From an uncultured archaeon (GTDB taxonomy: Archaea > Thermoproteota > EX4484-205 > JAAOZP01), in contig CALIBN010000002.1 in the NCBI GenBank assembly GCA_938045545.1, forward strand, positions 8,120 through 72,119: 64,000 nt of DNA. The letters are read 5' to 3'. The notes under the pieces are model-generated. The model made no database searches. It was given only the letters and a program-made list of their open reading frames with translations, and was not told where the DNA came from. The translations under genes were made by a program, and so were the position numbers. This document shows positions 1 through 64,000 of this stretch, piece by piece. Each line of letters begins with the position of its first letter. The stretch's first letter is position 1.

Positions 1-1
1 C

Positions 2-94
2 GTAATAGATGCTTTTGGAAACGATCTGTACGAGGACCTTAGGAGAAGAGTAGGCGAAAACCTTTCGCGTGTTTTGAAAAGCATGGAGGAATAG
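2..94 (+). CDS. 3' end of an unidentified upstream gene (…IDAFGNDLYEDLRRRVGENLSRVLKSMEE*), partial at window edge
   Basis: Open frame from window start to TAG at 92-94, immediately upstream of next gene start; no recognisable motif. Confidence 0.3.
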   Translation, partial: VIDAFGNDLYEDLRRRVGENLSRVLKSMEE

Positions 95-98
95 AAAA

Positions 99-968
99 AT
101 GCATCCCGCTAAGCTTAAGGAATATGTTGTCGAAGCAATAAGGCTCTGTGAAACATCCCTGCCTTTGGATGTTAAAAACAGTTTGAAAGAAGCCTATGAG
201 CGTGAAGAAAGAGAGATTCGGAAGAAAATACTGGGTGCCCTCTTGAAGAATGTTGAAACCGCTGAAAAAGAAGGCAGGCCCATATGCCAAGATACTGGCA
301 CATTAACCTTTTATGTTAAGAGAGGAGGATGGAGGGAAAATGAACTGCAGAGAATAATTGTTGAGGCTGTTGTGGAGGCAAGTGGTAAAATACCTTTGAG
401 GCCGAACACAATAGATTTCCCCTCCAGAAGAAATCTAGAAGACAACACAGGGAGATTCGTCCCATGGATTGTCTGGGAGCAAGGTGGAGAAGATTTGGAG
501 ATAACGGTAGTGGCTAAGGGCGGAGGATCCGAGGCTGTTTCAAGCCTAAAAGTTTTGCCGGCCACTGCTGGAAGAAAGGAGATTTTTCAAACGGTTCTCG
601 AGAGCGTTGCAGAAGCTGGAGCCAAACCATGTCCCCCGATAATCCTTGGAGTCGGAATCGGCCCATCTTCAGAAATGGCTCTCGAGCTGGCTAAGAGAGC
701 TGTTTACTTAAGGCCCATTGGGGAGAGGCATATGAACGGCATTATTGCGAGGATGGAGGAGGACTTGCTGAGAATGGTTAACGAGCTTGACATAGGTATC
801 CACGGCTTCGGAGGTATATCGGCCTTAGATGTTCACATAGAATACGCTTCAATACACCCTTCATCCATGGTCGTTGGTGTTGTGGCAAGCTGCTGGGCTT
901 TGAGAAGAATCGTGTTGAAAGTTTCTGGAGAAACTGTAGAAATTAAAAACCATAGTTCACAATTCTAA
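99..968 (+). CDS. Fe-S hydro-lyase, class I fumarate hydratase / L(+)-tartrate dehydratase alpha subunit
   Basis: 289-aa ORF with PICQDTG motif and [18 protein letters not shown] region typical of the catalytic alpha subunit of two-subunit class I fumarases; no beta-subunit gene follows it. Confidence 0.75.
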
Positions 969-978
969 AACTGAAAAA

Positions 979-1374
979 TCATTTGCAACTCGTTACTTCC
1001 ATTCTCCTCGTACAGTAGTCTAAAGCGATCCTCATATTTTTTATTAGTTCTGTCCCTATGACTATTTCCTCAACCCCTTTTACGGTTTCTATGAAGCCGC
1101 TGAACTGGTTTTTAAGACTCGGTATAACTACCTCGCCGAATGTCCCAACGGACTGTATAGAGAGGGCATTGGCAAGAACGAGTTGTCTTTGCTCCGTGGA
1201 AAACTGGTCAAAAGAAAGCCCTTTGAAAACAGTCTCCGGTATGAGTAAGAATCCTTCAAACCCTGTGTCAAGCACGGCGATAACAGTGCCCTCGCTCGGA
1301 AAACTCTTGTTCATTACGGGATTCCTAATGATTATCTCCAGCACCGGAGTATCATCTAGAAAATAGGAATTCAT
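979..1374 (-). CDS. retropepsin-like (clan AA) aspartic protease, small archaeal type
   Basis: 131 aa; VLDTGFEGFLLIP contains D-T/S-G catalytic motif in a hydrophobic context typical of single-domain retropepsin-like proteases that dimerise. Confidence 0.55.
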   Translation of the reverse strand: MNSYFLDDTPVLEIIIRNPVMNKSFPSEGTVIAVLDTGFEGFLLIPETVFKGLSFDQFSTEQRQLVLANALSIQSVGTFGEVVIPSLKNQFSGFIETVKGVEEIVIGTELIKNMRIALDYCTRRMEVTSCK

Positions 1375-1382
1375 CTTCCCGG

Positions 1383-1727
1383 CTATGTGTGGCTGAGGGT
1401 TGGTCTCATTCTATACCCGCCGCGGACCACTGGCTTAATCGGCTTCGTCGACACTATTCTCAGGCCCCGCGGTTCAATGCCTCTGCTTTTTAAAATCGAC
1501 GCTAGCTCTTCTAGGGTACTGGCTTCCGCTACCACATTCCCCTCCCTAAGAGCTTTAAATACTGTTTTTTCGTAATCTGCGGATTTATCTAGGATCGCGA
1601 AATAATTCGTCAAAGCGTTTTCAATCACCTTTGACATTCCCCCTTTACTTGACCCGTATAAGCGTCTAACAATACTTCTAAGCTTCTTTTCAACATCGTC
1701 GTTAAGGGAGATCGTGATTGTGCCCAT
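1383..1727 (-). CDS. ribbon-helix-helix (CopG/Arc-like) small DNA-binding protein
   Basis: N-terminus MGTITISLNDDVEKKLRSIVRRL has beta-strand/helix pattern of RHH fold; 8 bp upstream of the aspartic protease gene on same strand. Confidence 0.45.
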   Translation of the reverse strand: MGTITISLNDDVEKKLRSIVRRLYGSSKGGMSKVIENALTNYFAILDKSADYEKTVFKALREGNVVAEASTLEELASILKSRGIEPRGLRIVSTKPIKPVVRGGYRMRPTLSHT

Positions 1728-1963
1728 ATTAATTTAATAGATATGTATGTCCTATTTAAACATTATTTCAAATCTCTGATTTTCCACAAATGATGCAAAA
1801 ACGAGCGTAAAAATAGACGAGCCACAGTATTTCACTGACATCTTAAAATAAGCAAAATCCTAATCCTTTAGTCTTCCGCTGAAAATGCTTTTATCAACTC
1901 TTTGTTTAAAAACATCGTGGAGAAAAGGATAAGATACATGGACAAGCTTGCTCATATAGATAG

Positions 1964-2314
1964 GAGGATGCTAATATAGAATCTTGGTTACCCTCCCAAG
2001 ATGAAGAGAGAACTTGATTAGCAATCTACAAGGCTTTTCAGGAGATAGTTGAAGCATTCTTTGACATGCTATCTATGAAACTCGACGAATTGAAAATACC
2101 CCCGAAGGACGATTATACTAACATTCTGTTAATTGAAGAAAAAGGATTAATCGATAAAGATACCTCCAGTATTCTAAGTGCAAACGGATTGAGAAATAGA
2201 CTTGTCTATAACTATAACAAAATATCAGACAAATTAGCGCTGGAATCGATAAAAACCCTCCTTCCCAAATTGGCTAAAATAAGGAAGGATTTAGAGTCAT
2301 GGACGAGTACATAG
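1964..2314 (+). pseudogene. HEPN/DUF86 (HepT-like) toxin-family gene, disrupted: in-frame TGA at 2015-2017, only ATG-initiated ORF is 2066-2314; catalytic His replaced (GLRNRLVYNY)
   Basis: C-terminal …ILSANGLRNRLVYNYNKISDKLALESIKTLLPKL matches DUF86 RNxLxHxY block except H->Y; upstream in-frame sequence LAIYKAFQEIVEAFFD resembles HEPN helix 2 but is separated by stop codons. Confidence 0.5.
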
Positions 2315-2522
2315 ACCTATACCAGTTATCCAGATTAAGGGTGTTTTAGCAATACTCCTATTCGGCTCTAAGGCGAAGGGAGAAACGATGATAAGAGATG
2401 CCGACGTTTGCATAGTTACACCAGAGGTTAACGATAAAGCAGGATTAATGCTAGACGTGTTCTTCAGGGTTAATAACCAGAAGTACGATATCTGGTTGTT
2501 TGAAGAACTTCACTCTATATGA
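2299..2522 (+). pseudogene. minimal nucleotidyltransferase (MNT/MntA-like antitoxin family), frameshifted
   Basis: ATG 2299 gives MDEYIDLYQLSRLRVF*; continuing in frame 0 gives …KGVLAILLFGSKAKGETMIRDADVCIV… (GS…DxD nucleotidyltransferase motif) to TGA 2520-2522; no start codon in the motif-bearing frame; overlaps HEPN stop. Confidence 0.5.
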
Positions 2523-2924
2523 AGGCTGAAATCATAAAGACCCACAAGGTAGTATGGTATAGAGATATAGACGAGCTTTATGACTATTTCGCTAACCTTA
2601 TGAAAATATGGAGAGACCAAGAAGTCAGAATTAGAACGTATATCAAAGAATTATAAAAGAGGCAGATCATAAATTGCTGGCCAACCGCTTAACGCATGAC
2701 GGAGGGAAATCAGGGTAGAAAAGAAAACTAAACACATTCTCATCGGAAACATCTTCTTCAAGTTGTAAACAGTAAAAAATGTTATTTATTTCTTAAGTAA
2801 TCTCTCCCACTAGCTCTGAGTCTTTCAATTTGGGATTTCTAGCCTTGTTCAAAGAGTCGATCGAATATACTGCAATCGTATTTAAATCGCTCACTTTAGA
2901 TTCAAGGTCTCAGCAACCATGTAG

Positions 2925-2996
2925 CGCGCACAAGCGGGAGTAAACGGGATTCATGCCGAGCAATTTCGGAATAAGCTGGCTCACGCTTACTGGTAA
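2925..2996 (+). pseudogene. fragment of a second HEPN/DUF86 gene (…EQFRNKLAHAYW*)
   Basis: Perfect RNxLAHxY HEPN motif at the 3' end of a frame otherwise full of stops; lies where the HEPN partner of the upstream MNT would be expected. Confidence 0.3.
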
Positions 2997-3046
2997 CTAA
3001 AGGATTGGAGTAAACTCGAAAATTCGTCCTTTCGAGCGCGTGAAGC

Positions 3047-3685
3047 CTATCTCCCAGTGGTCCAGATCCTCTGGAACTCCCTTTCGAGGGCCGTGGCCAG
3101 CTCCGCGCTTCGAATCACCAGCAAGTTCTCATTGTTATCTCGGTCTGCTGACGCAGTCCAATTGAAGCTGCCGATCAAGACTATGTGACCGTCGATTATC
3201 GCTACCTTGTGGTGCATGAGATTCGGGTTAGTGTCGTTCCTCACCTGGACTCCGGCTGCCTTCAGGCGGAAGTATTCGCTATACTTCGTAACTTGCTGCT
3301 CCTCGAACACGATCTTAACCTCTACCCCTCTTTGGTACGCAGCAAGAACCGCGTCGCCTATACTGTCGAGAGTGAAGCTATAGATCAGGACGTGGATGCT
3401 CAAGTTAGCCCTGTCCAGCCAGTGGATCAAGGTTGAAGCACATCCGCCCCTTGGAGAGAAGTAGACACCCAAGATTGAGACCTCAGGGACAGCTTCGGCA
3501 GCCTTCAGCGCTACTATCGTGGCGTTCAGCTCCTGAATCTCTTCATTCAGCCGCGAAATTTCGGCCTGAGCGGCACCTAGCTGAGACTGGAGGGAGCTGA
3601 TCTGAGATCCGGCGAGACCGAAGTATCCCAAGGCCACGCCGATTAGAAGCCCGCCAACGGCCAGCGCAATCACCTCATTTTTCAT
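3047..3685 (-). CDS. PLD-family (single HKD motif) nuclease, N-terminal membrane anchor plus coiled coil
   Basis: HHKVAIIDGHIVLIGSFNWT = HxK(x)4D(x)6GSxN motif; one copy only (Nuc/Zucchini-like dimeric nucleases); N-terminal hydrophobic helix ALAVGGLLIGVALGYFGLAG followed by heptad-like SSLQSQLGAAQAEISRLNEEIQELNATIVALKAAE. Confidence 0.7.
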   Translation of the reverse strand: MKNEVIALAVGGLLIGVALGYFGLAGSQISSLQSQLGAAQAEISRLNEEIQELNATIVALKAAEAVPEVSILGVYFSPRGGCASTLIHWLDRANLSIHVLIYSFTLDSIGDAVLAAYQRGVEVKIVFEEQQVTKYSEYFRLKAAGVQVRNDTNPNLMHHKVAIIDGHIVLIGSFNWTASADRDNNENLLVIRSAELATALEREFQRIWTTGR

Positions 3686-3920
3686 TTTCTACGTCATTTG
3701 AATTCCTAGAGATTTGGATTAATAAATCCTACTTAGATGGCAGCAAGGTAAACTCCTAATCCGAGTTACCGCACACAACAATAGCGCGCCTTTCTCCGAT
3801 TTTTCGTCCAATAATATTTGGTAAGAGGATTAGTTGAATCTCAAACCTCACTTTCCTTCTACAGCTTCTCTAGGATTCTATGATCTTCTCGCACGCTGAA
3901 GCAGGAAACAGTTTTAGAAT

Positions 3921-4811
3921 TTAGGTTTCAGATATTAGCTTCTTGATAAATTCCACGTCCTTTTTCAAAACAGTTTTTCTCTCTTCCCGACCATACTTTC
4001 CTAGAGACTCGTCTTCGATGGTTAAATCGCCAGCATACCCAGCTTTCCTCAAGACCTGAACGACCCTTTTCAAGTCAATATCTCCTTCGTACAGAGGTAC
4101 TGCAACCTGAGGAAAATCTATCCCAGGACGCCTCTGCTTTTCCCTCCTAGCTTCAGGATATTTTAAATTTTTAAGATGAGTATGTTTAACTAGTTTTGCA
4201 TACTTTTCTATGAGTTCATGAACCTTACTCAACGGATAACCATACCAATAGAAGTTTCCGGTGTCTAACGTCAAGCCTATTCTCTCATCATTCACCTCTT
4301 TAAAAGCATGGTCTAAAAATCGCTCATCGTTACTAACATAGCCGTGATTCTCTACAGCATAAGCTACGCTGCTGCCCCTCGTCTCTCTTAAAAGGGATTT
4401 CATTATTTTAACGAAGTGCTCAGCATACTCTTCAATTGGCTTCTCTCCCATTATTTGCATATGCGAGTTTATCCGTATCACTTCAACCCCGATTTCATCC
4501 GCAAGTTGTGTCGCCTTTTTAATATAATTCAGCTCCTCTTCCAGATTTTCACTTGAAAAATCATTTTCCAACAATATGGTGCACGGTTTTATACCCATAT
4601 TTTTAGAAAATTCTAAAAATTCTTTTCTTTCACGAGCGTCTCTCAGGTTAAAACCTAGCTTCACTATGTGGCCCATATCTTCATACGTGTCTTGAGTTAA
4701 TGTTTTGTTGACGTACATTTCATACCTATCTAAACCCAAGTCCTTTAAACCTTTAACGAGATCCTCGTAACCAACCCATACTACTGTGAAATCCCTTACT
4801 GAGACATACAT
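3921..4811 (-). CDS. sugar phosphate isomerase/epimerase (xylose isomerase-like TIM barrel) family protein
   Basis: 296 aa; ENHG…ND…LDTGNF pattern of AP-endonuclease-2/xylose-isomerase-like TIM barrels. Confidence 0.6.
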   Translation of the reverse strand: MYVSVRDFTVVWVGYEDLVKGLKDLGLDRYEMYVNKTLTQDTYEDMGHIVKLGFNLRDARERKEFLEFSKNMGIKPCTILLENDFSSENLEEELNYIKKATQLADEIGVEVIRINSHMQIMGEKPIEEYAEHFVKIMKSLLRETRGSSVAYAVENHGYVSNDERFLDHAFKEVNDERIGLTLDTGNFYWYGYPLSKVHELIEKYAKLVKHTHLKNLKYPEARREKQRRPGIDFPQVAVPLYEGDIDLKRVVQVLRKAGYAGDLTIEDESLGKYGREERKTVLKKDVEFIKKLISET

Positions 4812-4947
4812 TTGATCCTACAATAACAGGGATATTAATAAACTTATCAAGTGGCCAATATGCCAAATCTCATAAAGCCATGCATAGCGATCTATAGAAG
4901 CAGTGTGGAAGCTGATTTGAAAAACATATAGTTCAATTAGTACTCGG

Positions 4948-5463
4948 CTATTTTGATTTTAACCCATATTTTTCCCAATGCGTTATTTCTTCAAGCGGTC
5001 TCCTGTTTCTGCTGGGTTTCTCATCAGGATAGCCGACTGAAACAGTACATAGAACTCTAAGACCGTCAGGTATTCCTAGCAGCTTCCTTATAGGTTCTTC
5101 AAAGGAAGTGTTCAAAACGCCCATCCAGCATGTTCCTAGCCCCATAGAGTGGGCAGCGAGAAGGAAGTTTTGCACGGAAACCGCGACATCCCCGTGATAC
5201 CAGTTGCTGCTCCTCCCGGGGTCAGCTATGAAAACCACTACGACGGGGCTGTCAGCCATGAACCTTCCGTACCTATGTATCTCCGCAAGCTTCCTCCTAG
5301 TCTCAGGGTTCTTCACCACTAGAAACTCCCATGGCTGAGAATTGTTAGCTGAGGGAGCCCATCTGGCTGCTTCAAGACACTCCATTATCTTCTCGTCCTC
5401 CACAGGAGTCGACTTATACTTTCTAATGCTCCGCCTAGTTTTAATCGCCTCCATCACATCCAT
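4948..5463 (-). CDS. nitroreductase family protein
   Basis: AIKTRRSIRKY…APSANNSQPWEF signature of FMN nitroreductase fold. Confidence 0.75.
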   Translation of the reverse strand: MDVMEAIKTRRSIRKYKSTPVEDEKIMECLEAARWAPSANNSQPWEFLVVKNPETRRKLAEIHRYGRFMADSPVVVVFIADPGRSSNWYHGDVAVSVQNFLLAAHSMGLGTCWMGVLNTSFEEPIRKLLGIPDGLRVLCTVSVGYPDEKPSRNRRPLEEITHWEKYGLKSK

Positions 5464-5596
5464 CTTTAAACACCTAAGAAGATTTCATGAAACATCTTAA
5501 TATGGTTTACTATGATCTGGAAGACCCCTTTAACAACAGAATTCCAGAATTCGATTAGGGAAAGTAGCAAACGGGATTTGGAAAACTAGAAAGTTT

Positions 5597-6769
5597 TTAA
5601 GCCTTACTGGCTCCGGCTTCGAATACCCAGCTATCAAGGTTTTTACAAATTAATGTAAGGATCCGCATAGACTCCTCCGGTCTCATGGCGAGAAAAAGCG
5701 CGGCAACATGCTTGCAGAACTGTTTTTGACCAATTCTTTTAACCCAGTCCTCACAGTCATGCTTCAGCCTCCTGTTAGGAATATTTATGATGACAGCGTA
5801 TTCCTTAACCCTAGCTTTAACCTTCTCCTCTCCAGCCTCCTCAACAACCACTTTCCCAACCAGTTCCCTCGCCCTCTCCAGCCTACCCACCTCAAGGAAG
5901 GCTGAGACCAGTTTCTCAATGTCTTTTTCACCTGAAGAAAGCACTGCTTCAACCCTGCGAACCGTCCTCCTTAAACCCTGCTCTTCAAAGTAGTTTAGAA
6001 CCCTGTTCAAAGCCTCCTCCTGAGGCTTTTCCATGACTCCGACGATTCTCATCATTTGAAGCGCGTTCTTCACCGCATATCCCCTGAAGTGGTTGTTAAA
6101 ATAGACGTAAACCTTCTTAGCCTTGTACGAGAGCTCCTCAAGCTTTCCCTTCCACTCCTCAAGCTCCTCAATCCTGTAATCGTAATAGTACCAAGGCCTG
6201 TTCCCCCTGCCGTGAAACCTTACGTATGAAAAATCTCCCGTAACCTTCAACAATGCAGGCAGAAGAGGCTCGTCGACAATACAGTAACCCACATTGTTCT
6301 CGGACAGAACCCTGAAAGACTCATCCATCAGCCAAGTCGGATGCCTGAACTCGACAGTAAAATCGTAACCTTCAGGAAGGCTTTCTAAGAACTCTTTAAA
6401 GCCTTTGAAGGCTGCAACAGGCTTGGGTGGAAGCTGGAAAAGCAGTGGCCCAAGCTTCCCGTCTTCCTTGAGAGGAGCCAGCGCACTCAGGAAGAGCTTT
6501 AAATCCCTCAGAGCACCCTTCTCCAAATCCATTAGTTTCACGTGAGTCACTGTTTTAGGAACCTTAAGGGAAAATACGAAGCCTTTCGGCGAGGACCTGG
6601 CAATAGTACGTATGAATCCCAGGTTAGGCTGTTTATAGAAGGTTGAATCCACTTCAACCGTCTTGAAAACATCCGCATACTGCTGGAACATTTTCTCACT
6701 ACTTGTGTAGAACACAGTTAGCCAATCCTTATAGCTCCAGCCCGATGTCCCTACAACAATATTATCCAA
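5597..6769 (-). CDS. DUF72 (UPF0759) domain protein with C-terminal SWIM-like zinc-finger segment
   Basis: N-terminal VGTSGWSYKDW…FYTSS is the DUF72 signature; C-terminal …CEDWVKRIGQKQFCKHVAALFL resembles SWIM CxH-containing finger. Confidence 0.55.
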   Translation of the reverse strand: MDNIVVGTSGWSYKDWLTVFYTSSEKMFQQYADVFKTVEVDSTFYKQPNLGFIRTIARSSPKGFVFSLKVPKTVTHVKLMDLEKGALRDLKLFLSALAPLKEDGKLGPLLFQLPPKPVAAFKGFKEFLESLPEGYDFTVEFRHPTWLMDESFRVLSENNVGYCIVDEPLLPALLKVTGDFSYVRFHGRGNRPWYYYDYRIEELEEWKGKLEELSYKAKKVYVYFNNHFRGYAVKNALQMMRIVGVMEKPQEEALNRVLNYFEEQGLRRTVRRVEAVLSSGEKDIEKLVSAFLEVGRLERARELVGKVVVEEAGEEKVKARVKEYAVIINIPNRRLKHDCEDWVKRIGQKQFCKHVAALFLAMRPEESMRILTLICKNLDSWVFEAGASKA

Positions 6770-7245
6770 CCCTTTAGAACATCTACTCTACGGGTGATAA
6801 ACTTTTAGTTGAATCTGACACTCCTATGACTAAAGCCAACTGGATTCCCGTCGTCGCCCTCGGGCCCACCATACCGGGTAAAGTGCTTTATGGAAAACGT
6901 ATACCGCGCGCTTTTCTTAGGTTACTTCTACTATAAGGCAGGCAGGAACCTTTTAGAACCTGTGACTACCATTTCAGCAACTTGTTCTTTAACATACCGT
7001 ATGTATGGATGTAGCCGGCGGCAGTATCCTTTAGAATCCATCCTTTTTTCCGGAATTCGCGTGCACTGGTTTTCCCAATGGACTCTGAAACCCCATATTT
7101 AAATCCAGATACTGATCCTTAGAAAGATTCGTTTAAACAAGCTAACCACATAGAGCAATTTAGAAGATTAGTATCAACCTCGTCTGCAATCTATCTAAAA
7201 TGTTATATAATCTGTTGTAAGCTTCTAAAAAGGTAGGGGTATTTA

Positions 7246-8076
7246 ATGGCTCTCGGAGAAAAAGTTATAGCTTTGCAACTGCTTAAAAAAAGGTTAGGGA
7301 TGCTCTGGGAATATTTAACAAGCCCCGATATAAAGGAAGTGGCTGAGAAGAAACTCGTCGCGATTCTCCCAGTAGGCTCGGTCGAGATACATGGACCCCA
7401 CATGCCGACTGGAACAGACTCCATAACTATTCGCGAGATAACTAGAATGGCCGCTGAAAAGGAGCCTGCAGTAGTTTTGCCTACGCTATACTATGTTTAT
7501 GTGCCTGAGAACCGGCATTTTCCTGGAACCATATCGCTAAGCGCTAGGACAATCCTTACTATTCTTGAGGAAATATGCGACGAGGTGGCGAGAAACGGTT
7601 TTAAAAAAATCCTTATTGTAAACGGTCATGGAGGAAACAATAATCTTCTAAGGGTTTTCCTGAGGGAAAGCCTGCATAAGAAGAAGGATTATACTATTTA
7701 CGCGTTAATTGAGCCCTGGTCATCAATAGAAGAGATTGCTGAGAAAATATGCGAGAGCAAGATAACTGGGCATGCTTGCGAGCGTGAAACCAGCATGGGG
7801 CTATACTTGTTTGAAAACCTGATTAAGATGGAGAATGTTAAGCATGAGGCGGAGATAGGAGGTACGAATCTGCCTGGAGTAGAGACGCCTGCCGACTGGC
7901 AGGCCTACGCGGTCCAGCTTTATCTCGGTGACCCTAGGCTGGCAACTAAGGAGAAGGGCAGAATCATGGTTGAAAAGCTTGTTGATTACGTGGCAGATGC
8001 TATAAGAAGGGTTAAGCAGGATGAGAGGGTTCCAGCGATACTCGACGATTTCTACAGGAAGGCCTACGGGCAGTAG
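7246..8076 (+). CDS. creatininase-family amidohydrolase (ArfB/creatinine amidohydrolase family)
   Basis: VAILPVGSVEIHGPHMPTGTD and IVNGHGGN metal-binding motifs of creatininase fold. Confidence 0.75.
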   Translation: MALGEKVIALQLLKKRLGMLWEYLTSPDIKEVAEKKLVAILPVGSVEIHGPHMPTGTDSITIREITRMAAEKEPAVVLPTLYYVYVPENRHFPGTISLSARTILTILEEICDEVARNGFKKILIVNGHGGNNNLLRVFLRESLHKKKDYTIYALIEPWSSIEEIAEKICESKITGHACERETSMGLYLFENLIKMENVKHEAEIGGTNLPGVETPADWQAYAVQLYLGDPRLATKEKGRIMVEKLVDYVADAIRRVKQDERVPAILDDFYRKAYGQ

Positions 8077-8102
8077 TGAATGCCAGCATGGAAAGCAGCA
8101 TG

Positions 8103-9224
8103 CTAAAACCAGTCTGAGTGCCAGATATGGGGATTTCCTGGTGGAAACAATGTTTCTAAAGTTTTCTCAACCTTCCCCTCATGCTTCACGGCTTGGTCGA
8201 CTAAGACGTTCTTCGGATCCCTATATCCAAGAATGAGTTGCATCAACACCCATTGCGGGAGCTCAACCCAGTTCGCCGACAAGGTTTCTGAAAGAGACAC
8301 CCCGGATTCGGAAACTTCGAGAGTAGCAATGCCTATGTCGGTTTTAAAAGATATTTGCGAAGCCAGATCCTTCACACACGCTTTTTCCAAACGGTCCTCA
8401 AATACTGAAACAAGCTTCTCGAAGGTCGACTTGAGATTAATGATTCTCCCCATGCCGTCTGAAGCATATGGATAGTCGATGCTAATCGTGCAGCCGAGGC
8501 TTTTACAAAGCTCGGCGAAAGGATGGTCAAACGGGACGTATATTTCAAGCTCACTAGCCTTCTTCTGGAAAGCAGTGCCGCACGCGTAGCGGAGCACATG
8601 CTCATACAGGGCAGCGTCTACAGCACCCACCTCAGTTATCCTCATTACCCTCGGCCAACGGTCAGAAGCACAATAGGCAACTATCCTTCCAGACTCATCT
8701 TCGAAGACTGTTCCGTCAGCAGGTACTCCCCACCAGCTTCCCTTTCTAAATCTGAACCATTCACCCCTATATCTTTTAAGGGGGCCCGTCCTATGCTCGT
8801 TAGCCAACTCGTAAATGTCCAAGATAGCTTCAGCATCGTCCTTCACCATCGGGCGGGCTTTAAGCCCAGGCCTAGCCCTCTCAGCATTTCTTAAAGGCAT
8901 GGTTATCTTGCAATTGGGAAGCGTTGAAGCATAACCCCATCTAATATAATAGTCAGGTATGCCGAACAACATTGAAACATCATATTCGTTTCTAACCATG
9001 TATTCGATAGAAAACTCCATAACCTTTCTAGAATATCCTTTCATCCTGTGTTCCTCGAGCGTTCCAACTCCACCTACTCCGCCCATTTTCAGGAAGGTTT
9101 TCCCAACTTTTACTTCAAGATCATTGATGATGAGCCAGCTAACCGGCGACCCTCCCAGCTCATCCAGAAGAAGCTCAACTCTATGGGATCTTGCCGAGTC
9201 AGTAACCCTTATCTCGCTTCCCAT
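8103..9224 (-). CDS. GNAT-family N-acetyltransferase, Eis-like three-domain architecture
   Basis: 373 aa, N-terminal acetyl-CoA motif region (…HRMKGYSRKVMEFSIEYM…) followed by long C-terminal extension as in Eis/SCP2-containing GNATs. Confidence 0.45.
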   Translation of the reverse strand: MGSEIRVTDSARSHRVELLLDELGGSPVSWLIINDLEVKVGKTFLKMGGVGGVGTLEEHRMKGYSRKVMEFSIEYMVRNEYDVSMLFGIPDYYIRWGYASTLPNCKITMPLRNAERARPGLKARPMVKDDAEAILDIYELANEHRTGPLKRYRGEWFRFRKGSWWGVPADGTVFEDESGRIVAYCASDRWPRVMRITEVGAVDAALYEHVLRYACGTAFQKKASELEIYVPFDHPFAELCKSLGCTISIDYPYASDGMGRIINLKSTFEKLVSVFEDRLEKACVKDLASQISFKTDIGIATLEVSESGVSLSETLSANWVELPQWVLMQLILGYRDPKNVLVDQAVKHEGKVEKTLETLFPPGNPHIWHSDWF

Positions 9225-9271
9225 AGGCCTTTCTAAAAAACATGCTGTTAAAAAAACTTAGCGTATGCTAA

Positions 9272-10270
9272 TCATTTGGACTCAATATAGTAGAGATCCT
9301 GCCTCGGATCCCTTATTAAAGGCCTTTTCTTGACGAAGTTGTTTCCGACAAGTATTGCGAGAGCGTGTCGCACAGTCCTCGCGGGGAGCATCGTCTTCTT
9401 AACAATGTCTTTCTGAGTTAAAGCCCCCTCGTATTCGAGAACCTTCAAAATTAGTTTAGCACTAGGAGGCAGACTGCTTATGTCGAGAGACATCCTAGCC
9501 TTCTTCTCGAGCCTTCTTGCGAGAAGCGCTTCGCTGAGCCTTACGAAGCCAGCGTCTTCACCCTTCTTAACGACGACCCTGTCAGTTATCCTCATTCTAT
9601 ACCCCCCATCCACGATTACTTCGCAAGCCGAATTGCTGACTATGTCTCGGATTTCTATGAGGCTTTCAATAGGAGTTACCAAGGGTCTTCTAGTAAGGTT
9701 TAAAGAGTTAACCGGGACTATGCCTACCACCTTGGCTTTCGGATGTATTATTGGTCCTCCTGTCGAAAGAGCATACGCCGTTGAACCTATGGGCGTGGAA
9801 ACTATCAGGCCGTCGCCTATATCCCTCCAGACGAACTCGCCGTCAACGTAAAGGCTGTATTCAAGTATTGTGGCACTTTTCCTCGGGAAGATTGCCAGCT
9901 CGTTTAGCGCACACGGTGTTTCAGAATCATCCACAACAGCCTTAAGCCTTGAAGAATACTCCACGCTATACTCTCTTCTTAGAAAAGCTCTTAAAGCGTC
10001 GCCGAGCCTCTCCAGCGTTGTCTCCATCAGGAAACTATTATTCTCAGTCTTGCTAACCCCCAGGATGAGCACATCCCTAGATTTCACGTGGTGTAACGCT
10101 TTCAGAACATCCTTATCCTCGCCCAAGACAAGGAGAAGACCCTCGTTAAGCTTCTCAAGCTCTTCGAGACGCTTGACGCGCGTAACCTCCGCCCCGACAC
10201 GATTAACTGTTCTCAAGCACTCCTTAAGGAGACCATGGTCGAACCCCGCTGGAGCTAACACTATGTTCAA
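9272..10270 (-). CDS. nadK: NAD(+) kinase fused to C-terminal winged helix-turn-helix domain; TTG start
   Basis: NELAIF and GDGLIVSTPIGSTAYALSTGGPI NadK motifs; GGDG box atypical (LGEDKD); last ~70 aa (…LILKVLEYEGALTQKDIVKKTMLPARTVRHALAILVGNNFVKKR…) is a MarR/TrmB-like wHTH; minus strand begins TTG AAC ATA GTG (LNIVL) with in-frame stop just upstream. Confidence 0.8.
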   Translation of the reverse strand: MNIVLAPAGFDHGLLKECLRTVNRVGAEVTRVKRLEELEKLNEGLLLVLGEDKDVLKALHHVKSRDVLILGVSKTENNSFLMETTLERLGDALRAFLRREYSVEYSSRLKAVVDDSETPCALNELAIFPRKSATILEYSLYVDGEFVWRDIGDGLIVSTPIGSTAYALSTGGPIIHPKAKVVGIVPVNSLNLTRRPLVTPIESLIEIRDIVSNSACEVIVDGGYRMRITDRVVVKKGEDAGFVRLSEALLARRLEKKARMSLDISSLPPSAKLILKVLEYEGALTQKDIVKKTMLPARTVRHALAILVGNNFVKKRPLIRDPRQDLYYIESK

Positions 10271-10422
10271 CTGGTTTCAGTAGTGTGTTAGAAGGGCTAT
10301 TTATTGCTTTCAGCAGTTTAAAAACGTTGCAACTCTATTTTGCCTCTTAATGAAGCACCTATGCAATTATTGCCTTAATAGAACCCCTTAAATAAGAGGG
10401 TTTTAGGCTTCAAGAGAAGCTG
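10271..10422. promoter_or_regulatory. divergent nadK / nadA promoter region with palindromes GTTGCAAC (10326-10333) and GCAATtATTGC (10363-10373), TATA-like TTAAATA ~30 bp before nadA ATG
   Basis: AT-rich 152-bp spacer between divergently oriented genes; perfect short inverted repeats seen directly. Confidence 0.35.
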
Positions 10423-11358
10423 ATGGAAAACCTTAGCCGTAAAATACGGGAAAAGGCGAGAGACATCGGGGCCATAGTATTAGCCCATAATTATCAGAGG
10501 CCTGAGGTGCAGGATGTTGCTGATTTCGTCGGCGACAGCCTGGAACTTTCGGTCAAAGCCATGGAGACCGACGCGAAAACTATAGTTTTCGCAGGCGTAG
10601 ATTTCATGGTTGAGCAGGCGGCTGTGCTGAACCCTAGTAAGACAGTGTTAACGCCTGAGCCAAGCTCCATCTGCCCGATGGCTTGGCAGCTTGACCCGCC
10701 AGTGGTTGAAGAATATCGTAGGAGAAACCCGGATGCACCACTAGTAGTTTACGTGAATTCATTCGTCGAAGTAAAGTCTATGGCTGACTACGTGGTTACC
10801 AGCAGCAGTGCCTCTAGGCTGGTTTCGAAGCTTGACGCTGGGAAAATCCTTTTCGGACCGGATAGGAATCTAGCGTCCTACGTTGCTGAAACCACTGGGA
10901 AGGAGGTTATCGCTGTTCCACTTAACAGCTACTGCCCGGTTCACATAGGGATCACACCGGATAAAATATTATCTGTTAAGGAAAGGATGCCGGATGCGAA
11001 GGTACTTGTGCATCCGGAGTGCCCGCCTGAAACAAGGAGGCTGGCGGATTTCGTGGGCAGCACTAGCCAAATAATAAGAGCAGTGGGAGAGATTGATGCA
11101 AAGCGTTTTATAATAGGCACTGAGAACGGGGTGATTCACAGAATTTCAAAGCTTTATTCCGGTAAGGAGGCTTATCCTGTCAGTAAAGACACGATATGCC
11201 CCAACATGAAGAAGATAACGCTTGAAAAAGTATACAGGAGCCTCGTTAGCGGCGAGACTCTTGTAAAGATCGATGAGAAGCTTGCTGAAAAGGCTAGGAG
11301 AGTTCTTGAAAGAAGCTTTACTCTTCTGGGGGTTGAGACACCTTGGTCGAGGAAGTAG
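10423..11358 (+). CDS. nadA: quinolinate synthase
   Basis: LAHNYQ, GVDFMVE, three conserved Cys-containing segments (…ICPM…, …YCPVH…, …ECP…) typical of NadA. Confidence 0.9.
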   Translation: MENLSRKIREKARDIGAIVLAHNYQRPEVQDVADFVGDSLELSVKAMETDAKTIVFAGVDFMVEQAAVLNPSKTVLTPEPSSICPMAWQLDPPVVEEYRRRNPDAPLVVYVNSFVEVKSMADYVVTSSSASRLVSKLDAGKILFGPDRNLASYVAETTGKEVIAVPLNSYCPVHIGITPDKILSVKERMPDAKVLVHPECPPETRRLADFVGSTSQIIRAVGEIDAKRFIIGTENGVIHRISKLYSGKEAYPVSKDTICPNMKKITLEKVYRSLVSGETLVKIDEKLAEKARRVLERSFTLLGVETPWSRK

Positions 11359-12197
11359 TTTTCAGAAAATTTATCGAGTGGCTCTCCGAGGATATTCCCT
11401 ATTGGGACGTGACCTCCGAGATAATACCTCCGCAAGTAACGTGCGAGGCGGTTGTAATAGCTAAGGAGGAGGGCGTTGCAGCCTGCTGTGAGGATCTTGC
11501 TATGATACTTGAGAAGATGGGTTTCACGGTTAGGGTTTTAAAGAAGAGCGGTGAGGAATTCGGAAAATGGGATCAAGTAATGTGGATTAAAGGCAATATG
11601 CGTAGGCTCATGGAGATCGAACGACTATTGCTGAACATTCTCTCCCAAGCCTTCGGAGTGGCAACGCTAACCAAGGCCTTTGTCGAGAAGGCTAGAAGAA
11701 TAAACCCGAACCTGAAGATAGCTGCAACTAGGAAGGTTAAACCCGGCTTCCAGTATTTCGAGAAAAAGGCTATTGCAGCCGCGGGCGGGGACACTCATAG
11801 GCTGAACCTGTCAGACATGATTCTCATCAAGGAAAACCATCTAAAGTATTTCAACTCGGTTGGTGAAGCTGTTAAGAAGGCTAGGGAACTGGCGAGCTTC
11901 AGCAAGAAGATAGAGATCGAAGTGGCTGAGGCTGAGGACGCTGTGGAAGCTGCTGAGGCGGGTGCAGACATAATCATGCTTGACAATTGCACCCCTGAAA
12001 AAGTAAGGAGGACGATTGAAATGCTTAGAGAGAAAGGGTTAAGAAGCAGGGTTCTAGTAGAGGTCTCCGGCGGAGTGAAGCTTGAAAATCTTGAAGAATA
12101 TGTGGAAGCCGGCCCGGATATAATAAGCTCAGGAGAGCTAACGCATTCAGCGAAAGCAGTAGACATATCGCTCGAAGTCACGAGGGTTGAGAAATGA
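11343..12197 (+). CDS. nadC: nicotinate-nucleotide pyrophosphorylase (quinolinate phosphoribosyltransferase)
   Basis: Type II PRTase pattern (…IAATRKVKPGFQYFEKKAIAAAGGDTHR…MLDN…); overlaps nadA by 16 bp. Confidence 0.9.
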   Translation: MVEEVVFRKFIEWLSEDIPYWDVTSEIIPPQVTCEAVVIAKEEGVAACCEDLAMILEKMGFTVRVLKKSGEEFGKWDQVMWIKGNMRRLMEIERLLLNILSQAFGVATLTKAFVEKARRINPNLKIAATRKVKPGFQYFEKKAIAAAGGDTHRLNLSDMILIKENHLKYFNSVGEAVKKARELASFSKKIEIEVAEAEDAVEAAEAGADIIMLDNCTPEKVRRTIEMLREKGLRSRVLVEVSGGVKLENLEEYVEAGPDIISSGELTHSAKAVDISLEVTRVEK

Positions 12198-12979
12198 AGA
12201 GGATAGGGTTGATAGGGTGTGGTGCAATAGGCTCCCTCATAGCCACGGCTGTGGACGAGGGCAAGGTTAACGCGAAGCTGGTTTATGTCTACGATTCTCG
12301 TAAGGAGGCTGCATCGAAGCTGGTTGAGAAGCTGAGGAGCAAGCCGAAGGTTCTGGAAGGAATAGAGGAGATGTTGAAAGACAGGAGGCTCGAAGTTATC
12401 GTCGAGGCTGCAAGCGACGAGGCCGTTCTAAAATACCTTAAGCCCATCGTTGAAGCCGGGAAAGAGGTTCTCGTGATGAGCATAGGAGGGCTTCTTTTCC
12501 CTGAGACAAGGAAAATATATGAGGAAAACACTCGCAGAATACATGTTCCGGCTGGAGCAATCGCTGGACTGGATGCTATCCAAGCCATAAGCCTAGTCGG
12601 CGTGGACAGGATGGTTTTAACCACGAGGAAGCCTCCGGAAGCATTAGCCTATTCCAACTATTTCAAGGAGAAGGGGATTGAACTAGATAAAATCAGGGAG
12701 CCCACGCTGGTTTACGAGGGGCCCGTGGAAGACGCTTTAACGCATTTCCCAAAAAGCGTGAACGTGGCGGCAGCGCTAGCCTTATACTCTAAGTCAGGGG
12801 TTCTAGTTAGAATAATAGCAGACCCAACCAGGAAAGAGATAATGCACGAGATAGATGTTGAGTCAAAGGTTTCCAATCTAAGGATACTGGTTGAGAATGT
12901 TCCGCACCCGGATAACCCTAAGACAAGCTATCTGGCTGCATTATCCTGTATTCAGAAGCTTAGAGAGATTTGTGGCTGA
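12194..12979 (+). CDS. nadX: L-aspartate dehydrogenase
   Basis: MKRIGLIGCGAIG Rossmann start and …HVPAGAIAGLDAI… block of NadX family; ATGA overlap with nadC; substitutes for NadB in archaea/Thermotoga. Confidence 0.85.
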   Translation: MKRIGLIGCGAIGSLIATAVDEGKVNAKLVYVYDSRKEAASKLVEKLRSKPKVLEGIEEMLKDRRLEVIVEAASDEAVLKYLKPIVEAGKEVLVMSIGGLLFPETRKIYEENTRRIHVPAGAIAGLDAIQAISLVGVDRMVLTTRKPPEALAYSNYFKEKGIELDKIREPTLVYEGPVEDALTHFPKSVNVAAALALYSKSGVLVRIIADPTRKEIMHEIDVESKVSNLRILVENVPHPDNPKTSYLAALSCIQKLREICG

Positions 12980-13020
12980 GGCTTGAGATAGTGTTTTCTT
13001 AGCCAATCACCTTAGAAAAG

Positions 13021-13028
13021 TTTATAAA
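13021..13028 (+). promoter_or_regulatory. TATA box TTTATAAA for the PIN-ATPase gene
   Basis: Canonical archaeal TATA ~46 bp upstream of ATG 13070; incompatible with the TTG 13034 start of the ORF track. Confidence 0.35.
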
Positions 13029-13069
13029 CCCGTTTGAGAAAGATTCTCGAAAGCCGAGAAGAGATAGTT

Positions 13070-14617
13070 ATGGGTAATAATGCGGTTAAAGTCTATGTTC
13101 TAGACCCTGCTTCAATACTTACCGGAGTGGCTGCTAGAGCAGTTGAAAACGGTGAGGTAACTGGGAGGATAATAGTGCATAAGGCCATTGTCTCGGAATT
13201 CGAGAGAAAAGCCAGATTCGGCGATGAAACAGGGTTAAATGGCTTAAAATCCCTTAAGGACGCAGCTTCGGAGAAAGGGCTGGAGGTCGAGTTTATAGGC
13301 TCTTCCAATACTCCCGAAGAGGTTTCAACAGTTCTCAGAGATCTAGCGATGAACACAAGAGGCACTCTCGTTTCATGCGACCCGGTTTTGACTAAGACTG
13401 CAAGAGCAATGGGGATTGAGGCAATCTACCTAAGCCCGGTTGGAAAGGCTAAGCTTGAAGAGTTCTTTAAACCAGGCATAATGTCTATACATCTCAAGGA
13501 GAACGTTATCCCGAAGGCTAAGGAAGGGATTCCTGGCAGATGGGTTTACAGAGATGTTGGAGAGAAACCAATCAGTAAGTCTGAGCTTGAGTCAATAATA
13601 GCTGACATAATGGAGAGAGTCCAGTTTACAAACCAAGGCTTTGTGGAAATAGACAAGTCTGGCTCGACAATAATACAGCTTAAAGACCTTAGGATAGTCA
13701 TTACTCGACCACCCTTCTCAGACGGGCTTGAAATAACCGCTGTTAAACCACTCATTAAGAGAAGCCTTGAGGAGTATAATTTGGAGGTAAAGCTTATTGA
13801 GAGGCTTAAGACTCAGGCTGAAGGAATACTCATAGCTGGGGCACCTGGAATGGGAAAGTCCACTTTCGCCCAAGCCCTGGCAGAGTTCTACAGGTCGATG
13901 AACAAGGTTGTTAAAACAATAGAAAGTCCGAGAGACCTTCAACTCCCTCCTGACGTGACACAGTATTCTAAGACAGCAGCAGAGCCCAGTGAGCTTCACG
14001 ACGTATTACTGTTAAGCAGACCGGACTACACGATATACGATGAGCTTAGAGATACTAATGACTTCAACATTTTCATAGACCTTAGGCTTGCGGGCATAGG
14101 AATGGTCGGCGTCATACATGCTACAACACCCATGGATGCTATTCAACGCTTCACCGGGAGGACTGACCTTGGGCTCATACCCTCTATCATAGACACAGTC
14201 ATATTTATGAAGGAGGGCGAGGTTTCGAAAATATACACGCTTGAAACAGTTGTGAAGATCCCTAAGGGAATGAGAAACGCGGACCTAGCTAGGCCGACGA
14301 TAGTCGTTAAAAACTTCTTGACGGGGGAGGCGGAGTACGAGCTCTACGTCTTCGGAGAACAAACTTTCATAGTCCCGGTTCGCAAGAAGAAGACAGGATA
14401 TGAAGAGAAGCTTAAGGAGGAAGTGCAGGCGATAGTGCGCAACCAGGTTTCAGACTTCGACGTCAGGATTGAGGGAGACAGTTTGATCCTGTATGTAAAT
14501 AAGGAGGACATCCCCACACTCGTCAAGAAGTACAATAAGAAGCTCAACAGGTTTGCGAAAAGAATAAACATGAACATTGAGATAAGCCCACAGAATAGGC
14601 ATGAAAACAAATACTGA
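13070..14617 (+). CDS. COG1855-type ATPase: N-terminal PIN domain + PilT/PhoH-like P-loop ATPase + C-terminal KH-like domain (ORF track start 13034 is TTG inside promoter; ATG 13070 preferred)
   Basis: VKVYVLDPASIL (PIN), GAPGMGKST Walker A, conserved archaeal architecture. Confidence 0.8.
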   Translation: MGNNAVKVYVLDPASILTGVAARAVENGEVTGRIIVHKAIVSEFERKARFGDETGLNGLKSLKDAASEKGLEVEFIGSSNTPEEVSTVLRDLAMNTRGTLVSCDPVLTKTARAMGIEAIYLSPVGKAKLEEFFKPGIMSIHLKENVIPKAKEGIPGRWVYRDVGEKPISKSELESIIADIMERVQFTNQGFVEIDKSGSTIIQLKDLRIVITRPPFSDGLEITAVKPLIKRSLEEYNLEVKLIERLKTQAEGILIAGAPGMGKSTFAQALAEFYRSMNKVVKTIESPRDLQLPPDVTQYSKTAAEPSELHDVLLLSRPDYTIYDELRDTNDFNIFIDLRLAGIGMVGVIHATTPMDAIQRFTGRTDLGLIPSIIDTVIFMKEGEVSKIYTLETVVKIPKGMRNADLARPTIVVKNFLTGEAEYELYVFGEQTFIVPVRKKKTGYEEKLKEEVQAIVRNQVSDFDVRIEGDSLILYVNKEDIPTLVKKYNKKLNRFAKRINMNIEISPQNRHENKY

Positions 14618-14694
14618 GACTTAGAACCATACTTTCTAGAAAGCGCATGTTAAATTTTCCGCTGAGAAGCGAAACATAAAAAACATGGTTGGTT

Positions 14695-15066
14695 CTAACC
14701 TACTGCTCCACCAATAACCCCACCGATTATTGACATTATCGATCCGAACGCCAGCGATACTATGATTGCTCCGCCAGCAACCAGGCCTCCTAGAAGACCG
14801 AGCAGCCCGCCGAAAACCCCTCCAAGCAGCCCCCCGGCTGCAACGAACCCGATGACTAGAAGTATGGTTGCAATTACTCCGCCAAACACTCCTGCCAGAA
14901 ACCCGGCTAGGGCACCTCTGCCAGGTCCTCCTCCAGCTATTAAGCCGGATATGAAGCCGCCGATCAAAGGTCCGACCACCGGAAAGTACGCACCTAGAAC
15001 AGAGTTTATTATGAACCCCAAGAATGCGCCAAGCCACAGGTTGCCTTCCCTCCTCATCCGCACCAC
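14695..15066 (-). CDS. glycine-rich small integral membrane protein (DUF5518-like)
   Basis: 123 aa of G/A/I/L-rich repeats (GGFISGLIAGGGPG…GGLLGGVFGGLLGLLGG) forming 3-4 predicted TM helices; downstream of surface-protein genes on same strand. Confidence 0.5.
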   Translation of the reverse strand: MVRMRREGNLWLGAFLGFIINSVLGAYFPVVGPLIGGFISGLIAGGGPGRGALAGFLAGVFGGVIATILLVIGFVAAGGLLGGVFGGLLGLLGGLVAGGAIIVSLAFGSIMSIIGGVIGGAVG

Positions 15067-15103
15067 TAAAGATATCCGGCATTAGCCATGATTTAATCGT
15101 TTC

Positions 15104-16993
15104 CTACTTCTCTACGACAGGCTTCTTTCTAGCAAGGTAGAAAGTAGTGAAGCATGAAACTATTAGAGCAACCGTGACAAGAATAAGAACTGTCCTCAAG
15201 TTAAACCCCGATCCTTTTAGCGTTACAGATTCGTTTCGAATAAGATTAACATTCTTGCTTTCAGCAGAAGTGCTGACAATATAGTTTCCAGCAGGAATGT
15301 TTGAAAAAACAATGCGGCCCTCAGCATCTGTTCTCCCGGTAGTTTGAAAAACCGATGATTCGTTTAAAGGCCTACTTGTCACGGGATGCGGAGACGGAGC
15401 TATCTTGACTTCAACGTTTCCCATTGGCTCGCCGAATTCATTGACCACGTGAACGCTTATGGAATAGGTTTCAGTCCTCAATTCAATTATCAAAGGCCTG
15501 CTTGTTATGGGAAGCGGAAACTCCGCACTCTGTTTAAGGGAAATCAGTGAGATACCCTTATTCGTTAGACTGAGATAACCCTTGAATACTTCAGCGCCAT
15601 CACTCTTTACGATGACCTCGTAATCCCCAAGATTCGGGATGATTTTCAATTCACCAGCTCCTGAGCATACAATTTCACTATTATGCTTCAACTCTACTAC
15701 TGCTTCATCCAGTAGTCCGCCTGTGGAGTTAACTGCCCTAAGCTTCACCTCTCCTAAGACGATGACTTTCGTAACATTGCTAGCCCTCAACAATCTTACT
15801 CCACTAGCCTCGAGAATCAGAACATAGACCCCGGGCGACCCTGGCTTATAGCTTACGGTGAAAACCCCGTTTGGAGAAGGATTCAGCCTAAAGGTTTCAA
15901 CCTCCCTCCCACCATTATAAACACGCATAGTTAACTCAGCGGTTTCAGGATGCGTAACACCAATAAGAACCCCGTTGACCCGTACTTCCTCCCCAATCCT
16001 GATCAGAGAGTTCTCAACCCATGCTCGCAACATGCATACGCTTGGCAACACTGTTTGAAACCTCCCGTATGCAACCGAGCCGGTGTAAGTATCGTTCCCA
16101 GCCCACTCTGCCTTTATGAAGATATCTCCGAAAACCCTCGGCTTCCAAACCATTGAGAAAACCCCTATCGTAGCATTCAACTCGGCGAAAAGAATCCATG
16201 AAGCATTGTCTAAGGAATAGTAGAGTAAAACGTTTTGAACACTAGGAGGATAAAGCCTCCCGCTTATACTAATGTTCTCAGCCCCTGCTACCACCACGGT
16301 CGGGCTTAAAGTCAGATTAAGAATCGACCTTGCTTTCACCCGAAGAGAGTACTCGGGTGTTGAAGCAGGCTCATACTCCGAGTCACCCGGAAAAAACGCT
16401 GAAATCCTATAGACGCCTAAAAGCGTAGGCGTAAAATCGAACGAGAAGCTTCCGTTTAAGGCAACCGACAACCGATATTCATTCAGAATATTTTTCGGAT
16501 CCCTAGCCTTCAAGTATAATTGGGAAACACTTGGATTAACCTTCCCAATTATCCTGACACTGGCGTTAACAGCAGCCTCGCTCGGGACACTAAGCTGGAT
16601 ACTAACCGGCTTTCTCGATGGTGGCGGGGAAGGCGGAGGAGGCGGGGGTGGAGGCGCTGCCGAAAGACGTATGTCTATCTGTACCGTACCCTCGCCCGTG
16701 GCAGATGCGCTACCTGAATAACTGTCTTTCGATGCGCTTACGATTATATTCACGGGAACCGAAGAAACAGTTAGAGTAACTGGCCCATATTTGCCGTCGC
16801 TCCCAGTAATTGTTGATTTAGAGTCTCCTCCACCAGAAATTGAAACAGAAGCGCCGACTGCAAGAGTCCCATCAGGCATATAGACATACCCCCACACGTT
16901 TACCGGTACTTGCGCCCTAACGAGACTCGTGGTGATTGAAATTACTCCGCATAGAACGATTATACAGGTTAAGTAGAAAGCCTTCTTCATCAT
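15104..16993 (-). CDS. secreted/anchored surface protein with CarboxypepD_reg-like beta-sandwich domains, poly-Pro linker and C-terminal TM anchor
   Basis: N-terminal signal-like helix, GYVYMPDGTLAVGASVSI…GSDGKYG and GRTDAEGRIVFSNIPAGNYIV carboxypeptidase-regulatory-like motifs, PPPPPPPPSPPPS linker (nt 16604-16657), C-terminal LILVTVALIVSCFTTFYLARKKP anchor. Confidence 0.7.
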   Translation of the reverse strand: MMKKAFYLTCIIVLCGVISITTSLVRAQVPVNVWGYVYMPDGTLAVGASVSISGGGDSKSTITGSDGKYGPVTLTVSSVPVNIIVSASKDSYSGSASATGEGTVQIDIRLSAAPPPPPPPPSPPPSRKPVSIQLSVPSEAAVNASVRIIGKVNPSVSQLYLKARDPKNILNEYRLSVALNGSFSFDFTPTLLGVYRISAFFPGDSEYEPASTPEYSLRVKARSILNLTLSPTVVVAGAENISISGRLYPPSVQNVLLYYSLDNASWILFAELNATIGVFSMVWKPRVFGDIFIKAEWAGNDTYTGSVAYGRFQTVLPSVCMLRAWVENSLIRIGEEVRVNGVLIGVTHPETAELTMRVYNGGREVETFRLNPSPNGVFTVSYKPGSPGVYVLILEASGVRLLRASNVTKVIVLGEVKLRAVNSTGGLLDEAVVELKHNSEIVCSGAGELKIIPNLGDYEVIVKSDGAEVFKGYLSLTNKGISLISLKQSAEFPLPITSRPLIIELRTETYSISVHVVNEFGEPMGNVEVKIAPSPHPVTSRPLNESSVFQTTGRTDAEGRIVFSNIPAGNYIVSTSAESKNVNLIRNESVTLKGSGFNLRTVLILVTVALIVSCFTTFYLARKKPVVEK

Positions 16994-19900
16994 TCTTCTA
17001 CCTCCAGCTCTACGAATCTGCGGGGAGAAGTCAAGTACACGAAGTAGCCGAAGCCTTGCTCTATTGGAAAATCGTCTCCCGGACTGCTGACTCCAGGCGA
17101 ATAGCCCTTAAACTTCTGTATTGTAGTATCCCATTTCGCTATTAACGTTACTTCAGGCCCTATGGTTTTCCCGAGGTCTTCGGCCGAATACCCTGAAGAT
17201 TGTTTAAAGACCAAGGCGATAAGATTGTACCTCTTAACCAGATTCCTGACATGGAAGCGTACAGTAAGCCAGCCGCTTGTGCTCTCAGTATCATTGGCCC
17301 TAACATAAATCGTGTGAAATCCGTCAGAATACGAGGAGGCGTTGAAGCTTATCCTGATGAACTCTATGTTCGAATCCCAAGACCCATCCATAGGGGAGGG
17401 CATTATAGTCAGAGAATTGGTATCGTCGACTGCATACCCTGCTCCAGTAATGTTGTTGGGCGATGCTATTTTAACGGTTAGATTGACGACCCCCGCTTGA
17501 ACTGTGCTGTCCGCCACTCTCAACGTTAAGCTAGTAACTATTACAGTGAAGTTGGCTGTCACAGTTCCTGGACCGTTTATAGTTGCATAAGTGTTCGGCA
17601 AATAAGGGTCAGCTATAGTTATCTTCGATGTGTTTGAAAACCAATTTTTGAAGACGTAGTCAGGGTCAGGGATGGCGGATATTTGTATTGTTGAGCCCTC
17701 GTTATACCAGTCCGAGCCGGAGGGCGATGCGGTTCCGCAGCCCAGTGGCTTAACCGTGAAGGTGACGTTATACTGTCTCTTGAAGAAGGCTTTTACAGTA
17801 GTGTTGTAACCGGGAACAGTGTAATTGTGGCTTTGGGCTCCTCCGTCGCTCCAGCCATACCAGACATACCTCGTCCCATTCTCTAGGTCCATGGGTGAGA
17901 CTGCTTCCAGCAGGTGGGTTGAGCCCTCCTCCCATGTGAAGACTACAGGTGTCGTGACAAGTTGTCCATCAACCTTCACGAGGCCTGAGCCCCGTGGGTC
18001 CGAGTCGACAGTAATCTTAGATAAAGCGTTGAACAGTGAGAGACTAGGGTCACCGTAGAGGTTGAAGCAGAACAGGTTCATCCACCAAACACTGCTATCA
18101 TGAGGCAGCATCCCCTTAGCCTCGTAGAGAGCTACGCCTGCACTAAGCTTATCCTTTAACAGTTTCTCAACGTAGCGGTACCCTATTTCAACATTATCCG
18201 CAAGCATACGGGGCCACCAGTAGCCAACTATATACCAGCTTACCCTCGAGGCTGAAACAGTTGCTACCGCACCATTCTTAAGCAGAGCATAGCCAAGGTT
18301 ATTTTCATCCTCCGGATAACCATTGTTGCAGGAGCATTGGAATGTGAATGAGGGTGCGGAGCCGTTCAATCCAGGGGCATCAGAAGAGCCGAAGAATAAT
18401 TGCCAACTCATCTCGCCGGACTCCGGCACCCCGTCACCATCGTCAAAACTCCAATACTTTCTGAAGGCCCCCTGGCTGCTCCCATGGCCGAACCAGAAAA
18501 TCACCCCATAACCCTTCTTCCACTCGTTGACCAAGTTAGCCTTCGTCAATGGTGCTGAGTAATACGGCGCGGTCTCAGGCACCGGGTCTCGTCCAGCTCT
18601 CTCATAAAGAACATAGTGCAACCAGCCTTCAGGCAGAATGTTTTCAACCGCGTATTTAGGCAAGTCTAACCCATCTGTTCTTTGCCAGCCCTGGTTATCT
18701 TCATTCGCATAGTTGCCTATAGCTACCGGAAGCAAAATCCTGTTTCTCCATCCTGTTCCTGAGAACACGTAGCTCATCGTCTTTCGGAGAACCTCATCTA
18801 GCGTAGCGTAATCATCATTGTAAACAGGTATTCTTCCCACATATACCTCCGCCGTGAAGTCTACGCCGGTATCTTGACCATATTCTCCATAATAATCGTC
18901 CCCGTCAGTATTCCAGTTTCCAGTAAGGTCAGCATAGAAATAGTCCGTGGGCGCAGTGTCATAACCCTGAACCCTCGGCCAGCACATCATCATTGGAACA
19001 TCACCGTAAGAGTCAGATGGATTACTCGGGTCATCTGGATCAGGATTGCCTATTAGAAGAACATACTTGACCCCCAGGGTTAGATAATTGTTCTTTAACC
19101 AGTTTCTTATGTTTATTGCTCTCTGCTGCCCAGTTTCCGGCCCGTAATCATCCTCTGTGATCACCCTCACCTTGAAGCCTCTAGTGTTCTGAAGATGGTT
19201 AACGTAATTGGTTAGCTCCCTGCTTCCTGTTTTTATAGCCTTCGTAGTGACTATAACATAATCATACTGGTAGTCCAATGCCTGAAAAGACGGCAAATAC
19301 CATTCTTTAGCGCTATTCCAGTTTACAAATTGTTTCTCAACGATTTTTTCAACTATCGTGTTCTTAACGGTGGCTGCTCGTCTACCTGTAAGCTGATAAG
19401 TGATCTTGAAAGATATATTCTCATGTATCTTAAGCCTCCCTTTTAACGGGTTATACTGAATGGGATTATATCGGATTCTTGCAAACACATATATTCCTCT
19501 ATTAGAAACTTGGGAAACCTCTACAGCATTATCCGGATAATATTCTCCTCTCCCGTATACGAGAAGATTCTTACCATTCTGTATCTCCTTGCCGGTACCC
19601 CAATCCACTGTTTCACCGCATGCCAAAGGTGGCGCCGGCACTACTTCTGCAGTCACATTCATCTCATAGCTTTCATCCTGTAAAACACGTATACCTATGG
19701 TGGTTGTATTCACATCGGGTGGAAGCAACACGTCTAAAAACTTAGTCGGAAGCTTAGGATTGCCAGGTTCACCCAAATAATTAAAACCATCAAGCTCAAC
19801 AAATAGGTAGTTTCCGAAGTATGATATACTTGGGCTGCCACAGCCAACATTTAATTCTATTTCACCATATCGCGTTCCAGAAACCATTATAGTAGGCATC

Positions 19901-20106
19901 CATCTTACTGAGGAAATAGCTGAGAAACAGAATGCGATCAGAATTAGAATGGCGAGTAATAAATTACTTCCTACACGCCTACTTACCAATTCTCTTCCTT
20001 TTAATATGGCTGGCAGATGGATATAAAATTTTTTAATTAAAATCTTGAAAAGACAATCTTCATTGCAGATCGACGTTGGGAAAATGTTTATAATTAGAGA
20101 AATCAA
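16990..20106 (-). CDS. peptidase family C25 (gingipain-like) cysteine protease with signal anchor, propeptide-like region, InlB B-repeat-like domain and C-terminal beta domain
   Basis: YDYVIVTTKAIKTGSRELTNYVNHL…FKVRVITEDDYG, catalytic dyad context FWFGHGSS and FQCSCNNG, C-terminal GCGTASPSGSDWYNEGSTIQISAIPDPDYVFKNWF repeat; ATGA overlap with downstream surface protein gene; true start uncertain (first 35 aa AT-rich/low complexity). Confidence 0.75.
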   Translation of the reverse strand: MISLIINIFPTSICNEDCLFKILIKKFYIHLPAILKGRELVSRRVGSNLLLAILILIAFCFSAISSVRWMPTIMVSGTRYGEIELNVGCGSPSISYFGNYLFVELDGFNYLGEPGNPKLPTKFLDVLLPPDVNTTTIGIRVLQDESYEMNVTAEVVPAPPLACGETVDWGTGKEIQNGKNLLVYGRGEYYPDNAVEVSQVSNRGIYVFARIRYNPIQYNPLKGRLKIHENISFKITYQLTGRRAATVKNTIVEKIVEKQFVNWNSAKEWYLPSFQALDYQYDYVIVTTKAIKTGSRELTNYVNHLQNTRGFKVRVITEDDYGPETGQQRAINIRNWLKNNYLTLGVKYVLLIGNPDPDDPSNPSDSYGDVPMMMCWPRVQGYDTAPTDYFYADLTGNWNTDGDDYYGEYGQDTGVDFTAEVYVGRIPVYNDDYATLDEVLRKTMSYVFSGTGWRNRILLPVAIGNYANEDNQGWQRTDGLDLPKYAVENILPEGWLHYVLYERAGRDPVPETAPYYSAPLTKANLVNEWKKGYGVIFWFGHGSSQGAFRKYWSFDDGDGVPESGEMSWQLFFGSSDAPGLNGSAPSFTFQCSCNNGYPEDENNLGYALLKNGAVATVSASRVSWYIVGYWWPRMLADNVEIGYRYVEKLLKDKLSAGVALYEAKGMLPHDSSVWWMNLFCFNLYGDPSLSLFNALSKITVDSDPRGSGLVKVDGQLVTTPVVFTWEEGSTHLLEAVSPMDLENGTRYVWYGWSDGGAQSHNYTVPGYNTTVKAFFKRQYNVTFTVKPLGCGTASPSGSDWYNEGSTIQISAIPDPDYVFKNWFSNTSKITIADPYLPNTYATINGPGTVTANFTVIVTSLTLRVADSTVQAGVVNLTVKIASPNNITGAGYAVDDTNSLTIMPSPMDGSWDSNIEFIRISFNASSYSDGFHTIYVRANDTESTSGWLTVRFHVRNLVKRYNLIALVFKQSSGYSAEDLGKTIGPEVTLIAKWDTTIQKFKGYSPGVSSPGDDFPIEQGFGYFVYLTSPRRFVELEVEE

Positions 20107-20167
20107 GACAGAATATGAACGCCAATTATTACATCCGCATCTGATCAGCCATTTGGTTGTCTATGGA

Positions 20168-20728
20168 TCAACCTTTCGGGATGGAGTCGGCAATCAGTCT
20201 GGATCGCTCAGGTGTTATTTTTTTCTCCTTAAAGAAGCCCGCCGGAGCTTCAATGGCATACTTGAAGTACTCATACGCACCATATAGCTTAGTCGGGCTT
20301 GGATCCATGCGCAGGATCCCAACTATGGCTCCGTCCGCCTTGATGAAAGCTATGTCTAGGCTTGCCTCAACGTTGCGCATATGGAATAAACCACTAACTT
20401 CATCGGGGAATATGAACAATATAAGAGTCTTCTCAATGATGCTCCTACTGATGTTCTGGAAGCCTGCTGCACGCTCATCAGGCTCATCCGCAACCTTAAC
20501 CTCAAGCTCGAGAACTTGGCCCTCGTCGTTAACAATCTGGATCCTTGCACTACTCATCTTTTGAAACTCCTCGGTGACCCTTGAACCACCATTGTTGAAG
20601 TATGCCCAAAAACAGAGTAAAACTGCAGCGGAAACCAGCAGGATTTTAACAATCTTTCCCCGTCCTCCCAAGCTCTCCACTATATTTATTAAGGCTGCTG
20701 AAAAAGCTTTAGCAGCATTTTTATACAA
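20168..20728 (-). CDS. DUF192 (COG1430) domain protein with N-terminal membrane anchor
   Basis: …LELEVKVADEPDERAAGFQNISRS…LFIFPDE…FHMRNVEASLDIAFIKADGAIVGI matches DUF192 core pattern. Confidence 0.55.
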   Translation of the reverse strand: MYKNAAKAFSAALINIVESLGGRGKIVKILLVSAAVLLCFWAYFNNGGSRVTEEFQKMSSARIQIVNDEGQVLELEVKVADEPDERAAGFQNISRSIIEKTLILFIFPDEVSGLFHMRNVEASLDIAFIKADGAIVGILRMDPSPTKLYGAYEYFKYAIEAPAGFFKEKKITPERSRLIADSIPKG

Positions 20729-20790
20729 GATGATTGAAAAACTAAATCTCTCTCCGAAACTTAGAGTTAAGTAAAAACTAGTTCCCCTAT

Positions 20791-22035
20791 TTATCCCGTA
20801 GGATTGCTAATCTTCCCCATGAAGAGAATGGCTCCCGTTTCCTTCTCCTGAATCATGAAGATGAACGGGTGGTCTGCTCTAAAGACTTTAGTCTCCGGCA
20901 TGGCAGTTAGCTTCATGGCCACGGCGGTTGCGGCGGCCGCTTCAGTCCCCTTCTCATCAACCTTAACGTAAGCCTGGTGAATAACTTGGCTGATAAACAA
21001 GTCTCTTCCGCCAGTCATTCCCGAGAAATCCCCTTCCCCAGTGAACGCGGTGGGCATTCCCAAGCTGCTTAAAGTCCCCCGCATAAAGTATTTGGTTTCA
21101 ATCTCGAATTTCGGCAGGCAGATCTCATCCAGCTTCTCCTTCTTCATTTGAGCCCTATACTCTTCAAGCTTCTCCGCTGTTAGGGACAACTCTGTCGCCT
21201 CAATTTTTTCCGGTAGTATTATCAGCATAGAGAAATTACCCCCTTTGTACGGCAGCTCTAGAATTTGCAAATCCCTCGTATCAACGAAGTTGAACCTTAT
21301 TGTTTCATTTGGATGCATATGCATCATCTGGACCTTCATGCTTCTATTCGGAGTTATCCAGAAATCCTCTTCCACGATGAGGGATTCGTTGAACGCTATC
21401 TTCCAGTCGCCTTTGAAGTAGATAGCGTTGGTTAAGACGAGCCGCGTAAGCTTGTCGAGAACCCCGGGCGGGATCAAGTCTTTAATCTTATGATTTGTCT
21501 GCTCCTCTATGAAGACGTTGATTGCTTCCCGCGACTTTTCAGCTTCATGAATAAAGTCTAAAGCTTCAGCCTTCCCACCGTAGTATTTTTCAACCGTCTC
21601 CAAATATTCTTCAAGAAACGGATAGTCCTTCTGAACCCAGAGCGCGTTTCCAGTCCTCAACTCGTATTCTCTAACAACCTTATTAATACGGTTATAGATC
21701 GCGGTGAAGTTCGGCCTTAACACACTGTTTTCCGGGAAGTTGAAAACCGTTTTCATTTCCTCCGCGGTTTTCCCCCTAGCACCCTCATATGTCATTGCAA
21801 GAGCAGAGAAGATGCTGTAAGGAGAGAAGAAAATATTGCCGCTCCCAGTTTTAACAAGTTCCGAGTAAAGCTTTAATGCGAATCGGTTATTGGCCTTTAC
21901 AACCTCCTGAACTCCCTGCGGTATTGAACCAGCATCGTTCGCCTGTGGTAGTTGAATCGGCAATAAGGGTATGGGAGGAAAATGGCTATAAGAGGTACTA
22001 TAGTAGCCAGTAAGAGAATCGTCGCAACTATCCAT
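20791..22035 (-). CDS. serpin (serine/cysteine protease inhibitor, inhibitory type)
   Basis: NAIYFKGDWK, hinge GTEAAAATAVAM, C-terminal FRADHPFIFMI are hallmark serpin blocks; Ala-rich hinge predicts loop insertion competence. Confidence 0.9.
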   Translation of the reverse strand: MDSCDDSLTGYYSTSYSHFPPIPLLPIQLPQANDAGSIPQGVQEVVKANNRFALKLYSELVKTGSGNIFFSPYSIFSALAMTYEGARGKTAEEMKTVFNFPENSVLRPNFTAIYNRINKVVREYELRTGNALWVQKDYPFLEEYLETVEKYYGGKAEALDFIHEAEKSREAINVFIEEQTNHKIKDLIPPGVLDKLTRLVLTNAIYFKGDWKIAFNESLIVEEDFWITPNRSMKVQMMHMHPNETIRFNFVDTRDLQILELPYKGGNFSMLIILPEKIEATELSLTAEKLEEYRAQMKKEKLDEICLPKFEIETKYFMRGTLSSLGMPTAFTGEGDFSGMTGGRDLFISQVIHQAYVKVDEKGTEAAAATAVAMKLTAMPETKVFRADHPFIFMIQEKETGAILFMGKISNPTG

Positions 22036-22228
22036 AATCTCTTTTTACCCATTGCCGTGAAGAGATTCTAAGACATTTAGTTAAACGTTGTGTTGTTCGA
22101 CTTTTTAGAAAAAAGGATTCGGGAAAAGAGCATGCTGTACATTTTTTCGAACAGCGTGCTTGGAGCGGGATGAATGATTTTATGAATGGAAAACAATGGA
22201 ATTAGAAAGAATCAGAAAAATAACCCGG

Positions 22229-23398
22229 TTAGAATGAAATTTCTATTCTTCTACCTGTTTCAGCCGACTTCAATATGGCGTCCATGATCACATTGTTTCT
22301 ATAACCGTCCTCGAAAGTAGCGCCCAAAGGGGCAATATCCTCATCCTTAACCACGGCCTTAATGAAGTGGTATATTTCATTTATGAAAGTATGTTCCCAT
22401 CCTATGATGTGGCCGGATGGCCAGTATCTCTCTATGTAGGGCTGAGTCTTCTCAGTCACGAGAATAGTGTTCCAGCCGCCTATCGCCTTATCCTCCCATT
22501 CCCTCAAATATAGTTTCAGCTCGTTCAGCCGCTCAAGGTTGAACTCTATTGAACCCTTCTCACCGTTAATTTCAAAGTTATTATAATTTTTCCTGCCGGT
22601 TGCGAACCTCGAGGCCTCCAAGGTACCTATTGCTCCGTTATCAAGCTCTATAACTGCCTCGAAAGCATCGTCAACCGTTACTTTACCCTTCCTACTCGGA
22701 TCCTCAGGCAGAGGCCTCTCCTCAATGAACGTTTTAACCATGCCCATTACTGACTTAAACTCCCCAACGATAAACCTTCCAAGGTCTATTATGTGGCTAC
22801 CGAGATCGCCTAAAGGACCACTTCCAGCCTCCTCCTTCCTAAGCCTCCAAGCTAATGGGAAGTTTGGGTCAACAATCCAGTCCTGAAGGTACCTAGCCCT
22901 GAAATGGTATATCCTGCCGAGCATTCCTGATTTAACTATTTGCCTGGCAAGCTGAACCGCCGGGACGAACCTGTAGTTGAACGCAACCATGGTTTTAACG
23001 CTGGCCCTCTTAGCAGCATCCCTGAGAATCCTCGCCTCCTCACCATTCCTTGCCAGAGGCTTCTCGCATAACACGTGCTTACCTTTTTCAATAGCTTCAA
23101 TCGTGGGATCCACGTGCATGTTGTTTGGGAGACAGTTGTCAACCACCTCTACTTCAGGGTCTTCAACAGCCTTCCTCCAATCAGTAACATACTTTCTAAA
23201 CCCGTAGTTTACCGCAGCATTCCTGACTTTTTCCTCAGTCCTGCCATATATTACCACCAGATCGGGTACGGCGGGTGGAGGATAGAAGAAGTGGGACATG
23301 CTTTTGAAACCATGAGAATGCGCCTTACCCATAAACGCATAACCAAGTAATGCAACACCTATTTTGCGCGGGGCGCTCATTTCCCATCGTTTTATCAT
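22229..23398 (-). CDS. Gfo/Idh/MocA family oxidoreductase
   Basis: IGVALLGYAFMGKAHSHGF Rossmann start, …EKP… and C-terminal alpha/beta domain. Confidence 0.8.
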   Translation of the reverse strand: MIKRWEMSAPRKIGVALLGYAFMGKAHSHGFKSMSHFFYPPPAVPDLVVIYGRTEEKVRNAAVNYGFRKYVTDWRKAVEDPEVEVVDNCLPNNMHVDPTIEAIEKGKHVLCEKPLARNGEEARILRDAAKRASVKTMVAFNYRFVPAVQLARQIVKSGMLGRIYHFRARYLQDWIVDPNFPLAWRLRKEEAGSGPLGDLGSHIIDLGRFIVGEFKSVMGMVKTFIEERPLPEDPSRKGKVTVDDAFEAVIELDNGAIGTLEASRFATGRKNYNNFEINGEKGSIEFNLERLNELKLYLREWEDKAIGGWNTILVTEKTQPYIERYWPSGHIIGWEHTFINEIYHFIKAVVKDEDIAPLGATFEDGYRNNVIMDAILKSAETGRRIEISF

Positions 23399-23550
23399 CC
23401 AGAGTTCTCTAATTTAAGCATTATGGAATCCATTAAATTGGGGTAATGCATACTTGTGCATGCCAAATTTGATAAAAATATCTTAGCGAGCACAAGCCGT
23501 TAAAAGCCTGACAAATTCTTATTAAGAGCAGCATAGATTAAAAATACAGC

Positions 23551-23883
23551 ATGACGGAAATGCGGATACCGGTTAAGATCAAGTACGCCGAGGACTTTGC
23601 AAGAGTATATGCAACGGGCGCGATTGGAGGCTTCAACGGGTTTGATTTTAGAATCGCCTTCTTCAATGATGTTGTGAATCACCCGGAAGAGCCAACCCAA
23701 CCCCCCACCGTAAGTAGGGAGATTAAGGTTGAAGTAATACTTACGCCAGTTGCATTGAAGCAGCTTACTAAATGGCTGAACCAACACTTAGCCGAGCTCG
23801 AGAAGATGATTGGAGAGATTAAAGACCAGTATCCACCGCAACCGAGCCAGCGCAGAGAGCCTCATTCAGGCTACTACGTTTAA
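23551..23883 (+). CDS. DUF3467-like small protein
   Basis: 110 aa, YATGAIGGFNGFDFRIAFFND pattern. Confidence 0.4.
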   Translation: MTEMRIPVKIKYAEDFARVYATGAIGGFNGFDFRIAFFNDVVNHPEEPTQPPTVSREIKVEVILTPVALKQLTKWLNQHLAELEKMIGEIKDQYPPQPSQRREPHSGYYV

Positions 23884-23896
23884 CGAGAAATTATGA

Positions 23897-25240
23897 ATGG
23901 GCATGGGCGTTAAGGCTGTTAAACATGAGGGTACTAGAGTTGGTGTTTTAGGCGGCGGGCTCTCCGGAATTGCTTATGCTTACTTTTCCTCTCGAATGGG
24001 TTTCAACGTTGCCGTGCTGGAAAAAAACAGTGTTCCCGGGGGTTTGATGAGGAGCATTGTTGAAGAAGGGTTTACCTTCGACATTGGCGGTTCACATATA
24101 ATTTTCTCGAAGGACACCGATGTTCTAAGCTTCATGCTTAGCCTTTTAAGGGGCAACAGGATTGAGAATAGGAGAAATACCGCGATCCTCTATAAGGGTA
24201 GGCTTGTGAAATACCCTTTTGAAAACGGTTTGTCCGACCTGCCACTTCTCGAAAACCTTTCATGCCTCCTTCATTTTCTCTATGCCAGAATACGGAGAAA
24301 ACGCGAACCGGGGAATCTCAGAGAGTTCTTTTACAATTCTCTCGGAAGCGCTATCTCCGAGAAGTACTTGATCCCGTATAATGAGAAAATCTGGAAGATG
24401 AGCATAGAAGACATGTCTCTCGGTTTTATAGGTAGGATTCCTAATCCTAAGGTGATGGATGTTGTCAAGGCTTCTCTTGGAATTGGTTCAGAGGGATATG
24501 TCCACCAGCTTTTCTTCCACTACCCGAGGAAGGGGGGAATTCAGGCGCTCATAGAATCTTTGAAGAGTAGCGTGCAGGATCATGTGGTAACGGGCTTCGA
24601 GGCAAAGCATGCTGAAAACGAATCTGGAGAATGGGTTGTTTCAAACGGGCATGTAGAGAAAATTTTCGACAGAATCGTCTCTACAATTCCTTTACACGAT
24701 GCCGTTAGAGTATTCAACGCTCCTCGAGACGTGAAGAGTAATGTCGAGAGGTTAAGGTTTAACTCTCTTGTGACGGTTGCAATAGGGTTGGAAGAGCTTA
24801 ATGTTAAGGGTTTAAGTTGGCTGTATATTCCCGATAGGAATATTCATCCACACAGGATTAGCTTCCCCTCTAACTTTAGCCCAGAAAACGCTCCGGAGGG
24901 GAAGTCGTCTATCCTCGCAGAGATAACCGTCAAGCCTGATGACCGTCTCCTTAGGACGAGTTGCGACGAGGTTGCAAACATGGTGATTGAGGAGCTTGAT
25001 AAGCTTAAGATTATTTCTAAGAACAAGGTTGTCTACAGGAATGTTTTTCAAAACAAGTATGCATACCCCATTCTGGATTCGAATTACCAAGAATGCATGG
25101 AGAGAATAAGAGGCTTCTTCAACGAGATAGGTGTGGAACTAATCGGAAGGTTCGCGGAGTTCAAGTATATTAACATGGATGACGCTATTAGAAATGTTGC
25201 AAACCATCTCGGCATACATAAGGTAAGCGAATATGCTTAA
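23897..25240 (+). CDS. FAD-dependent oxidoreductase (amine oxidase / UDP-galactopyranose mutase-like fold)
   Basis: VGVLGGGLSGIAYAY dinucleotide-binding motif and overall PPOX/UGM-like layout. Confidence 0.6.
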   Translation: MGMGVKAVKHEGTRVGVLGGGLSGIAYAYFSSRMGFNVAVLEKNSVPGGLMRSIVEEGFTFDIGGSHIIFSKDTDVLSFMLSLLRGNRIENRRNTAILYKGRLVKYPFENGLSDLPLLENLSCLLHFLYARIRRKREPGNLREFFYNSLGSAISEKYLIPYNEKIWKMSIEDMSLGFIGRIPNPKVMDVVKASLGIGSEGYVHQLFFHYPRKGGIQALIESLKSSVQDHVVTGFEAKHAENESGEWVVSNGHVEKIFDRIVSTIPLHDAVRVFNAPRDVKSNVERLRFNSLVTVAIGLEELNVKGLSWLYIPDRNIHPHRISFPSNFSPENAPEGKSSILAEITVKPDDRLLRTSCDEVANMVIEELDKLKIISKNKVVYRNVFQNKYAYPILDSNYQECMERIRGFFNEIGVELIGRFAEFKYINMDDAIRNVANHLGIHKVSEYA

Positions 25241-25263
25241 GGCAAGCTGTTTACCGCTGACGC

Positions 25264-27453
25264 CTATTGAATCTTTTTCAGAATGATGCTTGCAACCTTA
25301 CCGTTGAAAGGCGGGATTTCAACCAGCAGCTTACCTTGAACCAGTTTAACACGTAGATTAGCCTCCTGACCGTCAACCGCGTAGAGTCTACATGCTACTT
25401 CACTATTGAGATTATAGAACTCAGAATCAACCTCTATTAGAAAACTCTTTTTCTCAGACCTGTAGTCAATAAGGTTTATCAACAAGCTTCTTCCATCCAA
25501 GCCCTTAAACACCTTTGCAACAACTTTCTCAGAGTACCATTTTACTCCCAGGCTGTCCATGAACCTTGAATCATACTGCAGCTGCTTAACCCTCTTCCTG
25601 AGAGCTATCAATCTTCTTATATGCTCGGTTAATGGCTCGCCACTCTTAATCCTCGACCCAAGCGGGAGCGGTGTTACGTCAAACCTGAACCCGAGCAGGT
25701 AGACCCTGTTGAGAAGGTCGTCCAAGCCCACTTCACCATCCATATCCGGATAGTAGCATTTGCCTATCCATTCGACCGGCGGGTTGGCAAAGCCGTCTAT
25801 TATAATATACTCGGGGAAAGTGTATGCGAAAACTTCTGGAGCAGGATGCATCGTCTGGCTTGAGAAACTAGTGTAAAGGTGAAGACTGCAATATTGCCCT
25901 ACGGAGTCCCCATTTCCTTCGATACACAGTGAAAAATCTCGGGTAAGCTTCCTACCCTCCTCAGAGAGCTTCTGTATCGTTTTAACTCTTCCCTGGACTG
26001 AACACCCGTGATGCTTATGGCCGTGTGCAAGGTTGAAACAATAGGAAACAGGTGGGGAAAAAGTTTGATCGATATAGGCGAAGTCGGCACCATACTCCTT
26101 CAAGTATTTCTCCACAATCCAATGGACCAAGTATTTCTGCCAGCCCTCAGAATATGTGCACATTATCCTGAAACCGTCGTTTTCAAACTCTCTTCCAGGA
26201 TACTGCACAGTCGTCGACCCGTCGAAGTTTGTTTGAGCGTAATTTCTGAACTCGCCCATCCAGTCCGGAATCCCCTCGGATTCGGGAATCCTGATGCCTC
26301 TTGCACAAAGATACTCTCTTACGGAGGGTGAGAATGCTTGAATGTTAAAGTAGAAGCCTATTATACCGCCCTTACTTTTGACCATGGATATTGCTTGCTT
26401 AAGCTCTTCAACCGTTCCTAGTCTCGGATCCGGATAGTAGAACCTGTAGCAACAGCCATCTCCAACCATCTGGCCCCACAACTGAATATGGTTTAGACCA
26501 AGATACTCCGCGTCCTCAAAAAGGTCTTCAATATCCTTGAAGCTGAACTTCATCTCCCCCCCAGCTTTAAAGTGCACACCATACCACCCGTCGCTCCATT
26601 TCAGCTTTTCAGGAACATTGGGCTTCACCATCCAAGACTCAGCCCACTCCCTATACCTATCGGCAGCCCAGTGCCAGTCCCCATCATGCACCCCGATTAC
26701 AAAAGGGCTTGACCTCCAAGAGCTTCCAACGGGAACATATGCATACTTCCTCATCCCGAGGTTCATCGCCCCTCTCGAGCAATCTGGGTTTGATTCTAGG
26801 GCAGTAAGTATTAGCTCCTTATCGTAACTAGCGATATAGAGTCCTGCTTTCTCATCGTAAATATCCATCCACATCATTGAGGCAAAACCGCCGTAAAGCA
26901 GCGTTCTAGGATAGGTTCCGCATTTTCCAACCGGATCCTTGATTTTCTCCCCGAAACGATTCGGCCTAACCAGTATGTCGTCCTCACTAGCATCACCTAT
27001 ACATACTCCTTTTAACTGCGGGAAGCCTATTCCGACAACATCCTCTGAGCAAACCCGATCCAGGGTATTGTCAACTTGGACATCGCAGGTTAGAAGCGGG
27101 CTTTCACCTTCAAGCGTAAAACTGTATTTCACATCCACCGATTCAATCCTGTGGAGAACCTCTATAGAGGAACGTGGGCCATCCTTGTTCAACCGGATTT
27201 CCCTCAAGGTTTCAGGCCCCGATGAAACCATTCTGAATGGCTCGTCATCATTTGCGTAGACGGTGGATTTCTTTCCCTTCTGGAGGAACCAGATGTAAAC
27301 CAATCCATCAGAGGGATACTTCAGATATGTGGTTGAAGCCTTTTTGTTCACAATCTGCTTTATTCCCCCGCTTTCTGGATTAAACACTACTTCGACCTTA
27401 TCGTTGCTTAGAATTAGGCGATGTTCTCCTTTTTTCTCAGTCAGGGAGACCAT
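25264..27453 (-). CDS. large hypothetical protein, probable glycoside-hydrolase-like TIM-barrel core
   Basis: 729 aa, no signal peptide; central region rich in W/Y/D/E typical of glycosidase barrels; family not recognised. Confidence 0.35.
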   Translation of the reverse strand: MVSLTEKKGEHRLILSNDKVEVVFNPESGGIKQIVNKKASTTYLKYPSDGLVYIWFLQKGKKSTVYANDDEPFRMVSSGPETLREIRLNKDGPRSSIEVLHRIESVDVKYSFTLEGESPLLTCDVQVDNTLDRVCSEDVVGIGFPQLKGVCIGDASEDDILVRPNRFGEKIKDPVGKCGTYPRTLLYGGFASMMWMDIYDEKAGLYIASYDKELILTALESNPDCSRGAMNLGMRKYAYVPVGSSWRSSPFVIGVHDGDWHWAADRYREWAESWMVKPNVPEKLKWSDGWYGVHFKAGGEMKFSFKDIEDLFEDAEYLGLNHIQLWGQMVGDGCCYRFYYPDPRLGTVEELKQAISMVKSKGGIIGFYFNIQAFSPSVREYLCARGIRIPESEGIPDWMGEFRNYAQTNFDGSTTVQYPGREFENDGFRIMCTYSEGWQKYLVHWIVEKYLKEYGADFAYIDQTFSPPVSYCFNLAHGHKHHGCSVQGRVKTIQKLSEEGRKLTRDFSLCIEGNGDSVGQYCSLHLYTSFSSQTMHPAPEVFAYTFPEYIIIDGFANPPVEWIGKCYYPDMDGEVGLDDLLNRVYLLGFRFDVTPLPLGSRIKSGEPLTEHIRRLIALRKRVKQLQYDSRFMDSLGVKWYSEKVVAKVFKGLDGRSLLINLIDYRSEKKSFLIEVDSEFYNLNSEVACRLYAVDGQEANLRVKLVQGKLLVEIPPFNGKVASIILKKIQ

Positions 27454-27569
27454 ACCTTCCAGGCGAAGGTTAAGGATAAATGTTTTTCTAGTTAGAATGC
27501 TACTATATCTTGTAAGAATATGGGATAGGCATATAGATTTATAACCTAAAAGCAGATGGAAGCAACTAT

Positions 27570-28340
27570 ATGCTAAAGATAGATTGTCATTCCCATATTA
27601 GTGGCAGGTTCTTTAAATGGGGGGTGGAGTTAAAAAGTCTTGTAGAGGCTGCTGATAAACTGGGTATCGATAAGCTGTGTTGCTCAATACCTATCGTTGA
27701 AGGTATGCCTACGCCAAGCGAGTTTAAAACCTGTAATAACGAGATGGTCAAGGCAATGAAGGAATATCCAGATAAGATTCTTGGCTATTGCTTCGTTAAC
27801 CCTGGATATCAACAAGAATCTGTCGAAGAGATCGAAAGGAGGGTTCTTGAAGATGGAATGATAGGTGTAAAACTATATAACCAGTATCGATGTTCCGATC
27901 CGGTTGTTTATCCAGTAGTTAGGAAGGCGGTAGAGCTTAAGGTTCCAATCCTACAGCATGCAGGATATCTTACGGATCCTGCCGAAGCGGCTAGGCAGCC
28001 GAATATTTCTAATGCTCGCGACATCTCGTACTTGGCCTCCCTATTTCCGGAAGCGATGATAATAGAGGCCCATCTCGGTGGGGGAGGGGACTGGGAATGG
28101 GCTTTAAAGGTTCTGAAAAACACGCGTAACGTTTACGTCGATACGAGCGGCAGCGTGATAGACTGCGGGATAATAGAGAAAGCCGTTAAGCTCTTAGGTG
28201 CAGATAGATTATTGTTCGGCACCGATTTGAGCATGGAGGAAGGGATCGGTAAAATATTGGGTGCGGAAATAAGCGAACGGGAAAAGAGCCTCATATTCGG
28301 GGAGAACATGCGGCGGATCCTGGAGGCTAGGTCCAGATGA
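27570..28340 (+). CDS. amidohydrolase-2 family metal-dependent hydrolase (TIM barrel)
   Basis: MLKIDCHSHI N-terminal HxH, …VDTSG…, …FGTD… C-terminal Asp motif. Confidence 0.7.
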   Translation: MLKIDCHSHISGRFFKWGVELKSLVEAADKLGIDKLCCSIPIVEGMPTPSEFKTCNNEMVKAMKEYPDKILGYCFVNPGYQQESVEEIERRVLEDGMIGVKLYNQYRCSDPVVYPVVRKAVELKVPILQHAGYLTDPAEAARQPNISNARDISYLASLFPEAMIIEAHLGGGGDWEWALKVLKNTRNVYVDTSGSVIDCGIIEKAVKLLGADRLLFGTDLSMEEGIGKILGAEISEREKSLIFGENMRRILEARSR

Positions 28341-29122
28341 TCATAGATTTCAACGTGTATCTGGGACACTGGCCATTCAGAAGGCTTTGCGTTAGAACCG
28401 CGCTCGGGATTCTGAGGCAGATGGATAGGAGCGGGATAGACATCGCTGTGGTCTCGTCTTTAAACTCCGTGCTCTATGCCGATCCACATGATGGAAATCT
28501 AGAACTTCTACAGGAGATTGAACAATACAGCGAAAGGTTTGTTCCACTAGCCGTCCTCAACCCGAAATACCCCGGTTGGGAGGGTGACTTGGAGGAATGC
28601 ATCAACCACGGCTGTAAGGGATTAAGGCTCTATCCGCAGTACCATAACTATTCGCTGACGGATGAAGAGTGTTTGAGGCTTGTTAAGAGAGCTCATGAAA
28701 GTAATCTTGTCGTCTCGATACCAGTCAGGCTCAGGGACGGTAGGGGGCGGCACTGGATGGACTCAGCGAGGGATATTAATCTGGAGGAGTTAAAGCAACT
28801 CGCGGAGAGAGTTCCAGAGGCGAAAATAGTGGTCTTAGAAGCAAGAGGGGTTGCTGATTCCCCATTGTTCGAGTATCCTAACGTATATTTCGAAATATCC
28901 GGGATGGACGCCGCTTTCGGTGAGATCGACAGATTAATTGAACGAGTTGGCGATTCCAGGGTAGTTTTCGGATCCGGTTTTCCGTTAAAATACTTACAGA
29001 GCGCTATTCTAAAGGCTAAGCTTATCCGAAAGCCTGAGGAAACGGTTGAGAAAATACTATGGAAGAATGCATACGGACTCCTGGGCTTGGACCAAAAGAG
29101 ACCTTCATGTAGGCTCAATTGA
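28337..29122 (+). CDS. amidohydrolase-2 family metal-dependent hydrolase paralog
   Basis: MIIDFNVYLGHWPF…; FGSGFP near C-terminus; ATGA overlap with preceding paralog. Confidence 0.6.
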   Translation: MIIDFNVYLGHWPFRRLCVRTALGILRQMDRSGIDIAVVSSLNSVLYADPHDGNLELLQEIEQYSERFVPLAVLNPKYPGWEGDLEECINHGCKGLRLYPQYHNYSLTDEECLRLVKRAHESNLVVSIPVRLRDGRGRHWMDSARDINLEELKQLAERVPEAKIVVLEARGVADSPLFEYPNVYFEISGMDAAFGEIDRLIERVGDSRVVFGSGFPLKYLQSAILKAKLIRKPEETVEKILWKNAYGLLGLDQKRPSCRLN

Positions 29123-31087
29123 AAACATGTTCTTCCCATAGTAGGTCAGGAAGGCGCCTATGGCCTCGCCGGCCCCTACGTTCGAAGAGACAACGGGCGT
29201 GGCCATTATTCCGACATCCCCTCGGGCAATCTTTCCCGTTACAGCACTCATGCACTCCCAGACGCTCGGATGCTTCAAGAGGAATCTCACCATCGAATCT
29301 TTCACCGCCTCTAAGAGGTCAGGATAGTAGTTGAAAGCCGCGGCCACCGCTAGGGAGCACGATTTCGTCCATGCCGGCCCCCTCCAGTAAACCTCCTCCT
29401 CAAACCCGGGCTGGCCCGGAGCGAGGGTGAAAACCCCGTATTCACCTATCAGTTTGAGGAAATTCTTCCTGGCTCGCTGAGCCTTTTCCGAGTCAACCAG
29501 CCCATAAGCGAATGGAAAGAGTCCGTCCACGCCTATCCTAGTATCCAGCGAACCATCCTGGTGAAGGACGCCGTACCAGTCTAAGCCTTCGTCCCAGAGG
29601 ATGCGATCCATGGTCTGCCTAGTTTTCTCGGCCAGCCTAAACCATGTGTGCTCCTCACCGTTCTCAAGGATTCCGGCTATTCTGCCCATTGCTTGCTCGA
29701 AACGGCATTTTTCAGCCGCGAAGATGGTAGGATAGCAGAAATCCTCCCTCCCTCTAGAGTCGCCATAGGTCACTTTCTGAAACGCTGGGAAAGTATCCAG
29801 CCCGGTATCAAAAGACGTGAGAATAGCCCAGAGGCCCATCCTATGTAGCCTAGCATCCCGAGACTCGTTGAGATAGTTGTAGTACTTCACCAGCCTAGGA
29901 TACCATGCTTTAATACTTTTGAGATCTTTAGTAGCATAGTAGTATCTCAGCACGACCCATGGAATGTGAGGAGTCTGAATAATATTTTTCCTGCTCCACG
30001 TTTCACCCGGAGTTCTCTCGCTGAGGTAAATTGCATGCGTAGTATAACCGTCTTCCCTCTGGTGTTTGAAAAATAAGTTCAGAAGGTTTTTGACGAAGCT
30101 AGGTCCTATTTCCGGGTTAAGCATCGAATGCCACTCGATAGCAGGAAGGGCCCATTGCCAATAGCCGCGGTAAACCGGTAGGGCTTCCAGAACGGTTTTT
30201 CCCAAACGTGGATGCTTATAGTAGTTTAACCTCACGTTCCACCAGCATTTATAGTACGCCTTTCTATCCGCCTCGGCTTCAAAACTCGGTGCGGGTAGAG
30301 AGTTGAACCATTTATTCCACTTCGCCCTAATGCTTGCAACAGGGTTCTTCAGCTTCAGCGCTTTAGCTGCTTTCTCGGGAGACTGGAAGCTTATCCCGAA
30401 CACAAGGCGGTCTCGCCCCCCCGATTTCAGAGCAATATTGTTTTCAAAAACAATATGACGCCCGGTTTTCCTACGTACATGAATAGTGCCCTTCTCCAAG
30501 TCGCCGAGGTATTCCTCTTCAGAAGAGTACACGCCGTAGTTGCTTGACTCGAAAGCTAAGAACAAGCTTTTCTTCCCAAGATGGATTTTTAGAATATTCT
30601 TAGAGTTTTTGCTTACCCTTGCGGAGGAACCTCTCAGAGAAACAACAGTGTAGAATTTTCTGTTCACGCTGTATGGCGGGTGGCATCTGGCTTCAAGAAT
30701 AATCCTCCAGAAGAAGCCTCCATTCGGACACTGGCCGAACAGCTCAGTAGCCTCAATCCCAACGTTTGAGAAAACGATTTCCCTCTTTACGAAGGAGGGT
30801 TGATACTCCATAGTCTTAAAGTAGAAAACGTTCTTAGCCAGCCTTCGGCCTGACAGATCTGGAAAAACATATTCTCCGAATTTTAAAGCAGCTACAGGTG
30901 TCTCTTCATAAGTCGTTTCCTCCCTGTTATCTAAGAGCCAACCGATAGATCCGAATTCAGAGGGATATGCGAAGGAAATAGAGAAATCCTCTTCCTTCAC
31001 GAGGATGGCGGTACGCCGGGGCAGTTTCTCATTAAAACCCTCTTTCACCAGATCCCAGAAATCCTGTCTTCTTGAAGACATCCTCAA
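29105..31087 (-). CDS. (alpha/alpha)6-barrel glycoside hydrolase, GH63 / amylo-alpha-1,6-glucosidase (GDE_C)-like
   Basis: 660 aa; W/Y-rich helical repeats (…YYKCWWNVRLNYY…, …RGPAWTKSCSLAVAAAFNYY…) characteristic of six-hairpin glycosidases. Confidence 0.5.
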   Translation of the reverse strand: MRMSSRRQDFWDLVKEGFNEKLPRRTAILVKEEDFSISFAYPSEFGSIGWLLDNREETTYEETPVAALKFGEYVFPDLSGRRLAKNVFYFKTMEYQPSFVKREIVFSNVGIEATELFGQCPNGGFFWRIILEARCHPPYSVNRKFYTVVSLRGSSARVSKNSKNILKIHLGKKSLFLAFESSNYGVYSSEEEYLGDLEKGTIHVRRKTGRHIVFENNIALKSGGRDRLVFGISFQSPEKAAKALKLKNPVASIRAKWNKWFNSLPAPSFEAEADRKAYYKCWWNVRLNYYKHPRLGKTVLEALPVYRGYWQWALPAIEWHSMLNPEIGPSFVKNLLNLFFKHQREDGYTTHAIYLSERTPGETWSRKNIIQTPHIPWVVLRYYYATKDLKSIKAWYPRLVKYYNYLNESRDARLHRMGLWAILTSFDTGLDTFPAFQKVTYGDSRGREDFCYPTIFAAEKCRFEQAMGRIAGILENGEEHTWFRLAEKTRQTMDRILWDEGLDWYGVLHQDGSLDTRIGVDGLFPFAYGLVDSEKAQRARKNFLKLIGEYGVFTLAPGQPGFEEEVYWRGPAWTKSCSLAVAAAFNYYPDLLEAVKDSMVRFLLKHPSVWECMSAVTGKIARGDVGIMATPVVSSNVGAGEAIGAFLTYYGKNMFSIEPT

Positions 31088-31180
31088 ACAATATGAAGCT
31101 AAACCCAGTATTAAGGCTTACTTGAAGTATTAACAAATCTTAAATAATGCTTACAAAAGCTCTATTCAACAGTGTGAACA

Positions 31181-32395
31181 TTGGCAAAAGTTTCCGTTGT
31201 AAAGATTCCGCGAAAATGTTTTGACGAAGATGTTTTCCGCGGTGTGAAGCACAGCATAGAACTATTAGGAGGTCCAGAGGCATTTGCAAGACATGGTGAC
31301 AAGGTGGTTGTGAAACCCAATATTTTAAACGTTACGGATGTTGAAGCCACAGACCCCCGAATAATTTACGCTGTCTCTAAAATATTTAGGGATATTGGAT
31401 GCAACGTTATCGTTGGCGAGAACCCTCTTGTCGGAACAATATCCAGCGAAGTCTTTGAAAAAATGCGGATAAGAGAAGTCGCCGAGAGGGCTGGAGCAAG
31501 GTTTGTTGATTTCCGTAGGGATGAACAGGTAACCGTGGAGGTTCCGGATACGAAAGGCTGCCCTACATTAAGAATCGCTAAAACAGTAATGGATGCCGAC
31601 CTCATAGTTAGTCTTCCGGTCATGAAGCAACATGGATTATGCAATGTTACGCTGGGGTTGAAAAACATGTGGGGTGTTATAGGACCAACTCAACGGCGGC
31701 TAGGTCATCTTAACAGCCTGAATTGGACGCTTGCAGAACTAAACAGGATCCTACGAGTGAGATTAACCATTATAGATGGTTTAATAGGAGTTGGCTATAA
31801 TGAGGCTTTCCCCCTGGGGCTTATAATAGCCGGCGACGATCCTGTTGCCACAGACGCTATAGCCTGTTTGAGAATGGGTTTTAACCCGATGAGCATCGAG
31901 CATATTCGCTACGCCCATGAGCTCGGATTGGGAGAGATAGATCCAAAGAAAATAGAGCTGGTGGGAATAACGCTTGAGCAGCTCATTAAAGAGGGAAAAG
32001 CTTCGAGGAAAATTTTTGTAATGCCTCTTGCAAAACCCGCACGGCTTCTTAAGCGGGCTAGGAACGTTAAGCTAGTCCAAGGGAATGTGTGCTCAGGCTG
32101 CGAGAAAAAGCTATCCATAGCTATAAAAAAGGTTGGCATAAGACAGATTGCGAAAGGCCCTAAAATGGCGATCATTATCGGTAGGGGTGCTAAACCTTTA
32201 GATGGGCGTATAAACATTATTATAGGCAGGTGTCTCCAAGAATACAGAGACAAGGGGGTCTTTGTAGACTATTGTCCAGCCTACGATCCGGATATACAGC
32301 AGGCCATTGAAGTAGCCCTTGGAAAACGTGAAAAGATCACTTATCTCTGGGACGAGTTAGAACAGAAGATGGAGAAAGGATTACCTGGATCCTGA
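31181..32395 (+). CDS. DUF362 domain protein with C-terminal Cys cluster
   Basis: KVVVKPNI…NVIVGENP pattern of DUF362; CSGCEKK Cys pair. Confidence 0.5.
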   Translation: MAKVSVVKIPRKCFDEDVFRGVKHSIELLGGPEAFARHGDKVVVKPNILNVTDVEATDPRIIYAVSKIFRDIGCNVIVGENPLVGTISSEVFEKMRIREVAERAGARFVDFRRDEQVTVEVPDTKGCPTLRIAKTVMDADLIVSLPVMKQHGLCNVTLGLKNMWGVIGPTQRRLGHLNSLNWTLAELNRILRVRLTIIDGLIGVGYNEAFPLGLIIAGDDPVATDAIACLRMGFNPMSIEHIRYAHELGLGEIDPKKIELVGITLEQLIKEGKASRKIFVMPLAKPARLLKRARNVKLVQGNVCSGCEKKLSIAIKKVGIRQIAKGPKMAIIIGRGAKPLDGRINIIIGRCLQEYRDKGVFVDYCPAYDPDIQQAIEVALGKREKITYLWDELEQKMEKGLPGS

Positions 32396-32675
32396 ATAGC
32401 CATATAGACGATTAGAGCCGAGATGTTTTAATATGGTTGTTGAAGACAACAGGATACGAAATTCTCATGGGGATGAATATTCAGCATGCGTGAAGAACTC
32501 AGGGAGGCTTTGGGCATACGAACGCGCGCGGTGCCTGTTGTAGCTCAAGCCTTGAACTTGAGTTTCCCCACAAGAGGGTGCGTTGCCCATACCGATTAAC
32601 ATTATCGGGTAACGTGAAAATTATAGTGTCGATTCACATAATATTGTAGAAAAATGCTGATGAAGGAAGGCTGGA

Positions 32676-34016
32676 TCAGCCTAATGTAGACTGGTTGTCA
32701 AGCTCCTTGATCTGCCGTCTCCTTGCGCCCCTGAGCCTCAGCCCATATTGAACCGTTAAGAGCTTCTCTGGCGCCAGCAGCATGCTTGTAGCGTAGAGGA
32801 CTAGAACCGTTAGGGCTGCTGAATACGGTATTCCGATTATGGTTTCAAAGGATATTGGCGTCATCGTCATGTCTTTAGCTATCATTATGGGGTAGGATGT
32901 TGGCAAGGCGTATACTAAAAGCTGAAGAGCTAAAGGCAGCGTGTCGAGGTCCCCGTACATCATCAGGAAGGAGGGAATCATTATTGGGACTATTACCACT
33001 CCGAGGAGAGAGTTCGCCATCCTGACATCGCTGCTTAACGCTCCAATCGCCACACCAAGAGACGTTACGAAAAGTATTGCAAGCAGCAGGCTGACCGCGA
33101 GAAGTATGAAGCTCTCAGGCGGTGGCGGAGGAAGCAATTGAGAAACATCTTTCACGGGAAAGTTGAAGCCAGACAGGGAAAGCATGTTGTTAAAGTACAG
33201 GACGAACCCGCCCGTAAACAGGATGCTTCCAATAACGGCTAAGATGGAGGAGCCCAGCAGCTTTGCCAGCAGAATATCGTAACGCGTCACTGGAAAGGTC
33301 AAGAGCGTTTCCAAGGTTTTCTCCTCATTCTCAACCGCAGTTGCAGTAGCAGCAAACTGGACAACAGTAATCGACAGCATTAAAAGCAGAAGCGGAATCA
33401 TGATGCTGTATCCCATTAGGAGCTGGTTGAAAAGCATTTGAGGAGGAACTTCAATTATTTTATCCTTAAGTATTGAACGAGCTGAAATGTTGAAGGGGTC
33501 TCGAACAACGTCAGGAGAAATGCTTGGGTTAAGTTTCGATATCAACATGTTGCTGAAAAACTTCGAAGATAAAGCCAGTACTCCTTCGACAGCCGTGTAC
33601 GCTCCCATTGAGCCTAGGCTCATGCTCTCCATTACAACGTATACTTCAACACTTGCCCTCCTGAAGTTAACCAGATCATTCTCAAACCCTTTTCTTATAA
33701 CCAGCAAGGCGTTTGAACCGAGCTTTCTCGCTTCACCGACTGCAGTATCCAAGTCAGCAGCATCAATCCTCTTAACATCCGCACCCAAGCTCATAGACAG
33801 GTTCAGGAGGGCATTGCTTAACGCAGTCTTATCACAGTCAAGCACAGCTATTTTCAACCCCTTGGCACCGGCTTCAATAGAGTGGCTCATTGACGTTGAC
33901 ATTAGAAAACCCAGTAGCGGCATCAATACCACTGGCACTACGAGGCCTATGTATATCCTAGGGTCTCTTAGAAGATCCTTAACCTCCTTCTCGACCAGTG
34001 AAAAAAGCTTCCTCAT
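32676..34016 (-). CDS. ABC-2 type transporter permease
   Basis: 446 aa, 6+ hydrophobic helices, large extracytoplasmic loop after TM1; ATGA overlap with ATPase gene. Confidence 0.7.
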   Translation of the reverse strand: MRKLFSLVEKEVKDLLRDPRIYIGLVVPVVLMPLLGFLMSTSMSHSIEAGAKGLKIAVLDCDKTALSNALLNLSMSLGADVKRIDAADLDTAVGEARKLGSNALLVIRKGFENDLVNFRRASVEVYVVMESMSLGSMGAYTAVEGVLALSSKFFSNMLISKLNPSISPDVVRDPFNISARSILKDKIIEVPPQMLFNQLLMGYSIMIPLLLLMLSITVVQFAATATAVENEEKTLETLLTFPVTRYDILLAKLLGSSILAVIGSILFTGGFVLYFNNMLSLSGFNFPVKDVSQLLPPPPPESFILLAVSLLLAILFVTSLGVAIGALSSDVRMANSLLGVVIVPIMIPSFLMMYGDLDTLPLALQLLVYALPTSYPIMIAKDMTMTPISFETIIGIPYSAALTVLVLYATSMLLAPEKLLTVQYGLRLRGARRRQIKELDNQSTLG

Positions 34017-34747
34017 CTACCGGCCACCTCGATGAAGGCCTCTTCAAGATTCGAAACCCCCAGTTCCTTTATAATCGCCTTCGCCTCTCCTACAAAAAGA
34101 ACGCGGCCACGATGTATGAAAGCAACTCTAGTACACAGATATTCTACCTCAAGCATGTTGTGGCTTGAAAGAACCACTGTTCCACCCTCCTTGACATGCC
34201 TGCTTACAACCTCCCTTATGTGTTTCGCGTGAAAAACGTCTAGGCCTGCGGTTGGCTCGTCTAAAATCGCTAGCCTCGGCCTCGTCATCAATGCCCTAGC
34301 TACCTGGAGCCGCCTCTTCATACCCTTGCTGTAAGTCTTCATCTTGTCATCTACCCTTTCACCCAGCCCAGAGATTCTAACCGCCTCCTCAACAGCCATC
34401 GACGCCTCAGTATTTGAATCAAAGTATATTCTTGATACTATAGATAGGTATTCGCGGCCACTCAGGTTTCTATATGTGCCGGCGTCCTCAGCCAGGTATG
34501 AGATGTAAGGCCTAATCCTACTTGCCTCCTTAACAGCGTCATACCCAAGTATGTTTACATAGCCGCTTGTCGGCAGGAGGAGCGTCGCCATTATTCTTAA
34601 AATAGTGGTCTTGCCAGCACCGTTAGGACCTATTAACCCGAATACTTCACCCTCTTCAATTTTTAAAGAAACCCCGTTGACAGCCGTCAGATCCCCGAAG
34701 CGTTTAACAAGGTTTCTGACTACAACTATGCTTCCAGCTCCCATCAT
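34013..34747 (-). CDS. ABC transporter ATP-binding protein
   Basis: GPNGAGKTT Walker A, LSGG-type signature (YSKGMKRRLQVARAL), ILDEPT Walker B. Confidence 0.9.
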   Translation of the reverse strand: MMGAGSIVVVRNLVKRFGDLTAVNGVSLKIEEGEVFGLIGPNGAGKTTILRIMATLLLPTSGYVNILGYDAVKEASRIRPYISYLAEDAGTYRNLSGREYLSIVSRIYFDSNTEASMAVEEAVRISGLGERVDDKMKTYSKGMKRRLQVARALMTRPRLAILDEPTAGLDVFHAKHIREVVSRHVKEGGTVVLSSHNMLEVEYLCTRVAFIHRGRVLFVGEAKAIIKELGVSNLEEAFIEVAGR

Positions 34748-34932
34748 GAATCCGTGTCCATAGCGAAGGGGAGGCTATTTAATTCTTCTGCAGAATTAGA
34801 AGAGGAAAAGGGGTTAAAGAAGCGAGCCTCACTAGTAACCAAGCATGAAGACATTCCTAAAAAAAGATTACATGGGATTCGTGTTCCACCAAGAAAAGAT
34901 TTAATAGTGAAAAGAACCATTTAGGATTAGAA

Positions 34933-35373
34933 ATGAGCGAATTACGATATTATAGAGATTTTTCTTTAATCATGATGAGCCGGATTCTCGAGAAGGAGTT
35001 TGGGAAGGAAGCGCTTGACGTTTTATTAGACTGGAGGAATAGGAGGATTGAGGAAGAATGGAGGAAGCGAGGCCTAGAGGCTGAGGATAAGTCTCCAAGA
35101 CATTTCTTAGCCCTGTTCAGTAAGGAGGCCCATGAGTTTGAAGTCTTGGAGGAAAGCGAAGAGGTCTTGGAAGTCATCGTTAAGAAGTGCATCCATGCTG
35201 AAGTCTTTAAAAAATTTAACGCGGCTGACATCGGGGAAAAACTAATCTGCAGTGGAGATCACTATGTTGTAAAAGGATTTAACCATGGGATAGAACTGGT
35301 TAGGGACAAGCTTTTAATGAGAGGAGATGAGTGCTGCCACTTCCTGTTTAGGCTGAAAAATCAGTGGATGTGA
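34933..35373 (+). CDS. hypothetical small protein with C-terminal Cys/His cluster (CSGDHY…GDECCHF)
   Basis: 146-aa ORF, no overlapping alternative; family uncertain. Confidence 0.4.
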   Translation: MSELRYYRDFSLIMMSRILEKEFGKEALDVLLDWRNRRIEEEWRKRGLEAEDKSPRHFLALFSKEAHEFEVLEESEEVLEVIVKKCIHAEVFKKFNAADIGEKLICSGDHYVVKGFNHGIELVRDKLLMRGDECCHFLFRLKNQWM

Positions 35374-35407
35374 AAAACTTATAAAGTTCTTTCACTCGCC
35401 CGCTCTC

Positions 35408-36283
35408 ATGGTTTACAGAATAGGAATAGTCGGGTCAGATAATTCTCACGCAATTACTTTCTCACAGATTGCGAACGGCATGGATAAGGAAAATTACGTA
35501 CCGGGTTTCAAAGCAACCCACATCTTCGGGTTCGACGAAAAAAGAAACAGGGAGGTCGCAGAGAAAGGCGGTATTGAAAATATTGTTTCTGACGTAAACG
35601 AGATGATCGGGAAAATTGATATTGCGTTCGTGGTTTTTAGACACGGTGGACTCCACCTGGAATACGCGAAGCCCTTCATAGAAAGCGGGACACCGGTTTT
35701 CGTGGATAAGCCTTTAGCAGCCACGGTTGCAGACGCTAAAAAGATAATCCAGCTAGCGAAGGAGAGACAAACCCTTTTAATGAGCTTTTCGACGTTAAGG
35801 TTTACGGATACCGTGCAAGAGCTGAAAGGAATTTTAAAGAACGAGGAACCGGTTTTCCTAAGCGTCCTTGGACCAGGAGACCTTGAAAGCGAGTATGGCG
35901 GATTGATCTTCTACGGGATCCATTGTGCAGAGATTTTTAATGAGGTTGCGGGAACGGGGGTGAAGGAAGTACACGCTGTTGCGAAGGGTAAAAGCATTGT
36001 TGCAATACTCGTCCATGAGAGACTGATTGGGAGTATAAAAATCTCTCCAGAAATACCATATGTTTTCTCGGTCGAAGGTCTAACTAATAAAACCCATTTC
36101 TCAGCCAAGGTTGACTCTAAGGACTGTTATAAGAGGGGAATGATCAAGATTAGGGAGATGCTTGACAAGAAGCAGTGGATACTTTCTGAAGGAGAAATGC
36201 TTGAGCCAGTAGCTGTTGTTAAGGCTATAGAGGAAAGCGTTAGAGAATCTTCTAAAAAGCCTATAAGTTCTAGCCAGTCTTAA
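35408..36283 (+). CDS. Gfo/Idh/MocA-like NAD(P)-binding oxidoreductase
   Basis: MVYRIGIVGSDNSHA Rossmann start; …VDKP… conserved segment. Confidence 0.6.
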   Translation: MVYRIGIVGSDNSHAITFSQIANGMDKENYVPGFKATHIFGFDEKRNREVAEKGGIENIVSDVNEMIGKIDIAFVVFRHGGLHLEYAKPFIESGTPVFVDKPLAATVADAKKIIQLAKERQTLLMSFSTLRFTDTVQELKGILKNEEPVFLSVLGPGDLESEYGGLIFYGIHCAEIFNEVAGTGVKEVHAVAKGKSIVAILVHERLIGSIKISPEIPYVFSVEGLTNKTHFSAKVDSKDCYKRGMIKIREMLDKKQWILSEGEMLEPVAVVKAIEESVRESSKKPISSSQS

Positions 36284-36845
36284 TGCTTATAGAGACTCCT
36301 TCCTGAGTGGGCACTATAATGGTTCTCCAAACCCTCCCAGAGGCTTCGTTTAGAAAAGCATCCACAGTGCCGTAGGTATGCCTGACGTTGTGCGCAAGCA
36401 CCACTCCGCCGCTGGGGATCCTACTCTCAACCAGACGGAAAAACTCTAAGTAGTGCTCCTTCTCAATATCTATGAAGACTAAGTTCAGCTCTTCAAATTT
36501 CCTAACATGATTAAATGCATCGCCGTTAACTGGCATGATCAAGTTCTCCAAGTGATGCCTAACTACAAGACTCTTAAGACTCTTGAATCTTTGAATAGTC
36601 TTCTCAACTGCGTAGACATTGCCGTCAACCCCTGATTCTAAAATAGCTCTAGCAATCCATATTGTTGAAAACCCTGTGCCTGCACCAGCGTCCATGGCTT
36701 TCAGCCTTCCAAACCGTAGGGCCGTCAGGAAGGATGTTGAGTAAAGCACGCAGCCATCATCCATGCTTATCGTCGGAACCCCTAGGTCTCTAGAGGCAGC
36801 ATACGCCTCCCGGATTATGCTGTTCCAGGCATAGTCTTCCCGCAT
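36270..36845 (-). CDS. class I SAM-dependent O-methyltransferase (CCoAOMT-like)
   Basis: …AMDAGAGTGFST… SAM-binding motif I; …LVFIDIEKEHY… motif typical of cation-dependent OMTs. Confidence 0.65.
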   Translation of the reverse strand: MREDYAWNSIIREAYAASRDLGVPTISMDDGCVLYSTSFLTALRFGRLKAMDAGAGTGFSTIWIARAILESGVDGNVYAVEKTIQRFKSLKSLVVRHHLENLIMPVNGDAFNHVRKFEELNLVFIDIEKEHYLEFFRLVESRIPSGGVVLAHNVRHTYGTVDAFLNEASGRVWRTIIVPTQEGVSISIKTG

Positions 36846-36903
36846 GGCTGTTAAAAATAATCTGCGGTTCCAACTTATAAACTTGGCAGAGGAGGCTTGC
36901 GGA

Positions 36904-37146
36904 TTAATATTTATGACGGGCTTGACGACAGCCTTCAGTCAACTCTTCAAGCTCGTCTCTAACATAGGATGAAATCAGGTCCCTGACAACGTTTGAATTT
37001 GCTTTTAAGACGGCTACCTTTGCCTGTTGAAATATGCTTAGTGCCCTTGGTCCCATACCGTATACGATGACTGCATCCGGCTTAAGCTGAAGTATACGGT
37101 CTGCAGGCCGGCCCTTCCCTCTGAAATGCTCACCCTCGTTAAGCAT
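36904..37146 (-). CDS. small NifX/NifB-C-terminal-like (dinitrogenase FeMo-cofactor-binding family) protein
   Basis: EHFRGKG…PDAVIVYGMGPRALSIFQQAKVAVL resembles HFG…vdvvi..giG..a fold motif. Confidence 0.4.
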   Translation of the reverse strand: MLNEGEHFRGKGRPADRILQLKPDAVIVYGMGPRALSIFQQAKVAVLKANSNVVRDLISSYVRDELEELTEGCRQARHKY

Positions 37147-37379
37147 AGTCCCTTTTTCAAAACTCTTCCCTCCTCATCAAGCTCAATCATCAAGAATAAG
37201 GGGGCTCTGGCCAAAATGTTCGGATAAGCGTGAATCTAAGCCACGGTCATCCTCCACAGGTATTACAATCCTCATTTTGAATCATCATGCTTACATACTT
37301 GTCTCTATATACGTCTTACTGTTAATAGACCTCCTCTATTCCTTTTTGTCCAAGGAATCCTTATCCTAGACAATTACTT

Positions 37380-37733
37380 CCTTAACTCCTCAAGCCTATT
37401 GTTTACGTAACCGAGCTCCTGCTGGATAAGCCTTCTCTGTTCCTCAGAAAAACAACTCTTGCTCCCTAGCCGTCAGGGGTAAGGCAAACATCGGTGGCTC
37501 ATACTCATGCTCCCCGCGGAGCCCATGAAAAACCCACAGGTATAGCTTCCAGAAACGCCGAGCGTAATTATGACGGTAGGGCGATGGCAGCCACCAGAAC
37601 CCGCTCGCAATATCAGTACTCCTACTTACCGACCCCCCTTAACGCTTAATTCTTCAAGCCTTTTTCTAACGGTTTTCAACCGAGGCTCCAAAATCTTAAT
37701 CTGCTGCTCAAGCATCGTTCGCTCCTGCTCCCC
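37380..37733. repeat. two diverged direct copies (~70% identity, ~95 bp each, 37380-37466 and 37637-37733) of an element beginning CCTTAAC…TCAAGCCT…
   Basis: Direct alignment of the two segments; on the minus strand each copy encodes a similar coiled-coil-like peptide (…EEQRRLIQQELGYVNNRLEELRK / …EQERTMLEQQIKILEPRLKTVRKRLEELSVK) in different frames. Confidence 0.5.
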
Positions 37734-37995
37734 GCATAAGCCGGCGGAAAGCTCATTCTAAACGGAGTGAGTTCAGACGGCATAGCGTGCTAAAGGGCTT
37801 TCGCAAAGGGAAGCAGGAGGAGGATGGGCGTCTCTAGGGGGATTGCGTGAGGCTTTTGCAGAGCGCTAGGAGAAAGACTGCTCAAGCCCTTAGCGAAGGC
37901 AAGCCAATACGCATTGGGCTCCCCCCTCAACAAAACTGTTCATAGAAAACATGGAAGACAATGTCAAACAGGCTTTTCTAAGAGCATTCTCACAG

Positions 37996-39129
37996 CTATC
38001 TGAATGCTTTTTTCCATTCTTTCAGAATTTCTCGCGCAACGTTAAAGCTTTCAACACTGATTGAGAATATGACTCCAGTTTTATTTTCAAGAGATTTCGA
38101 CACTTTATCGACCCAGGATCCTGGTTTCTCACCCTCTTGGGGACCCTCAGTCCATATTAGACACACGTGTTTCCTTTGAAACAATTCCACGGTTTCCTTT
38201 AAGCCGTAGAACTTGGCGGGACTTCCGAAGAAGAATGCTTTAAAGGCTCCGCTTGACAAGATTGGTTCAAGAACCTGCCTGCCGTCTGAAGCCTCGCTGC
38301 AGCAGAAATGACCCATGCCTCCGTCGAAAAGCCTGACTGAAAACTCGTTAACCGGGATGCAGAACTTTCTGTATTGAGCCGGGTTCATCATCACCGCCAC
38401 GTCCTCGCAGAGTCTAACACCGCCTTTATCCATCCATACGTTAGGCGTTCCGTGGAACCCCTGGTTAAGAGGCTCGCCGACTATTTTCTTCTGCGCAATT
38501 GAGAACTCAACGTATACTTCGGCAACCCTCTTAAGAAGCTCCATTGCAAAGTCCGGGTGGCGATGGAAATCGCTCAGCAGCTTCGGTCCCCTGAGTAGGT
38601 AGGCTATGTCTAACGGGCCCTGAGTGTCGCACAGGTATACTCTTACCCCTGTTCCCTCAAGTTTTTTAACGAAATACTCTTCTGTCTCAATAACGCGCGT
38701 CATCAAGCTTTGACGAGACCAAGGATCCTTTAACTCGCCTAGGTCCGGAGGATCCTTCTTTAAAACCGGCTCTTTAACCCATGGCATTTGGTCGGAGAAG
38801 GGTTGTACGACTATCTCGCTACCAAATCCGCTCGGCACGATTCCAACGCCATAATTAGCCCTTACGCATGGCATGCCATCATCTTGAAGAAGGGCATGAG
38901 AATATACTGAGGCCAGTTGAGACAAAAGCATCTTATCCATATCGTAATATGTTTCATAGTATTTGAAGGAGGGCCAAGGTTCTGGAGGAGGACAGTTAAT
39001 GATCAAAGGAGGGATTTCCACTTGTTTAAAATTCCATGCTGCAGCAATCCTGCTTCTCGCCTCATCGACTACCTCTAGATCCAATCTTGAGCTTACCTTC
39101 TTAACCCATTTTTCCACATCAATGCTCAA
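37996..39129 (-). CDS. uroporphyrinogen decarboxylase (URO-D)/MtaA-like family protein
   Basis: 377 aa TIM-barrel-like pattern with URO-D family hallmarks; no specific catalytic assignment. Confidence 0.55.
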   Translation of the reverse strand: MSIDVEKWVKKVSSRLDLEVVDEARSRIAAAWNFKQVEIPPLIINCPPPEPWPSFKYYETYYDMDKMLLSQLASVYSHALLQDDGMPCVRANYGVGIVPSGFGSEIVVQPFSDQMPWVKEPVLKKDPPDLGELKDPWSRQSLMTRVIETEEYFVKKLEGTGVRVYLCDTQGPLDIAYLLRGPKLLSDFHRHPDFAMELLKRVAEVYVEFSIAQKKIVGEPLNQGFHGTPNVWMDKGGVRLCEDVAVMMNPAQYRKFCIPVNEFSVRLFDGGMGHFCCSEASDGRQVLEPILSSGAFKAFFFGSPAKFYGLKETVELFQRKHVCLIWTEGPQEGEKPGSWVDKVSKSLENKTGVIFSISVESFNVAREILKEWKKAFR

Positions 39130-39169
39130 AGTCGACGGTTAGCCTACTAAAAACTATTTAAGCTTTCCT

Positions 39170-39967
39170 ATGAAATCCGGGAAAGATTTATATCGTTTAA
39201 ACTTAGACAGAGGAAGCATGAGCAGCTTGAAGATTGGCGCTCAACTAATTATCTGGGGAGCAAAGCCGCGGGAAAACCTTAAAGGAGTTCTTGAAGAAGT
39301 AAGGGAGGCCGGATACGATGGGATAGAAACCTCTCCTGAAATAGTTTCTACAGACATTATGGAGACGAGAAGGCTTTTGCTCGAAAAAGGCTTAAGGCTT
39401 GTCGCATTACACATGGGTGTTGGAAACATGGAACAGGTTGAACCGGCGGCAAGGCTATTGGAAAGGCTTGAAGGAGAATATTTGACTTTTAGCGGTCCAG
39501 GTGGAAAAGGCTCTGAGGAAGACTATTTAAACTGCGCAGAGTTTTTAAACAAGGCGGGAAGAATTGCCAGGAAGCACGGGGTTAAAACCTGCTATCATAA
39601 TCACGGGCACGAAATAGCTAATAATCAAAGGGGAATAGGAATAATCATTCAGAAAACGGAGCCGGAGTTAGTCGGACTATGCGTTGACACGTATTGGGTT
39701 AAATTCGGCGGGGCAAACCCGCTTCAGTTCATCAAGACCAATAGGGAGAGGATCGAATACCTGCATCTGAAAGACGGGTCTGAGGAAGACATGAAAAACA
39801 GGAAGTTCTCCGAGCTTGGAAAGGGCTCGATAGATTTTCCAGCCATACTTGGCTTCACGACGCAGCTTGGAGTAAAGTGGGTTGTCGTTGAACAAGATTT
39901 GACCCCGAGAAGCCCGTTCGAAAGCATGTTGGAGAGCAGGAATTACTTAAGAAAAATCGGGTATTAG
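39170..39967 (+). CDS. sugar phosphate isomerase/epimerase (xylose isomerase-like TIM barrel)
   Basis: …GYDGIE…, …YHNHGHE…, …LHLKD… metal-site pattern. Confidence 0.75.
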   Translation: MKSGKDLYRLNLDRGSMSSLKIGAQLIIWGAKPRENLKGVLEEVREAGYDGIETSPEIVSTDIMETRRLLLEKGLRLVALHMGVGNMEQVEPAARLLERLEGEYLTFSGPGGKGSEEDYLNCAEFLNKAGRIARKHGVKTCYHNHGHEIANNQRGIGIIIQKTEPELVGLCVDTYWVKFGGANPLQFIKTNRERIEYLHLKDGSEEDMKNRKFSELGKGSIDFPAILGFTTQLGVKWVVVEQDLTPRSPFESMLESRNYLRKIGY

Positions 39968-40413
39968 TTCGCTTTCCACATATAAAGGCGATCGTATACC
40001 ATCCGTATTTCATCCATGTGCCATCGGAATGTCTATATGCCCGCATTTGTTAACATAATTGGGAGCTGCTGAGGAGCGTGAAACAGGGAGTTTTTGAAGA
40101 GGCATCTTAGCCTGCATTGTAACGGCTGAAACCCGCCTTTAATCGGGCATAGGCCTGGCGTGGCTTTTTCTTAGATTATAAGAAGGCGGGGTATGAGCTA
40201 TACGCTTTATGGCAGGGGCTGAATTGACACAGCCCTTAACCCGGTAGGATGAGCTCCTAAGGGCGACGAACCGGGAACCCAATACCTTAAGTAGAAGGAT
40301 GCCAACCGAGGAAAATCGGGTGCTATTTCACAAGCACGTGCTAACAGGCAGGCACTACAGTGTCAAACGCATGGAGGACTAAAAAACATAAATAGCCTTC
40401 CTCAGCCTCACGC

Positions 40414-41178
40414 ATGGAAATGATAAAGATCGGTTGTGCAGCCTACTCTTACAGGGATTATCTTAAGGATGGAAGAATGAGCTATGAGGATTTCATTGAG
40501 GAGGCATATAAGATCGGTTTGGACGGGGTGGAGATGACGCTCTACTGGCTTCCTTCAAGAGAACCAGGATACCTCAGGAATTTAAAGAGGATTGCATTTT
40601 CACGAGGACTCTCCATTTCCTGTGCCGGAATCTCGACTAACTTCTGCAGCCCAGATCCTCGTGAAAGAGAAAGAATGATTAAGACTGTGGAGGAAGGATT
40701 AAGGATTGCCCGTGAGCTCGGTGCTCCTGCACTACGGGTTTTCGGCGGCTACGTGCCTGAAGGATATTCTGAGGAACAGGCCACACGGTGGACGGTTGAA
40801 GCTTTAAGCAGATGCATAACCTATGCTGAGGAAAACGGCGTTACAATAGCTTTGGAGAACCATGGGGGCGTTACGGCCAGGGCGGATAATGTAGTGAGAA
40901 TAGTGGAGAGCGTGGGTTCACCTTGGCTAAGAGTTAACCTAGACCTCGGCAACTACAGGGAGTCAACGTATGAAGACATTGCGAAAACAGTTCCCTACGC
41001 AGTACACATCCATGGTAAGATAAGTATCTCTGAAAACACGAAGGTTGACTATGAGAAGGTTAAGAGGATACTTGAAGACAATGGTTACAACGGGTTTATC
41101 TCAATCGAGTATGAGGAGAAGGAAGATCCTAAAATAGGGGTCTGCGAGTTTGCAAGATACCTTTTAAGGTTATTCTAA
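40414..41178 (+). CDS. sugar phosphate isomerase/epimerase (xylose isomerase-like TIM barrel)
   Basis: …GLDGVE…, …ALENHGG…, …VHIHGK… pattern. Confidence 0.75.
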   Translation: MEMIKIGCAAYSYRDYLKDGRMSYEDFIEEAYKIGLDGVEMTLYWLPSREPGYLRNLKRIAFSRGLSISCAGISTNFCSPDPRERERMIKTVEEGLRIARELGAPALRVFGGYVPEGYSEEQATRWTVEALSRCITYAEENGVTIALENHGGVTARADNVVRIVESVGSPWLRVNLDLGNYRESTYEDIAKTVPYAVHIHGKISISENTKVDYEKVKRILEDNGYNGFISIEYEEKEDPKIGVCEFARYLLRLF

Positions 41179-41210
41179 GTGCAAGGAGGGAGCTTTAACT
41201 GAGCGGCCGG

Positions 41211-42242
41211 GTGAACGTCGGGATCTCTGGGCTCGGGAGAAGCGGATGGGACATTCATGCCAATGCACTCGAGAAATGCTCCGACATGTATAAGGTGGTT
41301 GCAGTCTTCGATCCACTTGAGGAGAGACGAAAGGAAGCTGTTAACAGGTTTGATTGCAGAGCATATACAGATTTCGGTTCACTCTTGAGGGATGAAGAGG
41401 TAGAACTGGTGGTTGTGGCAACGCCAAGCCACCTTCACGCCCCACAAACCATAGAAGCGTTGAAATCCGGTAAAAACGTTGTATGTGAGAAGCCGATGGC
41501 AACAAACCTGGCTGAAGCAGACGAGATGATAAGGGTTGCGAAGGAGGCTGGAAGAATACTAACGGTATTTCAGAACAAGAGATACACCCCAGACTTCTTA
41601 AAAGTTAAGGAGATAGTTAGATCAGGTAAGCTTGGGCGCATAGTGCTTGTGAAAATATATTTACACTCCTTCGGAAGACGTTGGGATTGGCAGACATTGA
41701 AAAGGTTTGGAGGAGGAGAACTTAACAATAATGCTTCCCATCTTATAGACCAGGCGGTTCAACTCGTAGGGGAGGAGGTGGAAGTACTTTTCTGCGACCT
41801 GCAGAGGACCCTAACTCTAGGTGATGCTGAGGATCATGTTAAGATAATTTTGGGAGGACCTAGCTCAACGAAGATTGACATAGAGGTTACTCGCGCATGC
41901 GCCTACCCTCAGGATTATTGGCTGATAATGGGTACCCAAGGAGGACTTTCTGGAAACGGGACCTCGATAAAGTGGAAGTATTTCGACCCTAAGGATCTTC
42001 CTCCCAGACAGGTTGAAACGAGGCCGACTCCAGACCGCAGCTACAATTGGGAAGATATTCCCTGGAGGGAGGAGAAGTGGATTCTAGACGAGAATGCTAA
42101 GCGCGGCGAAATCTTGTTTTACGAGGAACTCTACAAGACTCTACGCGAGGGAGCCCCCCTGAGCGTTACGCCTGAAAGCGTTAGGAAAGTAATGTCATTA
42201 ATGGAAAAATGCCGGGAATACTGCGAGGACAAGCGGTGCTGA
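41211..42242 (+). CDS. Gfo/Idh/MocA family oxidoreductase
   Basis: …VVCEKP… motif and family layout. Confidence 0.8.
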   Translation: MNVGISGLGRSGWDIHANALEKCSDMYKVVAVFDPLEERRKEAVNRFDCRAYTDFGSLLRDEEVELVVVATPSHLHAPQTIEALKSGKNVVCEKPMATNLAEADEMIRVAKEAGRILTVFQNKRYTPDFLKVKEIVRSGKLGRIVLVKIYLHSFGRRWDWQTLKRFGGGELNNNASHLIDQAVQLVGEEVEVLFCDLQRTLTLGDAEDHVKIILGGPSSTKIDIEVTRACAYPQDYWLIMGTQGGLSGNGTSIKWKYFDPKDLPPRQVETRPTPDRSYNWEDIPWREEKWILDENAKRGEILFYEELYKTLREGAPLSVTPESVRKVMSLMEKCREYCEDKRC

Positions 42243-42331
42243 AGTAGTCCATGACGAGAAGACTATTCTTACTATTAAACTACCAAGAAACTGTAAAAGC
42301 TTAAAGTAAACGCCTGAGGGTTAAGAAGGGA

Positions 42332-45300
42332 TTGGAGTTGACCGAGGACTTAACGATGATCGGCTTGTCTAAGCCCTTTGAAGAAGGAGGAAAATCATGT
42401 TTGAAAGCTGGAAGGCTACGTTGCGAGTACAGGGTTAACCCTCTGGGAATAGATGTTTTAAGACCCAAGTTAAGCTGGATCGTTGAATCGTCTGAAAGAG
42501 GACAGCTTCAGACAGCTTATCAGATTATCGTTTCGAGCACTAGATTAAACTTGGAGAAAGGCATTGGAGACTTATGGGATACTGGGAAAGTTAAATCCGA
42601 CCAGACGAGTCAGATAGAGTATTCTGGAAAGCCGCTTTCCTCAAGGATGGAATGTTGGTGGAAAGTGCGGGTGTGGGATAAAGACGGGAGGCTGTCTGAG
42701 TGGAGCGAGCCCGCACGTTGGACGATAGGCCTATTGACACCTGATGACTGGAAGGCGAAAATGATCGGGTATGATGAGTATGCCGAGTGGGAGGAACCGA
42801 ATTTCAGCGGTTGTAGATGGATCTGGTTCAATGAGGGTAACCCACTTAAAGAAGCCCCTGTTGCCAGTCGCTACTTCCGTCGCACAGTAGATTTGCCGTT
42901 TAATAGAAAAATACGTGGGGGAATCTTTCTACTAACCGCTGACGATCAAGCTATAGTTTTCGTAAATGGGGTGGAAGCAGGCAGGAGCGATGGAAAACCG
43001 CGAACAATCGAAATCACACGTCTGTTACGGCCTGGAAAAAATGTCTTTGCAGTTATGGCCACTAACCTAGGTGGTCCTGCAGGCCTACTCGGAAAAGCTG
43101 TGATCGAGTTTGAGAAGGAAGAGTCGTTTACCGTTATTACGGACAAAAAGTGGAAGGTTAGTGCATACGCAGAGGAGGGTTGGATTGGGCTCGATTTCAA
43201 TGACGAGCATTGGGCTAATGCGCTTGAGCTAGGGGATTTCACGAAAGCGCCCTGGGGGGTCCTTGGAATAAAGCCCCCCTATGTACGTCCACTACCATTG
43301 TTGAGGAAGTCGTTTAGCGTGAACAAGCAGGTGAAGCGCGCCTTCATATACGTTAGTGCATTAGGGAGCTGCGAGCTACATCTTAATGGGAAGCGGGTCA
43401 CGGAAGATTACTTCATACCAGGATGGTCTGACTTTCGAAAACGCGCATATTATCGTACCTACGAGGTCACTGATCTTCTTCAACCCGGGAGGAATGCGAT
43501 TGGTGCGATTCTGCACAGCGAGTGGTACTCCGGCTATCAGGGTGGTTGGGGAAGGAGAAACAAATTCGGCCGTGGGCCACGCCTGCTCGTCCAATTGGAA
43601 ATAGAATATGCTGATGGTGAAAGACAATTGATCGTTAGTGACGAGACTTGGAAAGCGACGTATGGGCCGATCCTTGAAGCAGACAATTACATGGGCGAGA
43701 CCTACGACGCAAGGCGCGAGATTAATGGCTGGGACGAGCCCTGGTTCGATGACGGCAACTGGAAAGAGGTCGTTGCAGAGGACGTTAAGGATATTGATTT
43801 GAGGCTCACATACCATCCGGGGGAGCCGATCAGGAAAACCATGGAGCTGGTCGCCAAGTCGATCAGGGAGGTTAGTTCCGGCGTCTTCATATACGATTTC
43901 GGGCAGAACATGGTCGGCACCGTGAGGTTACGCATCAGAAGCGCTAAGCCCGGCGATAGGATTGTGTTGCGCTATGCTGAGGTACTTAACCCCGACGGCA
44001 CCCTGCACACGGCAAACCTTAGGGGAGCCCGTGCCACCGACGTATACTTCTGCAAGGGTGCTGCTGAGGAAGGCTTTGAGCCGCGCTTCACTTACCACGG
44101 CTTCCGATACGTTGAAGTGACGGGTTATCCCGGTAAACCGCTTCTGGATGCGGTGACTGGCATCGTCCTGCACTCCGACATCCCCATAAGGGGAGAGTTC
44201 AGCTCTTCCAACCCGATTTTAAACAGGCTTTTCGAGAACATCGTTTGGAGTTTACGGGGCAATTACTTTGAGGTTCCGACGGATTGCCCCCAACGGGATG
44301 AGCGTCAGGGCTGGACTGGTGATGCGCAGATCTTCTCTCGAACGGCCGCTTATTTGGCTGACGTCTCCTCCTTCATGACTAAGTGGCTCATCGACCTGAA
44401 CGACGGTCAAAGAGAGGACGGGGCTTATCCAGAGGTGGCGCCCGCAACCGGCTCCGGCTTCGGCACGCCCGCCTGGAGCGACGCCGGGATCATCATACCC
44501 TACGTGGTTTGGCGGTTCTACGGCGACGCAAGGGTGATCCGGCTTTACTACGAGAACATGACCCGTTATATAGAGTACCTAGTTGAGAATAGTAAAGATT
44601 TCCTACGGCCAGAAATTGGATACGGCGATTGGGTTCCAGCCGGGTCAGAAACTCCCAAGGACGTGCTCTCCACGGCCTACTTCGCCTATGTCGTTAAGCT
44701 CATGGTTGAAATGGCTAGGGCAATCGGAAAGGAAGACGATGCTAAACTCTACGAGGAACTGTTCGAGAAAATCCGGTCCGCTTTCGTTAAGGCATACGTG
44801 GAACCGGATGGTCGGATAAAGGGAGAAACGCAAACCTGTTACGCCTTGGCGTTAGACCTGAAATTGCTGCCTGAGGAGCTGGAGAAGCTGGCCTTAGAAC
44901 ACCTCGTCAAAGACATTGAGAATCGCGACTGGCATCTTTCAACGGGATTCGTGGGCACACGACACCTCATGCAGGCACTTACCAAGTTCAATAGAGTGGA
45001 TGTCGCATATAAATTGTTGTTGCAAGAAACCTATCCGTCATGGCTTTACCCCCTGAGGCTGGGTGCGACGACGATTTGGGAAAGATGGAACAGCATGACC
45101 GAGGAGGGCATACACGAGCCCGGGATGAATTCCTTCAACCATTATGCTTTCGGAAGCGTTGGCGAATGGCTCTTCTCAACGGTTGTGGGGATCAGTACTG
45201 AAGGCGTCGGCTTTAAGCGGATCATAGTTAAACCACATCCATCAAGAGAACTGGGGTGTGTTCACTCAAAATACGAGTCGATTAATGGGACTATTTCCGT

Positions 45301-45514
45301 GGATTGGTGGTTCTCCGGAAAGGACTTTCACCTGCAGCTGACCATCCCGGCTAACACGTCGGCACTAGTCCACGTTCCGACGACGGATCCGAGAAGGGTA
45401 AGAGAAGGCGGGAAGCCTGCTGAGGAGGCTGAATGCGTCCGGTTTATCGGTATGAGAGAGGGCTACGCCGTGTATCTAGTCCTCTCCGGAAGCTACAGTT
45501 TCGTCGCTGCGTGA
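42332..45514 (+). CDS. alpha-L-rhamnosidase (glycoside hydrolase family 78)
   Basis: N-terminal LRCEYRVNPLGID…PKLSWIV, CWWKVRVWD block, CPQRDERQGWTGDAQIF catalytic-domain signature. Confidence 0.85.
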   Translation: MELTEDLTMIGLSKPFEEGGKSCLKAGRLRCEYRVNPLGIDVLRPKLSWIVESSERGQLQTAYQIIVSSTRLNLEKGIGDLWDTGKVKSDQTSQIEYSGKPLSSRMECWWKVRVWDKDGRLSEWSEPARWTIGLLTPDDWKAKMIGYDEYAEWEEPNFSGCRWIWFNEGNPLKEAPVASRYFRRTVDLPFNRKIRGGIFLLTADDQAIVFVNGVEAGRSDGKPRTIEITRLLRPGKNVFAVMATNLGGPAGLLGKAVIEFEKEESFTVITDKKWKVSAYAEEGWIGLDFNDEHWANALELGDFTKAPWGVLGIKPPYVRPLPLLRKSFSVNKQVKRAFIYVSALGSCELHLNGKRVTEDYFIPGWSDFRKRAYYRTYEVTDLLQPGRNAIGAILHSEWYSGYQGGWGRRNKFGRGPRLLVQLEIEYADGERQLIVSDETWKATYGPILEADNYMGETYDARREINGWDEPWFDDGNWKEVVAEDVKDIDLRLTYHPGEPIRKTMELVAKSIREVSSGVFIYDFGQNMVGTVRLRIRSAKPGDRIVLRYAEVLNPDGTLHTANLRGARATDVYFCKGAAEEGFEPRFTYHGFRYVEVTGYPGKPLLDAVTGIVLHSDIPIRGEFSSSNPILNRLFENIVWSLRGNYFEVPTDCPQRDERQGWTGDAQIFSRTAAYLADVSSFMTKWLIDLNDGQREDGAYPEVAPATGSGFGTPAWSDAGIIIPYVVWRFYGDARVIRLYYENMTRYIEYLVENSKDFLRPEIGYGDWVPAGSETPKDVLSTAYFAYVVKLMVEMARAIGKEDDAKLYEELFEKIRSAFVKAYVEPDGRIKGETQTCYALALDLKLLPEELEKLALEHLVKDIENRDWHLSTGFVGTRHLMQALTKFNRVDVAYKLLLQETYPSWLYPLRLGATTIWERWNSMTEEGIHEPGMNSFNHYAFGSVGEWLFSTVVGISTEGVGFKRIIVKPHPSRELGCVHSKYESINGTISVDWWFSGKDFHLQLTIPANTSALVHVPTTDPRRVREGGKPAEEAECVRFIGMREGYAVYLVLSGSYSFVAA

Positions 45515-45587
45515 CAAGCATTTAACCCGCTGACTACTAACAGGCGTTTCGTCTCCTTAAAACTCTAAGCACCTGGCATAACACGTG

Positions 45588-46193
45588 TCACAACATATTC
45601 TTAACGAACTCCTTTATTTTCCTCTTGATCCCGGGACGAAGGACGTCCTCTCCAGTATTAACATTACCCACTACTATATGGCCGATATACTCCATCCTAT
45701 GATATTCGACAATCCTTCTATAAGCTTCGACAACCAAATCTGCTCCGTCGAATTCGTCCCCCGCCGCGGTCACGAGCAGGCCACATTTCTTCCCCTCGAG
45801 GAGCGAAGTGTAAGTGCCGTCCTCAGCGTACTTAGCCAGACAATAAGTCCGGTCGAGGAAGGCCTTCATTAACCATGAAAACGACCAGTCAAAAACCGGC
45901 GTAGCAAGCAGGATACAATCGGCCGAAAGCATCTTGGGAAACATCTCCTGCATGTCATCCTTAATGGCACAGCCTGGTTCATCCATGACCTTTTGACAGG
46001 CGAAGCATTCCACGCAACCAGAGATTTTCCTACCCATAAGATGGATGAGCTCCGTTTCATGCCCCCGTTTCCTCGCCTCTCGCAGAACTGCCTCCAGCAA
46101 GGTAGCGGTGTTCCCCTTCCTCCTAGGACTTCCGAGGAACCCGTAAATCCTCAGCTTCTTCGCGACCATGTTTTTAGCCCCTTCTCGACACAT
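45588..46193 (-). CDS. NADPH-dependent FMN reductase / iron-sulfur flavoprotein family
   Basis: LRIYGFLGSPRRKGNT flavodoxin-like start and CVECFAC cysteine motif. Confidence 0.6.
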   Translation of the reverse strand: MCREGAKNMVAKKLRIYGFLGSPRRKGNTATLLEAVLREARKRGHETELIHLMGRKISGCVECFACQKVMDEPGCAIKDDMQEMFPKMLSADCILLATPVFDWSFSWLMKAFLDRTYCLAKYAEDGTYTSLLEGKKCGLLVTAAGDEFDGADLVVEAYRRIVEYHRMEYIGHIVVGNVNTGEDVLRPGIKRKIKEFVKNML

Positions 46194-46408
46194 GTTAAAA
46201 GTTTTTAGCTTTCAGAAGCGTTCTGTGGTGTTAGGACATTTCATAACGGAGTTTAGAGATGATGAGACGAACTTGACAAACTCCCTGCCCAGAATTCCCC
46301 CGTAACGTGCGTAAGGACCGAAGGAAGGATTTCTAGCACGTGTTATTCCGTCTTGAAGAGGCACGGGATGCCATAGACTTGCCCGCCATACGACGTCTGC
46401 CCTGAGGT

Positions 46409-47416
46409 TCACCCATAGAACCACTCTATGGGGATGATCTTCAGCTTAAGGGAAAAATGCCTTCCCTCGCTGACGTAATATGTCAACAGGGCCTCCTCGC
46501 CGAAGAATGTGACGCTGGGATAGGCATACGTGTATCTTTCATCGATCTCTATATTTTTAACGTTTTCCCAGGTTTGACCCTCATCCCGCGATATGGCCAC
46601 TGTTAAGGGTACCCTTTGAGGTCCCTGTGTGTTATTCCAGACCAATAGGAGGTCGTTCGTCTCAGGTATCCTTTTCATCGTCTGAGGGGATTCCGGAGAC
46701 ACGACGTTCATCGGCTCTGGTCTGCTCCAAGTTTCCCCGAGGTCGTCTGAAAAAGACCTGTAGATGTAACCCAATGTGGTTCTAAACCACATTAGGAGCC
46801 TACCATCCTTCAGCTCAATTAAGCCCGGCTCATCTGCGGTAGCGTTGGGCAACGAGACATCCATCGCTGACTTGAACCACGTCCTTCCATTATCCTCGGA
46901 GTAGAAGCAAGAGGATACGAACTTGGGCGTTACCCAAGCGTTCAGGGCATAGGCCACCGGCAGCAGGATTCTCCCGCTGGATGTTTGGATCGCCCGATCG
47001 TTATTCGTGGTGAAGTATCCGGGATAAGCCTTTGCGATGGGCACGGGCTCACTCCAGGTTTTCGCCTCATCAAGGGATCTCCTCACGTAGGGATGACAAT
47101 CCGTCTCAGAATTCTTGACTGAAAAGAATAGGAGGATCTCGCCAGTTTTAAGCCTAAGGAAATCCGCTTCCATAACGTTCTCCACCCCAATATCCTCCTG
47201 TATCGTGAATGGTTCGGTCCACGTTCGTCCCCCATCCTTAGAAGTCTTCCCCGCAATCCTCGCCGGAGCCATGTCATGAGGACTATAATGGTAGAACTCT
47301 GTGTAGCCGAGGAGTAAAGTCCCGTCCCTCAACTCGATTATGTCTGCCTCAGTGTTCCTAGGATTTCTTTCAGTCGCCGGGCAAACAATGAGTTCATAGA
47401 TCTGCTCCCCATTCAT
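46409..47416 (-). CDS. BNR/Asp-box beta-propeller glycosidase (sialidase-like, GH33-like)
   Basis: Four Asp-box repeats SKDGGRTW, SEDNGRTW, SDDLGETW, SRDEGQTW. Confidence 0.8.
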   Translation of the reverse strand: MNGEQIYELIVCPATERNPRNTEADIIELRDGTLLLGYTEFYHYSPHDMAPARIAGKTSKDGGRTWTEPFTIQEDIGVENVMEADFLRLKTGEILLFFSVKNSETDCHPYVRRSLDEAKTWSEPVPIAKAYPGYFTTNNDRAIQTSSGRILLPVAYALNAWVTPKFVSSCFYSEDNGRTWFKSAMDVSLPNATADEPGLIELKDGRLLMWFRTTLGYIYRSFSDDLGETWSRPEPMNVVSPESPQTMKRIPETNDLLLVWNNTQGPQRVPLTVAISRDEGQTWENVKNIEIDERYTYAYPSVTFFGEEALLTYYVSEGRHFSLKLKIIPIEWFYG

Positions 47417-47517
47417 AGGATATCACCCATTTCCTCATTTCTTCTCATCTATATAAGATTTTAGAAACATGTGACTATCCAAACCTTTATATTTACCCTT
47501 TAACTCAAAAAGGTCAA

Positions 47518-48954
47518 ATGGGATCGAAACTAATCATTGTGGACGATTGGCCACAGCTGTTTATCGACGACATGCTGATGGAACATTGGAGCAATGTTTC
47601 GTTGAGGATAAACCCGCCGATGAAGGCCGGTCCAGTCCTACGCGCAGACAGGCTTTGGGAAAGCCATAGGGTTGGCGCTTATGGAACTGTGATGGAAGAC
47701 CAGGGGATTTACAAAATGTGGTATGATGCCATAGATTGGGACGGCAGGATCTTTCATTGCTATGCCATCTCAAGGGACGGCATCAGCTGGGAAAAGCCCA
47801 ACTTGGGCTTGGTCGAGTACCACGGTTCGAAAGATAATAACATCCTTCCCCTCCCGCCGTGCGGCACAGTCTTCATAGACCCGAAAGCCCCTAGGGAGAA
47901 GCGCTATAAGTATATCACATACGGCCATGGCAGTGAGGCAGGATATTTAAACGAGCATGGCGTACGGATTTGGTGGTCTGAAGATGGACTTAGATGGCTG
48001 CGGAATAAGGACTATGCGCTTCCGTTGATCTCGGATACGCAAACTCAGGCGTTTTGGGACGATAAGATCAATAAATACGTCGCCTACTTGCGCGCTTGGA
48101 ATCCATTGAGATGTGTAGCGAGAGTGGAGGTCGAGGACATACTCAAGCCATTTCCGTACGAGCCCCGAAGGGATGTTCAGTATGGTCCAGTGAGCGCGCG
48201 AGAGAATTGCATAACCACCGAATTGCCCATAACATTCAAGTACGACGATGAAGATCCGAAGGATTCGGACCATTATAATCCATGCGTGATAAAATATCGG
48301 TATGCAAAGGACGTATACTTCATGTTTCCAAGCGCATATTTACACTATCCGGAGCCCCCGGTGGGTAAACGTCACAACGATGGGCCGCTGGAGATCCAAA
48401 TAGCTACGAGCAGGGATGGGATACATTGGAACAGGCTCGATAGGGAGCCCTACGTGAGGCTGGGAAGGACGGGCGAGCCCGATAGCGGAATGATGTATAT
48501 GCTTATCGGGATGATCCATAAGGCTGACGAAATATGGATGTACTATGCGGGCTATGACTATACCCACGGTTGCTACGACCTCAGCTCTATGAAGTATACG
48601 GGTGCCATCTTCAGGGTCGTTCAAAGGCTCGACGGATTTGTGTCGATAGACGCAGGATATAAAGGAGGCGAGTTCACAACGAAACCTTTATTATTCAAGG
48701 GACGTAGGCTCCTGCTTAACGTGGATACCTCCGCAACGGGTGGGGTAAGGGTGGAGATCCAGGACGAGGATGGAAGGCCATTAAATAAGTTCAATCTGGA
48801 CGATTGCGATGAGATCCATGCTAACGATTGTCATAAAGTCGTGACATGGAATGGAGTTTCCGACGTATCCAGCTTAGCCGGTACTCCCATCAGGCTCCGC
48901 TTCTCGATGAAGAAGGCCAAGCTCTATTCCTTCCGCTTTTCTGAGCGACTTTAA
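47518..48954 (+). CDS. five-bladed beta-propeller glycoside-hydrolase-like protein (GH43/GH130 superfamily-like)
   Basis: …YGTVMEDQGIYKMWYDAI…YAISRDGISWEKP… first-blade pattern. Confidence 0.45.
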   Translation: MGSKLIIVDDWPQLFIDDMLMEHWSNVSLRINPPMKAGPVLRADRLWESHRVGAYGTVMEDQGIYKMWYDAIDWDGRIFHCYAISRDGISWEKPNLGLVEYHGSKDNNILPLPPCGTVFIDPKAPREKRYKYITYGHGSEAGYLNEHGVRIWWSEDGLRWLRNKDYALPLISDTQTQAFWDDKINKYVAYLRAWNPLRCVARVEVEDILKPFPYEPRRDVQYGPVSARENCITTELPITFKYDDEDPKDSDHYNPCVIKYRYAKDVYFMFPSAYLHYPEPPVGKRHNDGPLEIQIATSRDGIHWNRLDREPYVRLGRTGEPDSGMMYMLIGMIHKADEIWMYYAGYDYTHGCYDLSSMKYTGAIFRVVQRLDGFVSIDAGYKGGEFTTKPLLFKGRRLLLNVDTSATGGVRVEIQDEDGRPLNKFNLDDCDEIHANDCHKVVTWNGVSDVSSLAGTPIRLRFSMKKAKLYSFRFSERL

Positions 48955-49059
48955 AATTTCAGAGGGATATTTCAATAAAGCGATGGTCTGTAGGACTTAA
49001 AGCTGTATCTGGAAACCTGTAAAAGTTTTTAAAGTCTTTATACCGGAGTCCGAAGGCAA

Positions 49060-49824
49060 ATGAACAATTTTAAGGAAAGGATGAGGAGTGGAGAGATACT
49101 ATTAGGTACGGCAATAGAGACTCCGGAGCCGGATGTCGCGGAGCTCATGGGCATTCTGGGTTTCGACTGGTTCTGGATAGACATGGAGCATTGTCCCCTT
49201 GACGTCAAAGATGTCCAGACGATACTTCAGGCCATGGGTAGGTCTGAAACCGCAACCCTAGTCAGAGTCCCTTGGAATGACCCCGTTTACATAAAGAGGG
49301 CCCTCGACCTTGGGCCTACTGGAATCATAGTTCCCTGGGTTAACAGCGAGGAGGAAGCCAAAAAAGCGGTAATGGCCTGTAGGTATCCCCCGGAGGGGAT
49401 TAGGGGCTGCGGCCCGAGGAGGCCAGTGTGGTACAAAGATTTCACTGAATACGTTAGGGAAGCCAACGAAAACGTGGTAGTTGTCGTCCAAATAGAGACA
49501 AAAGATGCCATAAGGAACCTGAGGGAGATAATCTCCGTCCCGGGCGTGGACGGCACGATGGTTGGACCAGGAGACCTGTCCGCTTCCTTAGGCCACTTGG
49601 GCTATCCAAATGATCCAGAGGTCCTAAGCGCGATAAAGACCATAGTCGATGCGCATAAGGGAACAACGGTATGTCCTGGAATGGCGTCTAATCCTGTGGA
49701 TGCGGAGAAGCATATAGAGATGGGTTTCAGGCTGGTGAATGTGGGAAGCGATTTAGGTTTCATGAGGACTGCGGCTACGGAAACCTTAAGTAGATTAAGG
49801 AATTATCTGAAAGAAAGCCGTTGA
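49060..49824 (+). CDS. HpcH/HpaI family 2-keto-3-deoxy-sugar-acid aldolase (KDR aldolase-like)
   Basis: …FDWFWIDMEHCP… and …GIRGCGPRRP… blocks of class II HpcH/HpaI/RhmA aldolases. Confidence 0.8.
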   Translation: MNNFKERMRSGEILLGTAIETPEPDVAELMGILGFDWFWIDMEHCPLDVKDVQTILQAMGRSETATLVRVPWNDPVYIKRALDLGPTGIIVPWVNSEEEAKKAVMACRYPPEGIRGCGPRRPVWYKDFTEYVREANENVVVVVQIETKDAIRNLREIISVPGVDGTMVGPGDLSASLGHLGYPNDPEVLSAIKTIVDAHKGTTVCPGMASNPVDAEKHIEMGFRLVNVGSDLGFMRTAATETLSRLRNYLKESR

Positions 49825-49867
49825 CTCGGGTTAAGTATGTAAGCATAACTCGATTGTTTAGCGGTGC

Positions 49868-50989
49868 ATGGATATGAAAAGAGAAGTCGCCATTTTATCC
49901 CTAGTCACATATTTCCTGTTTTTGGGAGCCGGTTCATCACAAATGTTTCTAATTCCTTATCTTAACCGCACGTTTTCCAACGTGCTGAATTCGCTGGTTT
50001 TGGCAGTGGTATACATGTCCATAATTTTAGGGATCCTTCTTCTGAACGTTCCCTCTAAAGGGAGGCACTTAAAAAATATGCTCGTCTTTGGCGTAACCGG
50101 ATATGTTGTTTTTCCCTTCCTCGTATTCTTAACGAAAGAGTACATATTGCTCATCACATCCTCGATATACTGGGGAGTAACTGTGGCATTCTTTTGGATC
50201 TCGACCCTTTTCATCGTACTGAACATTTCTGACGAAAAGGAATCTGGAACAAGCTCAGGCACGATTTTCTTCGGAGCATGGCTCGGGACGTTCTTCGGGA
50301 CAAACCTACTCGGTCTGGTTCAAAAAACATATGGTTATGACCTTGTCTTCCCAGCGGCTGCCTTTTTAAGCATGTTAGCATTCCTTCCTATCTACTTTCT
50401 GCCCCCTAGTATAGAAGAGGTCTCGAAAAAAGTCAAGCTCAAGGATTTACTTGTCATGGGTGGAAGTAAAATAGTGACGTTCTTTTATTTTTTGAGCTGC
50501 TTTGGATATGGCATTCTCATAGGCTCCGTAAGCTGTGTCGTGTCCTCAACTCTAGGTCCCTCTATGATAGGACCCATCTTAAGTGGGTACTCCTTGATCT
50601 CGGCCCTGTTCAGCATCTACGGAGGGAAGGTCTCTGACCTCATAGGAAGAAAGAAGACGTTCATAATCGCGTTCTTCCTGGGAGCCCTTGGCCTCTTTCT
50701 AGGCTCCATCTCCATGAACCCAGTAACTCTCATAATCCTTTGTATCCTAGTAGGGTTTCAAGGGAGCGCAGCACCCGTTAACGCTTTCGGCTGGATAGGG
50801 GATAAGACGAGGGAAAGCGGAAGATTGTCGAGCATATGCTCAAGCTTCGTATGGAATTCCATTGGTGTCACCTCTTCTCTCCTCCTTTCGTCAACCATCT
50901 ATGAATTTTCAGGAAGCTATCAGACAGTGTTTTTCTTATTCGGAATTCTTTCCTTATTTTGCAGCATACTTGCCCACTTTTTAAAATAG
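49868..50989 (+). CDS. MFS transporter
   Basis: 12 predicted TM helices in two 6-helix halves. Confidence 0.75.
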   Translation: MDMKREVAILSLVTYFLFLGAGSSQMFLIPYLNRTFSNVLNSLVLAVVYMSIILGILLLNVPSKGRHLKNMLVFGVTGYVVFPFLVFLTKEYILLITSSIYWGVTVAFFWISTLFIVLNISDEKESGTSSGTIFFGAWLGTFFGTNLLGLVQKTYGYDLVFPAAAFLSMLAFLPIYFLPPSIEEVSKKVKLKDLLVMGGSKIVTFFYFLSCFGYGILIGSVSCVVSSTLGPSMIGPILSGYSLISALFSIYGGKVSDLIGRKKTFIIAFFLGALGLFLGSISMNPVTLIILCILVGFQGSAAPVNAFGWIGDKTRESGRLSSICSSFVWNSIGVTSSLLLSSTIYEFSGSYQTVFFLFGILSLFCSILAHFLK

Positions 50990-51154
50990 ACGGAGACGAG
51001 ATCACTAACGTCAAGGGTTAGCAGTTAAACCTTTTCTTAAGTTTCCGCTCTTCGTAGAGCGAGAAGTAACGCTCAGCTTTCTAACCGATATTAACACATC
51101 CCGTTTCTTCACATTGAAAAACTTTTTATTCACCTGAAAAATAAGGAAAGCTTC

Positions 51155-52312
51155 ATGGAACCTTTGACACCGAGAGAACGGTTTCTCCGAGTGGCCTTAT
51201 TTAAGAACCCCGATAAGATACCATTATGGAGCGTGGGGAGCGCTAGGCCCGCTACGCTGAAAAACTGGATTAAGCAGGGGTTGCCGGAAAACGTGGATCT
51301 GGCTAAATACCTTGGTGTTAAGGGCTGCGAGGTTGGAGCTGTCGACATAGCATCCTACCCGGGTGAAGGATTTGAGTGGAAACCAGATCCGAATTTGATC
51401 AACCTAGGGCCGGAGCCAGCATTCGAACACAGGATAATAAAAGAGGACGAGAGACATAGGGTTTGGGTCGACAGCCTAGGGATAACACAGATAGGGTTTC
51501 AGGAAGATTGGAAAAATGGATGGAGCGGTTTCGCAACTAGAAGTTGGGTCGATTTCCCTGTGAAGAATCGTGAGGACTTCTTAAAGATGAAGAAACGTTA
51601 TGACCCCAAGGACCCGGAGAGATACCCCAAGAACTGGGACCAGTTAGTTAGGAAATATAGGGAAAGGGATTATCCCCTATGCGTAACGATTAGAGGACCG
51701 TTCTGGTGGGCTAGGGATATGGTCGGCCTAAAGGGAATTGCCTTGGGAATACATAAGGAGCCCAGCCTCATCAAGGAGATCATGGATTTCTGCGCTGAGT
51801 TTCAAATCCAAGCCCTGCATAGGGCTTTGGATGATGTGGAACTGGACTTCGTGATTTTAAGTGAAGACATGGCTTACAAGAACGGCCCAATGATAGGGCC
51901 CAAAGCTGTGGAGGAGTTCATGAGCACGGCATATCGCGAGATAGCTAGGTTCTTCAGGGAACACGGCGTGAAGGTTCTAATTGTGGATAGCGATGGGAAC
52001 GTGGAACAGATTATACCAATCTGGCTTAAGCTCGGCTTAAATGGCGTAACACCGTGTGAAGTGGCAGCAGGCATGGATGTGATTAAGCTCGGAGAGAATT
52101 ACCCTGACTTAATAATGATAGGCGGGATAGATAAGAGGGAGCTTGCCAAGGGTAAGGATTCGGTGGAAAAGGAGGTTGACCACAAGGTTCCTCCGCTTGT
52201 AAGGAGGAAAGGGTATTTCCCGGGCGTCGACCATGCCGTACCCGCTGACGTGCCTCTTGAAAACTACAGATATTTTGTTTCGCTTTTAAAGAAACATTGC
52301 GGATGGGAATGA
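51155..52312 (+). CDS. uroporphyrinogen decarboxylase (URO-D)/MtaA-like family protein, second paralog
   Basis: 385 aa, URO-D fold pattern. Confidence 0.6.
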   Translation: MEPLTPRERFLRVALFKNPDKIPLWSVGSARPATLKNWIKQGLPENVDLAKYLGVKGCEVGAVDIASYPGEGFEWKPDPNLINLGPEPAFEHRIIKEDERHRVWVDSLGITQIGFQEDWKNGWSGFATRSWVDFPVKNREDFLKMKKRYDPKDPERYPKNWDQLVRKYRERDYPLCVTIRGPFWWARDMVGLKGIALGIHKEPSLIKEIMDFCAEFQIQALHRALDDVELDFVILSEDMAYKNGPMIGPKAVEEFMSTAYREIARFFREHGVKVLIVDSDGNVEQIIPIWLKLGLNGVTPCEVAAGMDVIKLGENYPDLIMIGGIDKRELAKGKDSVEKEVDHKVPPLVRRKGYFPGVDHAVPADVPLENYRYFVSLLKKHCGWE

Positions 52313-52321
52313 TTAGCCGAG

Positions 52322-53707
52322 TTAAAGGTAGGCGCCCTGTTGAATTAATGTTTCTCTAAGCTCTTTCCCATCAAGTTGCCTAGGCCTTAAACCCTTTTTA
52401 ACGCATAGGGCAGCAGCAACCCCTGCTGCCTGGCCTATTGCCCTCATGTTAGGCTGGATCCTTACCGCAGCGTGAGCTTCGAAGGAAGCTGAAAGAGCCC
52501 TGCATGCAACAATCAAGTTTTCAACCCTCAATGGTATCAGTGATCTGAAAGGTATTTCATGGTACTCCTCAGGGCCTAGTTTTTCTCTCGCTGGCAGATG
52601 TCTGGTTGGCAGATGTATGTCAATCGGATACCTGTTTCTTGAAACAGCGTCTTCAAACTTCTTGGCGCTAAAATAATCCTGCGCGGAAAGAACATACTCG
52701 CCGATTATTCTTCGAGACTCCCTTACACCGACCATCTGAGCAGTCATGGCCAAGTAGGAGTTTTCGAAACCAGGTATTTTCTTCCTTAGGAACTTGAAAA
52801 GCCTGCTTATTCTCCTCCTACCCTGTATCGCTGCCTCCGTGAGATGATCCGCGTTAAATCCCTTGAAGTTGCCGATTATTCTTGGACAGTTGAACGCGAT
52901 GACCCCCGGCATCCCAGGTACGCTGAACGCTTGAAAATAAGCTATGTCCGAATCCTCCAGAATACCTTCTTCAACACCCTCGTTGAAGTATTTTTCAAGT
53001 GGCCATCCTCCACCCGGGACCATTGCGAACTCTATGAGCGGCGGGTCGACATAGCTCCTGCTGTCATTTTCAACAAGGAAAACAGCGAGTTTTTCGATGT
53101 TAACATTTCCCACCATGAATCTTAGTGACATCGGCTGGCTAACACCGTCCTCCTTTCTCCCGGATTCGAAGGGGACCCCTGCGAGTGCAGCAACATCCCC
53201 GTCGCCAGTGGAGTCAACGACAATCTTCGAGAAAACGGCCTGTCTACCAGACTTGTTCGCTATCACTATTCCCCTTAGTTCATCAGCATCCATTATAACG
53301 TCCTCTACAAACGTGAAATAGAGAACCCTCCCACCAGCTTCCAGAACCATTTCCTCCAACACGAATTTTAAGGCCTCCGGGTTAAACCAACCATCATTAC
53401 CATTTTTATCTATGGCAGCGCAACCCATTTCTAGAAGACGCTGCTGTATCTCCCGGCTTATCCCCCTGACAAGCGGCGTCCCCCCTACATGGTTCGGCAT
53501 CATCGGCACCACGAGCGCCGCCGACCCGCTTCCACCTAGAAAGCCGAATTGCTCGACCAAAAGGGTTTTAACACCGTTTCTCGCAGCAGCTATTGCAGCC
53601 ACAGCTCCGGCAGTACCACCACCTGCCACAACCACGTCGAAACACCCATAGGTATTAAGCCGTCTAGCTTCCTCTAGTTTCATCTTTACCCGGTAAGCGT
53701 AAAGCAT
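52322..53707 (-). CDS. FAD-dependent oxidoreductase (FAD_oxidored/pfam12831-like)
   Basis: DVVVAGGGTAGAVAAIAAARNG dinucleotide-binding motif. Confidence 0.75.
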   Translation of the reverse strand: MLYAYRVKMKLEEARRLNTYGCFDVVVAGGGTAGAVAAIAAARNGVKTLLVEQFGFLGGSGSAALVVPMMPNHVGGTPLVRGISREIQQRLLEMGCAAIDKNGNDGWFNPEALKFVLEEMVLEAGGRVLYFTFVEDVIMDADELRGIVIANKSGRQAVFSKIVVDSTGDGDVAALAGVPFESGRKEDGVSQPMSLRFMVGNVNIEKLAVFLVENDSRSYVDPPLIEFAMVPGGGWPLEKYFNEGVEEGILEDSDIAYFQAFSVPGMPGVIAFNCPRIIGNFKGFNADHLTEAAIQGRRRISRLFKFLRKKIPGFENSYLAMTAQMVGVRESRRIIGEYVLSAQDYFSAKKFEDAVSRNRYPIDIHLPTRHLPAREKLGPEEYHEIPFRSLIPLRVENLIVACRALSASFEAHAAVRIQPNMRAIGQAAGVAAALCVKKGLRPRQLDGKELRETLIQQGAYL

Positions 53708-53763
53708 ATTTTAATCTAACTCGTCCATGGGCTGCTGATAGACACTTGCAAGACCAGAGGTAT

Positions 53764-54843
53764 TTAGAACCTTGAAAACGCCTCTTTCACCGCATCCTTC
53801 AACTCAGGATGTTGCAACGGGTAAAGGAAGAAGCAAACCCCGTTGGAGCCTTTTTCTAACGCTACGTTCACCGCTTCCTCCACATCCCTTCCGCTCCTTA
53901 GGAATTCAAACTGTATTCCAGCGACTATCATTTTGCCGCAGGAAACACCTTCCATGACTGCTTCGCCAATCCACCTTATATTTTTCCCATAGTATTCATG
54001 GTATATCATTGGTTCGAAACTGTCAAGTGGCCATTCGCACCACTTTTGAAAAACGATCCTGTAAGCATAACCCGGAGTTGCGAAAACAGCGGCTGAAGTC
54101 TCAATAGTATTATCATATTTTTTCACAGTCCTATGGAAGTTTTTAACTATTTCAGTAATCCTTTCAGCTCTCCATGCATGCCATTCATACCATTTTCTCG
54201 ATCCGAACCTGATTTCGAAAGGATCTATGCCAAAATCTTTTTTAAACCCGTTTCTACATTTTTCACAGTAGCAGAAGTCGAACTTCTCCCGGTAGACATC
54301 TATCTCCCTTTCCAACCCATATCTTTCTCTTAATCCTTCTGGAAGGAAAAGATCCGGAAGCCTAATATAGTCTAAATGAACCCCATCCAAGTCATAAATC
54401 CCCATGAGCTCCTGAATCATTCCAATGAAGAAGCTTTTAACATCATCGTTCGACGGGCAAAGCCATTTATAGCTTTCTACATAAGGCGGGTTATCAACAC
54501 AGCTCTTCCCCTCCCTGCTGACTACAAACCAGTCTTTACTCTTAGCAGCCAGCTCCGCGTTGGGCTTGTTTAAAGCAACCACCCAAGCATGAACCTTTAA
54601 TCCACTTCTCTTCGCCTCCCTTATAATGTCTCCTATCAAGCTCCTTTCAGCAGCTCCTTTTGCAACAACTGAAAACTTGGCCGGGTAGAGTGCCCCCTCA
54701 CCATCTATGCTTAGCAGAAAAATCTCGTCTGCACCCATTTCCACAATCTCTCTAACATGTTTCTCAGGATTTTGAGCAATAGGCCTCGGATTCACCCAGA
54801 ACGCCTTTTTATAACCGCTCGCCATAGCTACTGCCTCAAACAA
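53764..54843 (-). CDS. glycoside hydrolase-like family 10 (GHL10/DUF4015-type) protein
   Basis: …GLKVHAWVV…, …LDGVHLDYIR… TIM-barrel pattern of GHL10. Confidence 0.55.
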   Translation of the reverse strand: MFEAVAMASGYKKAFWVNPRPIAQNPEKHVREIVEMGADEIFLLSIDGEGALYPAKFSVVAKGAAERSLIGDIIREAKRSGLKVHAWVVALNKPNAELAAKSKDWFVVSREGKSCVDNPPYVESYKWLCPSNDDVKSFFIGMIQELMGIYDLDGVHLDYIRLPDLFLPEGLRERYGLEREIDVYREKFDFCYCEKCRNGFKKDFGIDPFEIRFGSRKWYEWHAWRAERITEIVKNFHRTVKKYDNTIETSAAVFATPGYAYRIVFQKWCEWPLDSFEPMIYHEYYGKNIRWIGEAVMEGVSCGKMIVAGIQFEFLRSGRDVEEAVNVALEKGSNGVCFFLYPLQHPELKDAVKEAFSRF

Positions 54844-54972
54844 CGTTTTTATAAACCTTTATCGGTAGTTGAAAAGGATGCCCTGCAAAAACCCTGTTTA
54901 AACATTTCTAACGGTATTTCATGTGAAAACCGTTTTTACCAGTAACCCATTTTTTTAAATACGAGGTTTTAG

Positions 54973-55710
54973 TTGTTTAGGCAAGCAGAATTGGGGAACA
55001 AGAAAATATCCGTAGTGGTGCCAACGTTCAACGAGGAGAAGTATGTTGAAAAGCTACTCACGACGCTAAGTTGGCAAACAATACCTAGGACGGAATATGA
55101 GATCATTATTGTAGACGGGGGAAGCGTGGACAGAACCTTAGAGATATGCAGAAAGTATGCTGATAAAATAGTGATACAGGAGACCCCTACGGTTGGAGGA
55201 GCGAGGAACGATGGAGTGAAAAATGCAGAGGCAGACCTAGTTTTCACAACTGATGCAGACTGCATGGTCACGCACAACCTGCTTGAGAGAGTAATACGCG
55301 ATTTTAAAGCCTATCCGGATGTCGTGATGGTGTACGGCGTGGTGACCCCCATAGAAAGGAGTTTTAAAAACACTTTCCTAATAGAGTTAAACAATGTTTT
55401 CGTTAAAATCCTTTACAGGTTTAAGATATACCTGAGTGTAGGTGCCAACACTGCCTTTAGAAAGAAGCCCTTCATAATTATGAGGGGTTTTCCGGCAGTA
55501 GGGGCTGGGGACGACTATGGGCTTCAATTCAGAATGAGGAAGATTGGGAGAATAATGTTTGATGGAGGACTCAGAGTATACTTCTCCATGAGAAGGTACG
55601 AAAAGTATGGTTTTGGCAGAAGCTTTTACGAATGGCTTTATAACGTTTTCAGCGAACTCCTCAAAAGAAGGGTTCCACCCGAAAAAAGATACTATAGAAA
55701 ACTATATTAA
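54973..55710 (+). CDS. glycosyltransferase family 2
   Basis: ISVVVPTFNEE, IIVDGGS, TDADC (DxD) motifs. Confidence 0.8.
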   Translation: MFRQAELGNKKISVVVPTFNEEKYVEKLLTTLSWQTIPRTEYEIIIVDGGSVDRTLEICRKYADKIVIQETPTVGGARNDGVKNAEADLVFTTDADCMVTHNLLERVIRDFKAYPDVVMVYGVVTPIERSFKNTFLIELNNVFVKILYRFKIYLSVGANTAFRKKPFIIMRGFPAVGAGDDYGLQFRMRKIGRIMFDGGLRVYFSMRRYEKYGFGRSFYEWLYNVFSELLKRRVPPEKRYYRKLY

Positions 55711-55847
55711 TTTTTCATGAAATCTTATATTGAAAACAGGATGAAAAAATAGGGAGCTTCTTTTAAAGTTGGAAACAGTAAACGATGGATTGATCTTAAA
55801 GGGCATTCGACTTAGAACACCGCATACTCTTAGAAAGCTTTTTAACC

Positions 55848-56225
55848 ATGCGCGTTAAAAGTTCTAACATGCTACCGGTGGATGTTCCAGTAATCCTCTT
55901 CAGCACTACGCAGTCCATAACACTATTCTGGGCAATGGATAAGGCTACCAGAATAGTTCTAAACAGGGTTAAAACCAAGAATTACGCGTTCTCAGTAAGG
56001 GGGCTTAGAATCCACCACTGGCTGATCGGCGCAATAGTTGCTGCACTCGGCCTATTAGTCTTTTCAGCCCAAAATCTAGTGATACTCATATATGAGACAA
56101 GCCTTAGCAGCATCCCCTGGAAGCTTGGTTCAAGCACTGTAACCGTGGGATTCAGGATTTTCCTAGATGATTTAAAGGATTTGAAAAGGCAGTTTAAGAG
56201 CTTAATCAGGATGGTAAAAAGATAA
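55848..56225 (+). CDS. hypothetical small protein with one predicted TM helix
   Basis: ORF only; HHWLIGAIVAALGLLVF hydrophobic segment. Confidence 0.3.
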   Translation: MRVKSSNMLPVDVPVILFSTTQSITLFWAMDKATRIVLNRVKTKNYAFSVRGLRIHHWLIGAIVAALGLLVFSAQNLVILIYETSLSSIPWKLGSSTVTVGFRIFLDDLKDLKRQFKSLIRMVKR

Positions 56226-56233
56226 ATCGGACT

Positions 56234-57211
56234 GTGCTCCGCGTTTTAAACGAGTTGAGCATAGTGCTCGGAGTGGATCTTGGAGCATCCAACGTCAGGG
56301 TTGCCTTGTCCGACACGAATGGAAGGATTCTTTTTAAAAAATCAGAAAGGACGACGGGAACAACAGGACCGGATATTGTGAGGCAGATCGTTGAAATGGG
56401 TAGAAGCGCCATCAAGTCTCTGGGGTTTACGGATAAGAGCTTGAAAGCAGTTGGAGTGGGGTCAATAGGCCCGTTGGAATTAAAGAAGGGTTTGATCATT
56501 AATCCTCCTAATCTGCGGGTTGGCATAATACCTCTCGTAGAAGGCATTGAAAAACATTTTAACGTGCCTGTTAGACTTCTGAACGATTGTGTTGCAGCCG
56601 TTCTCGGGGAAAAAAGATTCGGAGCCGGTAGGAATCTTGAAAACATCGTCTACGTTACAATAAGCACCGGGATAGGTGGTGGAGCGATAGTTGACGGACA
56701 CATCCTGCTTGGAAAAGACGGTAATGCACATGAAGTTGGTCACATGGTGGTGGATAAGGAGGGGCTTCTCGAATGCGGATGTGGAAAGCCTGGACACTGG
56801 GAAGCATATTGCAGCGGAAGCGGAATGGTCAACTATGCTAGGCTGCTCTTAAAAGAATGGGGTGTAGATTTCAATAAGAGCTCTCTAAGAAAGTATTTCC
56901 ACGAGGATTTTTCAAAGGCTACTTCCAAAATGCTTTTCGACGCCGCTAGAGGAGGCGACGAGTTGGCACTTAGGATCATTGGGGAAATCGGGCTTCTTAA
57001 CACAATTGGCTTTGCCAACATAATAGACGTATACGATCCTGAGCTAATAACAGTCGGCGGATCAGTCGCTCTTTTCAACAGTGAACTTATACTCGACCCA
57101 GTGAAGAAAAACGTTTCAAAATACGCTATGAACAGATTGCCTGAGATAATGATAACCCCGCTCGGGGAAGACGTGGTTCTCTACGGTGCCCTAGCAGCCG
57201 CACTAGAATAA
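56234..57211 (+). CDS. ROK-family sugar kinase (glucokinase-like)
   Basis: GVDLGASNVRVAL ATPase start; GHMVVD…CGCGKPGHWEAYCSGSG zinc/ROK signature. Confidence 0.8.
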   Translation: MLRVLNELSIVLGVDLGASNVRVALSDTNGRILFKKSERTTGTTGPDIVRQIVEMGRSAIKSLGFTDKSLKAVGVGSIGPLELKKGLIINPPNLRVGIIPLVEGIEKHFNVPVRLLNDCVAAVLGEKRFGAGRNLENIVYVTISTGIGGGAIVDGHILLGKDGNAHEVGHMVVDKEGLLECGCGKPGHWEAYCSGSGMVNYARLLLKEWGVDFNKSSLRKYFHEDFSKATSKMLFDAARGGDELALRIIGEIGLLNTIGFANIIDVYDPELITVGGSVALFNSELILDPVKKNVSKYAMNRLPEIMITPLGEDVVLYGALAAALE

Positions 57212-57216
57212 GCCGT

Positions 57217-58731
57217 TTAACCGGGCTTCTTCGCTAGAAACCAATCTAAAAATGCTTTAAACATCTCGTGGGATTCGCGATCTATCAAACACAGAGTTGT
57301 GAAATAAACAATTATGCCCACTAGGATGACGGGCATCAAGGATGTTAATACAATCATTATCTGCTCGCTTTTAGCTGATTCAGGATACAGCGTTAGCAGC
57401 ACACTTGACATCACCATTCCCGAGACAACTAGTTTAAATATCCTCCTAAAATCTAAGCTGAAGACGATAAGTCGCCTGGAGAGCCGTAAATAGTAAAGCA
57501 TTATGGAGAGGTTAACCAGCAAGTAGCATAAGGCTGCAGACAGAGAGAATAATATTGGCGGGCTCTTTAAATCGTTCAATATTTCAGCCACAACCGCGGT
57601 CACTGTTACGTAAACAATTGAACCGGAAAGGTCGATCAGCGGGATCCTTATGAGGTACGAGTCAACTAGTTTTTTCCACGAGGCGTTCTCATTAACATCG
57701 ACCTTTTCAACTCCCAATATGACTGTTGAGAAAAAACTTTTCAACACAGTGATTGCAGAGCATAAAGCCATTACTCTAAGAACATTATGCACAGGCGCAT
57801 AGCCTTCTCTTAAAAGATATAGTAGAGGCTCTGCAAGAATCAACTGTCCGAGTGTCATGGGTATTAGGAAAAGCAGCACGAGCTCCAGCGACTCCTCAAT
57901 ATCTCGACCTGTTCCGCCGGATAGGAGCTTCGGATATAGCCCTATTGCTAGAGACCCTGCGAAAAGTATCACGCCAGCAAAAATGTTCGCAGCTCTGATG
58001 TATGCCACAGGAAGCAGGGACCCGGTTAACAGCGTTAAGACTAGAGCATCCTGGAAATACACTATTCCAGGAGCGATTGACGCTAGAGGTATCCAGCCCA
58101 TTCTAAACCACATGCCCACCTCATTCGGCAGGAATGAACCCTTAAGATGTTTTGACAGCCTCAGCGAGTAATATAGCGCCTGAATGATTAGAGCAAGGTC
58201 TACTGAAAGAACAGCTCCGAAAAGAGATAGCCTGAAGTACCCGACTAGTACTACTCCGATAACCACCTTAGATGCTTCGAAAAAAACGGTTCCATACCCT
58301 ACTATATGTGGTTCAACTCCATGGCATACTGATTCCAAGCTGGACGTGTGATATATCGCTACGATCCACAATATGAACGCGAGGATTGCCGGCAGGTCGA
58401 TGCTTACGCTCGACGCGAAGACTGGAGACAAGACGGTGAAGAATGATGCTGAAACCAGTGAAACAATGCTGTTGAATAAGACTCCTGATTTCGCAACCGG
58501 TTTCCCTCTTCCTGTGAATCTCGTAAGCCAGTAGTTCGCAATGCTTGAAGGTATTGTGAAATAGCTTAACAGGCTTGCGTAGAACTGCCAGGTTCCGAAA
58601 AGCTCTTCGGTAAGCCTCCTAGTTACGAGCATTGTAAACAATAAGCCCGTTAGGACTGAAATCATCCTCGAGGCGAAGTTGACCAGTCCAGAGTATTTCA
58701 GCCTAATACTGTTCACATCTTTTTCAAACAA
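57217..58731 (-). CDS. Wzx/MATE-like oligosaccharide flippase (polysaccharide biosynthesis protein family)
   Basis: 504 aa, ~12-14 TM helices. Confidence 0.7.
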   Translation of the reverse strand: MFEKDVNSIRLKYSGLVNFASRMISVLTGLLFTMLVTRRLTEELFGTWQFYASLLSYFTIPSSIANYWLTRFTGRGKPVAKSGVLFNSIVSLVSASFFTVLSPVFASSVSIDLPAILAFILWIVAIYHTSSLESVCHGVEPHIVGYGTVFFEASKVVIGVVLVGYFRLSLFGAVLSVDLALIIQALYYSLRLSKHLKGSFLPNEVGMWFRMGWIPLASIAPGIVYFQDALVLTLLTGSLLPVAYIRAANIFAGVILFAGSLAIGLYPKLLSGGTGRDIEESLELVLLFLIPMTLGQLILAEPLLYLLREGYAPVHNVLRVMALCSAITVLKSFFSTVILGVEKVDVNENASWKKLVDSYLIRIPLIDLSGSIVYVTVTAVVAEILNDLKSPPILFSLSAALCYLLVNLSIMLYYLRLSRRLIVFSLDFRRIFKLVVSGMVMSSVLLTLYPESAKSEQIMIVLTSLMPVILVGIIVYFTTLCLIDRESHEMFKAFLDWFLAKKPG

Positions 58732-58820
58732 ACCCTACGCATTTAAAAACCTATTCTGACACCTCCGCGACTGAGGCAAGAGGCCGTCGCCTCTATGGGG
58801 TCGTAGCGCGTAACAGGTAT

Positions 58821-59648
58821 TTAATAGCAGAAAACCAGCTCCAAACCGATTTTTTTAGAAACTTCAAAGACTTTCTTCTTAACTTCATCATAGTAAGAGG
58901 ATTCTGAAAAGAGTATTCTTCTCCATTCACCATATAGCTCCGGGTATTTTTTCAAGATAACTTTTGAAACCATGCTCCAAACCATTGGCCTCAGGTTAAG
59001 CCTGTCAACATAAACATATTCCGCGCCCGTCTCCCTAAACCTCGTCAAAAAACCTTCTAAATCGGTTTCTGAAAGAAATGGAAGTATTGGTCCGAAGAAA
59101 ACATATGTTCTCAAACCTTCCTCCTTGGCAAGCCTGATTGCTTCAAGCCTCTCCTCAGGACTTGAGGAAGCCGGCTCGAAATCCTTCCAGACTCCCTCGT
59201 CCAACGTAACCACCGTAACCCCCACCTCATTAAGCTTGTTCCTCTTCAAAACATCCAGGTCTCTCACAACAAGGTTCGACTTGGTTTGAACAATCACGGG
59301 AAACCCTTTTTGAACAAGCATCTCAAGAATTTTCCGCGTCAACTCGTATTTCTTCTCAACCGGCTGATAGGGATCGGTGAGCGAACTCAAGTATACTTTT
59401 CCAGCCTTCTTCTTCTCAACCTCACTTGAAAGGATTTTTAAGGCATTAGTCTTAACGTCGAGAAACTCGCCCCACTCTTCTCTACTTCTTCTGAACCTAA
59501 AGGTTATTCCTGCAGCATAGCAGTACCTACATCCATGCTGACAGCCCACGTACGGGTTTACACAGTAATCTGCAATAGCACTCCTATTCAGCAGTGTCTT
59601 ACACTCAATCTCCCTGATTTTCACAGGACTATTTGAAAATACATCCAA
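58821..59648 (-). CDS. radical SAM protein, COG1533 (SplB-like) type
   Basis: CQHGCRYC CxxxCxxC cluster near N-terminus. Confidence 0.8.
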   Translation of the reverse strand: MDVFSNSPVKIREIECKTLLNRSAIADYCVNPYVGCQHGCRYCYAAGITFRFRRSREEWGEFLDVKTNALKILSSEVEKKKAGKVYLSSLTDPYQPVEKKYELTRKILEMLVQKGFPVIVQTKSNLVVRDLDVLKRNKLNEVGVTVVTLDEGVWKDFEPASSSPEERLEAIRLAKEEGLRTYVFFGPILPFLSETDLEGFLTRFRETGAEYVYVDRLNLRPMVWSMVSKVILKKYPELYGEWRRILFSESSYYDEVKKKVFEVSKKIGLELVFCY

Positions 59649-59664
59649 ACCCTAATAAGCCTTT

Positions 59665-60753
59665 TCATAACGCTTCGCAACCGTTTTGACAGACAGTGCT
59701 GTTTTCAAGGAAATCAGGGTCGAGAACCCTGCCTGCTAGTAGGCTTAACCCCAGAATCCTCGTCAACGTGAACGAAAAAGGTATTCGCCTCATGATGTTG
59801 AAAAGCTTCCTCATTCTGAGCCCTTTTTCCAATGCTCCACCAATAGTTTTTCTCCAAACAGAATCATATGTTTCAGCCATGAAGCCTTCGTCGAAAAGGT
59901 TTCTTTCAAGGGCGGCTGCGCAAGCATCCCCAGCGATTCTACTGCAGATCCTGTTGTAGACAAGACCGCCTAGCGAGAAAGGCTTGACTTGGCACGCAGC
60001 ATCCCCGACTAGAATAACCCTGTTGGCGGAGGTTCTGCTCATTATTCCGAATCTTATAGAGTCCCCTACGAACCCGCCGCAACTAGACTCCATGTTCAGC
60101 CTCTTCAGGAGCAGCCTGAGCCTCGGCCAGGGATTGCCACTGGTTAAAAGACCCACTTTCGCCTTGCTCCTGCTTAAAGGTATGATCCAGGCGAAGACAT
60201 CCTTGGAAAACTCTGGGTCAAACCTCAGCTCAACAACATCCTGTTCGAAGACACCGTTGGCCACGCATTGAAGCGCGAAGAGAAGGCTATCAGGCTGCTT
60301 TAAACCAGTCAGTCTTGCAACAATAGAGTTAGGCCCATCGGCTCCGACCAGGATTCTTCCAGAGTAACGGCCTCCCTTACTCGTGACCACGCATCCTTCC
60401 TTTAGCCCCACCACCCTCTCGCCGAGCCTAATCTCAACCCCTTCTGCCAAAGCATTTTCAGCGAGATGCTTATCGTAGCCAGCTCTATCTATCACGAGCA
60501 TATCTTTCTTAGAGTATACTTCAAAACTCTCCTTCCCGAGGCAGAACCTCGCGGTGTCAACCCTGTTTAAAACAAGGTGTTGCGGAAGCCCGCCTATCCT
60601 CCAGCTTACAAGACCGGCGCACTGCTCAGGTCTGCCTACTTCATTATGCTCTTCAAGAACTATGGTTTTAAAACCCTTTTTAGAAATGAATAAGCCTGTT
60701 GAAAGACCGGAGGGCCCGCCTCCAACTATTAGAGCATCGCGATCAATCCTCAT
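59665..60753 (-). CDS. geranylgeranyl reductase family FAD-dependent oxidoreductase
   Basis: DALIVGGGPSGLSTG FAD motif and GGR-family layout with C-terminal helical region. Confidence 0.75.
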   Translation of the reverse strand: MRIDRDALIVGGGPSGLSTGLFISKKGFKTIVLEEHNEVGRPEQCAGLVSWRIGGLPQHLVLNRVDTARFCLGKESFEVYSKKDMLVIDRAGYDKHLAENALAEGVEIRLGERVVGLKEGCVVTSKGGRYSGRILVGADGPNSIVARLTGLKQPDSLLFALQCVANGVFEQDVVELRFDPEFSKDVFAWIIPLSRSKAKVGLLTSGNPWPRLRLLLKRLNMESSCGGFVGDSIRFGIMSRTSANRVILVGDAACQVKPFSLGGLVYNRICSRIAGDACAAALERNLFDEGFMAETYDSVWRKTIGGALEKGLRMRKLFNIMRRIPFSFTLTRILGLSLLAGRVLDPDFLENSTVCQNGCEAL

Positions 60754-60762
60754 TAACTCTCT

Positions 60763-60972
60763 TCATTCCTCTGTAACCAGACCTTTATCCTTAAGCCTTT
60801 TCAAAACTGCGTCGAGCTCCCACAGGTGGCAGGGGACAGACCTCCATATTCCAGACAGAGGCATGCGCTTCCCCTTCTTCAGAGCCTCGTAGACCTTTTT
60901 CTCAAGTTCTTCGAGATCAGCCTTCTCAAGCAAGTATTCATGCGGCCCGACGACAACCCATTCTTCAACCAT
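60763..60972 (-). CDS. small hypothetical protein, possible winged-helix fold, first gene of the GGR/radical-SAM/flippase operon
   Basis: 69-aa ORF ending 10 bp before GGR start on same strand. Confidence 0.35.
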   Translation of the reverse strand: MVEEWVVVGPHEYLLEKADLEELEKKVYEALKKGKRMPLSGIWRSVPCHLWELDAVLKRLKDKGLVTEE

Positions 60973-61076
60973 TCTGAAAAATGTGACAGTGCGCCAGTAT
61001 ATTGGTTTTATGCTGAAAGGGTCATAGCTTCACAGAATAACTTAAATAGGGGAATGCTCAACACATCACTCTCGAA

Positions 61077-62261
61077 ATGCCGGGAAAAGTTGTTTCAACA
61101 TACTCAGGCGGCCTAGACTCAACACTCATAACAATACTGTTGAAAGAGAAGTATGGATACGACGAAGTAATTCCTGTTCTCGTTGACGTTGGCCAAGGAG
61201 AGGAAGAGATCAGGATCGCGTATGAAAGAGCTGAGAAGCTGGGTTTAAAAATACATTTCATAGATGCTAAGCACGAGTTCGCTACAGAATACATATTCAG
61301 ATGCATCAAGGCTAATGGAAGCTACGGAGGCTACCCGGTTGGAACCTCTATGACTAGGGTTCTGATAGCTTCTAAGGCCGCTGAAATAGCTAAGAAAGAA
61401 GGGGCGGAGGCTGTTGCACACGGTTGCACGGGCAAGGGTAACGACCAGTTCAGGATGGAGGTTGCAGTTAAATACGTGGATCCAAACCTGAAGGTGATAG
61501 CGCCAGTTAGAGAGCTGAACCTCTCAAGATTTGAAGAGGAGGAGATGCTCAGGAAACACGGTATTGAGCCTAAGAAGCCCAAGGGGAAGCTTGGTGGAGA
61601 CGTAAACATGTGGTCTCACTCCATTGGAAGTGGGCAGGTTGAAGACCTTTACACACAGTATCCCGAGGACTATATTTGGGCCGTCCACCCTGAGAAGGCC
61701 CCAGAAACTCCACAGAAGATTCAAATAACCTATGAGAGAGGCGTCCCTGTCGAAGTAGACGGGGTAAGAGACCCTGTTGAAATAATACTCTATCTGAACA
61801 GGATTGGCGGGCAACACGGCGTTGGGAGAATAGATATAATTGAAGACGGGATACTGGGTTTGAAATCTAGGGAGCTTTACGAGGCTCCGGCTGCAACAAT
61901 CCTCTTAAACACTCATGCGAACCTTGAACAGTTAACCCTTACGAAGGAGCAGTTGAAAGTTAAGAGGGAGATAGACAAGATTTGGGCTGAAATAGTTTAC
62001 CACGGGATGTGGTTCCACCCGTTGAGGAGGGATCTAGATGCCTTCATAGATTCTACGCAAAAATATGTTTCCGGGAGGCTTGACGTAAAGCTTTACAAGG
62101 GTAACGTGGAGGTTGTCGGGAGAGAGTCTAAATACAGTCTATTCTCGCCAGAGTTAAGATCCATTAAGAAGGCCGGTTTCGACCAGAGAGATGCTACGGG
62201 AGCGGTTAAGCTCTACGCTTTACCGTATCAGCTTTATGGTAAAAGGGAGCAGGAAAAGTAG
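61077..62261 (+). CDS. argG: argininosuccinate synthase
   Basis: SGGLDST PP-loop and family-wide conservation. Confidence 0.9.
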   Translation: MPGKVVSTYSGGLDSTLITILLKEKYGYDEVIPVLVDVGQGEEEIRIAYERAEKLGLKIHFIDAKHEFATEYIFRCIKANGSYGGYPVGTSMTRVLIASKAAEIAKKEGAEAVAHGCTGKGNDQFRMEVAVKYVDPNLKVIAPVRELNLSRFEEEEMLRKHGIEPKKPKGKLGGDVNMWSHSIGSGQVEDLYTQYPEDYIWAVHPEKAPETPQKIQITYERGVPVEVDGVRDPVEIILYLNRIGGQHGVGRIDIIEDGILGLKSRELYEAPAATILLNTHANLEQLTLTKEQLKVKREIDKIWAEIVYHGMWFHPLRRDLDAFIDSTQKYVSGRLDVKLYKGNVEVVGRESKYSLFSPELRSIKKAGFDQRDATGAVKLYALPYQLYGKREQEK

Positions 62262-62357
62262 GCCGTCTAGACGCTTTTTTCCAGTAATAGAAGGCGGGCT
62301 TACAAGGATTATCCTGGGAAATTGTTTTTAGGAACCGTTTGAATGACTTAAGCCAGA

Positions 62358-63557
62358 ATGACTCAGGAAACGGTGGTAATCTACTCTAAACACTGGCTTG
62401 CAGTATTCATAATGATTGGCCTTATATCTGCTGGGCTGATAGTGTCGTTCCTCCTCCTTTATTCACAGTTAACCCAGCTTAACGATAAGGTTGAAAGCCT
62501 AGACTTCGCGGTGAAACGGTTAAGCGAGGATGTTAGCAGGATTAAGAATGCTCAGCTAAGCCAAAGCATAGTCTACTTTAACTTAAGCTTCACCGAACTC
62601 TATGAGAAAACCATTAGAGGCGTTGTAATGGTGACGGGATTGGCCAAGTCCTTTCTAAGCGAGGACGTTGGCCTCGGCTCGGGATTCGTAGTGAAACACG
62701 GGGCATCACACTATATTTTGACGAACTATCATGTAGTGAGGAACGTGATTAATCTTACAGTAACCTTTTACAATGGGGAAAGCTATCCTGCTCAAGTGGT
62801 GGGCACAGACCCGTATAGCGACCTAGCGGTGTTGAATAGCACTGCCCCGCTTGAGCTCTACCATCCTCTAAACATGACTTTCAGCAGTAGTCTAAAAGTC
62901 GGAGACTTGGTGATAGCAATAGGGAACCCTTTCGGGTTAACAGGCACCATGACGACAGGAGTCGTCAGCCAGCTTGGCAGAACGATAACAAGCGAGTTCA
63001 CTGGAGGCTATGCTATAGCGAACGTTATTCAGACAAGCGCACCTATAAACCCGGGTAACTCTGGGGGACCGTTGCTTAACGCTAAGGGCGAGGTAGTTGG
63101 GATGAACACCGCTATAATAAGAGACAGCCAAGGCGTGGGCTTCGCAATACCGTCTAACACGATTTTGAGAGTACTGCCATTCCTAGTGGAGACAGGCGGC
63201 TACGATATGCATCCTTGGCTCGGCCTAAGGGGTATTAATGTGAACTACTATATTGCTAGGGCAGCAGGGTTGAACGTTACATACGGCTGGCTTATTCAAG
63301 AAGTTATTCCCGAAGGCCCATCCGATAAGGCTGGTCTGAAAGGAGGGACCAAGACCATTACTATTCTAGGAACCGAGATAAAGGTTGGCGGAGACCTGAT
63401 AATTTCTATAGATGAGCATCCCATTAAGAACAGTGATGACATCGCCAGGGTGCTTGAGGAATACACTTACCCGGGTAAGACGGTTAACCTGACGATTATC
63501 AGAGAGGGCCGGAAGCTGGTTGTCCCAGTGACCCTTGGGAAAAGACCCCCACCCTAG
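62358..63557 (+). CDS. HtrA/DegP-like S1C serine protease with N-terminal TM anchor and C-terminal PDZ domain
   Basis: Catalytic triad contexts …TNYHVV…, …SDLAVL…, GNSGGPL; PDZ-like C-terminus. Confidence 0.85.
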   Translation: MTQETVVIYSKHWLAVFIMIGLISAGLIVSFLLLYSQLTQLNDKVESLDFAVKRLSEDVSRIKNAQLSQSIVYFNLSFTELYEKTIRGVVMVTGLAKSFLSEDVGLGSGFVVKHGASHYILTNYHVVRNVINLTVTFYNGESYPAQVVGTDPYSDLAVLNSTAPLELYHPLNMTFSSSLKVGDLVIAIGNPFGLTGTMTTGVVSQLGRTITSEFTGGYAIANVIQTSAPINPGNSGGPLLNAKGEVVGMNTAIIRDSQGVGFAIPSNTILRVLPFLVETGGYDMHPWLGLRGINVNYYIARAAGLNVTYGWLIQEVIPEGPSDKAGLKGGTKTITILGTEIKVGGDLIISIDEHPIKNSDDIARVLEEYTYPGKTVNLTIIREGRKLVVPVTLGKRPPP

Positions 63558-63562
63558 TTAAG

Positions 63563-64000
63563 CTACTCTATAGTCTTGCTCCACATTTCTTTAGCAAGCC
63601 TACCCTCATACTTCATCAGGCTAAGCTCCTTCTTCGCATATTCACGCTTAACATTATGTTTTTCAAGGAAACCCGTAACCTTCTCCACCAGTATCTCCTT
63701 TATCTCTCCGCTCAACATCCTTCCAGAGGAATACTCCTCCCTGATACTCCTAAGCTTCTCATCGTCCTCCTCGAAGAAGAAGTGGAGCCACTGGTAGGGC
63801 ACATCAACATCCGGGTTTCCACCAAGCCTCCTGTGTTCCTCAACCGTTGGCTGTCCTCCTGAAAACGCTTGAAATATCTTTCTCCGGATGCTCTTCTCAT
63901 CCTCGTTAAGGTAGATGGCACTTTCCGGCTGGGAGGCGCTCATCTTGCCCGAGGGACCCGTTAAAGGTGGGAGAAACTTGCAGTGGATAGCTGCAGTCTT
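63563..64000 (-). CDS. trpS: tryptophan--tRNA ligase (archaeal/eukaryotic type), 3' portion; gene continues past window end
   Basis: Reading frame stays open to position 64000; …PPLTGPSGKMSASQPESAIYLNEDE… contains the KMSAS (KMSKS-class) motif and C-terminal region typical of archaeal TrpRS. Confidence 0.7.
   Translation of the reverse strand, partial: KTAAIHCKFLPPLTGPSGKMSASQPESAIYLNEDEKSIRRKIFQAFSGGQPTVEEHRRLGGNPDVDVPYQWLHFFFEEDDEKLRSIREEYSSGRMLSGEIKEILVEKVTGFLEKHNVKREYAKKELSLMKYEGRLAKEMWSKTIE

Follow-up and report, generated by a model that had tools for sequence, protein, structure and literature searches.

A gene-poor interval of an uncultured archaeal genome read as the decaying remains of a four-gene cluster of DUF134, two DUF5320 genes and a NifX-like gene

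Introduction

How can about 1.1 kb of DNA with the base composition of coding sequence hold no credible gene? The question is raised by an interval in a stretch of 64,000 nucleotides from an uncultured archaeon, which we analyzed at full length and call the window. An initial annotation of positions 37147 to 37995 described a gene-free region with two diverged direct copies of an element of about 100 bp, and proposed either a recently disrupted gene with an internal duplication or a structured noncoding RNA with repeated modules. By comparing the interval with its counterparts in related archaea, we arrived at another reading, to which we assign a probability of about 90%: positions 36846 to 37995 are the non-functional relic of a four-gene cluster (DUF134, DUF5320-1, DUF5320-2, and a NifX-like gene) from an ancestor of a Brockarchaeota-like clade.

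Results

When ORFs of at least 110 aa are counted, coding coverage of the window is 88.5%. The ORF-poor gap proved wider than first described, reaching from 36846 to 37995, and is one of two gaps longer than 1 kb in the window. The absence of a credible ORF from 37147 to 37995 was borne out, the longest ORF wholly within that range being 63 aa with both strands checked. The coding-like composition was also confirmed: GC content in 200-nt segments of the region ranges from 0.41 to 0.565, against a mean of 0.465 for the whole window, so the region is not AT-rich. A local GC peak of 0.50 to 0.565 lies at 37400 to 37900.

Relatives were fetched by means of the flanking URO-D-like protein, which gave 13 genome loci and 18 metagenome loci. 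The close relatives (80 to 98% identity) are MAGs that carry the labels Brockarchaeota, Thermoproteota, Nitrososphaerota, Thaumarchaeota, or Crenarchaeota; several of these MAGs come from hot-spring samples. Where the cluster is intact, the homologous interval holds ORFs of Pfam families. Loci L006, L005, and L014 carry all four as intact ORFs, bounded by the same URO-D-like and methyltransferase genes, and L003 has three intact ORFs along with a frameshifted DUF134. The arrangement in L006 is as follows:

DUF134, on the strand opposite to the URO-D-like gene, 114 aa, 69.5 bits on PF02001
Divergent promoter region, about 100 nt, A/T-rich, between DUF134 and DUF5320-1
DUF5320-1, on the same strand as the URO-D-like gene, 85 aa, 27.1 bits on PF17253
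DUF5320-2, on the same strand as the URO-D-like gene, 82 aa, 17.9 bits on PF17253
NifX-like gene, on the same strand as the URO-D-like gene, 123 aa, 62 bits on PF02579

The basal relative L017 carries a larger cluster, in the order DUF134, DUF5320, DUF5320, NifX-like, DUF5320, NifX-like. The ancestral layout, as the intact relatives show, was a DUF134 helix-turn-helix gene transcribed divergently from an operon in which two DUF5320 paralogs in tandem precede a NifX-like gene.

In tblastn searches, all four genes of the relatives matched the window relic, and no second copy of any of the four was found elsewhere in the 64-kb window. Alignment of the window with its relatives (alignment A1 and pairwise alignments) revealed a deletion of about 357 nt and at least 12 smaller indels, and every gene remnant in the interval carries premature stops. 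The features of the interval and its flanks are:

36270-36845, minus strand, class-I methyltransferase gene, one flank of the interval
36904-37275, minus strand, NifX-like gene (Nitro_FeMo-Co, PF02579), broken by a +1/−1 indel pair
37276-37373, minus strand, spacer between DUF5320-2 and the NifX-like gene, with a deletion of about 60 nt at 37332/33 (alignment A1, columns 1035-1206)
37374-37611, minus strand, DUF5320-2 pseudogene, TTG start kept, with indels and a premature TGA
37622-37788, minus strand, DUF5320-1 pseudogene, about 55 codons of the 3' end remaining, with a 1-nt deletion at 37735/36
37788/37789, no strand, deletion junction at which about 357 nt of the intact relatives are absent (alignment A1, columns 245-602)
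37789-37945, plus strand, DUF134 3' remnant, approximately residues 56-104 of the 114-aa ortholog
37996-39129, minus strand, URO-D-like gene, the other flank

We then asked what the two repeated elements are. The DUF5320-1 relic includes the copy at 37637-37733, whose minus-strand peptide ends in EQERTMLEQQIKILEPRLKTVRKRLEELSVKGGR at a stop codon; tblastn matched this relic to residues 52-85 of 85 with 74% identity. The DUF5320-2 relic includes the copy at 37380-37466, whose peptide ends in EEQRRLIQQELGYVNNRLEELRK at a stop codon, and was matched by tblastn in two different frames, one covering residues 8-56 and the other residues 60-82. Compared with L003, L006, and L005, the DUF5320-2 relic has a 10-nt deletion directly after its TTG start (about 37599-37607), a 2-nt insertion at 37532-37533, and 2-nt deletions near 37505 and near 37454; the premature TGA is at 37473-37475. 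The initial annotation had also pointed out a third frame that is open for about 65 codons and has no start. We found it as described (64 codons, no ATG, GTG, or TTG), and it is the ancestral N-terminal frame of DUF5320-2. Programmed frameshifting or stop recoding at TGA 37473-37475 was considered and rejected, as the frameshift sites differ from those of L007 and L015 and the intact relatives need none.

At the profile level, the peptide of the DUF5320-1 relic matches positions 72-99 of the 99 in PF17253 (22.6 bits, E = 2.4e-4), rising to 24.8 bits after frame repair, and the repaired DUF5320-2 relic scores 13.7 bits. These fragments fall under the gathering threshold of 27 bits because they are truncated. 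The syntenic orthologs of DUF5320-1 reach it (27.1 bits in L006, 33.4 in L003, and 30.7 in a further one), and among the orthologs of DUF5320-2 (17.9 bits in L006, 26.0 in L003, and 30.0 in L017) only that of L017 does so.

The related elements exist, but their nucleotide likeness is weaker than first stated. At the DNA level the core of the repeat is 27 nt with 78% identity (37381-37407 versus 37645-37671, a spacing of 264), and the elements are about 72% identical over 81 aligned nt. Their local alignment score is 15, against 8.0 ± 1.4 for shuffled sequences, 2 of 500 of which reached 15. Both of the quoted peptides are present and related; they lie in the same frame of a single translation, 264 nt being 88 codons, and not in different frames as claimed. 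DUF5320-1 and DUF5320-2 are 40% identical over 65 aa (BLASTP, E = 8e-10) and most alike in the C-terminal coiled coil. The repeat of about 100 bp is thus the conserved C-terminal coiled-coil coding segment common to both DUF5320 paralogs.

Two related coiled-coil peptides that follow one another on one strand, in a shared frame and 88 codons apart, could also be the two halves of an internal duplication in a single, recently disrupted gene, which was the main reading of the initial annotation. We consider this highly improbable. In L003, L005, L006, and L014 the homologous DNA forms two separate ORFs, intact DUF5320-1 and DUF5320-2 each having its own start and stop, with a spacer of about 13 nt that contains a G-rich Shine-Dalgarno-like run; L017 carries three such genes interleaved with two NifX-like genes; and part of the region belongs to DUF134, a gene of the other strand. 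Each element is therefore the 3' end of its own gene, the two genes being separate paralogs in tandem. What stands of the disrupted-gene reading is that the region is coding DNA with several frameshifts, but its main lesion is the deletion of about 357 nt, not a frameshift.

The plus-strand remnant of DUF134 at 37789-37945 had been overlooked. Three 1-nt deletions (37797/98, 37819/20, and 37849/50) and an 11-nt deletion at 37949/50 interrupt it, and the ancestral stop maps to 37955, near the 11-nt deletion. L006 DUF134 aligned by tblastn to 37811-37933 of the window with 64% identity over residues 61-104. The frame-repaired relic (51 aa) matches positions 51-88 of the 98 in PF02001 with 26.9 bits, just under the gathering threshold of 27 bits, as expected for a fragment. 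The L006 ortholog lies well above this threshold and also matches Sigma70_r4_2, as well as NF003257 below the cutoff of that model. DUF134 in the intact relatives is under strong purifying selection (dN/dS 0.13), with variation mostly at third positions. A sigma-70-region-4-like HTH and the divergent placement from the operon suggest that DUF134 may have been the local transcription regulator of the cluster. A PDB sequence search with DUF134 gave no meaningful relatives, and no functional study of DUF134, UPF0251, or COG1342 was found in the literature searched. As DUF134 thus has no characterized or structurally solved relative, we infer this role.

The GC peak at 37400-37900, together with a few inverted repeats of 12 to 13 nt, might be taken as the mark of a structured noncoding RNA with repeated modules, or of a relic co-opted as a regulatory RNA. 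However, the rise in GC coincides with the Arg/Gly-rich coding remnant of DUF134, the homologous DNA of the relatives consists of ORFs matching Pfam families, and L001 and L002, the nearest relatives, have lost the sequence outright, which moreover evolves at a neutral rate (see below). No Rfam match was obtained at E ≤ 1 in 36000-39500, nor any at gathering score over the whole window, and an ARAGORN scan found no tRNA or tmRNA. Folding gave no excess stability: on either strand, the z scores of the whole region and of the individual relics ranged from −1.2 to +1.9, similar to coding controls. The fold and covariance-model checks that the initial annotation had called for thus returned no RNA signal, and we regard an RNA of either kind as extremely improbable.

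The deletion of about 357 nt took the 5' half of DUF134, the divergent promoter region of about 100 nt, and approximately the first 50 codons of DUF5320-1. In the relatives, the deleted promoter region contains an A/T-rich TATA-like box. Conservation is high throughout this divergent intergenic region of DUF134 and DUF5320 (7522-7619 in L006, with homologous stretches in L003, L004, and L005), which contains ATATTTATATATTTGTGCA and, at a distance of about 35 nt, a second TGTGCAT motif. These could be a candidate TATA box and operator half-sites for DUF134. The conserved block TCTATTAACAGTAAGACGTATATAGA (about 37304-37329) survives in the spacer that separates DUF5320-2 from the NifX-like gene, about 30 nt upstream of the NifX-like ATG. 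Its position and conservation suggest a TATA-type promoter belonging to the NifX-like gene itself.

The NifX-like gene extends beyond the region first described. Positions 37147-37275, which had been taken as gene-free, are its 5' third, and the 80-aa ORF at 36904-37146, which had been taken as a separate neighbor, is one end of the same gene. A 1-nt insertion at 37210 and a 1-nt deletion at 37154/55 enclose 18 shifted codons with three stops, the first of them TGA 37183-37185, leaving the two ends as ORFs 37183-37275 (30 aa) and 36904-37146 (80 aa). The tblastn match covers residues 1-123. The repaired peptide matches the whole PF02579 domain (positions 2-92 of 94) with 51.9 bits, above the gathering threshold of 26.3 bits. 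Away from the shifted codons, dN/dS of the window gene is 0.04 to 0.31 versus the relatives; in the intact relatives the gene is under strong purifying selection (dN/dS 0.11), with variation mostly at third positions.

The +1/−1 pair of the NifX-like gene is compensating, its members 55 nt apart, and in the ancestral frame 16 of the 18 enclosed codons are identical to those of L006, which random decay would not usually produce. Either these lesions are very recent or they are assembly errors, and they are the only set in the interval that could plausibly be artefactual. The verdict for 37276-37995 is independent of their status. We examined whether the frameshifts fall in the homopolymers CCCCC and AAAAAGGG, as long-read-type errors would, and rejected this: the relatives share CCCCC, and the alignment puts the changes elsewhere. 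What did change is one added C in GG(C)CAG and one base missing from AAA(G)CAGG.

To place the lesions in time, we turned to the closest relative, L001, an independent MAG with 98.1% nucleotide identity to the window in the URO-D-like gene. L001 shares the left junction of the large deletion and the first 5 to 8 nt or so beyond it, and then lacks a further 817 bp (window 36967-37783). This loss is a second, nested deletion. Across the flanking genes (1.8 kb of coding DNA) the window and L001 have no gaps and are 98.1% and 95.5% identical, with dS of 0.061 and 0.097 and dN of 0.009 and 0.033. In the shared relic, by comparison, there are 9 gap events in 212 nt, and the JC distance is 0.075 on a small sample of 210 aligned nt. 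As this distance lies between the two flanking dS values, the relic has evolved neutrally since before the window and L001 separated.

These comparisons also bear on whether the organism in fact has an intact cluster and the window merely contains sequencing or assembly errors, namely indels and a collapsed segment. Several lesions are just 1 to 2 nt long, and the NifX-like pair restores the frame around codons that largely match L006, both of which such errors would produce; exact-protein look-ups of three window ORFs also turned up no second assembly of the contig. In contrast, the junction of the deletion of about 357 nt is also present in the independently assembled L001, which differs by 2 to 7% in sequence; lesions of 9 to 11, 60, and 357 nt are atypical of read errors; the concentration of gaps in the relic beside gapless flanking genes would be hard to obtain in this way; and similar decay states recur in the independent assembly pairs L002/L018, L004/L027, and L007/L015. 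We consider it very unlikely that errors explain the interval.

The alignment shows a course of decay for the four-gene relic. In a first step, the deletion of about 357 nt removed the shared divergent promoter and both 5' ends, killing DUF134 and DUF5320-1 and severing upstream transcription of DUF5320-2. In a second, the remnants drifted neutrally and gathered small indels. In a third, the NifX-like gene, with its apparent own promoter, would have been struck last, by the two 1-nt indels. The small indels of DUF5320-2 and the NifX-like gene are seen only in the window because the closest relatives have deleted those parts.

Decay of the cluster is not confined to the window. Placed on the URO-D tree, its states in the relatives mark at least five lineages that were affected separately. 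The states observed in relatives are:

L002 and L018: 1.25-kb deletion and frameshifts in the NifX remnant
L016: both DUF5320 genes deleted
L008: whole cluster gone
L004 and L027: DUF5320-2 truncated
L007 and L015: both DUF5320 genes frameshifted
L003: DUF134 frameshifted

The URO-D-like genes of L007, L015, and L016 are essentially identical, and the cluster states differ (locus coordinates about 7180-8560, 4680-6060, and 4680-5350, respectively); L016 has also lost the DUF134 start and the NifX upstream region. These three loci represent a pseudogene-then-deletion polymorphism inside one population-level lineage.

The intact DUF5320 paralogs are weakly constrained (dN/dS 0.56 and 0.66), which fits their being the first genes lost. 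Among the orthologs in L003, L004, L005, L006, L014, and L027, variable sites are spread evenly over the three codon positions (16, 14, and 20 for DUF5320-1; 25, 18, and 19 for DUF5320-2). Either the DUF5320 genes encode small proteins that evolve fast, or they are already heading for loss across the clade. They seem readily dispensable there, with the NifX-like and DUF134 neighbors constrained where retained.

Elsewhere in the window, an insert of about 359 bp (about 39971-40329, within 39950-40329) separates two xylose-isomerase-like TIM-barrel genes. It occurs only in the window and L001 (86.6% identity) and is absent from all other close relatives, in which the two genes are nearly adjacent. 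It is flanked by a 21-nt direct repeat (81%), a duplicate of the upstream gene's 3' end that resembles a target duplication or an att scar. The insert gave no Rfam match at E ≤ 5, no other copy in the window or the fetched loci, and folding z scores of −1.7 and −1.6.

The other ORF-poor stretch longer than 1 kb in the window is 1728-3046. Its 82-aa ORF at 2066-2314 matches only positions 49-117 of the 120 in a HepT-like ribonuclease profile, and could be an N-truncated toxin gene; two ORFs of 44 to 45 aa (2388-2656) gave no Pfam match. The stretch may be another decayed locus, possibly a toxin-antitoxin module.

Discussion

The interval contains four pseudogenes of already known families, midway through deletional decay: the feature is real, unannotated, and ordinary. 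Since the four genes are intact in related hot-spring archaea, ordinary gene decay accounts for it. No present function is expected of anything in the interval, though some residual transcription or a micro-peptide could persist, and no new mechanism or molecule is implied. In practical terms, the annotation of about 1.1 kb that a gene caller leaves empty, or fills with spurious small ORFs (the 30-aa and 80-aa NifX fragments, a 45-aa ORF, and others), should list four pseudogenes. Across these closely related uncultured archaea, the loci form a stepwise erosion series that runs from the intact cluster through promoter deletion and indels to a nested larger deletion.

What the ancestral cluster did is suggested by family names only: DUF5320 and the NifX-like protein would have formed a small metal-cluster or cofactor-handling module. 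The alternation of the two gene types in L017 suggests that DUF5320 was a partner of the NifX-like protein. No functional study of DUF5320 was found in the literature searched, and a PDB sequence search with it gave no meaningful relatives. We wondered whether the recurrent loss may be non-random, that is, an adaptive or condition-dependent loss of an uncharacterized metal-cofactor-handling module, for example under a changed supply of Mo, W, Cu, or Fe-S. We think this unlikely; if true, the recurrent losses would supply a series of natural knock-outs from which functions could be assigned to DUF5320 and DUF134.

Compared with known families, the DUF5320 relics follow the pattern of PF17253, with a Gly/Pro/aromatic-rich N-terminus ahead of an E/Q/K/L coiled coil that terminates in RLEEL; they differ in that the window genes are dead and the second paralog is divergent, scoring 17.9 to 26.0 bits in close relatives. 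For DUF134/UPF0251 (PF02001; PRK04217; a predicted HTH related to sigma-70 region 4), the window keeps the HTH-coding part (...MGVSRGIA-RLLQSARRKTAQALSEGKPIRIG...), whereas only the C-terminal 45% or so survives, with three frameshifts and with promoter and start gone. The NifX-like gene shares a full-length PF02579 match with stand-alone Nitro_FeMo-Co proteins (MTH1175, TM1290/TM1816, PH0822; Orp5/Orp8), although the window gene is interrupted by stops. Its PDB relatives are the structural-genomics proteins 1t3v, 1o13, 2yx6, and 1eo1 (E = 7e-14 to 5e-9), and it scores 33.8 bits on the NCBIfam model MrpORP against a cutoff of 450, a match to the C-terminal domain only.

In Desulfovibrio, proteins of the Nitro_FeMo-Co fold belong to the ORP complex, and binding of metal-sulfide or Fe-S clusters has been predicted or demonstrated for them; the ORP locus comprises MinD-like ATPases with ferredoxin motifs (Orp3/4) and an Mrp/NBP35 protein (Orp9/MrpORP), arranged in two divergent operons (PMC6345978). 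In every relative that we examined, no MinD/Mrp-type ATPase, ferredoxin-domain protein, or sigma-54 regulator adjoins the cluster. With neither a MinD/Mrp ATPase nor a sigma-54 regulator nearby, the locus is therefore not an ORP locus. Unlike that locus, the interval that the URO-D-like and methyltransferase genes enclose in the relatives contains DUF134, DUF5320, and Nitro_FeMo-Co genes and nothing else.

The closest parallel is ordinary pseudogene decay in prokaryotes, with which the interval shares intact orthologs elsewhere, frame-disrupting indels, a promoter-removing deletion, a neutral rate, a nested deletion, and independent losses in sister lineages. From this known process it shows no essential difference, and it is notable only for how often the cluster has been hit.
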